Counted from the first letter of the whole stretch, positions 1 to 63,480 are shown. The stretch is 63,480 bases of DNA, filler included, from 5 parts of 5 records of this genome joined end to end with filler, not necessarily neighbours in it; one strand, 5' to 3'. Numbers and translations are program-made. The notes: generated by a model not told the origin, from the letters alone.

Positions 1-75
1 ACCGGGGCTAACGCCCAAACGGCTCACATGAAGAATCGAAAGTCGACTGAGTTGACAGCCCGAGATGCTTCGGAG

Positions 76-2307
76 CTACAAAAGGTTCAGGATGTCGTTG
101 GTGAAGACAAAGATCATCAGTGCCAGCAATGCCAAGACGCCAACAAAAGTCAGACGCATTTCCATCGCTTCGTCGACCTTCTTCCCGCGGATCAACTCGG
201 CGGTCAGGAAGACCATGTGGCCACCATCGAGCGCCGGAATCGGTAAGAAGTTGAGGATCGCCAGGTTCATGCTCAACATCGTCAAGAACATCAATTGAGC
301 GGACAAACCCTTCTCGGCTTGGTGGCTAGCCATTTGTGCGATCCGGATTGGACCACCAACAAACTTGGCTTTCACCTTTCCTCGAACAAGCATGCTGAGG
401 AAGCGTCCAACATCTGCCATACGGCGTTTGGCTTCGCTCACGCCCAAAGCAAGTGCCATCCCCAAAGAATCCGCTTTGCGAATGGATTCGACGGGAGTGA
501 AATTCAATCCGCGTTCGTACCAGAATCGATCGGATTGACGAACCGTCAATGTTTGCTCCACCACGGTGCCATTGGGCGGACGAATCGCGGTGGCAATGAT
601 CTTGGTCCCGTTGGGCAACAATTGGATTGTTTCCATTAAGTTGCCAAGCGGCTTCGTGGGGCCAATTTCCCAGCCGTCAGTTAGGGCTTCCATCGCGGTT
701 TCAGACAGCTCATCTTCGATCGATTCGCGATCCTTGGCGCTGGCGAACTGCACGCGGATTTCGCGGAGTTCGTCTCCGACCTGAATGGTTTCATTTCCGT
801 CCGCCGCGGATCCTTCGGTGCCAGAAATCACTTCCGATGTCACAGCGGTTGGCTCGTAGGCAAAACCGAGTGAATCGACTGACATCATCTCGCCGAACGC
901 TGAGACCGGCGTCATGGTTTGTTCGATACGCTGGGGTGTTAGCGTCAATTCAATCTCCTCGCGGGAGTCGCCTTCACCACGCTGCACGGTGATGTTCACC
1001 GGTTCGTCGTACTGAACATCCGCGAGCACCATCTGATAGGCGTCGACTTCCGTGTCATCTCCCACGGAAATGATTTGGTCGCCGACCTTCATCCCGGCCA
1101 ATTCGGCGGGACCGTTTTGCATCAACGCTTTGATCGGTCCAATTTTGAATTGGATTCCGAAGTCTTTCGCCTTTTGAGGCGGCAGGGTCAGCGAATGTTC
1201 GGATTCGTCGGTGCGTACCAATCGAATTTCAATTGGCTGTGACGGTGCGGTGTGAATGCGAGTCAACAGAGGCGTGATGGGCATGGTTGCTGATGAGTCC
1301 AGCGATTGCTCATCAAAGCCAACCACTTTGGCCCCCGCATCCTCTTCGGTCACCACATCGGCGGCGACTGAGTTTGGCATCGCAGGCAGTTCAGAAAACA
1401 GCGTGTCGCCGGTTGGACTTTGAATGCCGATCATCCGTCGATCGGGTTCGATCGGGCTGGCCTGCGTTACCAACTGGTATTCGCGAGTGTCGTCTCCGTA
1501 TTGCAATCGAACTGGAACAGCGGTCTCGGACGACTCGATGCCGGCCTCCATGATCTTCAATTGCATTTCGCTGAATGGCAATTGCGAATCATCTTCGAGA
1601 GAACCAACTGCAACGACCTTTCCACCCGGTTGCACACCGGCTTGCCAAGCGGGGCCTCCGGGAGTCACGCCACCGACAACTGCAGGCGTGTAGCCAACAC
1701 CGTTGAAGAAAGCGAAGGCGGCAAACAACACACCGGTGATCACGTTCATGACCACGCCGGCACTGATAATGATCATTCGTTGCCAAACGGGTTTGGCCGG
1801 ATAACTTCGTGGATCGAGTTTCTCCTCCGCGTCCGAGGCTTCTCCGCTTTGTCGGATGCGTTTGGCTTCCTCTTCCGCTTTTCGCGGGTCATCGTCCTGA
1901 CCCAACATCTTCACGTATCCGCCCAGTGGCAGAATGCCGATCCCGTATTCGGTTTCGCCGTAGGTGAACTTGCCGAGCGTTCGAGGGAACTTGATCGGGC
2001 CAATCGAGATTGGCACGTCGAATCCGACGTAGAACTTTTCGCATTTCACGCCAAATGTTTTGGCCGCGAGAAAGTGTCCGAGTTCGTGGACGAAGATGAC
2101 CAAGCCAATTCCGAGGGCGACTTGGGTCCACAGCCAAGTGGTTTGCAACCAAGCGATGACGCCGCCGGTGTCTTCGGTGGCCGCCAACAAGGAGGGCAAG
2201 AGGGACCAATCAACAGGCAACGACATGAATTCGACGGGGGTGAAAGAGAGTTGAACGAGGGATGCCAGCCCGGCAAATCCACGTTGAAGATATGGTTGGT
2301 CGGGCAA
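76..2307 (-). CDS. rseP: RseP-like site-2 intramembrane zinc metalloprotease (M50) with PDZ domains
   Basis: HELGH zinc motif, LGGYVKM, C-terminal NFLPIPALDGG, PDZ-like GPAxxAGxxxGD segments; follows dxr as in many bacteria. Start may be ATG 2226. Confidence 0.93.
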   Translation of the reverse strand: MPDQPYLQRGFAGLASLVQLSFTPVEFMSLPVDWSLLPSLLAATEDTGGVIAWLQTTWLWTQVALGIGLVIFVHELGHFLAAKTFGVKCEKFYVGFDVPISIGPIKFPRTLGKFTYGETEYGIGILPLGGYVKMLGQDDDPRKAEEEAKRIRQSGEASDAEEKLDPRSYPAKPVWQRMIIISAGVVMNVITGVLFAAFAFFNGVGYTPAVVGGVTPGGPAWQAGVQPGGKVVAVGSLEDDSQLPFSEMQLKIMEAGIESSETAVPVRLQYGDDTREYQLVTQASPIEPDRRMIGIQSPTGDTLFSELPAMPNSVAADVVTEEDAGAKVVGFDEQSLDSSATMPITPLLTRIHTAPSQPIEIRLVRTDESEHSLTLPPQKAKDFGIQFKIGPIKALMQNGPAELAGMKVGDQIISVGDDTEVDAYQMVLADVQYDEPVNITVQRGEGDSREEIELTLTPQRIEQTMTPVSAFGEMMSVDSLGFAYEPTAVTSEVISGTEGSAADGNETIQVGDELREIRVQFASAKDRESIEDELSETAMEALTDGWEIGPTKPLGNLMETIQLLPNGTKIIATAIRPPNGTVVEQTLTVRQSDRFWYERGLNFTPVESIRKADSLGMALALGVSEAKRRMADVGRFLSMLVRGKVKAKFVGGPIRIAQMASHQAEKGLSAQLMFLTMLSMNLAILNFLPIPALDGGHMVFLTAELIRGKKVDEAMEMRLTFVGVLALLALMIFVFTNDILNLL

Positions 2308-2345
2308 ACAGGTTCATCGAACCCGTCTTTCCGAAGGTGACGACA

Positions 2346-3815
<1,470 letters not shown>

Positions 3816-3921
3816 TCCGAATAAGTCACCCAGACGCGTCGCGAAGCCATATTTTCATGCCGCGCGGGAAGTGGTGCCTTGGGAAGTCGACGAGCAGAAG
3901 AAATAGTGGAACCGTGGCTGA

Positions 3922-6147
<2,226 letters not shown>

Positions 6148-6326
6148 TTCCGTGCGATTTTCGCTCTTTCATGAGTTGTTTGCGGCATCCGATGAAGGAC
6201 GCCCGATTGTGATTCCGGTCTTTCGAAAAAGATCGCGAATTTGTTAAAGCCCGATGCGGCAAGCGACGACATGCGTCCGCCTTGCCGTTTTTCATAAGCA
6301 GATGACACGCAATCGGGCGTTCCAAG

Positions 6327-7202
6327 ATGCGACTCAATTGGATGGCGAAGAAAACTATCGGGCGGACCTGTGCCGGCCTTTCGGCGGTCACCGCGCTCGG
6401 TCTGTTGACCGGTTGCCAGCAAACCAACGGGACCAACGGTGCCCCGATCAGCATGCTTCAGCCCGGCCAAGCTCCGGTTCAAAACCCGACGCTGCCAACG
6501 CTTGGCCCGTTCGGTGCCTCCGCCCGCGTTCCACCACCCGCGACGGGGTCGTATGGCCAAGTCAGCGGAACACCCGCGGCAGCAGCTAACTACGCACCCT
6601 CGGGAACCTACAACACAACTCCCGGCAGCGTGATTCCGATGAGTCACAACTCCAACGACTCGATTGGGTCCGGTATCGCGCAGGCGGGCGGAACGATGCC
6701 GGGCTCGATGACACCCGCCGCTCAAAACGCGAGCCAACAATGGGTGGAAACCAACGCGGTTCAATCGAATCCTATGATGCCAACGCCATCGGATGCTTCC
6801 AGTGGTGTTCGCAGCGGTGGCATGCCGGTGATCGACCTGACCGGAGCTCCTCCGCCTCCGGGCTATGTCCCGCAGGCCGCGAACGCATACCCGAACTCGT
6901 ATCCGTCAACGAACATGATGGGAGCGAACAACGTCGCACCGCAAATGAATGTTGGTTCGATTTCGTTGCCCGGGCAGTTACCCGTCAGTCAATTGATGCC
7001 CTCGGCTCCGCCCGCTGTTCAAGCGTTGCAGTGGAACACCGCCTCGGCGCCCGTCCAATCGCCTCAGGACTCGTTTCAAGGCAACGTCGCAGTTCAGAGC
7101 AATGGCGGGATGAATTCGGCCACGTCAGTTCAAGCAGCCGCGAATCAGCCGAGTTTTTCAACGGCTGATCGTCCGGTTCAATGGCGAGCACCAAACCGCT
7201 GA
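6327..7202 (+). CDS. Putative Pro/Gln-rich lipoprotein, function unknown
   Basis: Signal peptide ending in lipobox LLTGC; low-complexity mature region; fills the space between ftsH and trpA. Confidence 0.7.
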   Translation: MRLNWMAKKTIGRTCAGLSAVTALGLLTGCQQTNGTNGAPISMLQPGQAPVQNPTLPTLGPFGASARVPPPATGSYGQVSGTPAAAANYAPSGTYNTTPGSVIPMSHNSNDSIGSGIAQAGGTMPGSMTPAAQNASQQWVETNAVQSNPMMPTPSDASSGVRSGGMPVIDLTGAPPPPGYVPQAANAYPNSYPSTNMMGANNVAPQMNVGSISLPGQLPVSQLMPSAPPAVQALQWNTASAPVQSPQDSFQGNVAVQSNGGMNSATSVQAAANQPSFSTADRPVQWRAPNR

Positions 7203-7288
7203 AGCAGGTTTCGTTTGGATCCGGCTTGAACGCTTCCCGACCACTCGTCGCAAATCCGCATTCTTCGCGGATGGTGAAATCGCGAGTG

Positions 7289-8125
7289 TTATGCCGCGTC
7301 GATTGCCTGTCGCAATGAACGGCAGAAATCACCGGCCTCTTCCGCGGCCGTCTTGACCGGATCGGCTCCGGAGCTCTTCGCCTTTGCGACCGCGTCGGCG
7401 ACACGCCGGACGATGGCTGAGCCGACGATCAGGCCATCAGAAACAGGTGCGAGTTGTGCTGCCGTTTCTGGACCGCTGATTCCAAAACCGATGCAGATTG
7501 GCAACTCAGTTTGCTCACGCAGCCATCCGACGTTGTCCACCAAGTTGGTCGGCAAGGCGGTTCGCTCACCGGTGATCCCGGTCACGGAAACGTAGTACAG
7601 AAATCCGCTGGACAATTCCGCGATGCGGCATTGGCGGTCTCGGGTTGTGGTCGGTGTAACCAGTTGGATCAGATCAAATCCCTTCTCACGGCAGATTTTG
7701 CTCAGATCCTCTGCTTCTTCGACCAACAAATCAGGCACGATCGCGCCGCAGTACCCGGCTTGCATTGCCTGGTCGACGTACTTGGCCATGCCAATTCGGT
7801 AGATGATCGAGTAGCTGACCATCGTGACACGCGGCATCGCTTCGACTTTGGGATTTTCGGTCAGACGTTTACCCAGATCCCAAACGTGTTGAAGTTTGAA
7901 TCCTGCGTCGAGTGCTCGTTGATAAGACGCTTGGATGACGGGACCATCCGCAATCGGGTCGCTGTAGGGGACACCGACTTCGCATAATTCTGCACCGGCC
8001 TGGCGTGCTGCCGCGATCACCGCTTCCGTCGTATCGATGTTTGGGTCGCCAGTCGTCAGGAACGGCATCAAGGCTTTGCGGTTTTGACCACGAAGGGATT
8101 CAAACAGGCTTTGCAGAGGCGTCAT
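7289..8125 (-). CDS. trpA: Tryptophan synthase alpha chain
   Basis: EVGVPYSDPIADGPVIQ, YYVSVTGITG, GFGIS, DGLIVGSAIV motifs. ORF is open to 8170; ATG 8125 is the likely start. Confidence 0.96.
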   Translation of the reverse strand: MTPLQSLFESLRGQNRKALMPFLTTGDPNIDTTEAVIAAARQAGAELCEVGVPYSDPIADGPVIQASYQRALDAGFKLQHVWDLGKRLTENPKVEAMPRVTMVSYSIIYRIGMAKYVDQAMQAGYCGAIVPDLLVEEAEDLSKICREKGFDLIQLVTPTTTRDRQCRIAELSSGFLYYVSVTGITGERTALPTNLVDNVGWLREQTELPICIGFGISGPETAAQLAPVSDGLIVGSAIVRRVADAVAKAKSSGADPVKTAAEEAGDFCRSLRQAIDAA

Positions 8126-8188
8126 GGAGGGCGGATCGGCGTCAGGATGGGCGGACGGAACAGGTCTCAACGAATACAGCCGCCAAGC

Positions 8189-8677
8189 CTAGATTCCCGC
8201 GTGCGGATCGGCAACCAAGCCGCCGCCAAAGACCGGACGAGTCGGCACCGGATGAAAACGCGGCCAAGGCACCTCGGGTGGCTTTTCCGGTTCAGCATGA
8301 ACGCCACCGGTGACCGGATCCAGGTCCAATGGCATGACTCCGTCAATCACGCCTGAACCAACCTGACCAACATCTCCGTGATGCATTGGGCCGGTGCTCG
8401 CGCACATGACCCCGTGTCCGTCCGTGGGGACGATGACCGCTCCATCCTCGATCAGGCTTTGCGTGTGCTGAGCGGCCGTGTGGGGACGCCCGCGACGCCA
8501 ATCACCAAGCAACCCACCATGGTCGTCGGGATCGTGCATTCGTTTGCTGGGAACGCCCAATGCCACGCAACCGCTCGTGCTGGCGAGCACGCAAATCAAC
8601 AAGCACCGCGTCAACGAGCGAGCGATCTGGACTTGTCCAATCGGAGCAATGCGGTCGTGTGGATCGGAATGTGGCAT
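8189..8677 (-). CDS. Hypothetical protein, possible lipoprotein
   Basis: Hydrophobic stretch ending TSGC; C-terminal PWPRFHPVPTRPVF; same strand as its neighbours. ORF open to 8788. Confidence 0.6.
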   Translation of the reverse strand: MPHSDPHDRIAPIGQVQIARSLTRCLLICVLASTSGCVALGVPSKRMHDPDDHGGLLGDWRRGRPHTAAQHTQSLIEDGAVIVPTDGHGVMCASTGPMHHGDVGQVGSGVIDGVMPLDLDPVTGGVHAEPEKPPEVPWPRFHPVPTRPVFGGGLVADPHAGI

Positions 8678-8794
8678 AGCCAGTCCATCGACCGTTCCAG
8701 GTAATTTCTTTAGAAAAATTTGCCTGATCGGAAAAGTCAGCCAATTCACTCTGACGGGGCAGACTGACGCAGTCGCGCCGGGAGGCAATTGACG

Positions 8795-10108
8795 CTAGCG
8801 AACGCCCACCGCGATCAAGTACTCCTGACGCTGAGCACCTTTGCCCACGCCCGTACGAATGAGCAGGCGATCATCGACCGGAACAGGTGTCGCGAAAATA
8901 GAATCCCCCGTTTTGTTCTCGGCTACTAAATCAAAGCGGTCCGGGCTGGCTTTGAAGACGAAGATCTTTCCTTCTTCCGACCCAACGTAAATTCGATTGT
9001 TCACCAAGACGGGTGATGCGCTGATTCCACCACCAAACAATCGTGAACGCCACATTTGTTTTCCGTCCATCGTCCGCCAGCAGTAGGCGACGCCCGTGTC
9101 GGCCACGGCGAAGACGTAGTTGGGAATGGTCAACAGCGACTGTTCATAGCACTTCACATTGTTTTCCCACTGCACGTTGTTGGAACTGCCGTCACCGAGA
9201 ATGCACCAGGTGCCAGAGCCAGGGTTACCGCCGCTGGTCAGCACTCGACGATCGTCCCAAACCACCGTGCCGCAGATCGCGGCGGTGGCCGTGTCGACAC
9301 GCCACAACTCTTTGCCCGTGGCGGGATCATAGGCGTTGATCATGTCGGCACCAGACATCAGCACCATGTGTTGACCGCCGATTGTGGTCGCAATCGGAGT
9401 CGCAAAATTTAGGTTGGAGGGGCGTTCGACTCGCCAAGCGATCCGACCCGTTCGCGTATCGAGAGCAGCAAGGCAGCTGTCGGCACCGTCATATTCCGCT
9501 GCGACGATCAACAAATCGTCCACCAGGATGGGGCTGGCCCCGTAGCCAAACTGAAAACGCGAGGGACGAAAGTCAGCAACTTTCTTCTGCCAGTTTCGTT
9601 TGCCATCCAGGCTGAGCGATGTCACCACGATCGCGTCGTCGGTGTGAAACGACACGTAGACGTTCTGTCCATCCGAGGCTGCGCTCGGCGAGGCATAGGA
9701 ATTGTTCGAGTGAATCCGGGCCGGCAACGTTCCGCGATGAATCATCCAATTGTCGACCATTCGTCCATCCGATCGATTGCATTTGATGAGCCGTTGCGTC
9801 TCGTCCTCTTCCACCGCCGTGGTAAGGAAGATGTGCTCGCCTACAACGATCGGCGTCGAATGCCCACGACCCGGAATCGCTGTTTTCCAAACAACGTTTT
9901 CGCCGCGTTCCAAATCCCATCGAACGGGAGCGTCCGCATCTGCCGCGGCGTGATTGTTACCTTCTGGACCTCGCCATTGTTTCCACTCCTCTGCGCGAGA
10001 CTGGGAAGTGAACGACAATCCTAAGACTGCCACGGTCAATCCGGTGAATGTGGCGTAGGCGAGGTTCCAAGTGCGGTTTGCGCCCAAAGTTTCAGTGGTG
10101 CGATTCAT
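8795..10108 (-). CDS. PQQ-binding-like beta-propeller repeat protein (BamB-like, planctomycete-expanded family)
   Basis: Signal peptide then WxQWRGP, WKTAIPGRGHSTPIV, repeated ASP/ALDxxTGxxxW blades. ORF open to 10228. Confidence 0.88.
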   Translation of the reverse strand: MNRTTETLGANRTWNLAYATFTGLTVAVLGLSFTSQSRAEEWKQWRGPEGNNHAAADADAPVRWDLERGENVVWKTAIPGRGHSTPIVVGEHIFLTTAVEEDETQRLIKCNRSDGRMVDNWMIHRGTLPARIHSNNSYASPSAASDGQNVYVSFHTDDAIVVTSLSLDGKRNWQKKVADFRPSRFQFGYGASPILVDDLLIVAAEYDGADSCLAALDTRTGRIAWRVERPSNLNFATPIATTIGGQHMVLMSGADMINAYDPATGKELWRVDTATAAICGTVVWDDRRVLTSGGNPGSGTWCILGDGSSNNVQWENNVKCYEQSLLTIPNYVFAVADTGVAYCWRTMDGKQMWRSRLFGGGISASPVLVNNRIYVGSEEGKIFVFKASPDRFDLVAENKTGDSIFATPVPVDDRLLIRTGVGKGAQRQEYLIAVGVR

Positions 10109-10435
10109 GTTCCAAATCCATTGTCGGAAAAGAGTGTGTGAAGAGGAGAAGCATGCGAAGCGGTGGTTGCGAATGACTGGCAGCGATTGAGATGCCGCCT
10201 CCGGACCTTGAGACAATCGCATCGTCATGATTGAGCCGACCCGAAATGGATGTCATCAGACATCGACGAGGTGGTCGTTTCGGTTCGCAAAGCTTTGCGT
10301 GTTGCTGAGAGTAGGCTCCTCATGATTGGCAGACGCCGTTGTCTGTCAATCAGTGGTGCCCCATAACGACACGAGGTTGATGAGCACATTGCTATCAACC
10401 TCGCGTTGGGTTTCTTTTCTATCGTCGGGGTTCGC

Positions 10436-12421
10436 TCAGTTCACCGGCAAACCACCGCCCACTGGCAAACCGGCGTCACCTGCTGCTCCCGCAGGTGCAC
10501 CATTTGGAAGACCGCCACCGGCTGGCTGTTCGACGGGTAGTCCACCCCCGCCCATGCCTGGCAATCCGCCGCCGAGGATACCATCGAAATTGTCGCCTTC
10601 TTCATCCTCATTTGTTAGCTCGACACCCGCCAATTTCGCCAGGGAGACGCGTTGCTCTTCGAGGGAGTCCAACCACTTCTTTTTGTCGTCCAGTTGATCG
10701 TCATTGATGGCTTCTGCAATCGGGCGAATGTCATCGACCCATGACGTCAAGACTTTTTTGTCTTCGTCCGAAGCAGCCGCGATCAAACCGCGAGGGTTCT
10801 TCGGGATCTCAGCTTCGGGTGATCCAACGGCGCCTTGCATGATTTGTTGCAGGACGTACGTGATTCGTCGGCGGGAAAGAGAGACTTCGGGTGGCTGGGG
10901 TTTCGCGGCCGGCATGCCGCCCATCATTCCCATGCCCATTCCCATTCCCATGCCTCCTTCCATCATCATGTCGGAGCCCATTCCCATGTCCATGTCCATT
11001 CCCCCTTCCATCATCGAATCCATCCCCATTCCCATATCCATGTCCATCCCCATACCCATTCCACCGCCCATCATGCTCCCGCCGGCGCGGCTTTTGTCCT
11101 TCTTCTTTTTCTTCTCTTCTTTGACACCCAGGAATGTTTCAGGATTGGGCGGCTGCTTCACTGTCATCGTGGTATTCCGATCGCGTGCCTGCAATCGTTT
11201 CAGTTCTGACTCCACGGTATCGAAAGCTCGTCGCGACCAGCTTTTTAAAACGCCGTCTGTGTCGGCGACTTGTCCTTTGAGTTGGGTCGTCATGTCGCCC
11301 AACTGAGCGGCCGAATACAGCGCGATCAGGTCGGGCTTTTCTTCGTCGGTGCTGATCGAAATCAATTGCTTGCCAAGCGATGTGTCATCAGGTGTGCCGA
11401 TGTAATGCAGAATGTCGACCGCCGATCGCTGCAAGTAAGCATGTGCTTTAGGGTCACGACCTTCGGGGGCCGGTGCATCGAGCAAATCCGTCATCAGCTG
11501 CGTCAGCTTGGCTTTCGGTGCATCCTTCAGCGAAGAGAATCCGTACATCGCAGTTCGATGCAAAGCTTGCAAAGCGGCCGCACGAACGCCGTCGACTTCC
11601 ACTTCGTTTTCGTACAGTCCGACAAGCGTGTCAAACAGAGGTGCAAAACCCGCGGCCAATGGCACTGGCGGACGACCCGTCGCTCCATCGTAAGGATTGC
11701 TATCAAGTCGTCCCAAGACCAAGATCGCATTTATACGAGCGGCAGGAATGTAGTTGCCTGTCGCAACCTTGTTCATTCCGTTGTAAATTCTCTTCAGCAA
11801 TTCAGTCTTGCCAGGATTGTTGATGCGTTGAGCGTTGGTGAGCGACTTCTCAAGCGAAGCCAGCATCGGACCCATTTTGTTCAGGTTTTCTTTGCGGACG
11901 ATCTGGTAAGGAACGACGTGCTCCACATAAATCGTCGCGCCCCTCAGGACGTCATCCGTCAGTTGCTCCTTCTTTCGCGTTGACGACAAAGTTTTGGTCG
12001 CACGCTCGTAGCCAGCAATTTGTTCGGGACTCAGCTGAGCCGCCGGCGAGTCGATCACCTCGTATTTCTGGCCCGATGCGATTCCGCTGAACAGCCAACA
12101 CAGCACCATGACCACGCACAGAATCCAAATTCGTCTGGCGCGTTGATGGTTAAAAACCTGACCTTTTGCATCTGGAACCGAGTGCGCTGAATTCAAATGC
12201 GCAGCGGCAGCGATGGGGCCAGTTGAATTGGATGGGGACGAGGTCGTTGTGACGTGTCGCAACGGAACACCTTCGGTGAGAAGAGCACGGCCGAAAAGGA
12301 TCGAAACACGAATGTTTCGCGGATTCTTATTATTCACCGACTCACCGTCTCCCGTCAACGAAAATCCCGAATGTGCGAGCATTTGAGCGTTTCGCCTGGC
12401 TTCTCGCCGTTCGCCGGACAC
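10436..12421 (-). CDS. Hypothetical secreted planctomycete protein with Gly/Met-rich tract
   Basis: 661-aa ORF. Signal-like segment RRIWILCVVMVLCWLFSGIASG suggests the true start is well downstream of 12421; helical body and GM repeat. Confidence 0.75.
   Translation of the reverse strand: MSGERREARRNAQMLAHSGFSLTGDGESVNNKNPRNIRVSILFGRALLTEGVPLRHVTTTSSPSNSTGPIAAAAHLNSAHSVPDAKGQVFNHQRARRIWILCVVMVLCWLFSGIASGQKYEVIDSPAAQLSPEQIAGYERATKTLSSTRKKEQLTDDVLRGATIYVEHVVPYQIVRKENLNKMGPMLASLEKSLTNAQRINNPGKTELLKRIYNGMNKVATGNYIPAARINAILVLGRLDSNPYDGATGRPPVPLAAGFAPLFDTLVGLYENEVEVDGVRAAALQALHRTAMYGFSSLKDAPKAKLTQLMTDLLDAPAPEGRDPKAHAYLQRSAVDILHYIGTPDDTSLGKQLISISTDEEKPDLIALYSAAQLGDMTTQLKGQVADTDGVLKSWSRRAFDTVESELKRLQARDRNTTMTVKQPPNPETFLGVKEEKKKKKDKSRAGGSMMGGGMGMGMDMDMGMGMDSMMEGGMDMDMGMGSDMMMEGGMGMGMGMGMMGGMPAAKPQPPEVSLSRRRITYVLQQIMQGAVGSPEAEIPKNPRGLIAAASDEDKKVLTSWVDDIRPIAEAINDDQLDDKKKWLDSLEEQRVSLAKLAGVELTNEDEEGDNFDGILGGGLPGMGGGGLPVEQPAGGGLPNGAPAGAAGDAGLPVGGGLPVN
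10913..11084 (-). repeat. Low-complexity (Gly-Met/Asp-Met)n coding repeat
   Basis: Runs of CCCAT(T/G/A) hexamers on + strand encoding GMGMGMDMDMGMGM. Confidence 0.85.
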
Positions 12422-12439
12422 TTTCTTCCGCGAGCCACG

Positions 12440-12478
12440 AAAAAAGGCGAGGCCGGCTCCGAAGAACCGACCCCGCCT
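12440..12478 (-). terminator. Strong intrinsic terminator
   Basis: Minus strand AGGCGGGGUCGGUUC-UUCG-GAGCCGGCCUCGCCU then U run: 15-bp stem with G-U pairs and a C(UUCG)G tetraloop. Confidence 0.85.
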
Positions 12479-12537
12479 CGCACGGGGGGACGCTTAATAT
12501 TTGGGTAAGTCATGGTGCAGAGTGCGTCCCTCCGACA
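12440..12537 (-). ncRNA. Candidate ~95-nt small RNA or attenuator leader
   Basis: Two tandem hairpins ending in the terminator; TTCGAA-N17-TATGGT promoter-like sequence upstream; no minus-strand CDS upstream. Confidence 0.35.
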
Positions 12538-12869
12538 CAAACAACCATAGTCCCGTTCCTGCGAATTTCGAACGATTCGGTCTCGGAATCCGGCGTTCTG
12601 GAGCAGTCCATCGTTGCACGAGATGGTTTGTGAGGGTGGGAACGATTGTGACGTTTGGAGTCCCTGGCAATTCCGATTGATCGGAGTGACCCGCCGCAAA
12701 ACTTTCCCAGGCTGAACCGGATCGATTGGAGTGGCGGTCAAAATTTGCCGATTGTTCCGGTTGGAGGGGGGCCTCCGTCATGGATCATCGTTTCGCCCAC
12801 GACACCGTCGTTCAGGCCGCGATCCATGTCCATTTCAATCCTTTGGGAACGGAAGTGACGGAAGTAGCA

Positions 12870-13952
12870 ATGCAGAGCAACACCAACCGTTGGGTCGGCC
12901 ATTTCGCACTGCGAACTGTGGAGCCGGTGGAAAATCAGGAGCCGGTGGCGCGACGTTGGCGATCCGCCTTCGTCGCAGGAGTCGCAGCTTTGGTAAGTGT
13001 GTGCGGTGGAGACGCCAACGCACAACGGCCGGTCGTTCCCGGGACGGGCATTGAGCTCGTTGGCGTGGCCGATGACTTCGAAGACGAATCTTGGCGATAT
13101 GTGCCGAACAATCCAAAGAGCACGGAAGACATTGATGAAAATCAACGTGCTCCGATGGGGAAAAGCACCAATGGCCGTTGGTACGAAGGCATCAAACGCG
13201 GCCACCCGGACGTGGTTGAGCGAGTCGCCACTCCTGCGGGCGGATTGCCCGGCAGCAAAGGCGCCCTGCTGATGCGGAGCAAGTTCACTGGCATCCCTGG
13301 GAATGCCAGCGGCACGATGCACCAAGATGACTTCATTGCCAACGTTCAGTATCGACTCAAGCGTCGCATCGATGTTTCTGAGGTGCCCAGCGTCACAACT
13401 CGAGTGTTCTTGCCGCCAGTGGCTGAGTGGGAAAAACGCAGCGGACCACACTTTGGTTTCCGTTTGGCTCTCGAAACGACGGCAATGATCGAGCAAGAGA
13501 CCGGCTTCTTCAAACTCAAACGCAAAGAGATGGGCAACGAAATTTACTGGCCCGGAATGTTCATCGAGTTTGAGAGCAAGGCAGATAGCAGAAGTCGTAG
13601 CGAGGACTACGCTTACCTGCGAGTTCGTAGCAACCAACGAGGAGCTGACTTCCGCGGACCACAGATCACGACGACCGGTTGGTGGACGATGGGAATCAGC
13701 GTCACGCCTGATGGCATGGTGCACTACTACGCATCGCCAGGTGTGGAGGATCTGACGGAAGAAGACTACATCACCAGTCAATTCCCGTACGGGTACGAAG
13801 CCGAACGCATGCGGACGTTCTTCTACAACATCTGCAGTGCGGATGATGGACGTCGATGGAGCACTTCGTTCATCGTCGATGATCCAAAGGTGTTCTTGGT
13901 TCGACCCAAGGGCAAACAAATGGCAGGCCGTACCAGCAACTCACGTCGCTGA
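12870..13952 (+). CDS. Hypothetical secreted protein
   Basis: Long ORF (open from 12726) with signal peptide ending ANA-Q; globular, beta-rich-looking mature sequence. Confidence 0.75.
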   Translation: MQSNTNRWVGHFALRTVEPVENQEPVARRWRSAFVAGVAALVSVCGGDANAQRPVVPGTGIELVGVADDFEDESWRYVPNNPKSTEDIDENQRAPMGKSTNGRWYEGIKRGHPDVVERVATPAGGLPGSKGALLMRSKFTGIPGNASGTMHQDDFIANVQYRLKRRIDVSEVPSVTTRVFLPPVAEWEKRSGPHFGFRLALETTAMIEQETGFFKLKRKEMGNEIYWPGMFIEFESKADSRSRSEDYAYLRVRSNQRGADFRGPQITTTGWWTMGISVTPDGMVHYYASPGVEDLTEEDYITSQFPYGYEAERMRTFFYNICSADDGRRWSTSFIVDDPKVFLVRPKGKQMAGRTSNSRR

Positions 13953-13957
13953 GTCGT

Positions 13958-15553
13958 TCAGTCCAGTTGTTCAACGCGGCACGGATAAAACGGCCGCGAA
14001 TTTTCGACCAACTCCAACATGGTTTGGTCGTTCTGAACTCCGGTCCCCGGAATGTTTTCGTTGCTGATCGCTTTTCGATACGCGTTCAGCAATTGCTGCT
14101 TCTGGTTTTTCGGTCCGAAGTTCGCGGCAACAATGTTTCGGTTGTAGTCGATTATTTCGGGACGGGCGTCGGTCACCAATGCATCGCACAGTGCCGCATT
14201 CCGATCGCGAACTTCCTTTGCAAATCCGGAGTCGGTGTTGAAACGCACGAGCACTTCGATCTGCATCGCTGGTGTTAGTCGAGCGAAGTCGATCCACTCA
14301 TTCGCATCGCTGATTGATTGGTCCGACGCGGAAGGCGATTGTGCGGTTTCAACGTCTCGGCGAACATCTTTCCAAGCGTTCGTCTTCGCATTCTGGAACT
14401 GGCGATTCGCCTCGGTGAGCCATGAGTGCGATCCGGGAATTTGGACCGCATCGTAGAGGTGCTCCAAACGCATTCCGTGGTTGATGAAGTCACCGGTCAC
14501 GCCCGGTAAATTTCTTGCAACAACGCTTCGAGACGCCAGCCATGGTTCGAGAAAGACCATCCCGAACCCTTCCGCCACACTGGATGACACGACAACGCTC
14601 GCGGCCGACAAATTGTCGACGAACTGAATGTCCTCATGGTGTGCGGCATTAAAAACGACGTTCTCGACGCACCGCTCAGCGACAGCTTGCCATCTCTCGT
14701 AAGACTTCTTTTCCATCGGAGTGTCTGGCATCAATGTCATTGCACCGATCGTGGGGCGACCAGCTAGTTGGCACATCAACAAGAATTCGCCAAGGTTTTT
14801 TCGTCGAATGCCGCGGACGGGATACAACATCCAACGAAAGTCGGCGGGCAAATTAAATGCACGCCGAACTTTGTGAGTTGCGACTTCGAATTCAGGCAAC
14901 TCATCAGTTGGGAGACGGACGCTGTTGGGCAAGACATCGACGCGAGAACGATGGATTCCAAATTGCACCAACGTTTCGGCATCACCTGTCGTCAGCGTTG
15001 CGTAGGAAAGCCGGTCCCCAAATGGGTAGAGAATTGCGTCGAGTTCGCTCGCTTGCTCGCAACCATGGGACTGTTTCAGGTACACCCAATTTTGAGGACG
15101 CTGGTCCTCGGCAAAGTCATGGATTTGCAGCAAACATGAGTAGCCCAAATCTGCGAGATGTTTGATCACCAACGGCGATGCCGCGTTCTTGCCGAGACTG
15201 TGGTTGTGCCAGTGGACGACGGTCTCTTGACGAGCCCAACCCGCCTGACGGCATCGTACATCGATTTCTCGCGCGGTGTGCTGGGCTTGTTTATCGTTTT
15301 GGGCTCGCTCATCGTTCTGGGCTTGCTCATCAACATTAAGTGACCTGTCACGAAGTGAATCGTATTCCAGTGACGCAATGCGCCAAATGGAAGCCGACGA
15401 GCGTGTCGTTTCTTGCAACCCCGATTGTCGCGGTCCGCTGACAAGGGCGACCTCGTCAATCTCGTCCGATGCTTGAAGACAGTGAACATGGTTGTCCACC
15501 ACTTGGGTCACGCCGCCTCGTTCGAAATGACAATGCACAATGAGAATTTTCAT
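13958..15553 (-). CDS. Glycosyltransferase, GT4-like (GT-B fold)
   Basis: N-terminal MKILIVHxHFxxGGVxxVV, YPVRGIRRKNLGE, SSVAEGFGMVFLEPW (ExFGxxxxE motif). ORF open to 15592. Confidence 0.85.
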   Translation of the reverse strand: MKILIVHCHFERGGVTQVVDNHVHCLQASDEIDEVALVSGPRQSGLQETTRSSASIWRIASLEYDSLRDRSLNVDEQAQNDERAQNDKQAQHTAREIDVRCRQAGWARQETVVHWHNHSLGKNAASPLVIKHLADLGYSCLLQIHDFAEDQRPQNWVYLKQSHGCEQASELDAILYPFGDRLSYATLTTGDAETLVQFGIHRSRVDVLPNSVRLPTDELPEFEVATHKVRRAFNLPADFRWMLYPVRGIRRKNLGEFLLMCQLAGRPTIGAMTLMPDTPMEKKSYERWQAVAERCVENVVFNAAHHEDIQFVDNLSAASVVVSSSVAEGFGMVFLEPWLASRSVVARNLPGVTGDFINHGMRLEHLYDAVQIPGSHSWLTEANRQFQNAKTNAWKDVRRDVETAQSPSASDQSISDANEWIDFARLTPAMQIEVLVRFNTDSGFAKEVRDRNAALCDALVTDARPEIIDYNRNIVAANFGPKNQKQQLLNAYRKAISNENIPGTGVQNDQTMLELVENSRPFYPCRVEQLD

Positions 15554-15659
15554 CGCGGAATTTTCACTGGTTGTCGGTCTCAAAAGGGGCAAGGCGTTTC
15601 AGTGACGGAGGTCGTGCGGCGTTGCTTCGTCCTTCGACTCGCTTCGCTCACCCTCGCGA

Positions 15660-15831
15660 AGGTCGCGCAGTTTTACTTCACCCTACCGTTGGGATGGTTG
15701 GACCGCTTTAGGCCGGCGAGGGTTACTCGCTGGATTAAATGCCGAGCCCTCCCCTCGCTTCGCTCGAACCTCCCAAGGGGAGGGTGATGATAAAAGCATG
15801 GAAATATAACAGTTCTAAAAACTGCACGGCT
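15660..15831. repeat. Nested inverted-repeat (REP/MITE-like) intergenic element
   Basis: Inner IR TCACCCTACCGTTGGGATGGTT (15678) / GAACCTCCCAAGGGGAGGGTGA (ends 15787); outer IR AGGTCGCGCAGTTTTA / TAAAAACTGCACGGCT; CTCGCTTCGCTC occurs twice (15638, 15754). Confidence 0.6.
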
Positions 15832-15919
15832 TCCTTAGAGAGAGGGTGATGGTTGAGGGGAGTAGCCGCGTGCTTGGTGCGATTTTTTTCACAGGCTGGA
15901 AACCTATGCCACACTGGGG

Positions 15920-17959
15920 TCAGTGGACTCGTTGACCAGGCAGTGCGCCTTCGTCGATTCCAAGCACGAAGACTTCTTCGCCGCCGGGGCCCGCTGCGGT
16001 GACCATGCCTTCGCTCAAACCAAAACGCATCTTTCGTGGTTTGAGGTTAGCGACCATCACGACTAATCGACCGACCAGCTTTTCGGGGTCGTACGCGGCT
16101 TTGATTCCGGCGAAAACTTGACGGGTTTCATCGCCGCCCAAACCCAAGGTCAACTTCAATAGCTTGTTGGCTTCTGGCACATGTTCCGCGGAAAGCACTC
16201 GAGCGACACGCAAGTCGACCTTCATGAAATCGTCGATCGTGATTTCATCGGCGAGTGGTTCATCCTTGAGTGGTTGATCACTGTCGTTGAACGGGTTGGT
16301 GGCAGCGGCATCCGTTTCTTGAGCTGCTTCGTCTTTGCTTTCTTCCATCATCGCTTCGAGATCCTCAGTTTTAACACGGTCCATCATACGTTGAAATTTG
16401 TTGACGCCACGGTCGACCAGTGGCGTTTGGCTTTGTTCCCATGACGTGATCGGTTCTCCGAGCAAGTCACCACATTTTTTTGCCAGTTCGGGAAGGACTG
16501 GGGCCAGGTAAACGGCCAATTGTCGGAACAGATTCAATGCGACCGTGCAAACGTCTCGCAGTTCGTCTTGGCGTTCCGGGGCTTTGTTCATTTCCCATGG
16601 TTTGGCATGTTCGACAAACGGGTTTGCCGCGTCCGCCAATTCCATGATCAATCGCATCGCTTTGGAAAATTCTCCGTCCTCATAAGCGGAGGCAATCTCG
16701 TCACCTTTCGCGGCCGCGGCTTGGAACAGCCCACCATCCTCGGGATACGAAGGTGCCAATCCCGTTCGGCTGGCAAATTTGCCAACACGGCTGGCAAGGT
16801 TGACGACTTTGCCGACCAGGTCAGAGTTCACCTTCTCGACGAACTCATCGACTCCTAGGTCCAAATCCTCCACTCGCGAAGACAACTTGGTGGCGTAGAA
16901 ATATCGCAGTGCGGAGGGATCGATGTGTTTCAGGAACGTTTCAGCTTTCACGAACGTTCCATCGCTCTTGGACATTTTCTTGCCGTTCACATTCAGGAAT
17001 CCATGAATGTGGACCTTGGTAGGCAGTGAGAAGCCGGCGGTCTTGAGCATGCCCGGCCAAAACAGCGTGTGGAAGTAAGTGATGTCCTTGCCGATAAAGT
17101 GATGGACTTCGCAGTCATCGCTTTTCCACCAATCGGCCAAGTCTTCACCGTTGGCGTCGCACCACTGCTGCGTGCTGGCGATGTAGCCAATCGGGGCGTC
17201 GAACCATACGTACCAGTAGTTACCAGGTGCATCGGGAATTTCGAATCCGAAGTATGGAGCAGGTCGACTGATGTCCCAGTCGCGAAGTTCATCGGCCAGG
17301 AAATGACCTTTCAAGTAGTTGGCGGTTTCTGGTTGCAACGCACCCGAGTTTGAAACCCATTCGGAGAGGAAGTCGTGCAGTTTTTCCAATTCCACGAACA
17401 GGTGTTCGGCTTCTTTGATGATCGGTGTGGCACCGCTGAGTGTGCTGACGGGATCGATCAGTTCGGTGGGACTGTAAGTGTGTCCGCAATTGCAGTTGTC
17501 GCCTGCCTGGTTGGGCGTACCGCATTTAGGACATGTGCCACGAACGAAACGATCGGCCAGGAATGTCTCGGCTTCCGGGTCGTAGAGTTGCTCCACACTC
17601 CGCTCGACGACCAGATCCGCGTCTCGAAGTGATTTCCAAATTTGATGGCAAAGCGTCCGGTTTTCTTCGCTGTTGGTGCTGCCGTAGTGGTCGAATTCAA
17701 TTCCAAAGCCCGCGAAATCGCGTTGGTGAGCTTCGCTCGTTTCCTCGATCAATTCAATTTCAGAACGGCCTTCTCCGCGGGCACGGATCATGATCGCGGT
17801 GCCGTGTGTGTCATCGGCACAAATGTACAAACAACGATTGCCTCGCAATTTCTGAAACCGCACCCAAATGTCGGTTTGCAGGTATTCCACCAAGTGGCCG
17901 ATGTGGATCGGGCCGTTGGCGTAGGGCAATGCAGCGGTAACAAGCAGACGACGCGTCAT
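15920..17959 (-). CDS. metG: Methionyl-tRNA synthetase
   Basis: [19 protein letters not shown], zinc knuckle, [21 protein letters not shown]-terminal tRNA-binding OB domain. Confidence 0.98.
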
Positions 17960-18112
17960 GAAAGCAGTTGTCGGTGTGGGGAGCGAGGGCTTCGGCGTTA
18001 CCCACGACCCATTTTCGCGACGCGGGGTTCACCATCCGAGGTCGCGATTGTGACAAACCACCGCTGAATCGAACAGCACCAGCCGCCGAAGTCCATGTTC
18101 GGCGCAATACGA

Positions 18113-18880
18113 CTACAAATTCATCACCGTCTTGACCAGATCGCTGACCGAATAGGGATGAGCCGAGGCGAACGCTTCTCCGGCCCAACATCCCGCTTGT
18201 GACCCGGTGACCAATGCCGCCGCACGCACCCGCTCGGCGATCTTGGGTTTGTGGGCGAATTGACTGTCGTAGGCAGTGATCGAAGCCAGCTTCTGTTCCA
18301 GACAATCGCCGATGTCGACGATCAGATGATGGGACTCGCCCGGCATCACATCCGGTTCAAACGCCAAACGGAAGTACAGCTGGCGAGCGACCGCGTGAAC
18401 GGGCACTCCATCGAAGTGTTCGTCCCAACGACACAATCGGCTGTAAAACACGGCCGCATCGGTGATCTGCATCGCTTGCCAGTGATCCGGTGACGCCATC
18501 GGCGTCTTCTGGCCAAACCCGATCACGATCCGAGGTCGAAACCGTCGGAATTGCCGAGCGAGCGCGATCCTTGGAACAAAACCATCCATCAAGATTCGAT
18601 TGGGTAAGTTCAGTTGAATTCGAGCGTGAACCCCCAGGCACTCGGCGGCTCGGACCGACTCCGCCATTCGAGTCTCGACGTCGGGGCAATGAGGTGTCGG
18701 TTCACCATCGGTCAAATCGATGATGCCGACGCGATAGCCCTGGTGGACCATTTTCGCGAGCGTTCCACCGCAGGCCGACTCAACGTCGTCCGGGTGAGCC
18801 CCGACCGCAATCACATCGAGTGACTGCGTCGGATCGTCGGGAAGAAGGAGATCGCTCGGTGCAGGAATGGCTTCGTTCAT
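18113..18880 (-). CDS. PIG-L/LmbE family deacetylase (BshB1-like)
   Basis: GAHPDDVE metal motif, DLTDGE, R..E, SPDH second motif. Confidence 0.88.
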   Translation of the reverse strand: MNEAIPAPSDLLLPDDPTQSLDVIAVGAHPDDVESACGGTLAKMVHQGYRVGIIDLTDGEPTPHCPDVETRMAESVRAAECLGVHARIQLNLPNRILMDGFVPRIALARQFRRFRPRIVIGFGQKTPMASPDHWQAMQITDAAVFYSRLCRWDEHFDGVPVHAVARQLYFRLAFEPDVMPGESHHLIVDIGDCLEQKLASITAYDSQFAHKPKIAERVRAAALVTGSQAGCWAGEAFASAHPYSVSDLVKTVMNL

Positions 18881-18949
18881 GCAAACCAGCTTAAAGCCGC
18901 GGGCATCGTCGAGACAGGTCCCAACGATGCCCGAATCAGTCAGAGTGAC

Positions 18950-21900
18950 TTAGAACAATTCTCGCACGGCAGCATCCAACTTTGATTCCAAAGAATCGGC
19001 TTCTTCGCCGTCGCGTTTTGATTGCTCATTCGCGATCAAGTCAATCAGATCCACTTCCGCGTTGGTCGATGAGGACCCGACCATTTTCGATGGTCCTGAG
19101 TCAACGGCCTCAGCAGCCAACGATGTGGATGCACCCAAACCGGTCGATGTGCTGAAGTCGCTCGTCAGAACGTCGGTCGGTTCGCCAAATCCGGACTGAC
19201 TTTGAGCGTTGATCTCATTGATCACCCGCAGTGCATCCAGCGAAGAAATGAATCCATCACCACTTTGGTCATAGTAGAACTGTTCGTTCACACCATTGTT
19301 GGTGCCGATGCCGAAGTCAGCATCGGTGACGGGAATGTTCTCACCGCTGGAACTACCGCTGACTTCATTCAATCGGTTGATGATCAACAAGGCGTCCAGT
19401 GCGGTGACTTCGCCGTTTCGGTTGACGTCAGAGAAGCTGACCGGGTTTTGCAGACGACTCATGACCGTGTTCAGGTTCATGCGAGTCGGTGCACTTCGGT
19501 TTCCGTTGATGTCAGCGACCGTGAAGATCAAGAAGTCCGGTCCGACGTAGTCGGTGTCCGGCGTGTACATGATCTTTCCATCGATCACTTCCGCCGTCCC
19601 GTTGGTGGGCTGGGTCGTGATCAAGATCGACGTCAGGTCCAAATCAAACGCTGTGTTGAAACTGTCTGAGATGTCAATCGCCCCGGTTCGTCCAACGGAT
19701 GTTCCCGCGGAGATGTCCGAAGCGGTTGGACGTCCCTGGAGTTCAACCGTAGCTTGAGCACTGGCTTGACCAAGGTCATCGGCGATCGTGTAGGTGAACG
19801 TGTCCACACCCGCAAACAGTGGTCCGGGCAGATACGTCAACACACCATTGTCGTCCGACAGTGTTCCGAACTGAGGTTCGACCACAATTGTCAGTGAAGA
19901 ACGGTCGAGCGTTCCATCGATGTCCGAATCATTGAACAATGGATCTCGCATCTGGTCCAACACGGTGGTGCCAACGGATTCGATGAACACCCGGTCGTCG
20001 ACGGCAACCGGCGCGTCGTTGCGACCTTGAATGGTCAACGTGACATTCGCGGTCACGACGCTGGTTACGCCGCTGTCATCTTGCAATCCGTACTGGAACG
20101 TGTCCGTTGCCGTTTCCCCTGGACGGAGCGACTGAATCGTTTCCGAACCCATCGGCGTGTATGAGATTTCGCCGGTCGTTTGATTGACATTGACGACGGC
20201 ACCCAACGCGGTTGTGGTTTGTAATTCCACAAAGCTAAGGATGTCGCTCAGGTCAGGATCGCTGTCGTTGGCCAGCAGATCCTCAATCGTGAAGAACAGC
20301 ACCGCGTCTTCGGTGGTCGTGAATGAGTCATCGACCGCGACTGGAAGGTCGGGTTGGTCAGTGATCGTGATCGACAAAGTGACGGGCTGGGAACTGCCAG
20401 CGAAAACACCGTTTTCGAAGTCTTGCAATGTCACCGTGACGTCAGTGTTGCCCGCAGCATCAGGAGCCACGCTGAACGTCAGCACTCCGTTTGCGTCGAT
20501 CGACGGTAGCACGGTGAACAAATCTTGATCTTCTGCTGGAACTTGAACCAGGAACGCGACCGTTTGGTTGCCTTCGTTTCCAGGACCGGCGGAGATATCC
20601 GTCGCCCATGGTTGCGAATAAGTTCCACTGTCTTCCAGGACCGTCACCGCGGGACCGGCGGTGAAGGTCGGCAGATCGTTCACATCGGCAATGGTCAGCG
20701 TGAACTGAACCGGTGCACTTTCCCGAACGTCGCCATTGGCCGAGTCGTTAGGACCACTGTCGACGGCCACCAATTCGTAGGTCGCCGAGCCGCTGTTCTC
20801 GTCCGAGGTCGTGAACTGCAGCGAACCATCCGACAAGATCTGCAACCCGGTTGGATTGCCAGTCGATGTGGCGAGCAAGTCCGAATCACCACTAACATAG
20901 GCAAACCGGTATTCGGTGATTGTCTGAGGTGCCGTGGTTCCGGTGCCGTCGAATTCATCTGCCGCTCGCCCGCCAGATCCCGTTCCGGGAGGTCCAACCA
21001 AGACGGTGCCGAGCCAATTCGGAAGGGTAACCGTGCCGGCACTTTCTTCCACGACGATCGGTGCCAATGGCGAAATGATTGGTGCGTCGTTGACCGGAGT
21101 CACCACTAGCGAAATGGTCGCCGATGTCGTTCGCGATGCGTCGCCGTCGCTGACTTCGTAGACGAACTGGTCAGTGCCGACAAAGTTCAACGGTGGCGTG
21201 TAAACGTAGGACGTTGCACCCGCGCCGTTTGGCGATGGGGTCAAAGTGCCGCCCATTGCGGTTTGCAATGGCACGTTGACCGCGGACAGCGTTTGCGAAT
21301 CGTTTTCGTCTGGTAGTCCATCGACTGGCGAATCAGGGCCAGCGATGAAGTTGCCAAGCAGCGAACCGTTGATCACACCGTCGACTGGGATGGCCAAGGT
21401 GTTGTCTTCGCGAGTCGCGATCGTGATTGTGTCGCCCGTTCCATTAGCAGGGATGGGGGCGTCGTTGACGGCAAGAACGTTGATGGTGATTCGTTGAGGC
21501 AATGACTCATTCAAATCGCCACGTCCAAAGTTCGGTCCTTGACCGTTGTCTTGACCATAGATGTCAAACACGAATTCGCCAAACACGCCGGGAGCGGCTT
21601 GGAACGTCAAGTGGCCAGCAGGCACGATCGTTGGAAGCGTCGTGAAAGCTTGAGCCGCTTGGGTTGCTGACACATTGACCGGTTCGATGCGATTGAACGA
21701 TACCGTTTGAGCAGCGGTCAAGCTGAACTCATCATTGGCAGTTGGCGTGGGGCCACCGAAGACGTTGAATGCAAAGTCATTGCGGACGAACATGTTCGCG
21801 TCTTCGCTAACATTGATGACCGTTTGTGCAATGTCGAATACCGGGCGATCATTGACTGGATTCAGAACAAACTGAATGCGGCCAGTGCGTGTCAGAGGTG

Positions 21901-24814
21901 ACGTGTCCAGGATTTGGTCACGAATGTTGAAGTTCGTGCCATCATCAATCACCTGGTAGGTGAACGAGTCGGGCAGGTTGTTCAAAGAGTTGACATTGGT
22001 CGGCGGAGTGTACTCCAGCGAGGCTGGTGTCGAACCATTTTCAGGGACGTATGTCACTGAACCACCAAGAGTCGTCGGCAGCGTCGTGAATGGCACCAAC
22101 GCAACCGTTTGGTTTCCACCCAACGTACCGTCCGATTCGTTTTCGGGGCCGGGGGTGTATATATCCAGCAAACCCGGACGTCCGCCAGTCGCTCGCAGTG
22201 GAATCGAGTACGGCGTGCCGGTGGTTCCGTCGTTGGCCGTGTTGTCTTCTTTCATTGTGACGATCAACGTGCCGTCCGAGGTGATCTCGTAGGCGTTGTC
22301 GATGGATCCAGTTTGGCCTGTTGGTGCAATGTCAGACAAACGAGGTTGATCGTTGACTGGGCGAACGTTGACCGTGACTGTCAATTCCGTCGACTTCGGC
22401 GTGAACGGATCGGTGTCCGATACGCGGTCCGTTGCGGTGATCACAAAAACGCCCGTTCCAACCGCATCTGGCGATGGGTAAACCGTCAACGTTCCGTCGT
22501 CAGAAACTTCAGGGGTGAAGCCAGGACGGAACAAGTCAGGCACGCTTTGGCTGATGTACTGCTTGAACGTGAAGAAGACGTCTTGGCGATCGAATTCATC
22601 CGACGCAGTGGTTTCGGCCGGATCGCGTCGTGTCGCCCAATCGGTGAGGCTTGTCCCACGGTTGTCATCGCGTTCGCGAATGTCGACGACTTCGCGGAAT
22701 TCGACTCGCGGAGCGTCGTTGACCTGGATGGTTCGAATCGTCACACGACGTGATTCCGATCGGTTGTTCGATCCAACACCACCAACGGTCGTGTAATCCG
22801 ATTGCTGGAATCCAGCAACAGGCGGCGCCATCTGACCATTGATGTAGTCAGAACCTGGGATCGAAGTTTCGCCAAAGTCTTCGACGATGTAGTTGAATCG
22901 CTCGAAGTCCAAGAACGGGTCTTCTTGGTTGTAGTCGACGTTTGGTTTGTACTCGCCGCCAATGAATGCGCCCGAGGCGTCAAAGTCGAACCTGACGGTG
23001 CCGGTTGCGAGAGAAATCACCTGTCCATTCAGGTTGTCTCGATCGACGACGGTTGGCGTGCCACTGGAATTCGTGACGGTGAACTGAACGACCCGGAGGT
23101 CTTGTTCGTCCTCGTCAAACTCATTCGTTGTGACGACGCCGTTTGCGAAATCTGCCGTTTGTGCGTCGCTTGGATTGCCTTCCAAGAACGTCTCTGGAGT
23201 CAGATCAAGAACCGCAACGCGATTGGTTGGTTGACCGGTGATTGGGAAGTACTCTTCGACCTCATTGACGGTCAATTCCCGATCGTAAGCGACCGGTTGG
23301 TCATTGACGGGGGTGATGTTGACCGTCAGCGTCCGTGTGATGCTGCGAGGGTCATCTTGCATCGAACCGGAGATGTAGGATTGTCCGTCGTCGGTCATTG
23401 TCAGTGCGAACACTGCGTAGCCGTAGGCATCCGCATTGGGTTGCAACTGCAGCACACCAAAGCGATCCAGGACGGGGTCGCTAGCGAACATGCCTGCCGG
23501 TGATGAGATCACGCTGACACTGTACTGGAGTTCTTGGACCGAACGTTCATCCAGCGCGGTGGCGCGTCCAGGATGGATCGCTTGCGGCAAACCATGCACC
23601 AACGGGTTGTTGCTGCTGATGACTTGCCCACCGTAGATGTCATAGAAGACTGTGTTGAAGGCTCCGCCAGCGTCGTTGATGTCTTCCGCAAAGGTGACGG
23701 TGTCGAACACAGGGAAGTCTGGCACATCGTTGACCGCACGGACGGTCAGCGTCATGTCGCGAGGCTGAGAACGATTGTTCGAACCGACTCCACCGACGGT
23801 GGTGTAATCAATTGACCCGGTGGCATCCGGTTCTGGCCGGTCACTACCAGGAATCGATGTCGGGCCGAAGTCTTCGACGACATACTGGAAGACTTCCGTC
23901 GGCTCGAATGGCAGTTGATCGTTGACATCGACATTGGGGAAGTATTCCCCTTGAACAAACGCACCCGTTGCAGCATCGAACTCGAACAAAATCGTTCCGC
24001 TAAACAGCGAAATTGGAGTTCCGTTCACATAGTTTCCAGCATTGACGGTCAGCGGACTACCGTCGACAAGCGAGACGGTGAACTCGACGACGCGAAGGCC
24101 TTGCTCGTCCTCATCGAATTCTTCGAAGCTGGTGACGTCGTCTGAGAAGTCGCTTGCTTTGGCCAGTTCTGGATTGGCGGTCGTGCCTCCGAGGAAGTCA
24201 GCTGGAGCAAGTGGCAATCGAGCGACTGCACCGGTAGGCAGGTCGTCAGGTGCCGAGAACTCCTCCACTTCAGTCACTTCCAAGTCTCGGTCGAAACTGA
24301 TTGGAGAGTCGTTGACCGGGGTGATGTTGATGGTCAACGTGCGAGTGATGCTGCGAGGTGAACTGATCAATCCTGCGGCAGCGTCGTAGTCGGATCCATC
24401 GTCGGTTGCGGTGACCTCGAAGACCGCCCAACCGTAAACATCGGCTCGCGGGGTCAGGGTCAATACGCCGAAGTCATCCATCGTCGGCAATGTTTCGAAC
24501 ATCCCCGCAGGCGATGAGCTAGCCAGTGACGTAAACGTGTAGGACAGCGATTGAGTCGGGTCGAATCCGAGTCCGTCGCCACGCTCGTCAAACGCAGTGT
24601 CACGACTGACAAAGATCGCTTGCGGACGCATTGGGTCGGCGGGGTCGTAGTTGGCGACCACGTTGCCTGCGAACACATCGTAGAAGACGGTGTTGAACGA
24701 ATCACCTGTGTCGTTGATGTCCTCGGCGAAGGTCACCGTGTCGAACACGGGGAACTCAGGGGCGTCGTTTTTCGCTCGTGTGGTGAGCGTCATCGTGCGA
24801 GGTGTCGAACGATT
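18950..24814 (-). CDS. Giant adhesin-like surface protein, tandem Ig/cadherin-like repeats plus dockerin-like C-terminal domain (5' truncated)
   Basis: >1947 aa open to the contig end; recurring VNDAP/VNDQP linkers, GTDxFxYxVxD strands, duplicated DVNRNGEVTALD / DQSGDGFISSLD Ca-binding motifs. Confidence 0.9.
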   Translation of the reverse strand, partial: NRSTPRTMTLTTRAKNDAPEFPVFDTVTFAEDINDTGDSFNTVFYDVFAGNVVANYDPADPMRPQAIFVSRDTAFDERGDGLGFDPTQSLSYTFTSLASSSPAGMFETLPTMDDFGVLTLTPRADVYGWAVFEVTATDDGSDYDAAAGLISSPRSITRTLTINITPVNDSPISFDRDLEVTEVEEFSAPDDLPTGAVARLPLAPADFLGGTTANPELAKASDFSDDVTSFEEFDEDEQGLRVVEFTVSLVDGSPLTVNAGNYVNGTPISLFSGTILFEFDAATGAFVQGEYFPNVDVNDQLPFEPTEVFQYVVEDFGPTSIPGSDRPEPDATGSIDYTTVGGVGSNNRSQPRDMTLTVRAVNDVPDFPVFDTVTFAEDINDAGGAFNTVFYDIYGGQVISSNNPLVHGLPQAIHPGRATALDERSVQELQYSVSVISSPAGMFASDPVLDRFGVLQLQPNADAYGYAVFALTMTDDGQSYISGSMQDDPRSITRTLTVNITPVNDQPVAYDRELTVNEVEEYFPITGQPTNRVAVLDLTPETFLEGNPSDAQTADFANGVVTTNEFDEDEQDLRVVQFTVTNSSGTPTVVDRDNLNGQVISLATGTVRFDFDASGAFIGGEYKPNVDYNQEDPFLDFERFNYIVEDFGETSIPGSDYINGQMAPPVAGFQQSDYTTVGGVGSNNRSESRRVTIRTIQVNDAPRVEFREVVDIRERDDNRGTSLTDWATRRDPAETTASDEFDRQDVFFTFKQYISQSVPDLFRPGFTPEVSDDGTLTVYPSPDAVGTGVFVITATDRVSDTDPFTPKSTELTVTVNVRPVNDQPRLSDIAPTGQTGSIDNAYEITSDGTLIVTMKEDNTANDGTTGTPYSIPLRATGGRPGLLDIYTPGPENESDGTLGGNQTVALVPFTTLPTTLGGSVTYVPENGSTPASLEYTPPTNVNSLNNLPDSFTYQVIDDGTNFNIRDQILDTSPLTRTGRIQFVLNPVNDRPVFDIAQTVINVSEDANMFVRNDFAFNVFGGPTPTANDEFSLTAAQTVSFNRIEPVNVSATQAAQAFTTLPTIVPAGHLTFQAAPGVFGEFVFDIYGQDNGQGPNFGRGDLNESLPQRITINVLAVNDAPIPANGTGDTITIATREDNTLAIPVDGVINGSLLGNFIAGPDSPVDGLPDENDSQTLSAVNVPLQTAMGGTLTPSPNGAGATSYVYTPPLNFVGTDQFVYEVSDGDASRTTSATISLVVTPVNDAPIISPLAPIVVEESAGTVTLPNWLGTVLVGPPGTGSGGRAADEFDGTGTTAPQTITEYRFAYVSGDSDLLATSTGNPTGLQILSDGSLQFTTSDENSGSATYELVAVDSGPNDSANGDVRESAPVQFTLTIADVNDLPTFTAGPAVTVLEDSGTYSQPWATDISAGPGNEGNQTVAFLVQVPAEDQDLFTVLPSIDANGVLTFSVAPDAAGNTDVTVTLQDFENGVFAGSSQPVTLSITITDQPDLPVAVDDSFTTTEDAVLFFTIEDLLANDSDPDLSDILSFVELQTTTALGAVVNVNQTTGEISYTPMGSETIQSLRPGETATDTFQYGLQDDSGVTSVVTANVTLTIQGRNDAPVAVDDRVFIESVGTTVLDQMRDPLFNDSDIDGTLDRSSLTIVVEPQFGTLSDDNGVLTYLPGPLFAGVDTFTYTIADDLGQASAQATVELQGRPTASDISAGTSVGRTGAIDISDSFNTAFDLDLTSILITTQPTNGTAEVIDGKIMYTPDTDYVGPDFLIFTVADINGNRSAPTRMNLNTVMSRLQNPVSFSDVNRNGEVTALDALLIINRLNEVSGSSSGENIPVTDADFGIGTNNGVNEQFYYDQSGDGFISSLDALRVINEINAQSQSGFGEPTDVLTSDFSTSTGLGASTSLAAEAVDSGPSKMVGSSSTNAEVDLIDLIANEQSKRDGEEADSLESKLDAAVRELF

Positions 24815-24815
24815 G

Positions 24816-24915
24816 NNNNNNNNNNNNNNNNNNNNNNNNNNNNNNNNNNNNNNNNNNNNTTAATTAATTAANNNNNNNNNNNNNNNNNNNNNNNNNNNNN
24901 NNNNNNNNNNNNNNN
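24816..24915. other. Artificial contig linker
   Basis: 44 N + TTAATTAATTAA (stops in all frames) + 44 N; abrupt change in base composition across it. Confidence 0.99.
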
Positions 24916-24916
24916 C

Positions 24917-25477
24917 CAAAACAACGCTGGTGGTGCTTGGGATAATGCTAAAAAATCTTTTGAAGCTGGTGTGTTAATTAATGGTGAAATGACTTATAAA
25001 GGAAGCGATGCACATAAAGCAGCCGTAACAGGCGATACTGTTGGTGATCCTTTTAAAGATACTTCTGGTCCATCAATGAATATTTTGATTAAACTTACAT
25101 GTTTAATTGGGCTTGTAATTGCTCCAATTTTAGGTGGGCATACTTCTGAAACAACTGATACTGCTAGTACTGAAGTGGTTAAAAACGAAGTTGTAGCAGC
25201 TTCAACCGTTGATATAACTTCAAGTACCTTAAAAGATCAGATGCAATTCGATCAAAAAAATGATACAATTGTAAAAAGAACCGTTATGGTTGAAGGAGAA
25301 GAAGTAAGTAGAGTGATGACAATTAACTTTATTGAAGATTCAGGAAATGGATTGGCTTTGGCAAGAGTTATAACTGAAGACACATATAAAGATGGCGAAG
25401 TTAAAACTGAAAACAAAACGTACAAAGCTCCATTATCAGTTGTTAAAAAACGATTGAATGAAATAATGAATGACTAA
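24917..25477 (+). CDS. hppA: Membrane-bound cation-translocating pyrophosphatase, C-terminal fragment
   Basis: [13 protein letters not shown] and [26 protein letters not shown] signature motifs; 5' truncated, so ion/K+ specificity cannot be read. Confidence 0.95.
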
Positions 25478-25507
25478 GTTCAGATTTAATCTTAAATAAT
25501 TTCAATT

Positions 25508-25542
25508 AAAAAAAGCCCAGATAATTTATCTGGGCTTTTTTT
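25508..25542. terminator. Bidirectional intrinsic terminator
   Basis: A7-GCCCAGATA-ATT-TATCTGGGC-T7 hairpin between convergent genes. Confidence 0.9.
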
Positions 25543-25622
25543 ATGTGTAAATACTGGTATAAAGTTTTTTTTGAAAAGATAACCCTAATTCAGTTTCTTG
25601 GGAAATAACTTTTAATTGTACC

Positions 25623-26237
25623 CTAAAACAATCCGTGTAGTTCTGCGTCAATCTTGTTTATTACTTGTCCTAAATGCTCAGGGTCGTCCACAAAATTAAT
25701 ATTATCTACATCAAAAATTATAAGGTTTCCTTTATCATATCCATGAATCCACGCTTCGTAACGTTCGTTCAACCTACTTAGATAATCGATGCTTATGGAG
25801 TTTTCATAATCACGCCCACGCTTATGAATTTGATTTACTAAATTTGGAATACTGCTTCGTAAATAAATAAGCAAATCTGGGCCTTCAGTTACACTTTCCA
25901 TCAAATCAAACAACGAACGATAGTTTTCAAAATCGCGATTGGTCATTAAACCCATTGCATGTAGGTTTGGTGCAAAAATATAGGCGTCTTCGTAAATTGT
26001 TCTATCTTGAATTACGTTTTTCCCTTTTTCACGAATATCAAGAATTTGACGAAAACGACTGTTCAAAAAGTAAATTTGAAGATTGAAAGACCACCGCTCC
26101 ATTTGGTTGTAAAAATCATCCAAATATGGATTGTCTTCTACATCTTCAAAATGGGGTTGCCATTTGTAATGTTTTGCCAATAAACGTGTAAGGGTGGTCT
26201 TTCCAGAGCCAATGTTTCCTGCAATTGCAACGTGCAT
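25623..26237 (-). CDS. Deoxynucleoside kinase
   Basis: P-loop GNIGSGKTT, DRTIYED, PDLLIYL, RGRDYE lid motif. Confidence 0.93.
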   Translation of the reverse strand: MHVAIAGNIGSGKTTLTRLLAKHYKWQPHFEDVEDNPYLDDFYNQMERWSFNLQIYFLNSRFRQILDIREKGKNVIQDRTIYEDAYIFAPNLHAMGLMTNRDFENYRSLFDLMESVTEGPDLLIYLRSSIPNLVNQIHKRGRDYENSISIDYLSRLNERYEAWIHGYDKGNLIIFDVDNINFVDDPEHLGQVINKIDAELHGLF

Positions 26238-26241
26238 TGTG

Positions 26242-27036
26242 TTATTTATTTGGGGTGGTTAGTTTAAAAGTGTGCAAATTTTTGCCGTCATAAATATACA
26301 GGAAATCATTTGTCAACTGCAAATCCTTTATGGTTATTTCGGGTAATTTCAGTTTCACGGTTTCACTAAGTGTTTCATTGTGTTTTGCGAAATCTGGAAT
26401 ATAATATAGTGCGTTTTCTTTTAAAGCAACCAAATTTTCATTCTGTTGAACTATTTTTTCGTAGCCATTTGAAAGAGTTTCATTTAAAATACTTCCGTAA
26501 ATATTGAATGCACGTAATTTATTTTCTGTAAGTGTAAAGCAATAATTAAAGTTGCTTGCCTGAGAAATCAATTTCCCAGAAAATGGTTGCGAAACCACAG
26601 TTTGTAGCTTAGCGCCATAATTGTATAGTTCCAACTGTTGCGTATCCACATTAAATAGCCAAAGACTATTGTTGCCAGCATTTGTAGCGGTGCTTACATT
26701 GAGAAACTGCGCAAGGTTGTTAAAGTTTATGCGTTTTATTTCACTTAATTTATTATCTAATAAAACTACAGTATTGGTGTCTTGAAAAAAAACTACCACC
26801 TTTAACGGGTTTATTATATCTACTGAAGTTATGCGCCCCAGTTGTAAATCATTATAAAGAAAATTACCGTCAGGACCTTGTTTATTGATTACCCTGTCTT
26901 TTATAAAATAGACATTTTTATAACTGTCGAAACCTATAAAAGAATCTGCTGTAAATGGAATTTCAGTTACAGCAGTTAAGGTTTGACCAAAACTAAATTG
27001 AAAGACAAATAGTAAAAAGACAAAAATCGGTTTCAT
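26242..27036 (-). CDS. Hypothetical secreted protein
   Basis: 264-aa ORF with signal peptide (FSFG-Q), 4 nt upstream of the kinase on the same strand. Confidence 0.8.
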   Translation of the reverse strand: MKPIFVFLLFVFQFSFGQTLTAVTEIPFTADSFIGFDSYKNVYFIKDRVINKQGPDGNFLYNDLQLGRITSVDIINPLKVVVFFQDTNTVVLLDNKLSEIKRINFNNLAQFLNVSTATNAGNNSLWLFNVDTQQLELYNYGAKLQTVVSQPFSGKLISQASNFNYCFTLTENKLRAFNIYGSILNETLSNGYEKIVQQNENLVALKENALYYIPDFAKHNETLSETVKLKLPEITIKDLQLTNDFLYIYDGKNLHTFKLTTPNK

Positions 27037-27208
27037 AGAAACTGCAAGTTACAAAAACAGCGTGCTATGTCAACGAAAAAGTATGTAACACATTATAAAA
27101 TACTTCGTCTTATTTATAAACCTATTGTTTTAATACATTTCAATTAAACTTATATTAATCATTTTAGTCAAAGGTCTTTACCTTTCACTTTCACCATCAA
27201 ATATTTTT

Positions 27209-28096
27209 ATGAAAAGCTATCTCTTTATATACTCGCTATTATTTTCATTTGCTGTTAATGCACAAAACATCAGCGGTCAAGCTTATTACCAATCAAAAAC
27301 CACAGTAGATCTCGATGCCTTTGGCGGTAATCGTGAAATGACTGAGGAAATGAAAAAAATGATTGCCGAAAGAATGAAAGGTATGCTTGAAAAAACATTC
27401 ATTCTAACTTTCAATAAGGATGAATCTATTTATAAAGAAGAAGAGAAATTAGACGCTGCACCAATGAACCCAGGTTTTAGAATGATGATGAGTAGCTACA
27501 CCCCTGGAGCGCAATATAAAAATCTAAAAACAGGACAAGCTGTTGAAGAGAATGAATTCTTTGGCAAACAATTTTTAGTGATTGATACCATCCAAAAGCT
27601 AGAATGGAAAACTACAAACGAATCCAAACAAATTGGACAATACATTGCTTTTAAAGCTACAGCGATTAAAAAAGTAGATCCGAATGATTTTAGCATGGCT
27701 CGCCCAAGACGTAACCGAAATGGAAGAAATGAAAATGAAAATGCTGAAGCAAAAAAAGACACAACTCAATCTCAAGACCCAATGGATTTGATTGAAGTTC
27801 CAAAAGAAATTGAAGTTACAGCTTGGTTTACGCCACAGATTCCTGTTAGCAACGGTCCTGGTGAATTTTCTGGGCTTCCAGGGCTAATTTTAGAGCTTAA
27901 CGCATACAGAACTACGCTTTTATGTTCTAAAATTGTAATGAATCCAAAAGAATCTGAAAAAATTGAAGCCCCAACAAAAGGAAAACAGGTTTCTAAAGAA
28001 GAATATTCAAAAATTGTAAAAGATAAAACTGACGAACTTCGTGAGAATTTTAGAGGTGGTGGTAATGGCCGTCGTGGAGGTAGATTTGGTGGGTAA
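27209..28096 (+). CDS. GLPGLI family protein
   Basis: AWFTPQIPVSNGPGEFSGLPGLILE motif, signal peptide. Confidence 0.93.
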   Translation: MKSYLFIYSLLFSFAVNAQNISGQAYYQSKTTVDLDAFGGNREMTEEMKKMIAERMKGMLEKTFILTFNKDESIYKEEEKLDAAPMNPGFRMMMSSYTPGAQYKNLKTGQAVEENEFFGKQFLVIDTIQKLEWKTTNESKQIGQYIAFKATAIKKVDPNDFSMARPRRNRNGRNENENAEAKKDTTQSQDPMDLIEVPKEIEVTAWFTPQIPVSNGPGEFSGLPGLILELNAYRTTLLCSKIVMNPKESEKIEAPTKGKQVSKEEYSKIVKDKTDELRENFRGGGNGRRGGRFGG

Positions 28097-28189
28097 AAAA
28101 TAAAATGACCACATAGGCACAGAGAAAAAAATGAGATGATAGAAAACAAAATTTCTTCTAAAATTATTTAATTATCCACTATAAATAGT

Positions 28190-30943
28190 ATGAAAAAATT
28201 ACTCTGGCTTGCCCTATTTTTTTTCAGCTTTACGCTTTCTGCGCAAAGCATTAAAGCGAAAGGAACCATCAAAGATAGTATTGGCAATCCACTTGAATTT
28301 GCCAATGTTATTGCGAGTATAAAAACCACTGGCGCGACAGAATCCTACGGAATTACAAATCACCAAGGGCGCTATCAATTAGATCTTCCAAAAGGAAATA
28401 CTTATGTTTTAAGAGCAAGTTTTTTAGGCTTTGAAACCAAGGAACAAACTGTAACTATTCCCGAAGATGCCGAAAATATTGAATTGGATTTCATTCTAAA
28501 ACCACAGGAAAACCAGTTGGACGATGTGGAAATAGTTTACGAAATGCCAGTTACTATTAAAGGCGATACAATCGTTTACAATGCAGATAGTTTTACCAAT
28601 GGTGATGAAAGGAAATTGGGTGATGTGATGAAAAAGCTCCCAGGTGTTGAGGTAAATGAAGATGGCGAAATACAGGTGGAAGGTAAAACCGTTACAAAAG
28701 TAATGGTAGAAGGCAAAGATTTTTTTGATGGCGATAGTAAACTAGCCACTAAAAACATTCCTGCAGATGCAGTAGATAAAGTTGAGGTGCTTCGCAATTA
28801 TAATGAAGTAGACCAAATGCGTGGGCTTGGTAATGATCGTGATAATGTTGCAATAAACATAAAACTAAAAGAAGGAAAAAAGAATTTTTGGTTTGGGGAA
28901 GTTACAGCCGGTGCGGGAATAGCAGACGATTATGGCGCTGAAAGTGGTCGTTATTTAGTGCATCCAAAACTATTTTATTACAGCCCAAAATATAGCATTA
29001 ACCTTATTGCCGATTTTAATAATATAGGTGAAGTACCGTTTACGTTTCGCGATTATTTCAATTTTACGGGTGGTTTTAAAAATTTTAATAGAGGTGGCGG
29101 AACGAGCTTCAATATTAGAAATAGTGACCTTGGTTTTGCCGTTTCACAAAACAATCGCGCAAAAAGTATTGATGCCAAATTTGTTGCAGGAAATTTCAGT
29201 TATGCAGTAAATAATAAATTAGATATTAGTGGCTTCGGAATTTTTAGTGATAACAAAACCAATATTGTAAACAACAGTATTCGTCAGTATATTTTAACGG
29301 GACTCACCGAAAATACAACTACTGAAAACGATCAGCACAACCAATTAGCAATGCTAAAATTAAGTAGCACCTATAAGCCAAATACCAGTTTTCAGTTAGA
29401 TTATGATGCTCTTGCTAAAACTTCCAATCAAAGTGAAGACGACACTACAATTTCAATTGTAGATATCAATCAAAATAATATTTCAGAAATTAAAGAGAAT
29501 AAGCCGTTTTCAATAAACCAAACAGTAAATGCATATTATACTTTAAACGACAAGAATATTTTTGCTGCAGAAATACAACATCTATATCAAGATGAAGACC
29601 CATTTTATCAAGCAGTTCAGGATGAAATTCCGTTTCGAGGGGTTTTTACAGTTATAAATGATACTCTAAATAGCAATGCAGATACTTTTGATCCTTTGGA
29701 ACAATCGGATCGTTATAACATTAACCAAGATAAAAGGGTAAAAAGCAATAAACTGGACGCTAAGGTTGATTATTATTATGTGCTCAATAATTTGAGCAAC
29801 CTTAATTTTACGGTTGGAACTACCTATAGCAATCAAAAATTTAATTCTGCTATTTTTCAAATTTTAGATAACGGTAGCCAAAACACTTTTACTGAAAATG
29901 ATTTTAATAACGATGTTGCCTATTCGTTTACAGATGCTTTTTTTGGACTTCATTATAAGCTGAAAGCAGGGAAGTTTATTTTTACACCAGGAGTTACACT
30001 TCATAATTACAATTTAAAAAACGAACAACTAGGCACAGCATCAATACAAAACAATTGGCGATTGCTGCCAGATATTAATGTGGTTTTGGAGTTGAAAAAG
30101 AGTGAAAATATTCGTTTTAATTATGCAATTACTTCTGAATATAGTGATGTTAACGATTATGTGGAAGGTTATGTTTTTAATAACTACAACCGCCTTTTTA
30201 GAGGAAATAGGGAGTTGGAAAACGCCCTTTCACACAGTTATAATTTGACTTATTTCAGTTTCAATCTTTTTAATTACACCAATTTAAGCGGAAATTTAGG
30301 CTATACAAGAAAGGTTGATGCAATAAAAACTACTACCGAATTAGCTGGAATTAATCAGGTGAGTAGCCCTATTAATTTTGACAGTAATTTTCCAGATGAA
30401 ACATTTTCGGCAGCAGGAAGATTTAGCAAAACGGTGAAAAAAATCCAGTTTAAGCTTGATGCAAGCCTTGTAGTTAGTAAATCAAACAATACCGTTAACG
30501 AAGAAATCCGCGAGAGCCAAAGTTTTACACAAAACTATAACGCCAGCCTTCAAAGTAACTTTAAAACCTTTCCAAATTTTGAAGTTGGATATCGATACAT
30601 AAAAAACGATTATGATAATGGTGGAGCGGAACAGACTTACTTTACAAACCGTCCGTATGCAAACGTAAATCTTCGGTTTTTAAAAGATTTCAACTTTTTT
30701 GCTGAGTGGGATTATTATAACTATACAAATGAAGCCAAAACTGTAGAAAATAACTACTCCTTTTTCAATGCAAATTTATACTATCAATACGGTGAAAGCC
30801 CTTGGGAATTCTCAGTACAAGCAACTAATATTTTAGATACAGAAGCTATAAATAACGATAGTTTTAGCGATCAATTTAATACTACATCCCAATATTTTGT
30901 GATGCCACGAATTGTGATGTTTGTTATTAAATATGATTTGTAG
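28190..30943 (+). CDS. Outer-membrane beta-barrel / TonB-dependent-like receptor with N-terminal carboxypeptidase-regulatory-like domain
   Basis: Signal peptide, GxIKDxxGxPLEFANV, DTIVYNADSF, KKLPGVEV, terminal amphipathic strand; usual partner of GLPGLI genes. Confidence 0.88.
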   Translation: MKKLLWLALFFFSFTLSAQSIKAKGTIKDSIGNPLEFANVIASIKTTGATESYGITNHQGRYQLDLPKGNTYVLRASFLGFETKEQTVTIPEDAENIELDFILKPQENQLDDVEIVYEMPVTIKGDTIVYNADSFTNGDERKLGDVMKKLPGVEVNEDGEIQVEGKTVTKVMVEGKDFFDGDSKLATKNIPADAVDKVEVLRNYNEVDQMRGLGNDRDNVAINIKLKEGKKNFWFGEVTAGAGIADDYGAESGRYLVHPKLFYYSPKYSINLIADFNNIGEVPFTFRDYFNFTGGFKNFNRGGGTSFNIRNSDLGFAVSQNNRAKSIDAKFVAGNFSYAVNNKLDISGFGIFSDNKTNIVNNSIRQYILTGLTENTTTENDQHNQLAMLKLSSTYKPNTSFQLDYDALAKTSNQSEDDTTISIVDINQNNISEIKENKPFSINQTVNAYYTLNDKNIFAAEIQHLYQDEDPFYQAVQDEIPFRGVFTVINDTLNSNADTFDPLEQSDRYNINQDKRVKSNKLDAKVDYYYVLNNLSNLNFTVGTTYSNQKFNSAIFQILDNGSQNTFTENDFNNDVAYSFTDAFFGLHYKLKAGKFIFTPGVTLHNYNLKNEQLGTASIQNNWRLLPDINVVLELKKSENIRFNYAITSEYSDVNDYVEGYVFNNYNRLFRGNRELENALSHSYNLTYFSFNLFNYTNLSGNLGYTRKVDAIKTTTELAGINQVSSPINFDSNFPDETFSAAGRFSKTVKKIQFKLDASLVVSKSNNTVNEEIRESQSFTQNYNASLQSNFKTFPNFEVGYRYIKNDYDNGGAEQTYFTNRPYANVNLRFLKDFNFFAEWDYYNYTNEAKTVENNYSFFNANLYYQYGESPWEFSVQATNILDTEAINNDSFSDQFNTTSQYFVMPRIVMFVIKYDL

Positions 30944-31024
30944 AAATTAATTTTCAGTTAAACCGAATCTAGCAATTACCAACTGCCACGCAAATTTTAT
31001 ATCTTTCCCATAAAATTTTTTATC

Positions 31025-31639
31025 ATGCGAAACATTCTCCTCGGAATAGTAATTGCTTTTGTTATCGTTTTTGGGTTGCGTTATTGTGAAAACAAGAAAG
31101 AAAATAGAGAGCTTCTTGAAGCCAATACTGCGTTAATTCAAAAGGAATTAAAGAATGTTGGAAAACTAATTGTTACAGAAGGAAGCTACGCACAGGTTTT
31201 TACGTATAATGATAGTAAAGAGTTACTTTATGGTATGTTTGATGCGCGTAAAAAAGCCTTAGTTGTTGTAAACGCCACGGCAAGCATCGCGTATGATTTA
31301 AGTAAGGTGAACACGCAAATAGACGAAGCCACAAAAACGGTTACCATTACAAATATCCCCGAGCCAGAGCTTGCTATAAACCCAAATATTGAGTATTACG
31401 ATGTTACCCAAGATTACTTAAACCAGTTTAATGCTACAGATTATAACAAAATAAAACAACGCGTAGAAAAATCACTTCGGGAAAAAATAGAAGCTTCCGA
31501 GTTACGAACAAATGCAGAAAACCGATTGATTTCTGAACTTCAGAAAATTTATATTTTAACCAATTCTATGGGTTGGACTTTGAAATATAATTCTGAAACT
31601 GTAAAAGACGAAAACGATTTGCAGAAACTTAAATTATAG
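31025..31639 (+). CDS. DUF4230-like membrane-anchored protein
   Basis: N-terminal TM, VGKLIVTEG, KKALVVVNA, YDLSK motifs. Confidence 0.75.
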   Translation: MRNILLGIVIAFVIVFGLRYCENKKENRELLEANTALIQKELKNVGKLIVTEGSYAQVFTYNDSKELLYGMFDARKKALVVVNATASIAYDLSKVNTQIDEATKTVTITNIPEPELAINPNIEYYDVTQDYLNQFNATDYNKIKQRVEKSLREKIEASELRTNAENRLISELQKIYILTNSMGWTLKYNSETVKDENDLQKLKL

Positions 31640-31939
31640 TTTTTTACTTAAACTAAACCAACCACCGCCATTCATTGCTTCCACACCATTACTTTTTAAA
31701 ATTGTAGCGGCACTTGCACTTCGCATACCGCTAGCACAACACGTAATTACAGGTTTATCCCATTTTTTTATTTCACTTATTTTTGAAGAAACTTGCTGCA
31801 ACGGAATATGTTTGGAGCCAGGAATTGCGCCACTTTCGTATTCAGATTTACTGCGAACATCCAAAATTACAGCATTCCTGCTTTTAAAATCCTGAATTTT
31901 TTTTGATTTATTTTCGAATAAAAAATTGAAGAGTCCCAT
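31634..31939 (-). CDS. Rhodanese-like domain protein
   Basis: ILDVRSxxEYxxGxIPGSxHIP and active-site CASGMRS. Confidence 0.92.
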   Translation of the reverse strand: MGLFNFLFENKSKKIQDFKSRNAVILDVRSKSEYESGAIPGSKHIPLQQVSSKISEIKKWDKPVITCCASGMRSASAATILKSNGVEAMNGGGWFSLSKKL

Positions 31940-31972
31940 ATATATTTTTCCCTTAATGGAGTTTTTGTTTAG

Positions 31973-33748
31973 TTAATAATTAGTTTGGTCACTGAGCGAA
32001 GTAGTGTTAATTAAGCTTAAACCACCTTCAATTAAATGCGCCACTTTTGGTCTTTGTTGCTTCAAATTTAAAAGATGATTTAAAACTTCTTCAGAAAATT
32101 CTGAAGTTGTATTTGCAACCAGCTCATATATTTCTAATGAAAGTAACCAATCGGTAGCATGGTTTTCTTTTAAATTTTCAAAGATTTGTTGAAGCTTGGT
32201 CGCATCTATTTCATTAGAATTACGAATCTCTCTTACTTTTTTATAAAATGAATTCAGCGCTTTTTCTTTTTCTGAAAGTTGCACACGAATTGTTTCACTG
32301 CTTGAAACGTGATTTACCAAATTAAACGAATGGTAATCTGCTGCTCCCGCAAAAGCTGAAGCAATTTCTTTACCTACAGCCATATCAAAATTGCCCATTT
32401 CAGGAGAAAATAACACTTCATTTTTGTAGGTTACCGTACAATCCGTAAACTGAATAAGCATCAATTCGCCACGAAGGTTTCGTATTCCTGTAACGTTTAG
32501 TCCTTCTACTGTTATTCCGCTTTCAAACTCAAATGCAATAGGTTTTCCATCGTAAAAATTATACGCTTGCAAATCCCGTGGCCCCATATTTTCAATAGCA
32601 AGATTAATGCCTTTCAATTTCCCCAAAGGAGAACGAAATCCATTTTTATGACGACTTACGCCATGGCCAATCACTTCTTTTTCGCGGTATGAAAGTGCCG
32701 TTTCCCCTTCCGTTTCAAAGTAAACTACTTCGTTGTCCTCATTTTTTATCATTCGTGAAAAACGACCGCTTATTTGTAGTCCGGTACTAATTTCAATAGT
32801 GCCAAGTTGTTTCGATTTTATAAGTTTTTTTAAGCCACGCCAACCACCTTTTCGCACAGCCATAGTGTTTGCAAATTCTTCTAAAACTTCTTGTAAGTAT
32901 GCAAAATCTGGCGTTATATAAAGCTGTGGCTGTGGTTTTGTTATATCAAAATCTTGGTAAGCAGCATCGATGGAATAAGGAATTTTTTTCACTTCATCTT
33001 TCATACACCAAACACTTTCACCGATGGAAGAAAGTAAGCCTGCGCCATAAATTTTTGGGTTTTCTACCGTGCCAACCATTCCGTATTCTACAGTCCACCA
33101 ATGTAAATTTCGAATTAAAGAAATTTCTGAAGGCTTTACTTTTTTGTTTTGAAGCTCTTCAACTCTAGTTTCAGCTGCGTGTATTAATTCATCCGAAATA
33201 CCTTCAGCTTCCTTTAAAATAGAGAGTTCACGAACGGCTTCATACATATCCATATCGTGGGCGCTGGAAATAGCTTTTGCACCAACCTCCCCAAAACGAC
33301 GTAAATATTCTGCGTAATCTGGGCTGGCAATAATAGGAGCATGGCCTGCGCCTTCGTGAATAATATCTGGTGCTGGCGTATATTCTATATTTTCAAGTTG
33401 ACGAATATCGCTAGCAATAACAAGCACTTTATACGCCTGAAATTCCATAAAAGCATTCGGCGGAATGAATCCATCAACCGCAACTGCAGCCCAACCAATT
33501 TCCTTTAAAATTCGGTTCATGCCATACATTGAAGGAATTTCATCTATTGAAATACCTGTTTTTTTAAGTCCGCCCAAATAACTTTCGTGTGCAACTTTAC
33601 TCAAATAATCCACGTTTTTTCGCATTACATAACGCCAAACAGCCTGATTTATGGGTGTATATTGCTCATAATCCTGTGGTTTTATGTACTGTTTTAAATG
33701 TGGGGGCAAGCGGTCCAACAATTCGTTGGTTTCAATATTCATTTCCAT
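31973..33748 (-). CDS. phhA: Aromatic amino acid hydroxylase (phenylalanine 4-monooxygenase), long form
   Basis: YTPAPDIIHEGAGH iron-ligand motif, WWTVEYG, YGAGLLSSIGE, DITKPQPQLY; extra ~280-aa C-terminal region. Confidence 0.9.
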   Translation of the reverse strand: MEMNIETNELLDRLPPHLKQYIKPQDYEQYTPINQAVWRYVMRKNVDYLSKVAHESYLGGLKKTGISIDEIPSMYGMNRILKEIGWAAVAVDGFIPPNAFMEFQAYKVLVIASDIRQLENIEYTPAPDIIHEGAGHAPIIASPDYAEYLRRFGEVGAKAISSAHDMDMYEAVRELSILKEAEGISDELIHAAETRVEELQNKKVKPSEISLIRNLHWWTVEYGMVGTVENPKIYGAGLLSSIGESVWCMKDEVKKIPYSIDAAYQDFDITKPQPQLYITPDFAYLQEVLEEFANTMAVRKGGWRGLKKLIKSKQLGTIEISTGLQISGRFSRMIKNEDNEVVYFETEGETALSYREKEVIGHGVSRHKNGFRSPLGKLKGINLAIENMGPRDLQAYNFYDGKPIAFEFESGITVEGLNVTGIRNLRGELMLIQFTDCTVTYKNEVLFSPEMGNFDMAVGKEIASAFAGAADYHSFNLVNHVSSSETIRVQLSEKEKALNSFYKKVREIRNSNEIDATKLQQIFENLKENHATDWLLSLEIYELVANTTSEFSEEVLNHLLNLKQQRPKVAHLIEGGLSLINTTSLSDQTNY

Positions 33749-33752
33749 AGTT

Positions 33753-33760
33753 CAAAAGTA
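33753..33760 (-). promoter_or_regulatory. Bacteroidetes -7 promoter element for phhA
   Basis: TACTTTTG matches TAnnTTTG and lies 4 nt from the ATG, implying a leaderless or very short-leader mRNA. Confidence 0.5.
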
Positions 33761-33838
33761 ATGAGTAATTGTTTATTATGTATGACAATACTAAAAAAGT
33801 GCTAAGAGTTTTTGTAGAATTCCTATCTTGCGTTATCA

Positions 33839-34408
33839 ATGAAAAACAGTACCCGAAAAGAAGAAATAATAACCGTTGCCTCCCGCCTTTTTAATGAAAA
33901 AGGCTTTAAAGCTGTTTCAATGCGAGACATCGCCACGGCAATGAATATAAAGGCCGCCAGTCTTTATAACCACATTAGTGGAAAGCAACAAATACTTTCT
34001 GAAATCATTCTTGAAGTTGCAAAAGCTTTTACTGTTGGAATGGAAAAAGTATGCGTGAAAAATATTTCTGCCATCGAAAAAATAGAAATGGTTATTGAAA
34101 TGCATATTGCAATTACAGTAAATCATTCCGAGGCTCTCGCCGCTTTAAACAACGATTGGATGCATTTAGAAGGCGCAGATTTAAATGCTGTTGTTAAAAT
34201 GCGGGAAGATTACGAGGAAAATTTCCGAAATATTATAAAACAAGGCATACATGCTGGAGAAATAAGCCCGAATCATCCTGAAGTTGTACTTTTTTCAATT
34301 CTTTCTACCTTGAGAACACTTTATTTATGGAATCAGAAAAGGGGAAAACTAGACGTGAATATTCTTAAAAAAGATATGGTTTCTGTGCTTATTAAAGGAA
34401 TTGTGTAA
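33839..34408 (+). CDS. TetR/AcrR family regulator (PaaR-like)
   Basis: N-terminal HTH LFNEKGFKAVSMRDIA...AASLYNH; directly upstream of the paa operon. Confidence 0.9.
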   Translation: MKNSTRKEEIITVASRLFNEKGFKAVSMRDIATAMNIKAASLYNHISGKQQILSEIILEVAKAFTVGMEKVCVKNISAIEKIEMVIEMHIAITVNHSEALAALNNDWMHLEGADLNAVVKMREDYEENFRNIIKQGIHAGEISPNHPEVVLFSILSTLRTLYLWNQKRGKLDVNILKKDMVSVLIKGIV

Positions 34409-34435
34409 GAAACCTTCAAAGTGCGACAATAATAA

Positions 34436-34467
34436 TTTGCTATTCTAACTAACAAGCGTTAGTTTTG
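34436..34467 (+). promoter_or_regulatory. paa operon promoter with overlapping TetR operator palindrome
   Basis: TTTG(34436-39)-N20-TAGTTTTG(34460-67) fits the Bacteroidetes -33/-7 consensus; perfect palindrome AACTAAC-N4-GTTAGTT at 34447-34464. Confidence 0.75.
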
Positions 34468-34491
34468 TTAACCTAATTTTATAAAATAAAC

Positions 34492-35565
34492 GTGGCGAAG
34501 TTTCATAAATTAAAAATAAAGGACGTTTACAAAGAGACGGATGATTGTTCGGTTATCACTTTTGACGTGCCGAAAAATCTGGCTGAAGAATTTCAATTCC
34601 GCCAAGGGCAACATTTAACATTAAAAGCAGATATAGACGGCAATGACACGCGTCGCTCCTATAGTTTGTGTTCCAGCCCAACTGATAATGAATGGAAAGT
34701 TGCGGTAAAGACAATTCCCGAAGGAAAATTTTCAAATTTTGTAAATTCAGAATTGAAAATTAACGACACTTTGGAAGTGATGGTGCCTAGCGGAACATTT
34801 GGGGTGGATGTAAACCCTACTGCATCAAAAAACTATCTTTTTTTTGCTGCAGGAAGCGGAATTACTCCCGTGCTTTCTATGATTAAAACACATTTGGCAC
34901 TAGAGCCTAATGCAACCTGCAAGTTGTTTTATGTGAATAGAACCGCAAAATCCATTATCTTTAAAGAAGCTTTGGAACAGTTGCGAAATGAATATTTCGG
35001 ACGCCTTGAAATTTATTATTTTCTAACGAAGGAACGACGCGATATTGAACTTTTCAACGGTCGTTTTGATGATGAAAAGATGCAAGTTTTAACGAAGAAT
35101 TTCATAGATATTCCTGATACCAGCGAAGTGTTTTTATGTGGCCCCGAAGAAATGGTAAATTATGTAAGCAATTACTTAATTGAAGCTGGACTTCCGAAGA
35201 AAATGATTCATTTTGAATTATTTGTAACAGGTTTAACCGAAGAAGATAAACAGCGTGCCGAGCGTTTAGCGAAACAAAATGTAGCTGGCGTTGAAGTAAC
35301 AATTGTTGATGCGGGGAAAGAGTTCCAGTTTACAATGACCAAGGATTATGATAATATTCTTGATGCGGCATTGGCTGCGGGTGCAGATTTGCCTTTCGCA
35401 TGCAAGGGCGGTGTTTGTAGCACTTGCAAATGTGAAGTTTTAGAAGGCAGCGTAGAGATGAAAATAAATTATGCTTTAGAAGAAAAAGAAGTGGCGCAAA
35501 ACTTTGTGTTAAGTTGCCAAGCCGTTCCAACTTCAGAAAAAGTAAAAGTAGATTTTGATGTATAA
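34492..35565 (+). CDS. paaE: Phenylacetyl-CoA epoxidase reductase subunit
   Basis: GQHLTL, RRSYSLCS, AAGSGITPVLS, FLCGP, 2Fe-2S CKGGVCSTC...C; GTG start. Confidence 0.95.
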   Translation: MAKFHKLKIKDVYKETDDCSVITFDVPKNLAEEFQFRQGQHLTLKADIDGNDTRRSYSLCSSPTDNEWKVAVKTIPEGKFSNFVNSELKINDTLEVMVPSGTFGVDVNPTASKNYLFFAAGSGITPVLSMIKTHLALEPNATCKLFYVNRTAKSIIFKEALEQLRNEYFGRLEIYYFLTKERRDIELFNGRFDDEKMQVLTKNFIDIPDTSEVFLCGPEEMVNYVSNYLIEAGLPKKMIHFELFVTGLTEEDKQRAERLAKQNVAGVEVTIVDAGKEFQFTMTKDYDNILDAALAAGADLPFACKGGVCSTCKCEVLEGSVEMKINYALEEKEVAQNFVLSCQAVPTSEKVKVDFDV

Positions 35566-35566
35566 T

Positions 35567-35601
35567 AGCTTTAAGCTTTAAGCTTACAGCCTTAAGCTAA
35601 T
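35567..35601. repeat. Heptamer array (AGCT type), 5 units
   Basis: AGCTTTA AGCTTTA AGCTTAC AGCCTTA AGCTAAT fills the paaE-paaA spacer. Confidence 0.9.
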
Positions 35602-35604
35602 AGT

Positions 35605-36561
35605 ATGAATGAAAAGGAAATAAAGAATTTAGAGGAAATTTTTGAAGCTCGCATAGCGCGTGATGAAAAAATAGAGCCGAAAGATTGGATGCCAGAAAAA
35701 TACCGACAAACGCATATTCGGCAAATGAGCCAACACGCACATTCCGAAATTATTGGGATGCTTCCTGAAGGAAACTGGATTACTCGAGCGCCTTCTTTAC
35801 GAAGAAAAGCGGCATTGCTTGCGAAAGTTCAGGATGAAGCTGGCCACGGTCTTTACTTGTATTCAGCTTGTGAAACTTTAGGGATTTCTAGAGATGAATT
35901 GTATGAACAACTACATAGTGGAAAGGCAAAATACTCTTCAATTTTCAATTACCCCACCATCACTTGGGCAGATATGGGCGCGATAGGTTGGTTGGTAGAT
36001 GGTGCAGCAATTATAAATCAGGTACCGCTTTGTAATACTTCATTCGGACCTTATGCACGTGCAATGGTGCGAGTTTGTAAGGAAGAAAGTTTTCACCAGC
36101 GCCAAGGTTTCGAAATTATGCTAACCCTTTGTCGTGGCACTGAAGAGCAAAAAGCAATGGCGCAAGATGCGCTTAATCGTTGGTGGTGGCCAAGTTTAAT
36201 GATGTTGGGACCAACTGATGCGGAATCCATTCACACCGAACAATCGATGAAATGGAAGTTGAAACGAAAAAGTAACGACGAATTACGTCAGCAATTTATA
36301 GATCAAACTGTGCCACAAGCAGATCTTTTAGGGATTACAGTTCCAGATCCAGATTTGAAATGGAATGAAGAAACAGGTCATTATGATTTTGGTGCAATAA
36401 ACTGGGATGAATTTTGGCAAGTGGTAAAAGGCCATGGTCCTTGTAATAAAGAGCGAATGAAAGCGAGAGTTGATGCATGGGAAAATGGAGAATGGGTTCG
36501 CGATGCGGCTATGGCATACGCAGAAAAAAATACAACTAAAAAAGTAGCAAAAGCAAGTTAA
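35605..36561 (+). CDS. paaA: Phenylacetyl-CoA epoxidase subunit A
   Basis: [38 protein letters not shown] di-iron motifs. Confidence 0.98.
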
Positions 36562-36562
36562 A

Positions 36563-36624
36563 TAGACGTAAAGCGTGAGATTTAATACGTGAATAAAGTG
36601 TCTAAAATCTAAAATCTAATGTCT
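36563..36624. repeat. Inverted heptamer arrays (AGA/TCT type), no insert
   Basis: Left TAGACGT AAAGCGT GAGATTT AATACGT; right GTGTCTA AAATCTA AAATCTA ATGTCT (reverse-complement units). Confidence 0.7.
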
Positions 36625-36912
36625 GATAATAAAAAAAACTGGCCCCTTTGGGAAATATTTGTCCGCAGTAAAAATGGATTAGAGCATCGTCATTTTGGTA
36701 GCCTTCATGCAACCGATGCAGAAATGGCAATGGAAAATGCGCGCGATGTTTACACACGTAGAAACGAAGGTGTGAGTATTTGGGTGGTGGAAAGTAAAAA
36801 TATTACCGCTTCAAATCCACAAGATAATGGTGAAATGTTTGAGCCTGCACAAGATAAAGTATACCGTCACCCCACTTTTTATGATTTACCAGACGAGGTG
36901 AAGCATATGTAA
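36619..36912 (+). CDS. paaB: Phenylacetyl-CoA epoxidase subunit B
   Basis: WPLWEIFVR, HxGSLHA, ARDVYTRRNEGVSIWVV, YRHPTFY. Confidence 0.98.
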   Translation: MSDNKKNWPLWEIFVRSKNGLEHRHFGSLHATDAEMAMENARDVYTRRNEGVSIWVVESKNITASNPQDNGEMFEPAQDKVYRHPTFYDLPDEVKHM

Positions 36913-36923
36913 GTTGAAAGGGG

Positions 36924-36958
36924 GTTAGGAAATAGGTATTTGGAATTTGTGATTATGA
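36924..36958. repeat. Left heptamer arm of four-helix-bundle cassette 1
   Basis: GTTAGGA AATAGGT ATTTGGA ATTTGTG ATTATGA. Confidence 0.7.
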
Positions 36959-37332
36959 ATAGTAAATATCATTTTAAGTTTGAAGATTTAAATGTCTACC
37001 AAAAAGCGATAGATTTTGGAGAATTAATTCATGCTCAAGTTTTAAAATTCCCTCAATACGAATTGTATGCGCTAACTTCTCAATTTAGAAGAGCAGCAGA
37101 TTCAATTGCTTTAAATATTTCCGAAGGATATCCTGGAAGCGACCCTCAATTCATTAAACATATTAATTATGCTATATATAGTTCTAACGAGTGTGTTTCT
37201 TGTAGTACAAAAGCAAAAAGAAGAAGTTATATTTCTAATGAAGAAGATGAAGAAAATAGAAAGTGTTTATCAGAACTAACAAAAATGCTTTCATCTTTAA
37301 GAAATAAAATTAAAGAACGAACTAATGCCTAA
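36955..37332 (+). CDS. Four helix bundle protein (23S rRNA IVS protein / TIGR02436 family)
   Basis: FEDLNVYQKA, FPxxELYALTSQFRRAADSIALNISEG, SSNE motifs; ORF open from TTG 36940. Confidence 0.92.
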   Translation: MNSKYHFKFEDLNVYQKAIDFGELIHAQVLKFPQYELYALTSQFRRAADSIALNISEGYPGSDPQFIKHINYAIYSSNECVSCSTKAKRRSYISNEEDEENRKCLSELTKMLSSLRNKIKERTNA

Positions 37333-37362
37333 TCCCACAATACCTAATGCCTTATTACAAAT
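37321..37362. repeat. Right heptamer arm of four-helix-bundle cassette 1 (inverted)
   Basis: ACTAAT GCCTAAT CCCACAAT ACCTAAT GCCTTAT TACAAAT = reverse complement of ATTAGG/ATTTGT-type units. Confidence 0.75.
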
Positions 37363-38116
37363 GAAAAATCAAAATTTATACAATTACATCCTTACAATTG
37401 CAGACAATTCTTTGATTCTTGCACAACGATTAGGTGAGCTTTGTGGGCACGGACCTAATTTGGAAACCGATATAGCACTTACTAATATTTCGTTAGATTT
37501 ATTAGGGCAAACAAGAAGCTACTACCAATATGCTGCAAAAATTTCCGAAGAAAATAAAACAGAAGACGATATTGCTTTCCTAAGAATTGAAAGAGAATAT
37601 AAAAATTGCCTGCTTGTTGAACAACCAAATACCCATTTTGGATATGTAATTGGAAGACAGTTTTTGTTCGATGTTTATCATTTGTTGCTAATGGAAAAAT
37701 TGCAAGATAGTAAAGATGAAATTCTAACTTCAATAGCCAAAAAAGGAATTAAGGAAGTAAGTTATCACAAACGATTTTCTGGTGATTGGGTGAAGCGTTT
37801 AGGAGATGGAACTGAGGAAAGCAACCAAAAAATGCAAGAAGCAATCAATGACCTTTGGCGATTTACGGATGAACTTTTTTATATCACAGAAGCTGAAAAA
37901 ACAATGATTGAAGAAGGTATTGGTATTGATATTTCAGCCTTTAAAGAAAAATATTACGCCGAAGTTTCTGAGTTGTTAGAAGAAGCAACACTTACTGTTC
38001 CTGAAAATAAATATTTTACAAAAGGCGGGAAAGAAGGAATTCACAGCGAACATATGGGCTATCTACTCGCAGAATTGCAATATATGCAACGTACGTACCC
38101 GAATATGACTTGGTAG
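37361..38116 (+). CDS. paaC: Phenylacetyl-CoA epoxidase subunit C
   Basis: ADNSLILAQRLGELCGHGPNLETDIA, KEVSYH, WVKRLGDGTEES, YMQRTYPNMTW; upstream in-frame ATG at 37325 lies in the repeat arm. Confidence 0.97.
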   Translation: MKNQNLYNYILTIADNSLILAQRLGELCGHGPNLETDIALTNISLDLLGQTRSYYQYAAKISEENKTEDDIAFLRIEREYKNCLLVEQPNTHFGYVIGRQFLFDVYHLLLMEKLQDSKDEILTSIAKKGIKEVSYHKRFSGDWVKRLGDGTEESNQKMQEAINDLWRFTDELFYITEAEKTMIEEGIGIDISAFKEKYYAEVSELLEEATLTVPENKYFTKGGKEGIHSEHMGYLLAELQYMQRTYPNMTW

Positions 38117-38143
38117 TCAATTCTCAACTAACAATTTTCAATT
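38117..38143. repeat. Left arm of 27-bp inverted repeat (TCAATT heptamers)
   Basis: TCAATTC TCAACTA ACAATTT TCAATT; 24/27 complementary to 38522-38548. Confidence 0.9.
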
Positions 38144-38157
38144 CTAAAAAAATAATT

Positions 38158-38516
38158 ATGGAAAGGAATTTTGATTTAGAAGATAGACTTATAGATTTTG
38201 CAATTATTTGTATAAAGTTATTTGCAAAAGTTGAATACAATTATGCTTTAGACCATTTGTCAAAAACAACTAATAAAGTCTTCAACTGGAACCGCTTTAA
38301 ATTATGGAGAAGTACAAGGAGCGGAGTCTGCTAAAGATTTTATTTAAAATGGGCATTGTACTTAAAGAGTTAAAAGAGTCCAAAGTAAATTTGAAAATTC
38401 AAATTGGAACCGAAATATTAAAAGATATAGAGAAGGCTCAATTTGGTTTAAAAGAATGTGAAGAATTAGTGGCGATTTTCGCTAAAAGTATAAAAACTGC
38501 AAAAGCAAAAAAATAA
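38158..38516 (+). pseudogene. Four helix bundle protein, two frameshifts
   Basis: MERNFDLEDRLIDFA...LSK / QLIKSSTGTALNYGEVQGAESAKDFI / KMGIVLKELKESKVNL...ELVAIFAKSIKTAK spread over three frames, shifts near 38265 and 38345. Confidence 0.88.
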
Positions 38517-38521
38517 TTAAG

Positions 38522-38563
38522 CATTGAATATTGTTAGTTGAAAATTGAGCCTTGAAAATTGAA
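38522..38563. repeat. Right arm of inverted repeat (ATTGA heptamers)
   Basis: CATTGAA TATTGTT AGTTGAA AATTGAG CCTTGAA AATTGAA; overlaps the paaD TTG start. Confidence 0.9.
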
Positions 38564-39052
38564 TATTTAAATATCGAAAGTCATTTAATTGAAACATTAT
38601 CATCCGTTTCTGATCCGGAAATTCCTGTGCTTTCAGTTTTAGATTTGGGTGTTATTCGTGAAGCAGTTGAGGAAAATGGTATTGTGAACATAAAGTTGAC
38701 GCCAACCTATTCTGGCTGCCCAGCAATGGATGTAATTGGAGATGATTTAAGAACGGCTTTTTTAGAAATTGGTAAAGAAGCAAAGGTTGAGTTAATCCTT
38801 TCACCAGCTTGGTCCACAGATTGGATTAGTGAAGAAGGGCTCCTAAAGATGGAGGAATATGGCATTGCCAGACCACTATCAGAACTTCACGATAAAGATG
38901 TTTTGTTAGGAGATAAAAAACACGTAAAATGTCCGCAATGCGGAAGTACAAATACCCATTTAGTTAGTCAATTTGGTTCTACTGCATGCAAAGCACTTTT
39001 TAAATGTGACGATTGCCTAGAGCCGTTTGATTATTTTAAATGTTTGAAATAA
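38552..39052 (+). CDS. paaD: Phenylacetyl-CoA epoxidase subunit D
   Basis: DPEIPVLSVLDLGVIR, TPTYSGCPAM, CPQCGS...FGSTACKALFKCxxCLEPFDYFK; TTG start. Confidence 0.96.
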   Translation: MKIEYLNIESHLIETLSSVSDPEIPVLSVLDLGVIREAVEENGIVNIKLTPTYSGCPAMDVIGDDLRTAFLEIGKEAKVELILSPAWSTDWISEEGLLKMEEYGIARPLSELHDKDVLLGDKKHVKCPQCGSTNTHLVSQFGSTACKALFKCDDCLEPFDYFKCLK

Positions 39053-39087
39053 AATGAATAATGAATAATGAAAAATGAAAAATGAAA
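39053..39087. repeat. Heptamer array AATGAAW x5
   Basis: AATGAAT AATGAAT AATGAAA AATGAAA AATGAAA right after the paaD stop; degenerate TTCA-type counter-arm at ~39104-39135. Confidence 0.9.
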
Positions 39088-39143
39088 AAGCTTATTAAAA
39101 AACTTCATCATTTAGTTCTTCAGGTTCAATATTAAATAATATT

Positions 39144-39926
39144 ATGAGTAAAAGCATAACTACCCTTATAGAAAACAAAGTAGCAACTTTAACCTTAAAC
39201 CGGCCAGAGGTTTTTAATAGTTTCAACCGTGAAATGGCGTTGTTACTACAAACCGAATTGGACGCTGCTGAAAAAAATCCAGATGTTCGCGCAATTATAA
39301 TTACAGGAAATGGAAAAGCATTTTGTGCAGGACAGGATTTAAAAGAAGTTACATCGCCTGAATTGAACCCTGGTTTCAAAAAAATTCTGGAGGAACATTA
39401 CAATCCAATTATTTCCCGTATTCGAAATATTGAAAAACCGATAATTGGAGCAATTAATGGTGTAGCAGCTGGAGCTGGTGCAAATATTGCTTTGGCGTGC
39501 GATGTAGTTATTGCTTCTGAAAACGCAAGTTTTATTCAAGCTTTTAGTAAAATTGGCTTGGTTCCGGACAGTGCAGGCACATTCTTTTTGCCCCGTTTAA
39601 TTGGTTTTCAAAAAGCATCAGCTTTAATGATGTTGGGCGATAAAGTTTCTGCCGAACAGGCGGAAAAACTTGGGATGGTTTATAAAGTAGTTTCTTTAGA
39701 AAACTTTATTGAAGAAGTAAACAATATAGCTTTAATAATGGCAAATATGCCTACCAAAGCATTGGGATTAACCAAACGTTTGCTAAATAATTCAATGCAA
39801 AATTCTTTGGAAGAACAACTAAATATGGAGAGCAAACTTCAAATAGAAGCTGCCCAAAGTGAAGATTATGCAGAAGGAGTTGATGCATTTGTGAGCAAAC
39901 GAAAGCCAAATTTTAAAGGAAAATAA
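39144..39926 (+). CDS. paaG: 2-(1,2-epoxy-1,2-dihydrophenyl)acetyl-CoA isomerase (crotonase family)
   Basis: AFCAGQDL, NGVAAGAGANIALACD, FIQAFSKIGLVPDSAG with catalytic Asp; position in paa operon. Confidence 0.92.
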   Translation: MSKSITTLIENKVATLTLNRPEVFNSFNREMALLLQTELDAAEKNPDVRAIIITGNGKAFCAGQDLKEVTSPELNPGFKKILEEHYNPIISRIRNIEKPIIGAINGVAAGAGANIALACDVVIASENASFIQAFSKIGLVPDSAGTFFLPRLIGFQKASALMMLGDKVSAEQAEKLGMVYKVVSLENFIEEVNNIALIMANMPTKALGLTKRLLNNSMQNSLEEQLNMESKLQIEAAQSEDYAEGVDAFVSKRKPNFKGK

Positions 39927-40003
39927 TTGACACCTTGCTTATAGAAAACAATGAATTATGTTTAATTTTTGTTGCGAGTATTAAAACTTCAACAAAAAAA
40001 TAA
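39926..40003 (+). pseudogene. 3'-end remnant of a four helix bundle gene
   Basis: Translates IDTLLIENNELCLIFVASIKTSTKK*, aligning with the C-terminus of the 38158-38516 copy (ECEELVAIFAKSIKTAKAKK*). Confidence 0.7.
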
Positions 40004-40014
40004 TATTTAATAAT

Positions 40015-41220
40015 TTGGAAAATCAAAAATCAGAAATTGGTAATCAACAATCGTTAATCAAGTTTGTTGGAATTATAGGAAGCGGAACAATGGGAAGTGG
40101 TATTGCGCAAGTAGCCGCCACTGCTGGGTGTTCTGTGAAATTATACGATACAAATGATGAAGCTTTAGAAAAAGCTAAAGCAGCTTTGGAAAAAATAATG
40201 AGTCGTTTGGTGGAGAAGGGAAAAATTGATTCCAAAGAAAAAGAACGAATTCAGGGTAATATTAAATATGTAAACTCTCTTAAAGATTTAAAAGATTCAG
40301 ATTTAACAATTGAAGCAATTGTTGAAAATTTAGCTGTTAAAAAGAATGTTTTTTCAACCTTAGAAAAATTTGTTTCCGAGAAATGTATCATTGCTTCAAA
40401 CACATCTTCATTGTCAATCGCATCAATTGCTTCGTCACTTGAAAAACCAGAGCGTTGCGTTGGGATTCACTTTTTTAATCCAGCGCCTCTAATGAAGTTG
40501 GTGGAGGTAATTCCCGCAATACAAACTTCCGAAGAAACACTTCAAAAATCTGTAGAAACTATAAAAAATTGGGAAAAAACGGTTGCCGTTGCTAAGGACA
40601 CCCCAGGTTTTATTGTAAATCGGGTAGCGCGTCCATTTTATGGTGAGGCCTTGCGTATTTATGAAGAAGGAATTGCCGATTTTGCAACTATTGATGATGC
40701 AATGAAAGAAATTGGTAATTTTAGAATGGGCCCCTTTGAGTTAATGGATTTTATAGGAAATGATGTTAATTATACCGTGACCGAAACCGTTTTTGAGGCA
40801 TTTTATTACGATCCGCGATACAAGCCTTCCTTTACCCAAAAACGTTTTTCCGAAGCGGGTTACTTAGGAAGAAAATCTGGCCGTGGCTATTATAATTATT
40901 CCGAAAATGCAGAAAAAAAGCAAGCTGTTATAAACGATGGATTAAATGTTGAAGTTGAGGTTTTTGATAGAATATTAGTAATGCTAATCAATGAGGCTGC
41001 TGATGCACTTTTTTGGAATATAGCTTCTGCGGAAGATATTGATAATGCAATGACCAAAGGTGTTAATTACCCAAAAGGTTTGTTAGCTTGGGCAAATGAA
41101 AAAGGTATCGATTGGTGTGTAAATAAAATGGATGAATTATACGCTACTTATCATGAAGATAGATATCGTTGTTCTCCGTTACTTCGGAAAATGAACCTTG
41201 AAAACAAAACATTCTTTTAA
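40015..41220 (+). CDS. paaH: 3-hydroxyadipyl-CoA / 3-hydroxyacyl-CoA dehydrogenase
   Basis: GIIGSGTMGSGIA, EAIVE, SNTSSLS, GIHFFNPAPLMKLVE, PGFIVNR; TTG start, first ~15 codons repeat-derived. Confidence 0.93.
   Translation: MENQKSEIGNQQSLIKFVGIIGSGTMGSGIAQVAATAGCSVKLYDTNDEALEKAKAALEKIMSRLVEKGKIDSKEKERIQGNIKYVNSLKDLKDSDLTIEAIVENLAVKKNVFSTLEKFVSEKCIIASNTSSLSIASIASSLEKPERCVGIHFFNPAPLMKLVEVIPAIQTSEETLQKSVETIKNWEKTVAVAKDTPGFIVNRVARPFYGEALRIYEEGIADFATIDDAMKEIGNFRMGPFELMDFIGNDVNYTVTETVFEAFYYDPRYKPSFTQKRFSEAGYLGRKSGRGYYNYSENAEKKQAVINDGLNVEVEVFDRILVMLINEAADALFWNIASAEDIDNAMTKGVNYPKGLLAWANEKGIDWCVNKMDELYATYHEDRYRCSPLLRKMNLENKTFF
40021..40062. repeat. Heptamer array (AATC type) x6 inside the paaH 5' end
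   Basis: AATCAAA AATCAGA AATTGGT AATCAAC AATCGTT AATCAAG. Confidence 0.85.
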
Positions 41221-41627
41221 TGCTAAATTCTAAAAAAATACCTGTAAAAATGCTAAGTCAAGACGCTTTTAGTTCTTGGCTCGGGATAGAGATTTTAGAA
41301 GTAGAAAAAGGTAGATGTAAAGTTGCAATGACTATACGGAAAGAGATGCTTAACAGTATGAATAAAGCCCACGGCGGCATTAGTTATAGTTTAGCAGATA
41401 CCGCTTTCGGTTTTGCTGCAAATACCCACGGAAAATACGCAGTGTCCATAGAAACGTCAATAAATCATATTGAAGCACTTAATGAAGGCGATTATCTTAC
41501 AGCGGAATCGGTTATTGAAAAAGTAAATAATAAACTCGGTTTTAATATTGTTGAAGTAAAACGTGGAACTGAATTAGTTGCACTTTTTAAAGGTGTAGTT
41601 TATAGAACAAGTAGGGATTGGGAATAA
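41220..41627 (+). CDS. paaI: Hotdog-fold acyl-CoA thioesterase
   Basis: MLNxxxxAHGGISYSLADTAFGFAAN motif; start overlaps the paaH stop. Confidence 0.92.
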   Translation: MLNSKKIPVKMLSQDAFSSWLGIEILEVEKGRCKVAMTIRKEMLNSMNKAHGGISYSLADTAFGFAANTHGKYAVSIETSINHIEALNEGDYLTAESVIEKVNNKLGFNIVEVKRGTELVALFKGVVYRTSRDWE

Positions 41628-41710
41628 TAGAATAGACTATGTTTTTAAAACTAAAAAAATCAAATTTAAAACTTAATTTTAATCATCAATAATCTAAAAA
41701 TATTCAAATT

Positions 41711-42571
41711 ATGAAATGGCAAGGTAGAAGACAAAGTGGTAATGTTGATGATCGACGTGGAATGAGTAAAGGTAAGATGGCTGCTGGTGGCGGAATAGCA
41801 GTAACGTTAATTGTGCTTGCCTTACAGTTTTTTGGAGGTGAAACTGGACAGCAACTAGCTCCAATTGTTGAGCAAATTGGAAATAGCCGAACAACACAAC
41901 AGGTAGAACAAAGAGAACTTACCGCTCAAGAAAAGGAGGTTGGAAACTTTGTAGCTACTGTTTTAGCAGATACAGAAGATGTTTGGGCGCAAATTTTCAG
42001 TCAAAATAATATCGGAACATACCAAGAGCCAACAATGGTTTTATTTACAGATGCTGTAAGTTCAGGCTGTGGAAATGCTAGCTCAGCTTCTGGACCGTTT
42101 TATTGTCCTGCCGATCAGAACCTGTATATGGATCTGACATTTTTTGATGAATTAAAAACTCGTTTCGGCGCTAAAGGTGGAGATTTCGCAATTGCTTATG
42201 TAACCGCTCATGAAATTGGACATCACGTACAAACACTACTCGGAACATCCAAAAAAGTATCGCAGCTTCAGCGACAAACTACTAAAGTAGAAGCTAATAA
42301 GCTTTCTGTTGCGTTAGAGTTACAAGCTGATTTTTATGCGGGACTTTGGGCACATTATAACCAAGAATATTTAGAAGAAGGAGATATTGAAGAAGCGCTG
42401 AGTGCAGCAAATGCAGTAGGTGATGACGCAATTCAAAAAAGAATGCAGGGCGATATTGTACCCGATAGTTTTACACATGGAAGCTCAGAACAGCGTATGA
42501 AATGGTTTATGAAAGGCTATAAAACTGGAGATATAAAACAGGGAGATACCTTTTCAGAAATATTAAATTAA
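41711..42571 (+). CDS. Neutral zinc metallopeptidase (YpfJ-like)
   Basis: MKWQGRRQSGNVDDRRG, GPFYCPAD, AHEIGHHVQ, ELQADFYAG, SFTHGSSEQR. Confidence 0.92.
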   Translation: MKWQGRRQSGNVDDRRGMSKGKMAAGGGIAVTLIVLALQFFGGETGQQLAPIVEQIGNSRTTQQVEQRELTAQEKEVGNFVATVLADTEDVWAQIFSQNNIGTYQEPTMVLFTDAVSSGCGNASSASGPFYCPADQNLYMDLTFFDELKTRFGAKGGDFAIAYVTAHEIGHHVQTLLGTSKKVSQLQRQTTKVEANKLSVALELQADFYAGLWAHYNQEYLEEGDIEEALSAANAVGDDAIQKRMQGDIVPDSFTHGSSEQRMKWFMKGYKTGDIKQGDTFSEILN

Positions 42572-42652
42572 ATAGGAACGATTGAAGAATATCCAATTTA
42601 TAAGTATGAATTTTTAATTTTATTTCAACAATCGTTAATCAAAAAAATCTTT

Positions 42653-43855
42653 ATGGAAGCATATATAATTGACGGAATTAGAACTCCAATAGGAAGTTAT
42701 CAAGGCACACTTAGTGCAGTTCGCACGGACGATTTGGCTGCTCTAGTTATTGCCGAAATAGTAAAAAGAAATCCAACAATTCCAAAAGAAGCTTATGACG
42801 ATGTGATTTTGGGATGCGCCAATCAAGCGGGTGAAGATAACAGAAATGTTGCTCGAATGGCAGCATTGTTAGCAGGCTTACCTGTAAATGTTCCTGGTGA
42901 AACAGTAAACAGACTTTGCAGCAGCGGACTTTCAGCAATAATCCATGCAAATAGAGCTATAAAAGCGGGTGATGGCGATATTTTTATTTCTGGCGGTGTT
43001 GAAAACATGACACGCGGTCCATACGTAATTGCAAAACCTTCAAAAGCTTTTGGAACAGATTCTAAAATGTATGATTCTAGCTTTGGGTGGCGATTCATTA
43101 ATACAAAAATGGCTGAAATGTATGGCACGGATGGCATGGGAAATACCGCTGAAAACCTAGTTGAAAAACACAACATCAATCGGGAAGACCAAGATGTCTT
43201 TGCATATAATAGTCAGCGGAAAGCTGCGGATGCTCAAAAAAGTGGGCGTTTAGCAAAAGAAATCGTTTCCGTTGAAATTCCACAGCGCAAAAAAGATTCA
43301 ATTATTTTTAAGGATGATGAATTTATTCGCCCCGAAACCACCAAAGAAATTTTAGCAAAATTACGTCCAGCTTTTAAAAAAGATGGAAGTGTTACCGCCG
43401 GAAATTCTTCAGGATTAAACGATGGTGCTGCAGCTACGATTATCGCTTCTGAAGCTGCTGTGAAAAAATATAATTTAAAACCAATTGCACGAATTGTAAG
43501 CTCTGCAGTTGTTGGTGTAGAACCTCGAATTATGGGTATTGGTCCTGTGGAAGCTTCAAATAAAGCACTTAAAAAAGCAGGTTTAAAAATGGAGGATATG
43601 GATATCATTGAGCTTAATGAAGCTTTTGCTTCACAAGCATTGGCGTGTATCCGCGAATGGGGATTGAAAGATGACGACCCACGCATAAATCCAAATGGGG
43701 GTTCAATCGCTATTGGCCATCCGCTGGGTGTTACGGGAGCACGCATCGCTTATTCCGCAGCATTAGAGCTTCAACTGCAAAATAAACGTTACGCATTAAT
43801 AACCATGTGTATTGGAGTTGGCCAAGGATATGCTGCTATAATTGAACGTGTATAA
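42653..43855 (+). CDS. paaJ: 3-oxoadipyl-CoA thiolase (PaaJ/PcaF)
   Basis: ANQAGEDNRNVARMA, NRLCSSG, NEAF, GHPLG, MCIGVGQG. Confidence 0.95.
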   Translation: MEAYIIDGIRTPIGSYQGTLSAVRTDDLAALVIAEIVKRNPTIPKEAYDDVILGCANQAGEDNRNVARMAALLAGLPVNVPGETVNRLCSSGLSAIIHANRAIKAGDGDIFISGGVENMTRGPYVIAKPSKAFGTDSKMYDSSFGWRFINTKMAEMYGTDGMGNTAENLVEKHNINREDQDVFAYNSQRKAADAQKSGRLAKEIVSVEIPQRKKDSIIFKDDEFIRPETTKEILAKLRPAFKKDGSVTAGNSSGLNDGAAATIIASEAAVKKYNLKPIARIVSSAVVGVEPRIMGIGPVEASNKALKKAGLKMEDMDIIELNEAFASQALACIREWGLKDDDPRINPNGGSIAIGHPLGVTGARIAYSAALELQLQNKRYALITMCIGVGQGYAAIIERV

Positions 43856-43956
43856 ATTTTTAAACACAATAAGATGAGGTATTTAAAATGGGTTATTCGT
43901 TAATAGATATTTAATATATGTATTTTTAAATTATATTTACAAAAAATAAATATATA

Positions 43957-44202
43957 ATGGCAACATTCACTTCTTCTTTACCCGATAAACTATTAAATGA
44001 TTTAGCAAAAGTAGCTACCGAGCTTCAATTGCCAAAGAATAAAATAATTGAAAAAGCTTTAAAAATATATTTAGAACAATTGGATCGTGCTGCATATCTT
44101 AAATCCTATAAAGAAATGGCTGAAGATGTAGATATGTTAGTTTTGGCTGAAGAAGGAATGGCAGATTATTTCAAAACAATTAGCGAGGACGAGATGTTAT
44201 GA
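43957..44202 (+). CDS. Ribbon-helix-helix antitoxin
   Basis: TFTSSLPDxL strand then helices KNKIIEKAL; acidic tail LAEEGMADY; ATGA overlap with the toxin. Confidence 0.85.
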   Translation: MATFTSSLPDKLLNDLAKVATELQLPKNKIIEKALKIYLEQLDRAAYLKSYKEMAEDVDMLVLAEEGMADYFKTISEDEML

Positions 44203-44531
44203 AGCAAGGCGAAATTTATGAAGTTTACCTCGACCCTATAAAAGGAAGTGAACAAGGCGGAAGAAGGCCAGCTGTAATCATTTCTGGGAATTTAGCAAAC
44301 GAAAACCTTAATACGGTGATTATTTGCCCAATGACATCCAAACTAAAAAATTACCATGGAAATTTAATTGTCCAACCCAATAATATAAATGGTCTAAAAA
44401 ATACTTCTGAAGTAATGACCATACACATTTGTTCCATATCAAAAGAGCGATTACAGTCAAAATGTGGAATGTTAGACAAGACGGAATTTAATCTGGTAAT
44501 TGAAAGCTTACAGAAAATAATTAAATATTAA
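44199..44531 (+). CDS. PemK/MazF family toxin
   Basis: GEIYxVxLDPxxGSEQGGRRPAVIIS, CPMTS, SISKERL. Confidence 0.93.
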   Translation: MKQGEIYEVYLDPIKGSEQGGRRPAVIISGNLANENLNTVIICPMTSKLKNYHGNLIVQPNNINGLKNTSEVMTIHICSISKERLQSKCGMLDKTEFNLVIESLQKIIKY

Positions 44532-44542
44532 AATAGATTTAC

Positions 44543-46382
44543 GTGCAAAAAACACAACATTATATACTAGGAAACTGGGCAGAAGGTAAAGGTGAAGGCT
44601 CGCCAATACTAGATTCTGTAACTGGTGAACATTTTACAAGTGTAACTACTGAAGGGCTTGATGTTCCTGAAATTTTGCAATACGGACGCGACAAAGGAGA
44701 AGTGCTTCGGAAAATGACCTTTCAAGAACGTGGTTTGATGCTAAAAAAACTTGCAATGTATCTTACCAAAAAGAAACAGCAATTTTACGAAATCAGTTAC
44801 CGAACTGGTGCCACAAAAATTGACAGTTGGATTGATATTGAAGGCGGATTTGGAAATTTATTTGCCAACGCTTCGCTTCGAAAATTATTTCCAAACCAAT
44901 CATTTCATGTGGAAGGTGATCCTATAGACCTTTCTCGTGGCGGACGTTTTATGGCGCACCACATTATGGTTCCGCGCGAAGGTGTGGCGGTTCATATCAA
45001 CGCTTTTAACTTTCCAGTTTGGGGAATGTTAGAAAAATGTGCAGTAAACTGGATGGCAGGAATGCCAGCAGTTGTTTTGCCTGCACCACAAACAGCTTAT
45101 TTAGCTGAAGCCGTTGTAAAAGAAATTATTGCTTCAGGAATTCTCCCTGAAGGTTCATTACAGCTTATCAGTGGAACAGCAAAAACTATTTTAGATACCG
45201 TAGAATCTCAAGATGTGGTTACCTTTACAGGTTCTGCAAGCACTGGAAGAATTCTAAAAAAACACCCTCAGTTGATTGAAGAATCGGTTCCTTTTACAAT
45301 GGAAGCAGATAGCCTTAACGCATCCATTTTAGGTGAAGATGCCGTTCCAGGAACTCCAGAATTTGATCTTTTTATTAAAGAAGTTCGAAATGAAATGACC
45401 GTGAAATGCGGACAAAAATGTACAGCGATTAGAAGAATCATCGTTCCAGAAAAATTGATAGAAGATGTGCAAATCGCACTTGGAAAACAATTGGATAGAG
45501 TTACAATTGGTGACCCACGCTTAAAAGAGGTTAGAATGGGGGCATTGGTAAACGATGCTCAACGCAATTCCGTAAAAGAACAGATTTCAAAAATAACGCA
45601 AACTGCAGAAATTGTGTACGGCAATTATGAAGACTTTGAAGTAAGTGGAGCCGACTCCAAAAAGGGCGCTTTTATAAAACCAATGCTACTTCGCGAAAAC
45701 AATCCGTTGCAAAATGAAGCTGCACACATAACCGAAGCATTTGGACCTGTAAGCACGTTAATGCCTTATAAAAATTTGGAAGAAGCAATCAAGCTTTCAA
45801 AAATGGGGAAGGGTTCTTTGGTTAGTTCCATTGTTACCAACGATAATAAAATTGCAAAGGAGTATACTATTTCCTCAGCAACACATCATGGGCGTATTTT
45901 AGTGCTAAATCGTGAAAGCGCCAAACAAAGTACAGGGCACGGATCGCCATTGCCTAATCTTATTCACGGCGGTCCAGGACGTGCTGGTGGTGGTGAAGAA
46001 ATGGGTGGAGTTCGTGGCGTAAAACATTATTTGCAACGTTGCGCTATTCAAGGCTCGCCTTCTACATTAACCGAAATTACAGGGATTTATCAGCCAAAAG
46101 CAGATTATAAAGAATCCGAAAACCACCCATTTGCATATCATTGGGAAGACATTGAGCCGGGAATGTCAATAAAAACACATAAGCGTACCATTACCGATAC
46201 AGATATTATCAATTTTGCAAATCTTACTTGGGATCATTTTTATGCGCATACAGATATTACTTCATTAGATGGAAGTATTTTTGAAAAACGTACCGCACAT
46301 GGGTATTTTATACTTGCCGCCGCCGCAGGTTTATTTGTGTATCCAAACAAAGGCCCAGTTGCTGCCAATTACGGCCTTGAGG
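44543..46382 (+). CDS. paaZ: Bifunctional oxepin-CoA hydrolase / aldehyde dehydrogenase (3' truncated)
   Basis: INAFNFPVWGMLEK, FTGSA, MEADSLN, GQKCTAIRR, TGHGSPLP, MaoC-like DHFYAH...AHGYF; runs into the linker. Confidence 0.96.
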
Positions 46383-46482
46383 NNNNNNNNNNNNNNNNNN
46401 NNNNNNNNNNNNNNNNNNNNNNNNNNTTAATTAATTAANNNNNNNNNNNNNNNNNNNNNNNNNNNNNNNNNNNNNNNNNNNN
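46383..46482. other. Artificial contig linker
   Basis: 44 N + TTAATTAATTAA + 44 N. Confidence 0.99.
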
Positions 46483-48114
46483 CCCCATTTCTTCGGCAAT
46501 TGCCACGGCAACTTTTGCAACACGACGGGATTGATCCGCTGAATAGGGATCGCGGCGATCCACAAAAGCCACCAAAGTTGAAACAAGGGCGCGCAGTACG
46601 GACTCGCGTCGTTCCTGAGCGATCACCACATCGGAAATATCCTGAAATACTGTGAGAACTTCCTTGCTGTTCACCCGTGCCGAACGAAGGGGCACGAAAT
46701 CTGACTTAACCACTCGATCCGTTGCGTTTTCTCCCGTTGCTTTCATCCGGCTGATCGACGAACGCGGCTCATAGTCCTGGCGCACGAGGTTTGTCATCTC
46801 TATGATTTCCCGCGCCTGCTCGGGCCCAAGGACACTCGCCGCCTTCTTGCCAATCATTTCATCTTGCGATATTTCCACGTCTTCGGCGGCGACACTATTC
46901 GCGAAGGTGTATTTATCCTCGGCATCAAAAACGGCAATGGAGGTCGGCTGCTGATCCGTCACAATTTTCAGGAATTCGCTCCGTTCCCTCAGCTGTTCCG
47001 CCATGCCTTTATAACGCACGGCAAGTTCCGCTGCGCGAATAGATGTGCCATGCCGCCACACGGCAACGACCGTTCCCGCGACCGCAAAGATCAGCAATAT
47101 AAAGATGCCGAGCATGGTTGAAAGGCGCTGATCGGTTTCGGCCAGCGCTTCCTGTTCCGAGACTGTCCGAACAAGGAACCATGGCGCAGCCGTCAACGCA
47201 CGCCCCGTTACGAGGACCTTGCTCCCGAGATAATTGGAAGCGAGTTCAAAGTTTCCGGGGTTTTCGATAACGAATGCCGCAGCCAGATCATCCTGTGCAC
47301 TTAATTTGCGCGCAAGGGCCAGTGTTCCATCCGCCAACGGAGAGATATACTGCACAAGTTTCCCGTCTTTGCGGACAAGATAATTTTCAGCCGTCTGCAA
47401 GGTATCGCCCGGCTGGAATAGAAGAGGAAATAAAGATGTTTCCACCGTTCGAAGGCCGATAACGTACCCGATGATGTCTTTGGGGCTGCCTTCATCCTGT
47501 ACGGCAAAAATCGGCCAGACAAAGCCCATTGTCGGATCGCCGTTAATTCCCTCATAGAGATCGATCAATGCGGGCTCCCCGTCCCCGGCTTTCGCCATGG
47601 CAGCCCGTATTGTCGGGTTCATCGGGGGCATATTCCCGCTTGAGACCAGAAGCTTTCCGGTTGCATCCGTGAGCCCGATGCCGGCCCGGCCCGGCCGTGC
47701 CACATTCGCGCGAATTTGTGGTTCCTCCGGCTCCCAGAAGCCGCTGATGATCGCCTGATTGTTCAGCAGATTGATAAGATAGCCCGCTTCCGGCACCTCC
47801 GCGATGGAGTTGCCGTTCTCCGCTGTCTCGATAACCAACTGGGTCAGGTAAACCTGCAAGGACGCATTGTTGGCGAGAGTACCGATTGCCTGTTCCTGCT
47901 TGCGTAACCAGTCATCAACGCTCGCCGCACGACTATCCGCAACGATACCAAGCCGAACCTCCCAATTACGGAGGTCGCGCGAACGCTGTTCCTCGACAAA
48001 TTTGAAGGTCCCCCAAATACCGGCAATGACGACAGCCATAAGCAGCAAGACACCAAAGGAGAGAGCCTTGTAAGTGCTTTTCTTTTCCGTCCCGTCTGAC
48101 TGATTATCCGACAT
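46483..48114 (-). CDS. Membrane Cache-PAS-HD-GYP protein (3' truncated), candidate c-di-GMP receptor or phosphodiesterase
   Basis: Two TM helices flanking a ~290-aa periplasmic Cache-like region, a PAS-like segment, then DRRDPYSADQSRRVA resembling the HD-GYP start motif RDPYTxxHSxRVA. Confidence 0.8.
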
Positions 48115-48299
48115 GAATGCCCCGGTTATATATTTCACTTTGCGGCAGAATGCCTGGAAACTCTTTAAGATAGGTAAATCACCGCCGTAAATTTACGCAA
48201 AAACTAATTAGCTGCGCAATGACATTAGACGTCCTGATCAGTCTTTGTTAAGGATTTATTGTCCATAATGTCACCCTTCTAAGGAGGCGTTTAGTGCGA

Positions 48300-48962
48300 A
48301 TGACCGGGATCAAGACAACGGCAGAAAGAAAAAGAGGGTTGGGCGCGATTTTCGCGACGCTTGCTCTTGCCTTGTGCATTGTCGTGACAGCCCCTCCCGC
48401 TGAAGCGAAAACAAGTGACCTGTTCGGATACAAGGCAACACCCTATTCCGGCCTTAAACCCTTTCCAAAATGGCGAAAGGTTCTCGCAACCTACAAGGAC
48501 AGGCCGGGCGATTGCGTTTCTGGCAAATATAACCGTTGCGCCCACCAGAAATGGGTCGCCCTGATCGACGAATGGCGTTCTCTGCCGAAGGAAGAGCAGC
48601 TCAACAAGGTAAACCGGCATATGAATCTGTTTCGCTACATCCTTGACCCGGTTAACTGGGGGGTGCGCGACTATTGGGAAATCCCGAAAGAGTTTTTCGC
48701 CCGGTTCGGCGACTGCGAAGACTATGCGATCGTCAAATATTTTACATTGCGCGCCCTGGGCTGGTCCGCGAAAGACATGAAGATTGTCGTTCTGCAGGAT
48801 GTCAACCTCGGCATTGCCCATGCAATTTTGGTTGTGAAGTATAAGGGCAAAGACCTGGTCCTCGATAACCAGATCGGTCAGGTCGTCGATGCCACCCGCA
48901 TTCGCCACTATCGCCCGATATACTCTGTCAATGAGTTGGGATGGTGGCGCCATAAGCCTTAG
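48300..48962 (+). CDS. lapG: LapG-like transglutaminase-like periplasmic cysteine protease
   Basis: Signal peptide, WGVRDYWEIP, GDCEDYAIVKY, HAILVV, LDNQ (Cys-His-Asp triad). Confidence 0.92.
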   Translation: MTGIKTTAERKRGLGAIFATLALALCIVVTAPPAEAKTSDLFGYKATPYSGLKPFPKWRKVLATYKDRPGDCVSGKYNRCAHQKWVALIDEWRSLPKEEQLNKVNRHMNLFRYILDPVNWGVRDYWEIPKEFFARFGDCEDYAIVKYFTLRALGWSAKDMKIVVLQDVNLGIAHAILVVKYKGKDLVLDNQIGQVVDATRIRHYRPIYSVNELGWWRHKP

Positions 48963-48974
48963 CGCGGCAGGCAC

Positions 48975-49009
48975 AAAAAAGCCGCGCCCGATACTAAGGC
49001 ACGGCTCTT
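48975..49009 (-). terminator. Intrinsic terminator of the TolC gene
   Basis: Minus strand GCCGUGCC-loop-GGCGCGGC followed by U6. Confidence 0.65.
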
Positions 49010-49030
49010 GTTCGTCAGCTTTCGAGTTTA

Positions 49031-50377
49031 TCAGCCCTTTTTTTCCATCGGCGTTGCTTCCGCCGGAAGAGTAACACCGAGCGTCGGGTTCAACCGACCC
49101 ATAGTGGCCAGTAACCGGTATTTCGCAAACCTGACCGAATACTCCACCGTCACCAGCGACGTGCGTGAATTAAACAGCTCGTTATCCGAATCCAGCAGAT
49201 CCAGCAAGTCCCGCTGACCGATCTCAAATTCCTGTTTGTAGGTCGATGCAACCTCGGTATTCGCGACAACGGCCGCCGCAAGAACTTCCGCGCGCGCTTC
49301 CGAGCGGGCAAGAGAACTCCAACTGCGACGAACTTCTTCCTCTACAAGCCGCTCAAAGCGGCGTTTGCGCTGCTCCGTCTCGGCTTTACGGGCAACAGCT
49401 TCTTTTTCACGACCTTCGTCGATACCCCCTCTATAGAGATTGTAGCGCAGCCGAAGCATCGCCAGAAAATCGTCGTTATGCCCCTCGACCCCGTCGATAT
49501 TGTTATCCGCAGAGCCACCCACTTCCAGATTAACGGTAGGATAATAGCTTGCCTGAGTTGCCTGAATCTCCGCATCAGACGTTTTAATGTCTGACGAGGC
49601 GAACTTGATATCCGGGTTGCCTTCCAGCGCGATCGCCACGATATCATCGATATTGTCCGGGAGAACACTGTCACTGAATTCAGGAAGCTCAAGATTGACG
49701 GGCTGCACACCGACAACTCTTAGATAGGTGATTTCCGCATCGTCCTGCGCGCGCAAGGTTTCAACGAGTGTGTCTTCCGCTGCGGCAAGACGCGCCAGCG
49801 CCTGCTGGTCATCCCCGATACCGCTTTGCCCGGCTCTCACCCGATCCTGAATTTCATTCAGGGTGCGGCGGTGTTTTTCGACATTTTCCTTCGCCAGCTC
49901 GACAATTTCCTGACTGCGAAGTGTATCAAGATATGATCGCACTGCATCAAGAGCGATCGCTTCTGCCCGTTCCTGAACCCGATATGCGGCACTATCGACC
50001 CGGCTTCCCTGGCGGTCTACTTCCGCACTACGAAATCCGCCATCGTAAAGGGTCTGAACCAGCAGCAGGCTTGATTCCGTGCGGCGCAAATCTTCGTTAT
50101 CGATGGTGACCGTATCGGTCCATTCGTACCCAACGCCCGCTTCAAGATCTACCGACGGAAGATAAAGCCCCTCAGCTTGTTTTAATTCCTGATCGACTGC
50201 GCGGCGATTTGCCGAAGCTTCGGCGATTTCCGGATAGGTCGAAACTGTCTGCTGGACGGCTTCCATCAATGTTTCGGATTGCGCGGCCCCCACCGCTATA
50301 TAACTTCCGAAGACAGCTGTTAGAATACTGGCGGAAAGCACATTCATTGTCTTGACCGCACTGTTTCTCAGCTTCAT
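49031..50377 (-). CDS. TolC-family T1SS outer membrane protein (LapE/AggA-like)
   Basis: YLPSVDL and YYPTVNL repeats, YxQEFEIGQRDLLDLLDSDNELF; ATG 50377 with GGAGAGG RBS (ORF open to 50473). Confidence 0.92.
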   Translation of the reverse strand: MKLRNSAVKTMNVLSASILTAVFGSYIAVGAAQSETLMEAVQQTVSTYPEIAEASANRRAVDQELKQAEGLYLPSVDLEAGVGYEWTDTVTIDNEDLRRTESSLLLVQTLYDGGFRSAEVDRQGSRVDSAAYRVQERAEAIALDAVRSYLDTLRSQEIVELAKENVEKHRRTLNEIQDRVRAGQSGIGDDQQALARLAAAEDTLVETLRAQDDAEITYLRVVGVQPVNLELPEFSDSVLPDNIDDIVAIALEGNPDIKFASSDIKTSDAEIQATQASYYPTVNLEVGGSADNNIDGVEGHNDDFLAMLRLRYNLYRGGIDEGREKEAVARKAETEQRKRRFERLVEEEVRRSWSSLARSEARAEVLAAAVVANTEVASTYKQEFEIGQRDLLDLLDSDNELFNSRTSLVTVEYSVRFAKYRLLATMGRLNPTLGVTLPAEATPMEKKG

Positions 50378-51138
50378 GCCCCTCTCCCACTGTGTCTGTT
50401 TTGCTTGACCGACGAAAATTTTAAACCCGTCTGATAGCATAGTATCCGAGCAAAACACCCATCCAAAACTCATTTTTAATATGCCGGTAATCTACGCTTC
50501 CTTACCGTCGACAATCAACTCTATATAGCTGCAAACGCCTCATATTTCGCGGTCAGCGCAACAGCTTGTGGTAAAATTACAACAGTTCGTTCCGGCTGTT
50601 CATCCATATTAACCTGACCATTCAGCGCCGTCGCCAATGCCCGCCCTTGACGTAGCGGAAAGGGCGGCATTTTCCAGAGTTGCTTAAATCACTGTCAGTT
50701 ATGGTTAATTTTTGTTGAAAAATCAGGGGAAACCCCGCAACTATACATTAAATATATGGCGTTGTGCCCGGGAGGAGCGGCTTACTGAATTACAGAACTG
50801 AGGCACATTCTCATATTTTAGAGAAACACTCTTTTGCCAATATGTTAACTGCATTTTCACCAAATAAGCGTTGAATGATCGATAAGCACACAGGATCCAT
50901 CCAGCGTAACGAAATATGAAAAAGCAGGATGGAAACGGCAAGGCAATAGTGAGGGGAAGCTCAATCGACCGCAATCATTTCCCCATCGCAACATGAAATC
51001 GCCGAAATTATAGGTGAAGGTCGAACGGGAAAGTAAGGGTATGGCAAGGCTAAGGAAACATGGGGAGACTTATTCTCTCATTTCCCGAACGCGAGGCGGA
51101 GCTTCTGGGCGTGGCGATATGATTGGGTCGGGTGGAAC

Positions 51139-53037
51139 TTGGCGAATAATGAGGATAGGTCAGTGAGTGAAAATTCGCGCAACCCCTTACCGCTCGAAAT
51201 AAAGGCAGCGGATGATCTATTCGTCACGAAAGGTGGGGGGAACAAGACAAGGGATGCCGAATTGAAAATAGGTAAGCCGGCCGCAGCCGCAAATACACGA
51301 GACACCCTGGAATCTGATCCTCAGGCCAAAACCGGGAGCAAGGGGAGCTGGCAAATTAACCTTTCCGAAATTACCCGTTCTGATCAGGACCCCCTGCTTG
51401 GCTGTCTTGCCGCCTTGACGAAGCTATTCGACGACCCTCGCACTCCGGATGCGCTGATCTACGGCCTTCCCCTTGAAGACAACAGCTTAACACCGTCCCT
51501 ATTTGTCCGGGCGGCGGAGCGCGTTGGCATCAGTGCGCGCATTACCAACCGGAAGCTCGATAAAATCCCGGACGAAGTATTACCCTGCGTCGTTCTGCTC
51601 AACGACCGACGGGCCTGTGTCCTGCTATCGCGGGAAGACGGAAATGCAAAAGTTATCTTTCCCGAAACGGGAGAAGGCTCCGACGACCTGCCGATCAAAG
51701 ATCTTGAAGCTGCCTACGCCGGATACGCTATTCTCACTCGCCCCAGCTTCAAATATCGTGTTGATAAGGACGAAGCGCTGTTGGAACGGTCCGGCTCCTG
51801 GTTCTGGGGGACTATGTGGCAGTTCTGGCCAACCTATCTTCAGGTCATTATCGCCGCCTTCCTGATCAACAGTTTCGCACTGGCCAGCCCGCTTTTCATT
51901 ATGAATGTCTATGACCGGGTTGTTCCCAATCGGGCGATTGAAACATTATGGGTGCTGGCGATTGGGGTGATCACCGTGATCGGTTTCGATCTGCTACTGA
52001 AATCGCTAAGGTCGTATTTCGTCGACAACGCCGGGAAGCGAGCCGATGTTCTCCTGTCCAGCCGTATATTCGAGCAGGTTCTCAATCTGCAGGTCAAGGC
52101 GCGCCCCGCTTCCGCCGGGGCCTTTGCCAATCATCTGCGGGAGTTTGAAACCCTGCGGGATTTCTTCACCTCCGTGACGGTGACGGCGCTTGTCGATCTG
52201 CCCTTCCTCGCGATTTTCCTGTTTATCATTTATTTGATCGGTGGCCCGCTCTTTATCGTTCCCGCCGTTGCTGTGCCTGTTGTCCTTATAATCGGGTTGT
52301 TCCTGCAATGGCCCATGCGTCGCGCCGTTTCCAAAACCTCGGAAGAAGCCGCGCAAAAGCATGGGGTTATCGTTGAGACAATCTCCGCCCTCGACACCGT
52401 CAAAAGCATGGGGATTGAAGGTCATATGCAGAAGGAATGGGAACGCTTCGTCGGAAAGACGGCGGAGACAAGCGTTGCCGCGCGCTTCTTTGCCGGCCTC
52501 GGCATCAATCTTTCCGCCGCCGCCATGCAGCTTGTGACTGTCGGCGTGGTCGTCTACGGCGTCATGTTGATGGGGGAACCGGATTCCAGCATTACCGTTG
52601 GTGCCTTGATCGCCTGCACCATTCTGACCGGCCGGACAATGGCGCCGCTGGGTCAGATTGCCGGGCTTCTTACTCGCCTCAACCAGGCTATTGTCGCCCT
52701 GAAGGGGCTTAATCACATTATGTCCCTTCCCGTCGAACGGGGCGCGGAAAAGCGCCAGCTCAGCCGCCCGAATATACAAGGGGATATCGAGTTCAAGGAT
52801 GTTACCTTCAAATATCCAGGCACTGACATTCCCGCACTCAACAATGTGTCTTTCAAAATCCGGGCGGGCGAAAAGGTCGGAATTATCGGGCCTGTTGGCT
52901 CCGGCAAGACAACAATTTCACGGCTTCTGATCAATCTCTATGAGCCAGATGAAGGGGCCGTTCTGATTGACGGCACGGATATCCGGCAGATTGACCCGTC
53001 CGACATCCGCCGGAGCGTCGGCAGCGTCATGCAGGAT
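51139..53037 (+). CDS. Type I secretion permease/ATPase (LapB-like), 3' truncated
   Basis: C39-like N-domain DPLLGCL...GLPL, FIMNVYDRVVPN, Walker A GPVGSGKTT; GTG 51163 is an alternative start. Confidence 0.93.
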
Positions 53038-53137
53038 NNNNNNNNNNNNNNNNNNNNNNNNNNNNNNNNNNNNNNNNNNNNTTAATTAATTAANNNNNNN
53101 NNNNNNNNNNNNNNNNNNNNNNNNNNNNNNNNNNNNN
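53038..53137. other. Artificial contig linker
   Basis: 44 N + TTAATTAATTAA + 44 N. Confidence 0.99.
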
Positions 53138-53138
53138 A

Positions 53139-53339
53139 GATTATAGCATTGCGCAAGCTACTTCATACGGGTTCGGTTCTGGTCTTGGCTGGTTTTTGGC
53201 TATTATCGCTTTGGCGGCAATCAGAGAAAAACTAAAATATTCTCACGTTCCGGCTGGTTTGAAGGGGTTGGGAATTACTATGTTAATAACAGGATTAATG
53301 GGGATAGCCTTTAAATCATTTATTGGAATAGCTCTTTAA
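53139..53339 (+). CDS. nqrE: Na+-translocating NADH:quinone reductase subunit E, C-terminal fragment
   Basis: Not in the ORF track; translates [58 protein letters not shown]. Confidence 0.9.
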
Positions 53340-53360
53340 GAAGTTACAATGAAAAATTCA

Positions 53361-53396
53361 AAAGGGCTTTGTTCAACGGACAAAGCCTTTTTTTTT
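53361..53396 (+). terminator. Intrinsic terminator after nqrE
   Basis: GGCTTTGTTC-AAC-GGACAAAGCC followed by T9. Confidence 0.85.
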
Positions 53397-53417
53397 ACAA
53401 TACCATAAATCATTATA

Positions 53418-53978
53418 ATGAACCTTCATCCGATTGTCAATTATTTCCTTCGCGGCTTGTTATTAGTCGTGCCATTGAGTCTGACCATCTATATCATTTC
53501 CGCTATGGTTGTCTGGGTCGATCAATTGATCCCAATCAAGATACCGGGGATTGGGCTTCTTACTGTCCTTTTGGTTACAACCGGTATCGGATATTTAGCT
53601 AACTCCATTATCGCCAAACCAATGTTTGAGTTTATCTCTAAAACCATACAGAAGGTGCCGCTGGTAGGCTTTATATATACCTCAATCAATGACCTGGCAA
53701 CCGCCTTTGTGGGGGATAAAAAGAAGTTTGATCAGCCTGTTTTAGTTCCTTTTGATGAAAAGGGGAAGTTATTGAAGCCCGGGTTTATCACGAGCGCTGA
53801 CCTGGAGGATATTGGATTGCCTGGAATGGTATCCGTCTATTTACCACATTCCTACAACTTCTCCGGTAACCTTTTCGTTGTGGAAAAATCCAAACTCATC
53901 CTGCTAAAAGGGAAGAATACCGATATTATGAAATATATCGTTTCAGGAGGAGTTTCTGGGAAAATCAAGATAAGCTAG
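53418..53978 (+). CDS. DUF502 family membrane protein
   Basis: FLRGLLLVVP, PGIG, VPLVxxIYxSIxDL, VYLPHSYNFSG. Confidence 0.85.
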   Translation: MNLHPIVNYFLRGLLLVVPLSLTIYIISAMVVWVDQLIPIKIPGIGLLTVLLVTTGIGYLANSIIAKPMFEFISKTIQKVPLVGFIYTSINDLATAFVGDKKKFDQPVLVPFDEKGKLLKPGFITSADLEDIGLPGMVSVYLPHSYNFSGNLFVVEKSKLILLKGKNTDIMKYIVSGGVSGKIKIS

Positions 53979-54018
53979 ATATTATTTGGTGATCTGCCCG
54001 AAATATGTTGATTGATTC

Positions 54019-54050
54019 TTGAATATAAGAAAAATACATGTTTACCTTTG
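54019..54050 (+). promoter_or_regulatory. Bacteroidetes promoter for the arg operon
   Basis: TTG(54019-21)-N21-TACCTTTG(54043-50). Confidence 0.6.
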
Positions 54051-54068
54051 TTTCTTTGTTTTACAATT

Positions 54069-54134
54069 GTGGAGAAAAGAATCGTCAAATCGCTTCCTCT
54101 TAGAAGGCCAAACACACCCAGGCGCCCTGCCTGA
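54069..54134 (+). CDS. Candidate Arg-rich leader peptide (21 aa)
   Basis: GTG start with A at -3 and -6; MEKRIVKSLPLRRPNTPRRPA* has 5 Arg including AGA-AGG and AGG-CGC pairs, in the 5' leader of the arg operon. Confidence 0.55.
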   Translation: MEKRIVKSLPLRRPNTPRRPA

Positions 54135-54211
54135 CATATCTACTATGGCTGCTTACGTAGCGTGCCAAACCCCCGATTCTTTTATTATTTTTACCACTAA
54201 AGCAAAGTACC

Positions 54212-54826
54212 ATGAATAAATTCGTTGTATCCGTAGCGGATGCATCACATGATCGATACGCAGATGAAATCTGTGAAATGATAGCCGAAAGCGCCAGACA
54301 AAGGGGGACAGGAATTGCTAAGCGATCGCCCGAATACATAGCCAAAAAATTGAATGAGGGAAAGTCTGTAATCGCCTTAACTACAAAAGGGGAACTAGCG
54401 GGGTTCTGCTATATTGAAACTTGGGGTCACGGAAAATATGTGGCCAACTCAGGATTAATTGTGCATCCGGATTTCAGGAAATTCGGTTTGGCTAATGCCA
54501 TAAAGGAACGCGCCTTCAAATTGTCAAGAAAACTTTATCCGGAGGCGAAACTCTTTGGTTTAACAACCAGCCATGCAGTAATGAAAATAAACTCGGATTT
54601 GGGTTACAGACCGGTTCCGTTTTCAGAATTGACCGACGATGAAGTGTTTTGGAAAGGCTGTAGCAGTTGTGTCAACTACGAAATATTAACAAAAAAGAAT
54701 CATCAGAACTGCCTGTGTACGGGTATGCTTTACGATCCGGACGAGAAGAAGCGTAAGTGGGAAAAGAAACGTAAGGAAGTAGCGCAGAAACTGATGATCT
54801 GGAAACAAACAGTAAGAACGAAATGA
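54212..54826 (+). CDS. GNAT N-acyltransferase, Bacteroidetes arg-operon type (probable ArgA function)
   Basis: RGTGIAKR, GFCYIETW, VANSGLIV, FGLTT..AVMKINS, FWxGCxxCVNY; first gene of the arg operon. Confidence 0.85.
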   Translation: MNKFVVSVADASHDRYADEICEMIAESARQRGTGIAKRSPEYIAKKLNEGKSVIALTTKGELAGFCYIETWGHGKYVANSGLIVHPDFRKFGLANAIKERAFKLSRKLYPEAKLFGLTTSHAVMKINSDLGYRPVPFSELTDDEVFWKGCSSCVNYEILTKKNHQNCLCTGMLYDPDEKKRKWEKKRKEVAQKLMIWKQTVRTK

Positions 54827-56025
54827 CTGAAAAGAAGAAACTGGTATTGGCCTTCAGTGGCGGATTGGATACCACTTATTGTGCAATTTCACTCTCCAAA
54901 ATATATAGTGAAGTACATACCATCACAGTAAATACCGGTGGTTTTGATGCAGAGGCCCTAAAAGGGATCGAAAGACGGGCAAAGGCTCTTGGAGCCACAA
55001 GCCATGTGAACGTGGATGCCACGGAGGATTTCTATAAAAAATCCATCAAGTATCTCATTGCCGGAAATGTGTTGAAAAACAATACCTACCCACTTTCAGT
55101 AAGCGCGGAGCGGGTTTTTCAGGCAACCGAAATAGCGAAGCATGCGATTGCCATAGGCGCTGATGCCATTGCGCATGGGAGCACTGGTGCTGGAAATGAT
55201 CAGGTACGCTTTGATATGATTTTTAATATCATGTGTCCTGAAAAGAAAATAGTCACGCCAATTCGTGATTTAAGGTTGTCACGAGAAGAAGAAATTAAGT
55301 TTCTCGTAGAGAATGGTGTGGAGGGAAACTGGGAAAAAGCCTTGTATTCAGTGAATCAGGGACTTTGGGGAACATCCGTAGGCGGTAAAGAAACACTTAC
55401 GTCCGACCAATACTTGCCTGATACGGCTTTTCCATCCGCTTTGAAAAAACAAGGATCGGAGGTTGTTGAAATAGAATTTAAAAAAGGTGAGCCTGTTGCG
55501 TTCAATGGCGAGTCACTTTCTCCTATCAAATGCATTGAAAAGATAGGTGCATTGGCATCCCAATATGCCATTGGTAGAGACATTCACGTTGGAGATACCA
55601 TCATAGGTATTAAAGGTCGGGTAGGTTTTGAAGCTCCGGCTCCTCTTGTGGTTATAAAATCGCATCATGCCCTTGAAAAGCACGTGCTCGGAAAAAATCA
55701 GTTGTTGATCAAGGATCAATTGTCTCTTACTTATGGGAACCTGCTTCACGAAGGACATTATCTTGATCCGGTCATGCGGGACATTGAAGCCTTCTATGAT
55801 TCATCTCAAAAGTATGTTACAGGAAAGGTGAAAGTACATTTCGCACCTTATCAGTTTTATATTGTTGGGATCAGTTCCGAAAATGACATGATGCAATCGT
55901 CATTCGGTAAATATGGAGAGATTAACAACGCATGGTCTGGAGAAGATGTGAAAGGATTTTCAAAAATCTTCGGCAACCAAAACATGATTTATCACAAGAT
56001 TCACAACAACAGTAAAGATGATTAA
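54823..56025 (+). CDS. argG: Argininosuccinate synthase
   Basis: LAFSGGLDT, YPLSVSAER, AHGSTGAGNDQVRF, GIKGRVGFEAP. Confidence 0.96.
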   Translation: MTEKKKLVLAFSGGLDTTYCAISLSKIYSEVHTITVNTGGFDAEALKGIERRAKALGATSHVNVDATEDFYKKSIKYLIAGNVLKNNTYPLSVSAERVFQATEIAKHAIAIGADAIAHGSTGAGNDQVRFDMIFNIMCPEKKIVTPIRDLRLSREEEIKFLVENGVEGNWEKALYSVNQGLWGTSVGGKETLTSDQYLPDTAFPSALKKQGSEVVEIEFKKGEPVAFNGESLSPIKCIEKIGALASQYAIGRDIHVGDTIIGIKGRVGFEAPAPLVVIKSHHALEKHVLGKNQLLIKDQLSLTYGNLLHEGHYLDPVMRDIEAFYDSSQKYVTGKVKVHFAPYQFYIVGISSENDMMQSSFGKYGEINNAWSGEDVKGFSKIFGNQNMIYHKIHNNSKDD

Positions 56026-56983
56026 TGTAGGAATTGTGGGTGCCGCCGGCTACACGGCCGGGGAATTGATTCGAATACTCATGAATCATCCAAACGCCCA
56101 AATTACCGTCGCTCAAAGCGAAAGTCAGGCCGGAAAACCAGTTTACGAAACGCATACAGATTTAATAGGCGATATTGATCTCAAATTTTCCTCGGAGATT
56201 GATTTCAAAGCAGTAGACGTCCTTTTTTTATGCAAAGGTCATGGTGAATCGGTAAAGTTTATGGAGGCGAATACGCTTCCTAAATCGTTGAAAATTGTCG
56301 ACCTGAGTCATGATTTCAGACTCGCTCGTTCAGGGAATGATTTTGTTTATGGTTTACCTGAGATTAATAAGTCGATAATAGCAAAGGCTTCTAAAATTGC
56401 GAATCCAGGATGTTTTGCTACCTGTATCCAATTGGGTTTATTGCCGGCTGCAAAAGGAAAGTTTATCAATTCGGAAATTCATATTTCCGGTATTACTGGA
56501 TCTACAGGCGCGGGACAATCTTTGAGTCCTACCTCTCATTTTTCATGGAGAAATAACAATATGAGCGTTTATAAGGCTTTTACCCACCAGCATTTGGCTG
56601 AGATAGGTCAGAGCCTTCATCAGCAGTCGGGTGACGACTATTTGATGAATTTTATCCCTTATCGAGGAAATTTCACTCGGGGAATTATCGTCACAAGTTA
56701 TTTTGATACGAATGTTTCGTTGGATGAAGCCAAGGAAGCTTATAAAAAATATTATGCCGATGCACCTTTTGTCCATGTTGTGGAAGACAACCCCGATCTC
56801 AAACAGGTTGTTAATACCAACAAAGGATTGGTGTATTTGGAAAAGCATGATAACAAACTCATGGTTATTAGCATAACGGACAATCTCGTAAAGGGGGCAT
56901 CAGGACAAGCGGTTCAAAACATGAATCTAATGTTTGGTTTGAATGAAGAAACAGGGCTTAAGGTAAAGTCTTCAGCATTTTAA
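56018..56983 (+). CDS. argC: N-acetyl-gamma-glutamyl-phosphate reductase
   Basis: GAAGYTAGEL, YGLPE, IANPGCFAT, DNLVKGASGQAVQNMN. Confidence 0.97.
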   Translation: MINVGIVGAAGYTAGELIRILMNHPNAQITVAQSESQAGKPVYETHTDLIGDIDLKFSSEIDFKAVDVLFLCKGHGESVKFMEANTLPKSLKIVDLSHDFRLARSGNDFVYGLPEINKSIIAKASKIANPGCFATCIQLGLLPAAKGKFINSEIHISGITGSTGAGQSLSPTSHFSWRNNNMSVYKAFTHQHLAEIGQSLHQQSGDDYLMNFIPYRGNFTRGIIVTSYFDTNVSLDEAKEAYKKYYADAPFVHVVEDNPDLKQVVNTNKGLVYLEKHDNKLMVISITDNLVKGASGQAVQNMNLMFGLNEETGLKVKSSAF

Positions 56984-56993
56984 TAATACAAGT

Positions 56994-57791
56994 ATGAGCG
57001 AGAACAAAATAGCGATAATCGGTGCTGGAAATCTTGGTATATCCATTGCAGAAGGAATTGTTGATAAAGGCTTGATGTCGAGCTCGGGGATCATCCTTAC
57101 GCGAAGACATACCGAAAGCTTAAAGAGCTTCAAGGAGCAAGGGTATGAGGTGTCTAAGTCCAACTCAGATGCCACAAAACAGAGTAGAATTGTTATGCTC
57201 TGTGTTCAACCCAAACAATTAGCTAAAGTGCTGGAAGAAATAAATCCCGCGCTTACTGATGATCATATATTGGTTTCTGTTATTACAGGGGTTTCGCTGG
57301 ATGAAATCAAATCGCAGCTGGCAGTAAAAGCAACCGTGATTCGTGCCATGCCGAATACTGCCATCGCAATCGGAGAATCAATGACCTGTATAGCCTCAAC
57401 CGATCGCGATGATCATGTAATGGAAATCCAAACCTTATTCGATGCTTTAGGAAAAACCCTGATCATAGATGAAAAACTCATGCAGGCGGCTACTGTACTA
57501 GGGGCCAGTGGGATTGCTTTTTTTATGCGGTTTTTGCGAGCAGCTACTCAGGGTGGTGTACAGATGGGCTTTCATTCGGATGAAGCACAATTGATCGCTG
57601 TACAAACTGCCAAAGGCGCAGCATCCCTAATATTGGAAAATAATCAGCATCCGGAAGTGGAAATTGATAAGGTAACCACGCCACAGGGATGCACCATCGC
57701 CGGGCTAAATGAGATGGAACATCAGGGCCTCAGTTCAGCCATAATTAAGGGATTGATGGTATCTTACGAACGTATTTCAAAAATTAAATAA
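56994..57791 (+). CDS. proC: Pyrroline-5-carboxylate reductase
   Basis: IIGAGNLG, RAMPNT, VTTPQGCTIAGL. Confidence 0.95.
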   Translation: MSENKIAIIGAGNLGISIAEGIVDKGLMSSSGIILTRRHTESLKSFKEQGYEVSKSNSDATKQSRIVMLCVQPKQLAKVLEEINPALTDDHILVSVITGVSLDEIKSQLAVKATVIRAMPNTAIAIGESMTCIASTDRDDHVMEIQTLFDALGKTLIIDEKLMQAATVLGASGIAFFMRFLRAATQGGVQMGFHSDEAQLIAVQTAKGAASLILENNQHPEVEIDKVTTPQGCTIAGLNEMEHQGLSSAIIKGLMVSYERISKIK

Positions 57792-57793
57792 GC

Positions 57794-58738
57794 ATGAAGC
57801 AATTCTTGTCTGTAGATGATGTAGAGAACCCGATCGAACTGGTTGAAAAGGCGATTGCATTGAAAAAGGATCCATTTGCATATCAGCAATTAGGTAAAAA
57901 CAAGACGTTGGGAATGCTTTTTTTTAATTCCAGCTTACGAACCAGAATGAGTACACAAGTTGCTGCTAAAAACCTGGGAATGGAAGTGATTGTCATGAAT
58001 GTCACGCAAGATTCGTGGCAGATCGAGACGGAAGAAGGAGCCATCATGAATGGCGATAAAGCGGAGCACATCATGGAAGCCGCCGCTGTAATGGGGCAGT
58101 ATTGCGATATTCTCGGTGTTCGCTCGTTTCCAGGGCTGAAGAATCGAGAATTGGATTACAGCGAGCATCTGATCAAGTCCTTTGCGAAATATGCAGGTGT
58201 GCCAATCATCAGTCTTGAGTCAGCTACCTTGCACCCATTGCAATCACTTGCTGATTTGATTACAATTAAGGAAAATTGGACACCTAAGAAACCCAAAGTG
58301 GTTTTGTCTTGGGCCCCCCATGTGAAGGCTTTGCCACAGGCGGTATCCAATAGTTTCAGTGAATGGGTTCAGGAAATGGATGTAGATTTTGTGATCACCC
58401 ATCCTCAAGGTTTGGAACTTTCGAATAAATTTACAAAAAGAGCAGAGATAGAATACGACCAGAAGAAGGCTCTTGAGGGGGCAGATTTTGTGTATGTGAA
58501 AAACTGGTCATCGTTTAAAGAGTATGGAACAATCGTCAATAAACCGGAATGGATTATTGACGAGGCAAAATTGGCCAATACCAATGGGGCTAAAGTAATG
58601 CATTGCTTACCTGTAAGAAGAAATGTGGTAATCAGTGATTCGGTAATGAATAGTGAAAATGCTATTATGCTGCAGCAGGCAAATAACAGAACCTATTCAG
58701 CACAAATTGTATTGAAAGAAATTTTACAACGCCTATAG
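57794..58738 (+). CDS. argF: N-acyl-ornithine carbamoyltransferase (ArgF', probably N-succinylornithine-specific)
   Basis: SLRTRMS, HPLQ, WAPHxKALPQAV, HCLPVRRN; GDKAEH has Ala at the specificity position. Confidence 0.92.
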   Translation: MKQFLSVDDVENPIELVEKAIALKKDPFAYQQLGKNKTLGMLFFNSSLRTRMSTQVAAKNLGMEVIVMNVTQDSWQIETEEGAIMNGDKAEHIMEAAAVMGQYCDILGVRSFPGLKNRELDYSEHLIKSFAKYAGVPIISLESATLHPLQSLADLITIKENWTPKKPKVVLSWAPHVKALPQAVSNSFSEWVQEMDVDFVITHPQGLELSNKFTKRAEIEYDQKKALEGADFVYVKNWSSFKEYGTIVNKPEWIIDEAKLANTNGAKVMHCLPVRRNVVISDSVMNSENAIMLQQANNRTYSAQIVLKEILQRL

Positions 58739-58740
58739 AC

Positions 58741-59520
58741 ATGCCTAAAAGATTAAACGTAATCAAAATTGGAGGTGCCGTGATAGATGATCCTATCATG
58801 CTAGCCGACTTTCTTACTGAGTTCTCCAAAATTGAAGGGGCCAAAATCCTTGTTCACGGAGGGGGAAAAGTAGCTACTCAGATGGGGGAAAAACTTGGTG
58901 TTTCACCCAAGATTATCGAAGGTAGAAGAATTACCGACGAGGTGACTATCGAAATTGTGACGATGGTATATGCTGGTTTGGTTAACAAGAGAATCGTTTC
59001 TCAATTGCAGTCACACCATCTTAACGCGATTGGGCTTTCTGGAGCAGATGGAAATGCAATAAAAGCAAAGAAAAGACCAATACGAGCCGGAATCGATTAC
59101 GGTTTGGTTGGAGATATCAGAGAGGTGAATGTGGATCTTTTTTCCAATTTCCTTTCGTCAGACATGATTCCTGTTGTGGCGCCATTGACTCATGATGGGT
59201 ATGGCGTGTTGCTGAATACCAACGCCGATACGATTGCGTCCGAATTGGCAATAGCTATGTCTGTGAAATACGATGTTACACTTTCACTTACCTTCGAAAT
59301 GGAAGGTGTGATGGAGGATGTGTCTAACCCAGATTCGGTAATAAAAATCCTGGATAAAGGGAAATATGAAGTGCTGAAGTCTGAGTTTAAGGTTCATGAC
59401 GGAATGATCCCTAAGCTGGATAATGCTTTCAACGTAATTGATAACGGAGTAAAATCAGTTCGTATTTGTAAATACGATCAAATCGGGAAACCCGGCAATG
59501 GCACTATCCTTCAGGCGTAA
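58741..59520 (+). CDS. argB: Acetylglutamate kinase
   Basis: VIKIGG, VHGGG, GRRITD, LLNTNAD, GMIPKL. Confidence 0.96.
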   Translation: MPKRLNVIKIGGAVIDDPIMLADFLTEFSKIEGAKILVHGGGKVATQMGEKLGVSPKIIEGRRITDEVTIEIVTMVYAGLVNKRIVSQLQSHHLNAIGLSGADGNAIKAKKRPIRAGIDYGLVGDIREVNVDLFSNFLSSDMIPVVAPLTHDGYGVLLNTNADTIASELAIAMSVKYDVTLSLTFEMEGVMEDVSNPDSVIKILDKGKYEVLKSEFKVHDGMIPKLDNAFNVIDNGVKSVRICKYDQIGKPGNGTILQA

Positions 59521-60252
59521 TATTGACCAGATTCATGAAGAAGCCTTAAGTCTCCTCAGTCGATTAATCGAGATACCGAGCCTCAGTAAACAAGAGGATG
59601 AAACCGCCGATTTGCTTGAAGGCTATCTTAAGAATTATGAAGTGATTGTGCAAAGGAAAGGCAACAATGTGTGGGCCTATAACCAGCACTATGATGCTTC
59701 GAAATCATCAATATTGCTCAATTCTCATCATGATACGGTAAAACCAAATCAGGGGTATACACGTGACCCGCATAGTGCAGAGGTAGTTGACGGGAAGCTG
59801 TTTGGCTTGGGTAGCAATGATGCGGGAGGAGCACTTATTTCATTGCTTTTTACTTTCCTGTATTTGCACGATCAGGAAAACATGCCTTTTAACATCATTT
59901 TCGCTGCAACTGCAGAAGAAGAGATCTCGGGGCAGAACGGAGTTGCAAGCATTCTCGATGAACTTGGAAAAATTGAATTCGGTATAGTAGGTGAACCTAC
60001 GGAAATGGAAATGGCCATTGCCGAAAAGGGGTTGATGGTACTCGATTGCCATGCCAAAGGAATTTCTGGCCATGCCGCCAGAGATGAGGGTGAAAACGCT
60101 ATTTACAAGGCTATTCAGGATATTGAGTGGTTCCGTACGTTTTCATTCCCGAAAGTTTCGGATTATCTCGGGCCGATTAAAATGTCTGTGACTATGATCA
60201 ATGCCGGGTATCAGCATAATGTGGTGCCCGATGATTGCCATTTTGTGGTAGA
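59498..60252 (+). CDS. argE: M20 family deacylase (ArgE-like), 3' truncated
   Basis: NSHHDTV, GLGSNDAG, AEEE, VGEPT, GHAA, HNVVP; position in arg operon. Confidence 0.88.
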
Positions 60253-60352
60253 NNNNNNNNNNNNNNNNNNNNNNNNNNNNNNNNNNNNNNNNNNNNTTAA
60301 TTAATTAANNNNNNNNNNNNNNNNNNNNNNNNNNNNNNNNNNNNNNNNNNNN
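60253..60352. other. Artificial contig linker
   Basis: 44 N + TTAATTAATTAA + 44 N. Confidence 0.99.
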
Positions 60353-60354
60353 GT

Positions 60355-61731
60355 GTATTTCAGTGGGTATATGGCCAGTCGCGTCATCCTGTAACTCTGC
60401 TGATTCTCCTGCTGTTTGCCATTTCGATAGACTGGAGGCTGACGCTGCAGTGTATGATTCCGCTGGTGGCGGCCTGGTATTTTTTGTTGCAGCATCGCAA
60501 AAACTATGAACAGGAGCAGGCAAAAACACTGGTTGTAATTGAGTCAGAGTTGTCTTTACTGGCAGAAAACCTGCGAAGTACCCGACTGGTACGTGGTTTC
60601 GGAATGGAAACAGCAGAGCATGATCAGTTTCAGAAACATCTGCAGAAATATACTGAGAATATCGCGACGCTCAAACGTGTTGAGGGGTGGGGGCATCGGG
60701 TGGCGCGCGGGCTGGCAGTCTTCTGTACCTGCATGGTTCTGTTCCTGGTCGGGTATAAAGTACTGGTGAGTCCAGACAGCCTGCCACTTTCGGCAGCTGT
60801 TTTGATGACGGGGATCTTTGCCTTTTTCTATCTGCCGGTAAATGGATTGTATCAGCTGATACAGACACGCGATGAAGCTAACATTGCAGCGAGTTTGATC
60901 TATCGTTACCTCAATCAGATCCCTGCTGTGGGGCAGGCTGTCGGAGCGAAGTTTCTGGAACCTCTGTCTCAGGCACTGCAGTTTGAAAATGTCAGTTTTC
61001 AGTTAAATTCCCACAGCCCTCCATTACTCAAAGGATTTGATTTGAAAATTCCCGCAGGTACCAGCACGGCCCTGGTATCTCTGGAAAAACTGGCACCACG
61101 TGCTGTGAGTTATCTGATCCCACGATTTATTGAACCTCAGTCTGGTCGTGTTCTGATGGATGGTGAAGATACTGCCTGGGTGACTCTGGAATCTCTGCGA
61201 GCGGAAGCGATCTATGTGAGCGGGAATGATCCCTGCCTGACAGGAACCGTCAAAGAGAATATCCAGTGCGGTGATGAGCGATACTCACTGCAGGAAGTGA
61301 TTGCTGCGTCCAAGGAGGCGCACGCGCATCAGTTCATCCAGAATTTATCTCAGGGGTATGAGACCTCGCTGGGACAGCATGGTGAAGAATTGACTGTGGG
61401 CGAATGTTTTCGTCTGGGGCTGGCCCGGGCATTATTGCGAAAGCCTGCTTTGCTCATCATCGAAGAGCCTGAAGATATACTGGATGAGGATACCAAAACG
61501 CTTCTCGAAGATGCTTATTCACGAATTTTCCAGAATCGTACCGTTCTGGTGATCCCTTCACGAATTACGACCCTGCGCCGTGTCAACCAGGTTGTACTGA
61601 TTCATGATGGCAAAGTGGAAGCGGTTGACAGTCAGCCGAATCTGTTAAAAAAATCTGCCCTGTATCGCCACTGGGAATACACGCGTTTCAATCAGTTCAG
61701 GCATATTCAGGAAACTTCGAACGAACGTTGA
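60355..61731 (+). CDS. ABC exporter half-transporter (TMD+NBD) with degenerate NBD, 5' truncated
   Basis: Frame open from the contig edge; FENVSF, IPRFxEPxSGRVLMDG, AHxFIxxLxxGYET, LARALL; Walker A absent. Confidence 0.85.
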   Translation, partial: VFQWVYGQSRHPVTLLILLLFAISIDWRLTLQCMIPLVAAWYFLLQHRKNYEQEQAKTLVVIESELSLLAENLRSTRLVRGFGMETAEHDQFQKHLQKYTENIATLKRVEGWGHRVARGLAVFCTCMVLFLVGYKVLVSPDSLPLSAAVLMTGIFAFFYLPVNGLYQLIQTRDEANIAASLIYRYLNQIPAVGQAVGAKFLEPLSQALQFENVSFQLNSHSPPLLKGFDLKIPAGTSTALVSLEKLAPRAVSYLIPRFIEPQSGRVLMDGEDTAWVTLESLRAEAIYVSGNDPCLTGTVKENIQCGDERYSLQEVIAASKEAHAHQFIQNLSQGYETSLGQHGEELTVGECFRLGLARALLRKPALLIIEEPEDILDEDTKTLLEDAYSRIFQNRTVLVIPSRITTLRRVNQVVLIHDGKVEAVDSQPNLLKKSALYRHWEYTRFNQFRHIQETSNER

Positions 61732-61746
61732 AGCAAAGAACCAGAT

Positions 61747-62340
61747 ATGGATATCCTTCATTCACCTGTAGTCGAACATGCGATACGTCTGGCTGCGGTG
61801 GCTCATAAGTCTCAAAAGCGGAAGTCTTCCGGCATTCCTTATATTGCGCATCCCATGAGTGTCTGCCTGATCCTGATGAAGGCTGGTTTCGATGATGAAT
61901 CGATTCTGGCAGCGGCTGTGCTGCATGATGTTGTAGAAGACACCGAATTGTCAATCGAAGATCTGGAAACGCATTTTTCAGAGGACGTTGTGCGATTTGT
62001 TCAGGAAATGACAGAAGAAAAAGAGACGGAAGAAGGAGAGAAGCGGAGTTGGCCGGATCGTAAGCGAACGCACATTGAAGTGATGCAGCAGGCAGCACTG
62101 GGGACAAGAGCGATCGAACTGGCGGATAAGCTCCACAATCTCGAAGCGATGCTGTTTGACCTGCAGACAGAAGACAGGCAGGAATTCTGGGCGCATTTTG
62201 GAGCCAGCCCTGATGAAATCATACAGTATTATCATTCGATGATCGAAGCAGCGGGCCAGTCTGATTCTGAATTGAAATCACTGGTCGAGAACTGTAATAC
62301 CCGGCTTGAAGAATTGAAAAAGTACCTGCCTGCTACATGA
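61747..62340 (+). CDS. HD-domain protein, Mesh1/SpoT-like small alarmone hydrolase family
   Basis: AHxxQxRKxxxxPYxxHP, LHDVVEDT, ADKLHN motifs. Confidence 0.88.
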   Translation: MDILHSPVVEHAIRLAAVAHKSQKRKSSGIPYIAHPMSVCLILMKAGFDDESILAAAVLHDVVEDTELSIEDLETHFSEDVVRFVQEMTEEKETEEGEKRSWPDRKRTHIEVMQQAALGTRAIELADKLHNLEAMLFDLQTEDRQEFWAHFGASPDEIIQYYHSMIEAAGQSDSELKSLVENCNTRLEELKKYLPAT

Positions 62341-62461
62341 GAAGGCATACTGGTACTTTCGGTGTTGCTTTAGTTTAATACAGAGGTCTCGACTGCGCTT
62401 CAACTGTGAGACATCAATGACTGGGCTATGACAGCTGTGTGAAATAGAAAGCGAGTGCACC

Positions 62462-63079
62462 ATGCAAGGCAAACAGGAGTACCCCGACTGGTTTCTGTGG
62501 TTGTGGGAGAAGTGGTTTGTGCTGTTTCTGCTGCTCGGAGTTCTGACTCTGGTTTTTATCGGCAGTGCCGTTTATCTGGATAATCGATTTGCGCAAGTCC
62601 AGAATCAGCTCGAATATGTGCCTCCACGCAGTTATCAGCCACCAGATCTTAAAAATTATCAAGCTGATAAAACAGATCTGGAAAAACTGACTCGAAGCCA
62701 ATCCCTGTATGTTCCCTGTTATTCACACATCTATTATCACGGCGGCGCTCCGTTTCTGCTGGAAACGACATTGAGTATTCGAAACATTGACCGTGATCAG
62801 CCAGTGTTCATCACAGCCATCAATTATTACGATACCGATGGAAAACTGGTTAAAGCATACCTTAATCAGCCTGTCAGGCTGACTCCCTTTCAGACGATCG
62901 AATTTCTGGTGGAAGAGAAAGACAGCAGCGGAGGTTCCGGCGCTAATTTTCTGGTAACCTGGTCTGCTGGAAAAGGTGTGAATCAACCACTGGTAGAAAC
63001 CGTGATGATCGGTACTTCCGGACCCCGTGCAATTGCATTCAGCAGAACGGCGACTGAGATTTCACCCGGCGGGAATTGA
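62462..63079 (+). CDS. DUF3124 family protein
   Basis: YVPxYSHIY, TLSIRN, YYDTDG, GGSGANFLVxW, PLVETVMIG. Confidence 0.85.
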   Translation: MQGKQEYPDWFLWLWEKWFVLFLLLGVLTLVFIGSAVYLDNRFAQVQNQLEYVPPRSYQPPDLKNYQADKTDLEKLTRSQSLYVPCYSHIYYHGGAPFLLETTLSIRNIDRDQPVFITAINYYDTDGKLVKAYLNQPVRLTPFQTIEFLVEEKDSSGGSGANFLVTWSAGKGVNQPLVETVMIGTSGPRAIAFSRTATEISPGGN

Positions 63080-63099
63080 TTTTTTCTGAGATCATTCTG

Positions 63100-63480
63100 C
63101 TATTTTGATTCTACGGGGTGATTTTCCTGAGTCGTGTTTGTGTATGGCGTCAACTTCAGATCTCTAGGAGCTACTGAAAGCTGCCATACTTTACGATCAG
63201 AAAAGTAGTCGATCAGTTTCTGATCTTCTGCATTTCCTAACGGAAGCGCCCAGACAATTTCTGAATTATCGATATCTGCTCGATTGTAAACCCAGTCAAA
63301 ATGTGGGTTATGATCTGTTGAGTATTTAACAAAGATCAGGTCTTTTTCGGGCATCTGCTTTAGTTGATCGATCAATCTGGAGCGGCTTAAACCAAGCTGG
63401 TATCCATTAGGCAGATTTGGATTAGAGAAATACTGAGAGATCAGGGGAATCATCATTATGATATAGAGTATGACAAATCC
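63100..63480 (-). CDS. Hypothetical membrane protein, C-terminal fragment
   Basis: DLIFVKY...HxDWVYNRADIDxSxIVWA tail preceded by a hydrophobic stretch running to the window edge. Confidence 0.65.
   Translation of the reverse strand, partial: GFVILYIIMMIPLISQYFSNPNLPNGYQLGLSRSRLIDQLKQMPEKDLIFVKYSTDHNPHFDWVYNRADIDNSEIVWALPLGNAEDQKLIDYFSDRKVWQLSVAPRDLKLTPYTNTTQENHPVESK

Follow-up and report, generated by a model that had tools for sequence, protein, structure and literature searches.

What are the short repeat arrays that fill the junctions of this paa operon, and do they belong to an element that moves? The window analyzed here is a stretch of 63,480 nt made of 5 parts of 5 records joined with filler, and the paa region lies at 35,566-42,652. 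Across these 63 kb, Tandem Repeats Finder (TRF) returned six rows of period 7, five of which fall within 35.5-40.1 kb. The original prediction described heptamer arrays at seven paa junctions, together with four-helix-bundle genes caught at different stages of decay. When the sequence was re-read, a period-7 array was recovered at every one of the seven junctions (Table 1). One intact and one doubly frameshifted gene are present, as described, and the announced 3' remnant is real and accompanied by its right arm, but it lies at paaG/paaH and not at paaD/paaG. For comparison, we used 69 related paa operons with 610 junctions.

Table 1. Arrays, genes and relics at the paa junctions of the window
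Feature	Position	Strand	Evidence
paaE/paaA spacer, array without gene: AGCTTTA x4.6 (35567-35598), palindromic AAGCTT core	35566..35604	+	TRF period 7, score 43
paaA/paaB gene-less hairpin relic: degenerate left arm and TCTAAAA x2.7 right arm (36601-36619)	36562..36621	+	TRF, 100% matches; fold z -1.8
paaB/paaC cassette left arm, TAGG-type heptamers	36913..36954	+	sequence reading; aligns with left arms of L004, L006, L030, L063, L069, L050
paaB/paaC intact four-helix-bundle gene, 125 aa	36955..37332	+	PF05635 E 1.3e-25; TIGR02436 E 1e-25; PDB 2gsc_A E 7.9e-10
paaB/paaC cassette right arm, CCTAAT-type heptamers	37322..37360	+	sequence reading and alignment
paaC/paaD cassette left arm, TCAATTx heptamers	38117..38157	+	TRF 38117-38157, period 21
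paaC/paaD four-helix-bundle pseudogene, two frameshifts	38158..38516	+	three-frame reading
paaC/paaD cassette right arm, xAATTGA (ATTGAAA-type)	38517..38575	+	TRF 38523-38571, period 7, 7 copies
paaD/paaG gene-less hairpin: AAAATGA x5.6 (39051-39089), short loop, decayed TTCA-type right arm (39103-39130)	39051..39143	+	TRF score 64; fold z -1.6
3' remnant of paaG/paaH-type four-helix-bundle gene, last 24 codons and stop	39929..40003	+	frame-3 translation matches C termini of G/H cassette proteins
Right arm of lost paaG/paaH cassette, xxxAATC heptamers (40019-40062)	40015..40066	+	TRF 40019-40037; aligns with right arms of L013, L020, L031
peptidase/paaJ relic of AATC-type hairpin: 8-bp stem AACGATTG/CAATCGTT and AATC run	42572..42652	+	fold z -0.24

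The intact paaB/paaC gene scores 90.1 bits against both PF05635 (cut-off, 33.8) and TIGR02436 (cut-off, 24), and the likely paaC start, ATG 37361, directly follows its right arm. At paaC/paaD, the family HMM matches the two ends of the pseudogene in different frames (model positions 3-38 and 64-119), and intact orthologous genes are found in L005, L014, L023, L030, L034, L035, L039 and L063; the right arm overlaps the paaD start region (TTG 38552). The paaG/paaH remnant is 86.6% identical over 142 nt (blastn) to the intact cassette of L020, and the right arm of the lost cassette now forms the 5' end of paaH, where the ORF from TTG 40015 crosses it. Similarly, the paaB ATG (36619) sits inside the right arm of the paaA/paaB relic, a GTGAGAC/GTCTCAC hairpin allele also carried by L016, L026, L029 and others. 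The short array of paaE/paaA recurs at the same junction in L003, L014, L016 and L023. At peptidase/paaJ, AACGATTG (42577-42584) stands opposite an AATC-type run (42626-42649), a 17-nt match to the paaG/paaH right arm can be read, and fuller AATC hairpins occupy this junction in L003, L006, L028 and L034. The paaI/peptidase spacer of the window is without an array, and paaH/paaI is a 2-nt junction.

That surviving arms are reverse complements of each other, as originally stated, holds well for paaC/paaD, whose arms form 28 of 32 Watson-Crick pairs (duplex, -27.2 kcal/mol; z, -5.7; equaled by 0 of 200 shuffles), but not for the arms around the intact paaB/paaC gene, which share the heptamer core (12 of 14 ungapped pairs) and pair no better than shuffles (z, -0.3). 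The gene-less relics of the window fold weakly (z, -1.8 to +0.9), and the paaE/paaA array has no significant fold (z, +0.12). Overall, the stem around the gene has a median of 29 bp, 75 of 106 arm pairs scoring at least 12 against a shuffled maximum of 11.2. The arms are cognate: their mean duplex energy is -31.8 kcal/mol, compared to -20.1 for non-cognate arms (p 1e-18). Heptamer core phases are 91% Watson-Crick, and variable phases are 57%, versus 33% with the register slid by one unit. In the paaH/paaI protein lineage the arm core changes, yet both arms remain complementary. Within orthologous groups, an arm fits its partner in the same cassette no better than it fits the arms of orthologues. 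Among arm mismatches G·U is not in excess (57, versus 93 A·C), so the mismatch types give RNA pairing no support.

These arrays are genuine, and the period of 7 is specific. Over the 69 loci and the window part, 1.10 Mb together, TRF found 172 period-7 arrays, compared to 28 after block shuffling. A lag-7 run was present in 89 of 310 gene-less spacers of 31-249 nt, and lags 6, 8, 5 and 9 gave 15, 15, 1 and 2. In agreement with the predicted enrichment beside four-helix-bundle genes, 92 of the 240 arrays of period 7, 14 or 21 lie within 150 nt of a cassette, a zone covering 4.7% of the bases (about eight-fold enrichment); another 109 are in other paa spacers. Arms have a median of 4.6 units, and the period is not strictly 7, with 6- and 8-nt arrays beside some genes. 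Inverted arrays also flank both four-helix-bundle genes (2/2) of the high-GC genome G001.

We show that a complete cassette, of approximately 390 to 500 bp, consists of a left array, a promoterless PF05635/TIGR02436 gene in the sense of the operon and a right array. The left array holds some 4 to 5 degenerate 7-nt repeats, the right array is its inverted complement, and the whole fills the gap between the stop codon of one gene and the start of the next. Insertion between a stop and the next start had been proposed; the junctions are indeed occupied, but the insertion is not clean, the downstream start and first codons being replaced. The downstream gene takes its leader, its start codon and its first codons from the right arm. 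The predicted sense orientation of gene and arms is borne out by the HMM matches, 86 of 86 of which are on the operon strand. Furthermore, in four genomes 27 of 27 upstream neighbors and 25 of 28 downstream neighbors read in the same direction as the cassette gene. Eighty cassettes lie between paa genes and 28 more between protein-coding ORFs; none lies in 23S rRNA. Among junction ORFs matching PF05635, 67 of 68 exceed the Pfam cut-off, and a polar set (Q, R, S, N, E, E) is invariant in 70 four-helix-bundle proteins. By sequence similarity, the PDB relatives are 2gsc_A (Table 1) and 2rld_A (E 6.4e-4), both entries with five chains.

Gene and arms are shown to travel as a single unit. Among cassettes at different sites, arms cross-pair in 40% of the 52 pairs whose proteins are at least 60% identical, compared to 0 to 3% of pairs with less related proteins; heptamer type thus co-varies with protein relatedness, as anticipated. 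The same arms also recur at unrelated sites. A relative of the paaA/paaB cassette, about 71% identical and with the same arms, is found in another operon of G002, and homology between the two stops at the flanking stop and ATG. Likewise, the paaB/paaC cassette of the window is nested among paaH/paaI cassettes with the same TAGG/CCTAAT arms (73 to 76% identity). At neither of the two pairs of sites compared can a target-site duplication be seen, and carriers are not surrounded by a decaying tract of extra similarity, as a recent import would leave. As originally noted, no transposase or integrase domain occurs in the window (53 ORFs searched), nor does any transposase occur in the cassettes; reverse transcriptase (RVT_1) is absent from the window and is not consistently present across the genomes examined. 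The inserting enzyme is thus no recognizable transposase, integrase or reverse transcriptase.

The element varies in presence among relatives, with a four-helix-bundle gene at 80 of the 610 junctions and a minimal stop/start at 151; junctions of outgroup operons are mostly minimal. Every stage of decay that had been proposed is found, with 66 intact genes, 14 broken at differing places, and gene-less hairpins, which look like internal-deletion derivatives and multiply in some genomes. Minimum presence/absence changes at six junctions are 6, 18, 10, 11, 10 and 7 (at least 62 in total), counts that are approximate because the operon tree (FastTree) was built from the paa proteins themselves, and the change count nearly equals the carrier count. 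At least four unrelated alleles occur at the paaA/paaB junction, and no fewer than three cassette types at paaB/paaC. In the minimal allele, paaB begins with a different N terminus of its own, which deletion of a cassette therefore cannot restore. Among congeners, genomes hold 4 to 26 PF05635 matches and 25 to 162 AATC-array matches. These data show that cassette units turn over rapidly, by gain, replacement and loss.

Probably, then, a family of small foldback cassettes, in which gene and arms are mobile, has filled the stop/start junctions of this Aequorivita-like paa operon; the data point to a mobile cassette of an undescribed kind, related to rRNA intervening sequences. Alternatively, the units could be host modules rather than parasites: the hairpins would act in the RNA between cistrons, as REP/BIME elements do, in processing, stability or translational coupling, the proteins would be beneficial RNA-binding regulators, and patchiness would reflect inter-species recombination and occasional loss. 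Intact four-helix-bundle genes are under strong purifying selection, comparable to that on the paa enzymes (dN/dS 0.03-0.11, versus 0.02-0.07 in flanking genes; dS at a fixed junction, about 0.6-1.6), and such long residence under selection suits a useful gene as well as a mobile one. The same reading is favored by the paaA/paaB cassette, whose conservation exceeds that of paaA in 42 of 45 pairs, by the correlation of cassette with host identity (rho 0.53), by strict sense orientation and by the right arm serving the next gene. We nevertheless consider it rather improbable, given the junctions without an element, the mostly minimal outgroup operons, the genes broken at differing places, the varying copy number per genome, the same unit in unrelated operons and the alternation of several unrelated arm types at one junction. 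Of the original "mobile or selfish cassette", mobility of the unit stands, but "purely selfish" is too simple, because selection is as strong as on the paa enzymes and the cassette is conserved above its neighbors.

Descent without mobility, from ancestral cassettes at most junctions followed by differential decay or deletion, is very unlikely. Orthologous cassettes at one junction do have common arms and gene, decay stages are frequent, and no co-conversion tract surrounds carriers, but this reading conflicts with the paaB N terminus of minimal alleles, the unrelated alleles at paaA/paaB and cassette types at paaB/paaC, the number of changes, the grouping of the window paaB/paaC cassette with those of paaH/paaI and the recurrence of the paaA/paaB type in another operon. 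We give still less credence to retro-mobility, by which an Avd-like protein and a host reverse transcriptase would spread the element through cassette RNA. The cassette is always transcribed in sense, and the paaA/paaB-type protein is weakly similar to Avd of diversity-generating retroelements (DGRs) (NF033474, E 4.8e-6; phrog_3206, E 7e-8); however, the window has no reverse transcriptase, and G003, with the most four-helix-bundle matches (26), has no RVT_1, whereas G004, with 4 matches, has three RVT_1 genes. Hardly tenable is the view that slippage in AT-rich spacers produced the arrays and that chance placed them beside the genes. Unit number varies among orthologues from 3 to about 18, and in an Anabaena plasmid an array extends over 300 nt on one side, but slippage is already contradicted by array enrichment, by cognate complementarity and by the co-variation of arms with protein clade at different sites; the lag-7 excess and the inverted arrays of high-GC G001 also speak against it.

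The cassettes might be co-transcribed with the operon, the arms folding back and the insert being looped or cut out, which would keep the operon working. This is a reasonable possibility short of a probable one, and removal of the related ORF-bearing 23S rRNA intervening sequence by RNase III would be the model for the cut-out step. More doubtfully, the protein, putatively a homopentamer like its relatives in crystals, may recognize the repeats of its own array, each subunit reading one 7-nt unit, and be the maintenance or mobility factor of the element, an idea suggested by a numerical match (five chains versus a median of 4.6 units per arm). It is a long shot that the pentamer wraps about five 7-nt repeats like a TRAP ring, as the core of a transposase-free element colonizing stop/start junctions, and that one family unites 23S rRNA intervening sequences, "four helix bundle protein" genes and heptamer repeats. 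If true, a single element family would have produced these intervening sequences, thousands of such genes and the heptamer repeats that lie, so far unexplained, between genes of flavobacteria and cyanobacteria. In the literature, we did not find this design described beyond the heptameric repeats of the Coxiella 23S intervening sequence.

PMC4990558 describes an ORF-bearing intervening sequence in 23S rRNA helix 45 of Coxiella burnetii, which has a terminal stem of 28 bp, carries heptameric repeats in tandem upstream of the S23p ORF and is excised by RNase III; others are cited in Leptospira and Brucella. These elements resemble the paa cassettes: the protein encoded in the loop belongs to the same family, inverted repeats at the ends form a stem of about 28 to 29 bp, tandem heptamers lie just 5' of the ORF, the size is about 430 nt and the ORF has decayed in some copies. 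There, the Coxiella ORF is judged expendable, whereas intact paa cassette genes are under strong purifying selection, and RNase III excision is shown for rRNA elements only. The long terminal stem around the ORF is shared (in the window clearly at paaC/paaD, weakly at paaB/paaC), but the rRNA elements lie in 23S rRNA (helix 25 or 45) and the paa cassettes between protein-coding genes, never inside a 23S rRNA gene. Furthermore, the paa arms are whole heptamer arrays with many different cores, and the right one also acts as leader and start for the gene that follows.

Avd, the pentameric nucleic-acid-binding cofactor of DGRs, has a related four-helix-bundle fold, with weak HMM matches; these are below the Avd model cut-off (26.8 versus 80 bits), and the paa cassettes have no reverse transcriptase or template/variable repeat pair nearby (no RVT_1 in the window or G003). 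Like MITEs and foldback transposons such as the Drosophila FB elements, the cassettes have inverted arms of short tandem repeats that vary in length, exist with or without a gene between the same arms, and show bursts in some genomes. Unlike them, they lie strictly in sense at stop/start junctions, and a search of boundaries, cassettes and window revealed neither a target-site duplication nor a transposase partner for the gene-bearing form. REP/REPIN-RAYT systems also have intergenic hairpins within operons and one gene enclosed by repeats of its own, but the paa cassette gene is PF05635 and not a Y1/HUH enzyme, none of which lies between the repeats, and the arms are periodic arrays; PF01797 matches occur in two of four genomes (one in G002, two weak ones in G003, none in G004 and G005) and are not beside cassettes.

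STRRs, heptanucleotide tandem repeats described as repeats alone, share with the paa arrays their location in intergenic DNA, in this case of heterocystous cyanobacteria. Both cyanobacterial plasmid four-helix-bundle genes examined (2/2) have heptamer arrays, and our literature search, as far as it reached, found no publication linking STRRs to a gene. Free-standing homing-endonuclease genes and integron cassettes are likewise small promoterless genes lying between genes in sense, but neither a nuclease nor an integrase domain is present in the four-helix-bundle protein, and the paa cassettes lack the attC-type single 3' site of integron cassettes. At four loci, GIY-YIG genes use the paaB/paaC junction too.

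The phenylacetate (paa) operon of 69 relatives, in which a given junction may be empty, filled, broken or reduced to hairpins, amounts to a natural experiment on the cassettes, each of which consists of a four-helix-bundle (PF05635/TIGR02436) gene between two inverted arrays (arms) of 7-nt repeats. The 69 operons were recovered by a PaaC scan of genome contigs and came mostly from Aequorivita and other Flavobacteriaceae with 50 to 90% PaaC identity; genome-level comparisons covered four to eight related Aequorivita genomes. We scored 610 stop-to-start junctions. Of these, 151 were minimal (≤30 nt), 66 carried an intact and 14 a broken four-helix-bundle gene, the breaks lying at differing places, 310 were gene-less spacers of 31 to 249 nt, and 69 had other content, including GIY-YIG genes, MazEF pairs and glyoxalase genes. 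Aligning the paa operons thus revealed the presence/absence variation that the original prediction called for. Arm types were peculiar to each junction, and several junctions had more than one type. On an operon tree (FastTree of nine concatenated Paa proteins from 69 of 70 operons, one with <1000 aligned residues being omitted), a minimum of 6, 18, 10, 11, 10 and 7 changes in cassette presence was needed at six junctions, with 9, 23, 13, 11, 12 and 8 carriers, respectively.

The N terminus of PaaB was specific to the allele, whether minimal, hairpin or cassette, and the element therefore replaces the paaB start codon and first codons. Because of this, deletion of a cassette cannot yield the minimal allele. 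These data show that the element rewrites the start of the neighboring gene. Annotation is affected, since start codons and N termini beside such elements are element-derived.

Comparison between sites shows that gene and repeat arms move together as a single unit. A relative of the paaA/paaB cassette, about 71% identical and with the same arms, was found in another operon of G002, one of the genomes searched; homology extended from the left arm through the gene to the right arm, bounded by the stop codon upstream and the ATG downstream. The paaB/paaC cassette of the window and the paaH/paaI cassette of a related locus (L050) were homologous over the same span and within the same boundaries. 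No target-site duplication was visible at either site pair. When 151 sampled Flavobacteriaceae genomes were searched with the window paaB/paaC cassette, 35 had homologues. Among the 30 loci listed, 9 were at paaH/paaI, 1 lay before paaD, 1 was at paaE/paaA and 19 were outside paa operons; the closest among the matches listed (76% and 73%) were both paaH/paaI cassettes with TAGG|CCTAAT arms. Along the paaH/paaI protein lineage, the heptamer core changed from GAGGT to TAGGT, GAGCT, TTAGGG, GTTGAGT and others, the right arm remaining complementary. As anticipated, arm type tracked protein clade: cross-pairing arms occurred in 40% of 52 different-site pairs whose proteins were at least 60% identical and in 0 to 3% of less related pairs. 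The 53 window ORFs harbored no transposase or integrase domain, in agreement with the original prediction. The genome with the most cassettes had no RVT_1, Y1 transposase matches were sporadic in the genomes searched, and phage records gave no tblastn match. Around cassette carriers there was no co-conversion tract, only a flat excess of 0.02 to 0.05.

Array statistics were computed on 1.10 Mb, comprising part of the window and the 69 loci. TRF detected 172 period-7, 50 period-14 and 18 period-21 arrays, the period-7 count being 28 after block shuffling. A family HMM, trained on 68 Pfam-confirmed junction ORFs (out of 113 ORFs in 152 spacers ≥250 nt long), gave 86 matches, all on the operon strand, which represent 80 cassettes, every one in a paa spacer. 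The arrays proved to be enriched beside four-helix-bundle genes, with 92 of the 240 period-7-type arrays located ≤150 nt from a cassette (4.7% of bases); another 109 were in other paa spacers and 39 elsewhere. Self-similarity of the arms was higher at lag 7 than at lags 5, 6, 8 and 9. Among the 310 gene-less spacers, lag-7 runs were found in 89, and runs of lags 6, 8, 5 and 9 in 15, 15, 1 and 2.

Cognate left and right arms formed stronger duplexes than non-cognate ones (−31.8 versus −20.1 kcal/mol; p 1e-18). Watson-Crick pairs made up 91% of conserved heptamer phases and 57% of variable phases, the latter value being inflated because the best register was picked by score. Since the variable phases dropped to 33% in a register slid by one unit, we consider the arms to be true mirror images, beyond arrays with the same core. 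On one proposed reading, the arms would pair as RNA. In the window, the proposal that they are reverse complements held for the pseudogene, with 28 of 32 positions paired (z −5.7), but the arms of the intact gene were weak (z −0.3), which argues against RNA pairing. So do the mismatches, which comprised 57 G·U, 93 A·C and 204 transversions and thus lacked the G·U excess looked for as a sign of RNA-level selection. A test for concerted evolution within orthologous groups gave equal self and cross arm matches in the five uniform groups.

The G+C content along the window was 55 to 58% up to about 24.9 kb, 33 to 38% up to 46.4 kb, about 50% up to 52 kb and 41 to 47% from there on. Genes were truncated at these composition breaks, and the window has the look of a composite of several contigs from different organisms. 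The comparison genome G001 had words in common with the high-GC part only and lacked the paa region. The phenylacetate operon occupies the low-GC part, about 24.9 to 46.4 kb.

Features of the window and of related loci
Feature	Location	Coordinates	Remark
H+-PPase fragment	window, composition break	24971-25474	matches last 47 positions only of the model
TetR regulator	low-GC part		first in operon list; Pfam
paaE, paaA, paaB, paaC, paaD	low-GC part		Pfam
Intact four-helix-bundle gene	window	36955-37332	PF05635/TIGR02436
Frameshifted four-helix-bundle copy	window	38158-38516	three frames
AAAATGA array	window	39051-39089	
paaG	window operon		enoyl-CoA hydratase; Pfam
Start region of the paaH frame	window	40015-40077	frame from candidate TTG 40015 crosses AATC array
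paaH	window operon		3-hydroxyacyl-CoA dehydrogenase; Pfam
paaI	window operon		thioesterase; Pfam
Zn-peptidase (Zn-metallopeptidase)	window operon, between paaI and paaJ	41711-42571	Pfam
paaJ	window operon		thiolase; Pfam
MazEF-like pair	between paaJ and paaZ	43957-44531	unassigned 81-aa ORF and PemK/MazF toxin; Pfam
paaZ-like gene	window operon, listed after MazEF-like pair		Pfam
GIY-YIG gene	L021, paaB/paaC	7620-7952	
GIY-YIG gene	L026, paaB/paaC	7572-7844	
GIY-YIG gene	L029, paaB/paaC	7619-7951	
GIY-YIG gene	L034, paaB/paaC	1479-1811	
DUF5615 (PIN-like) ORF	L069, paaE/paaA	4008-4370	
Four-helix-bundle gene	L103, Anabaena sp. 90 plasmid pANA02	200-1000	lies in this region, between cas6 and cas4

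Every 7-nt-period array originally listed was present on reading the sequence; TRF gave six period-7 rows in the 63-kb window, five of them within 35.5 to 40.1 kb. The gene described as intact is a clear family member, with 2gsc and 2rld as PDB relatives, and the copy described as frameshifted is indeed readable only across its three frames, with the family HMM matching both ends. The 3' remnant lies at paaG/paaH, whose spacer retains the final 24 codons of a G/H-type gene together with the right arm (identity with the intact cassette of L020, 86.6% over 142 nt); it is not at paaD/paaG, which had no HMM match. The paaA/paaB, paaD/paaG and peptidase/paaJ spacers are decayed gene-less hairpins and paaE/paaA is a short array; all four folded weakly (z from −1.8 to +0.9). 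From the candidate start TTG 40015 the paaH frame crosses the AATC array, and the repeat may thus form a translated extension at the N terminus of PaaH. In the metagenome runs that contain the window, other contigs match the AAAATGA array and lead on into arrays of other heptamers, for example GGAAAGT repeats. Copies were identical in the contigs compared from four metagenome runs, which contained no informative joint.

Other inserts were also observed. At paaB/paaC, small GIY-YIG nuclease genes stood in place of the cassette in four loci, each with a GC-rich palindrome of the ATTCCCGCGAAGGCGGGAAT type upstream, and gene-less copies of this palindrome were seen by eye in the paaC/paaD junction of L009, L011, L013, L021 and L028. 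Gene and palindrome would then form a second family of gene-plus-hairpin cassettes that uses these same sites. PemK ORFs occurred at paaJ/paaZ in the window and in 8 of 69 other loci, making the MazEF-like pair another variable operon insertion. The Zn-metallopeptidase gene was variable too: 37 loci had it between paaI and paaJ, and in 23 paaI was followed directly by paaJ. The DUF5615 ORF, which fills a 662-nt spacer, looks like a toxin-antitoxin-type insertion; the paaE/paaA spacer of L010 is of similar size (663 nt). Two more short palindromic repeat families, of the GTCACCCTGAGCGCAGTCGAAGGG and GTCATTCTGAACTTGTTTCAGAATCTCAT types, were recurrent in paa spacers of many loci.

Our analysis shows that the four-helix-bundle protein is under strong selection. 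The dN/dS of the cassette gene was 0.03 to 0.11 in six orthologous groups (2 to 9 sequences each, members with an in-frame stop from the predicted start being excluded), compared to 0.02 to 0.07 for flanking genes. Six polar residues in helices 2 and 3 were near-invariant among 70 proteins, and the paaA/paaB cassette, arms included, was conserved above paaA in 42 of 45 pairs. Six four-helix-bundle proteins, the GIY-YIG protein and the MazEF-like pair all went unmatched in PADLOC. To our knowledge, the large PF05635/TIGR02436 family has not been assigned a function, and we know of no explanation, since 1990, for the origin of rRNA intervening sequences (IVS). The function of these proteins and of the heptamer repeats now becomes testable at the bench, as questions of repeat binding by the protein, of RNase III processing and of translational coupling. 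The closest published relative of the operon cassettes is the ORF-bearing 23S rRNA IVS. According to PMC4990558, the Coxiella 23S IVS has a 28-bp terminal stem, is excised by RNase III and carries tandem heptameric repeats ahead of its S23p ORF. In the literature covered, which lies outside subscription journals, this Coxiella paper and a listed DGR review were the only items to emerge, and we found no paper describing operon cassettes or tying them to heptamer repeats.

Gene-less hairpins of 60 to 150 nt shared their arm types with gene-bearing cassettes, and the hairpin loops retained cassette-end remnants. On these two observations, made by eye, the hairpins probably derive from the gene-bearing unit. 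An AATC-type hairpin was present at five junctions of one relative (L003). Four-unit AATC arrays of period 7 numbered 25, 97, 162, 65 and 33 in five Aequorivita genomes, against 5, 29, 18, 3 and 17 of period 8 and 5, 1, 2, 1 and 0 of period 6. Four genomes contained 12, 26, 4 and 9 PF05635 matches, nearly every gene having its own short-period arms (by eye); neighbors were co-oriented in 27/27 cases upstream and 25/28 downstream. Inverted short-period arrays also accompanied 2/2 PF05635 genes of the unrelated, high-GC G001, and heptamer arrays 2/2 cyanobacterial plasmid four-helix-bundle genes inspected. In the Anabaena plasmid, the right arm is nearly absent and the gene follows about 300 nt in which GGTGACA and GGGAACA heptamers alternate.
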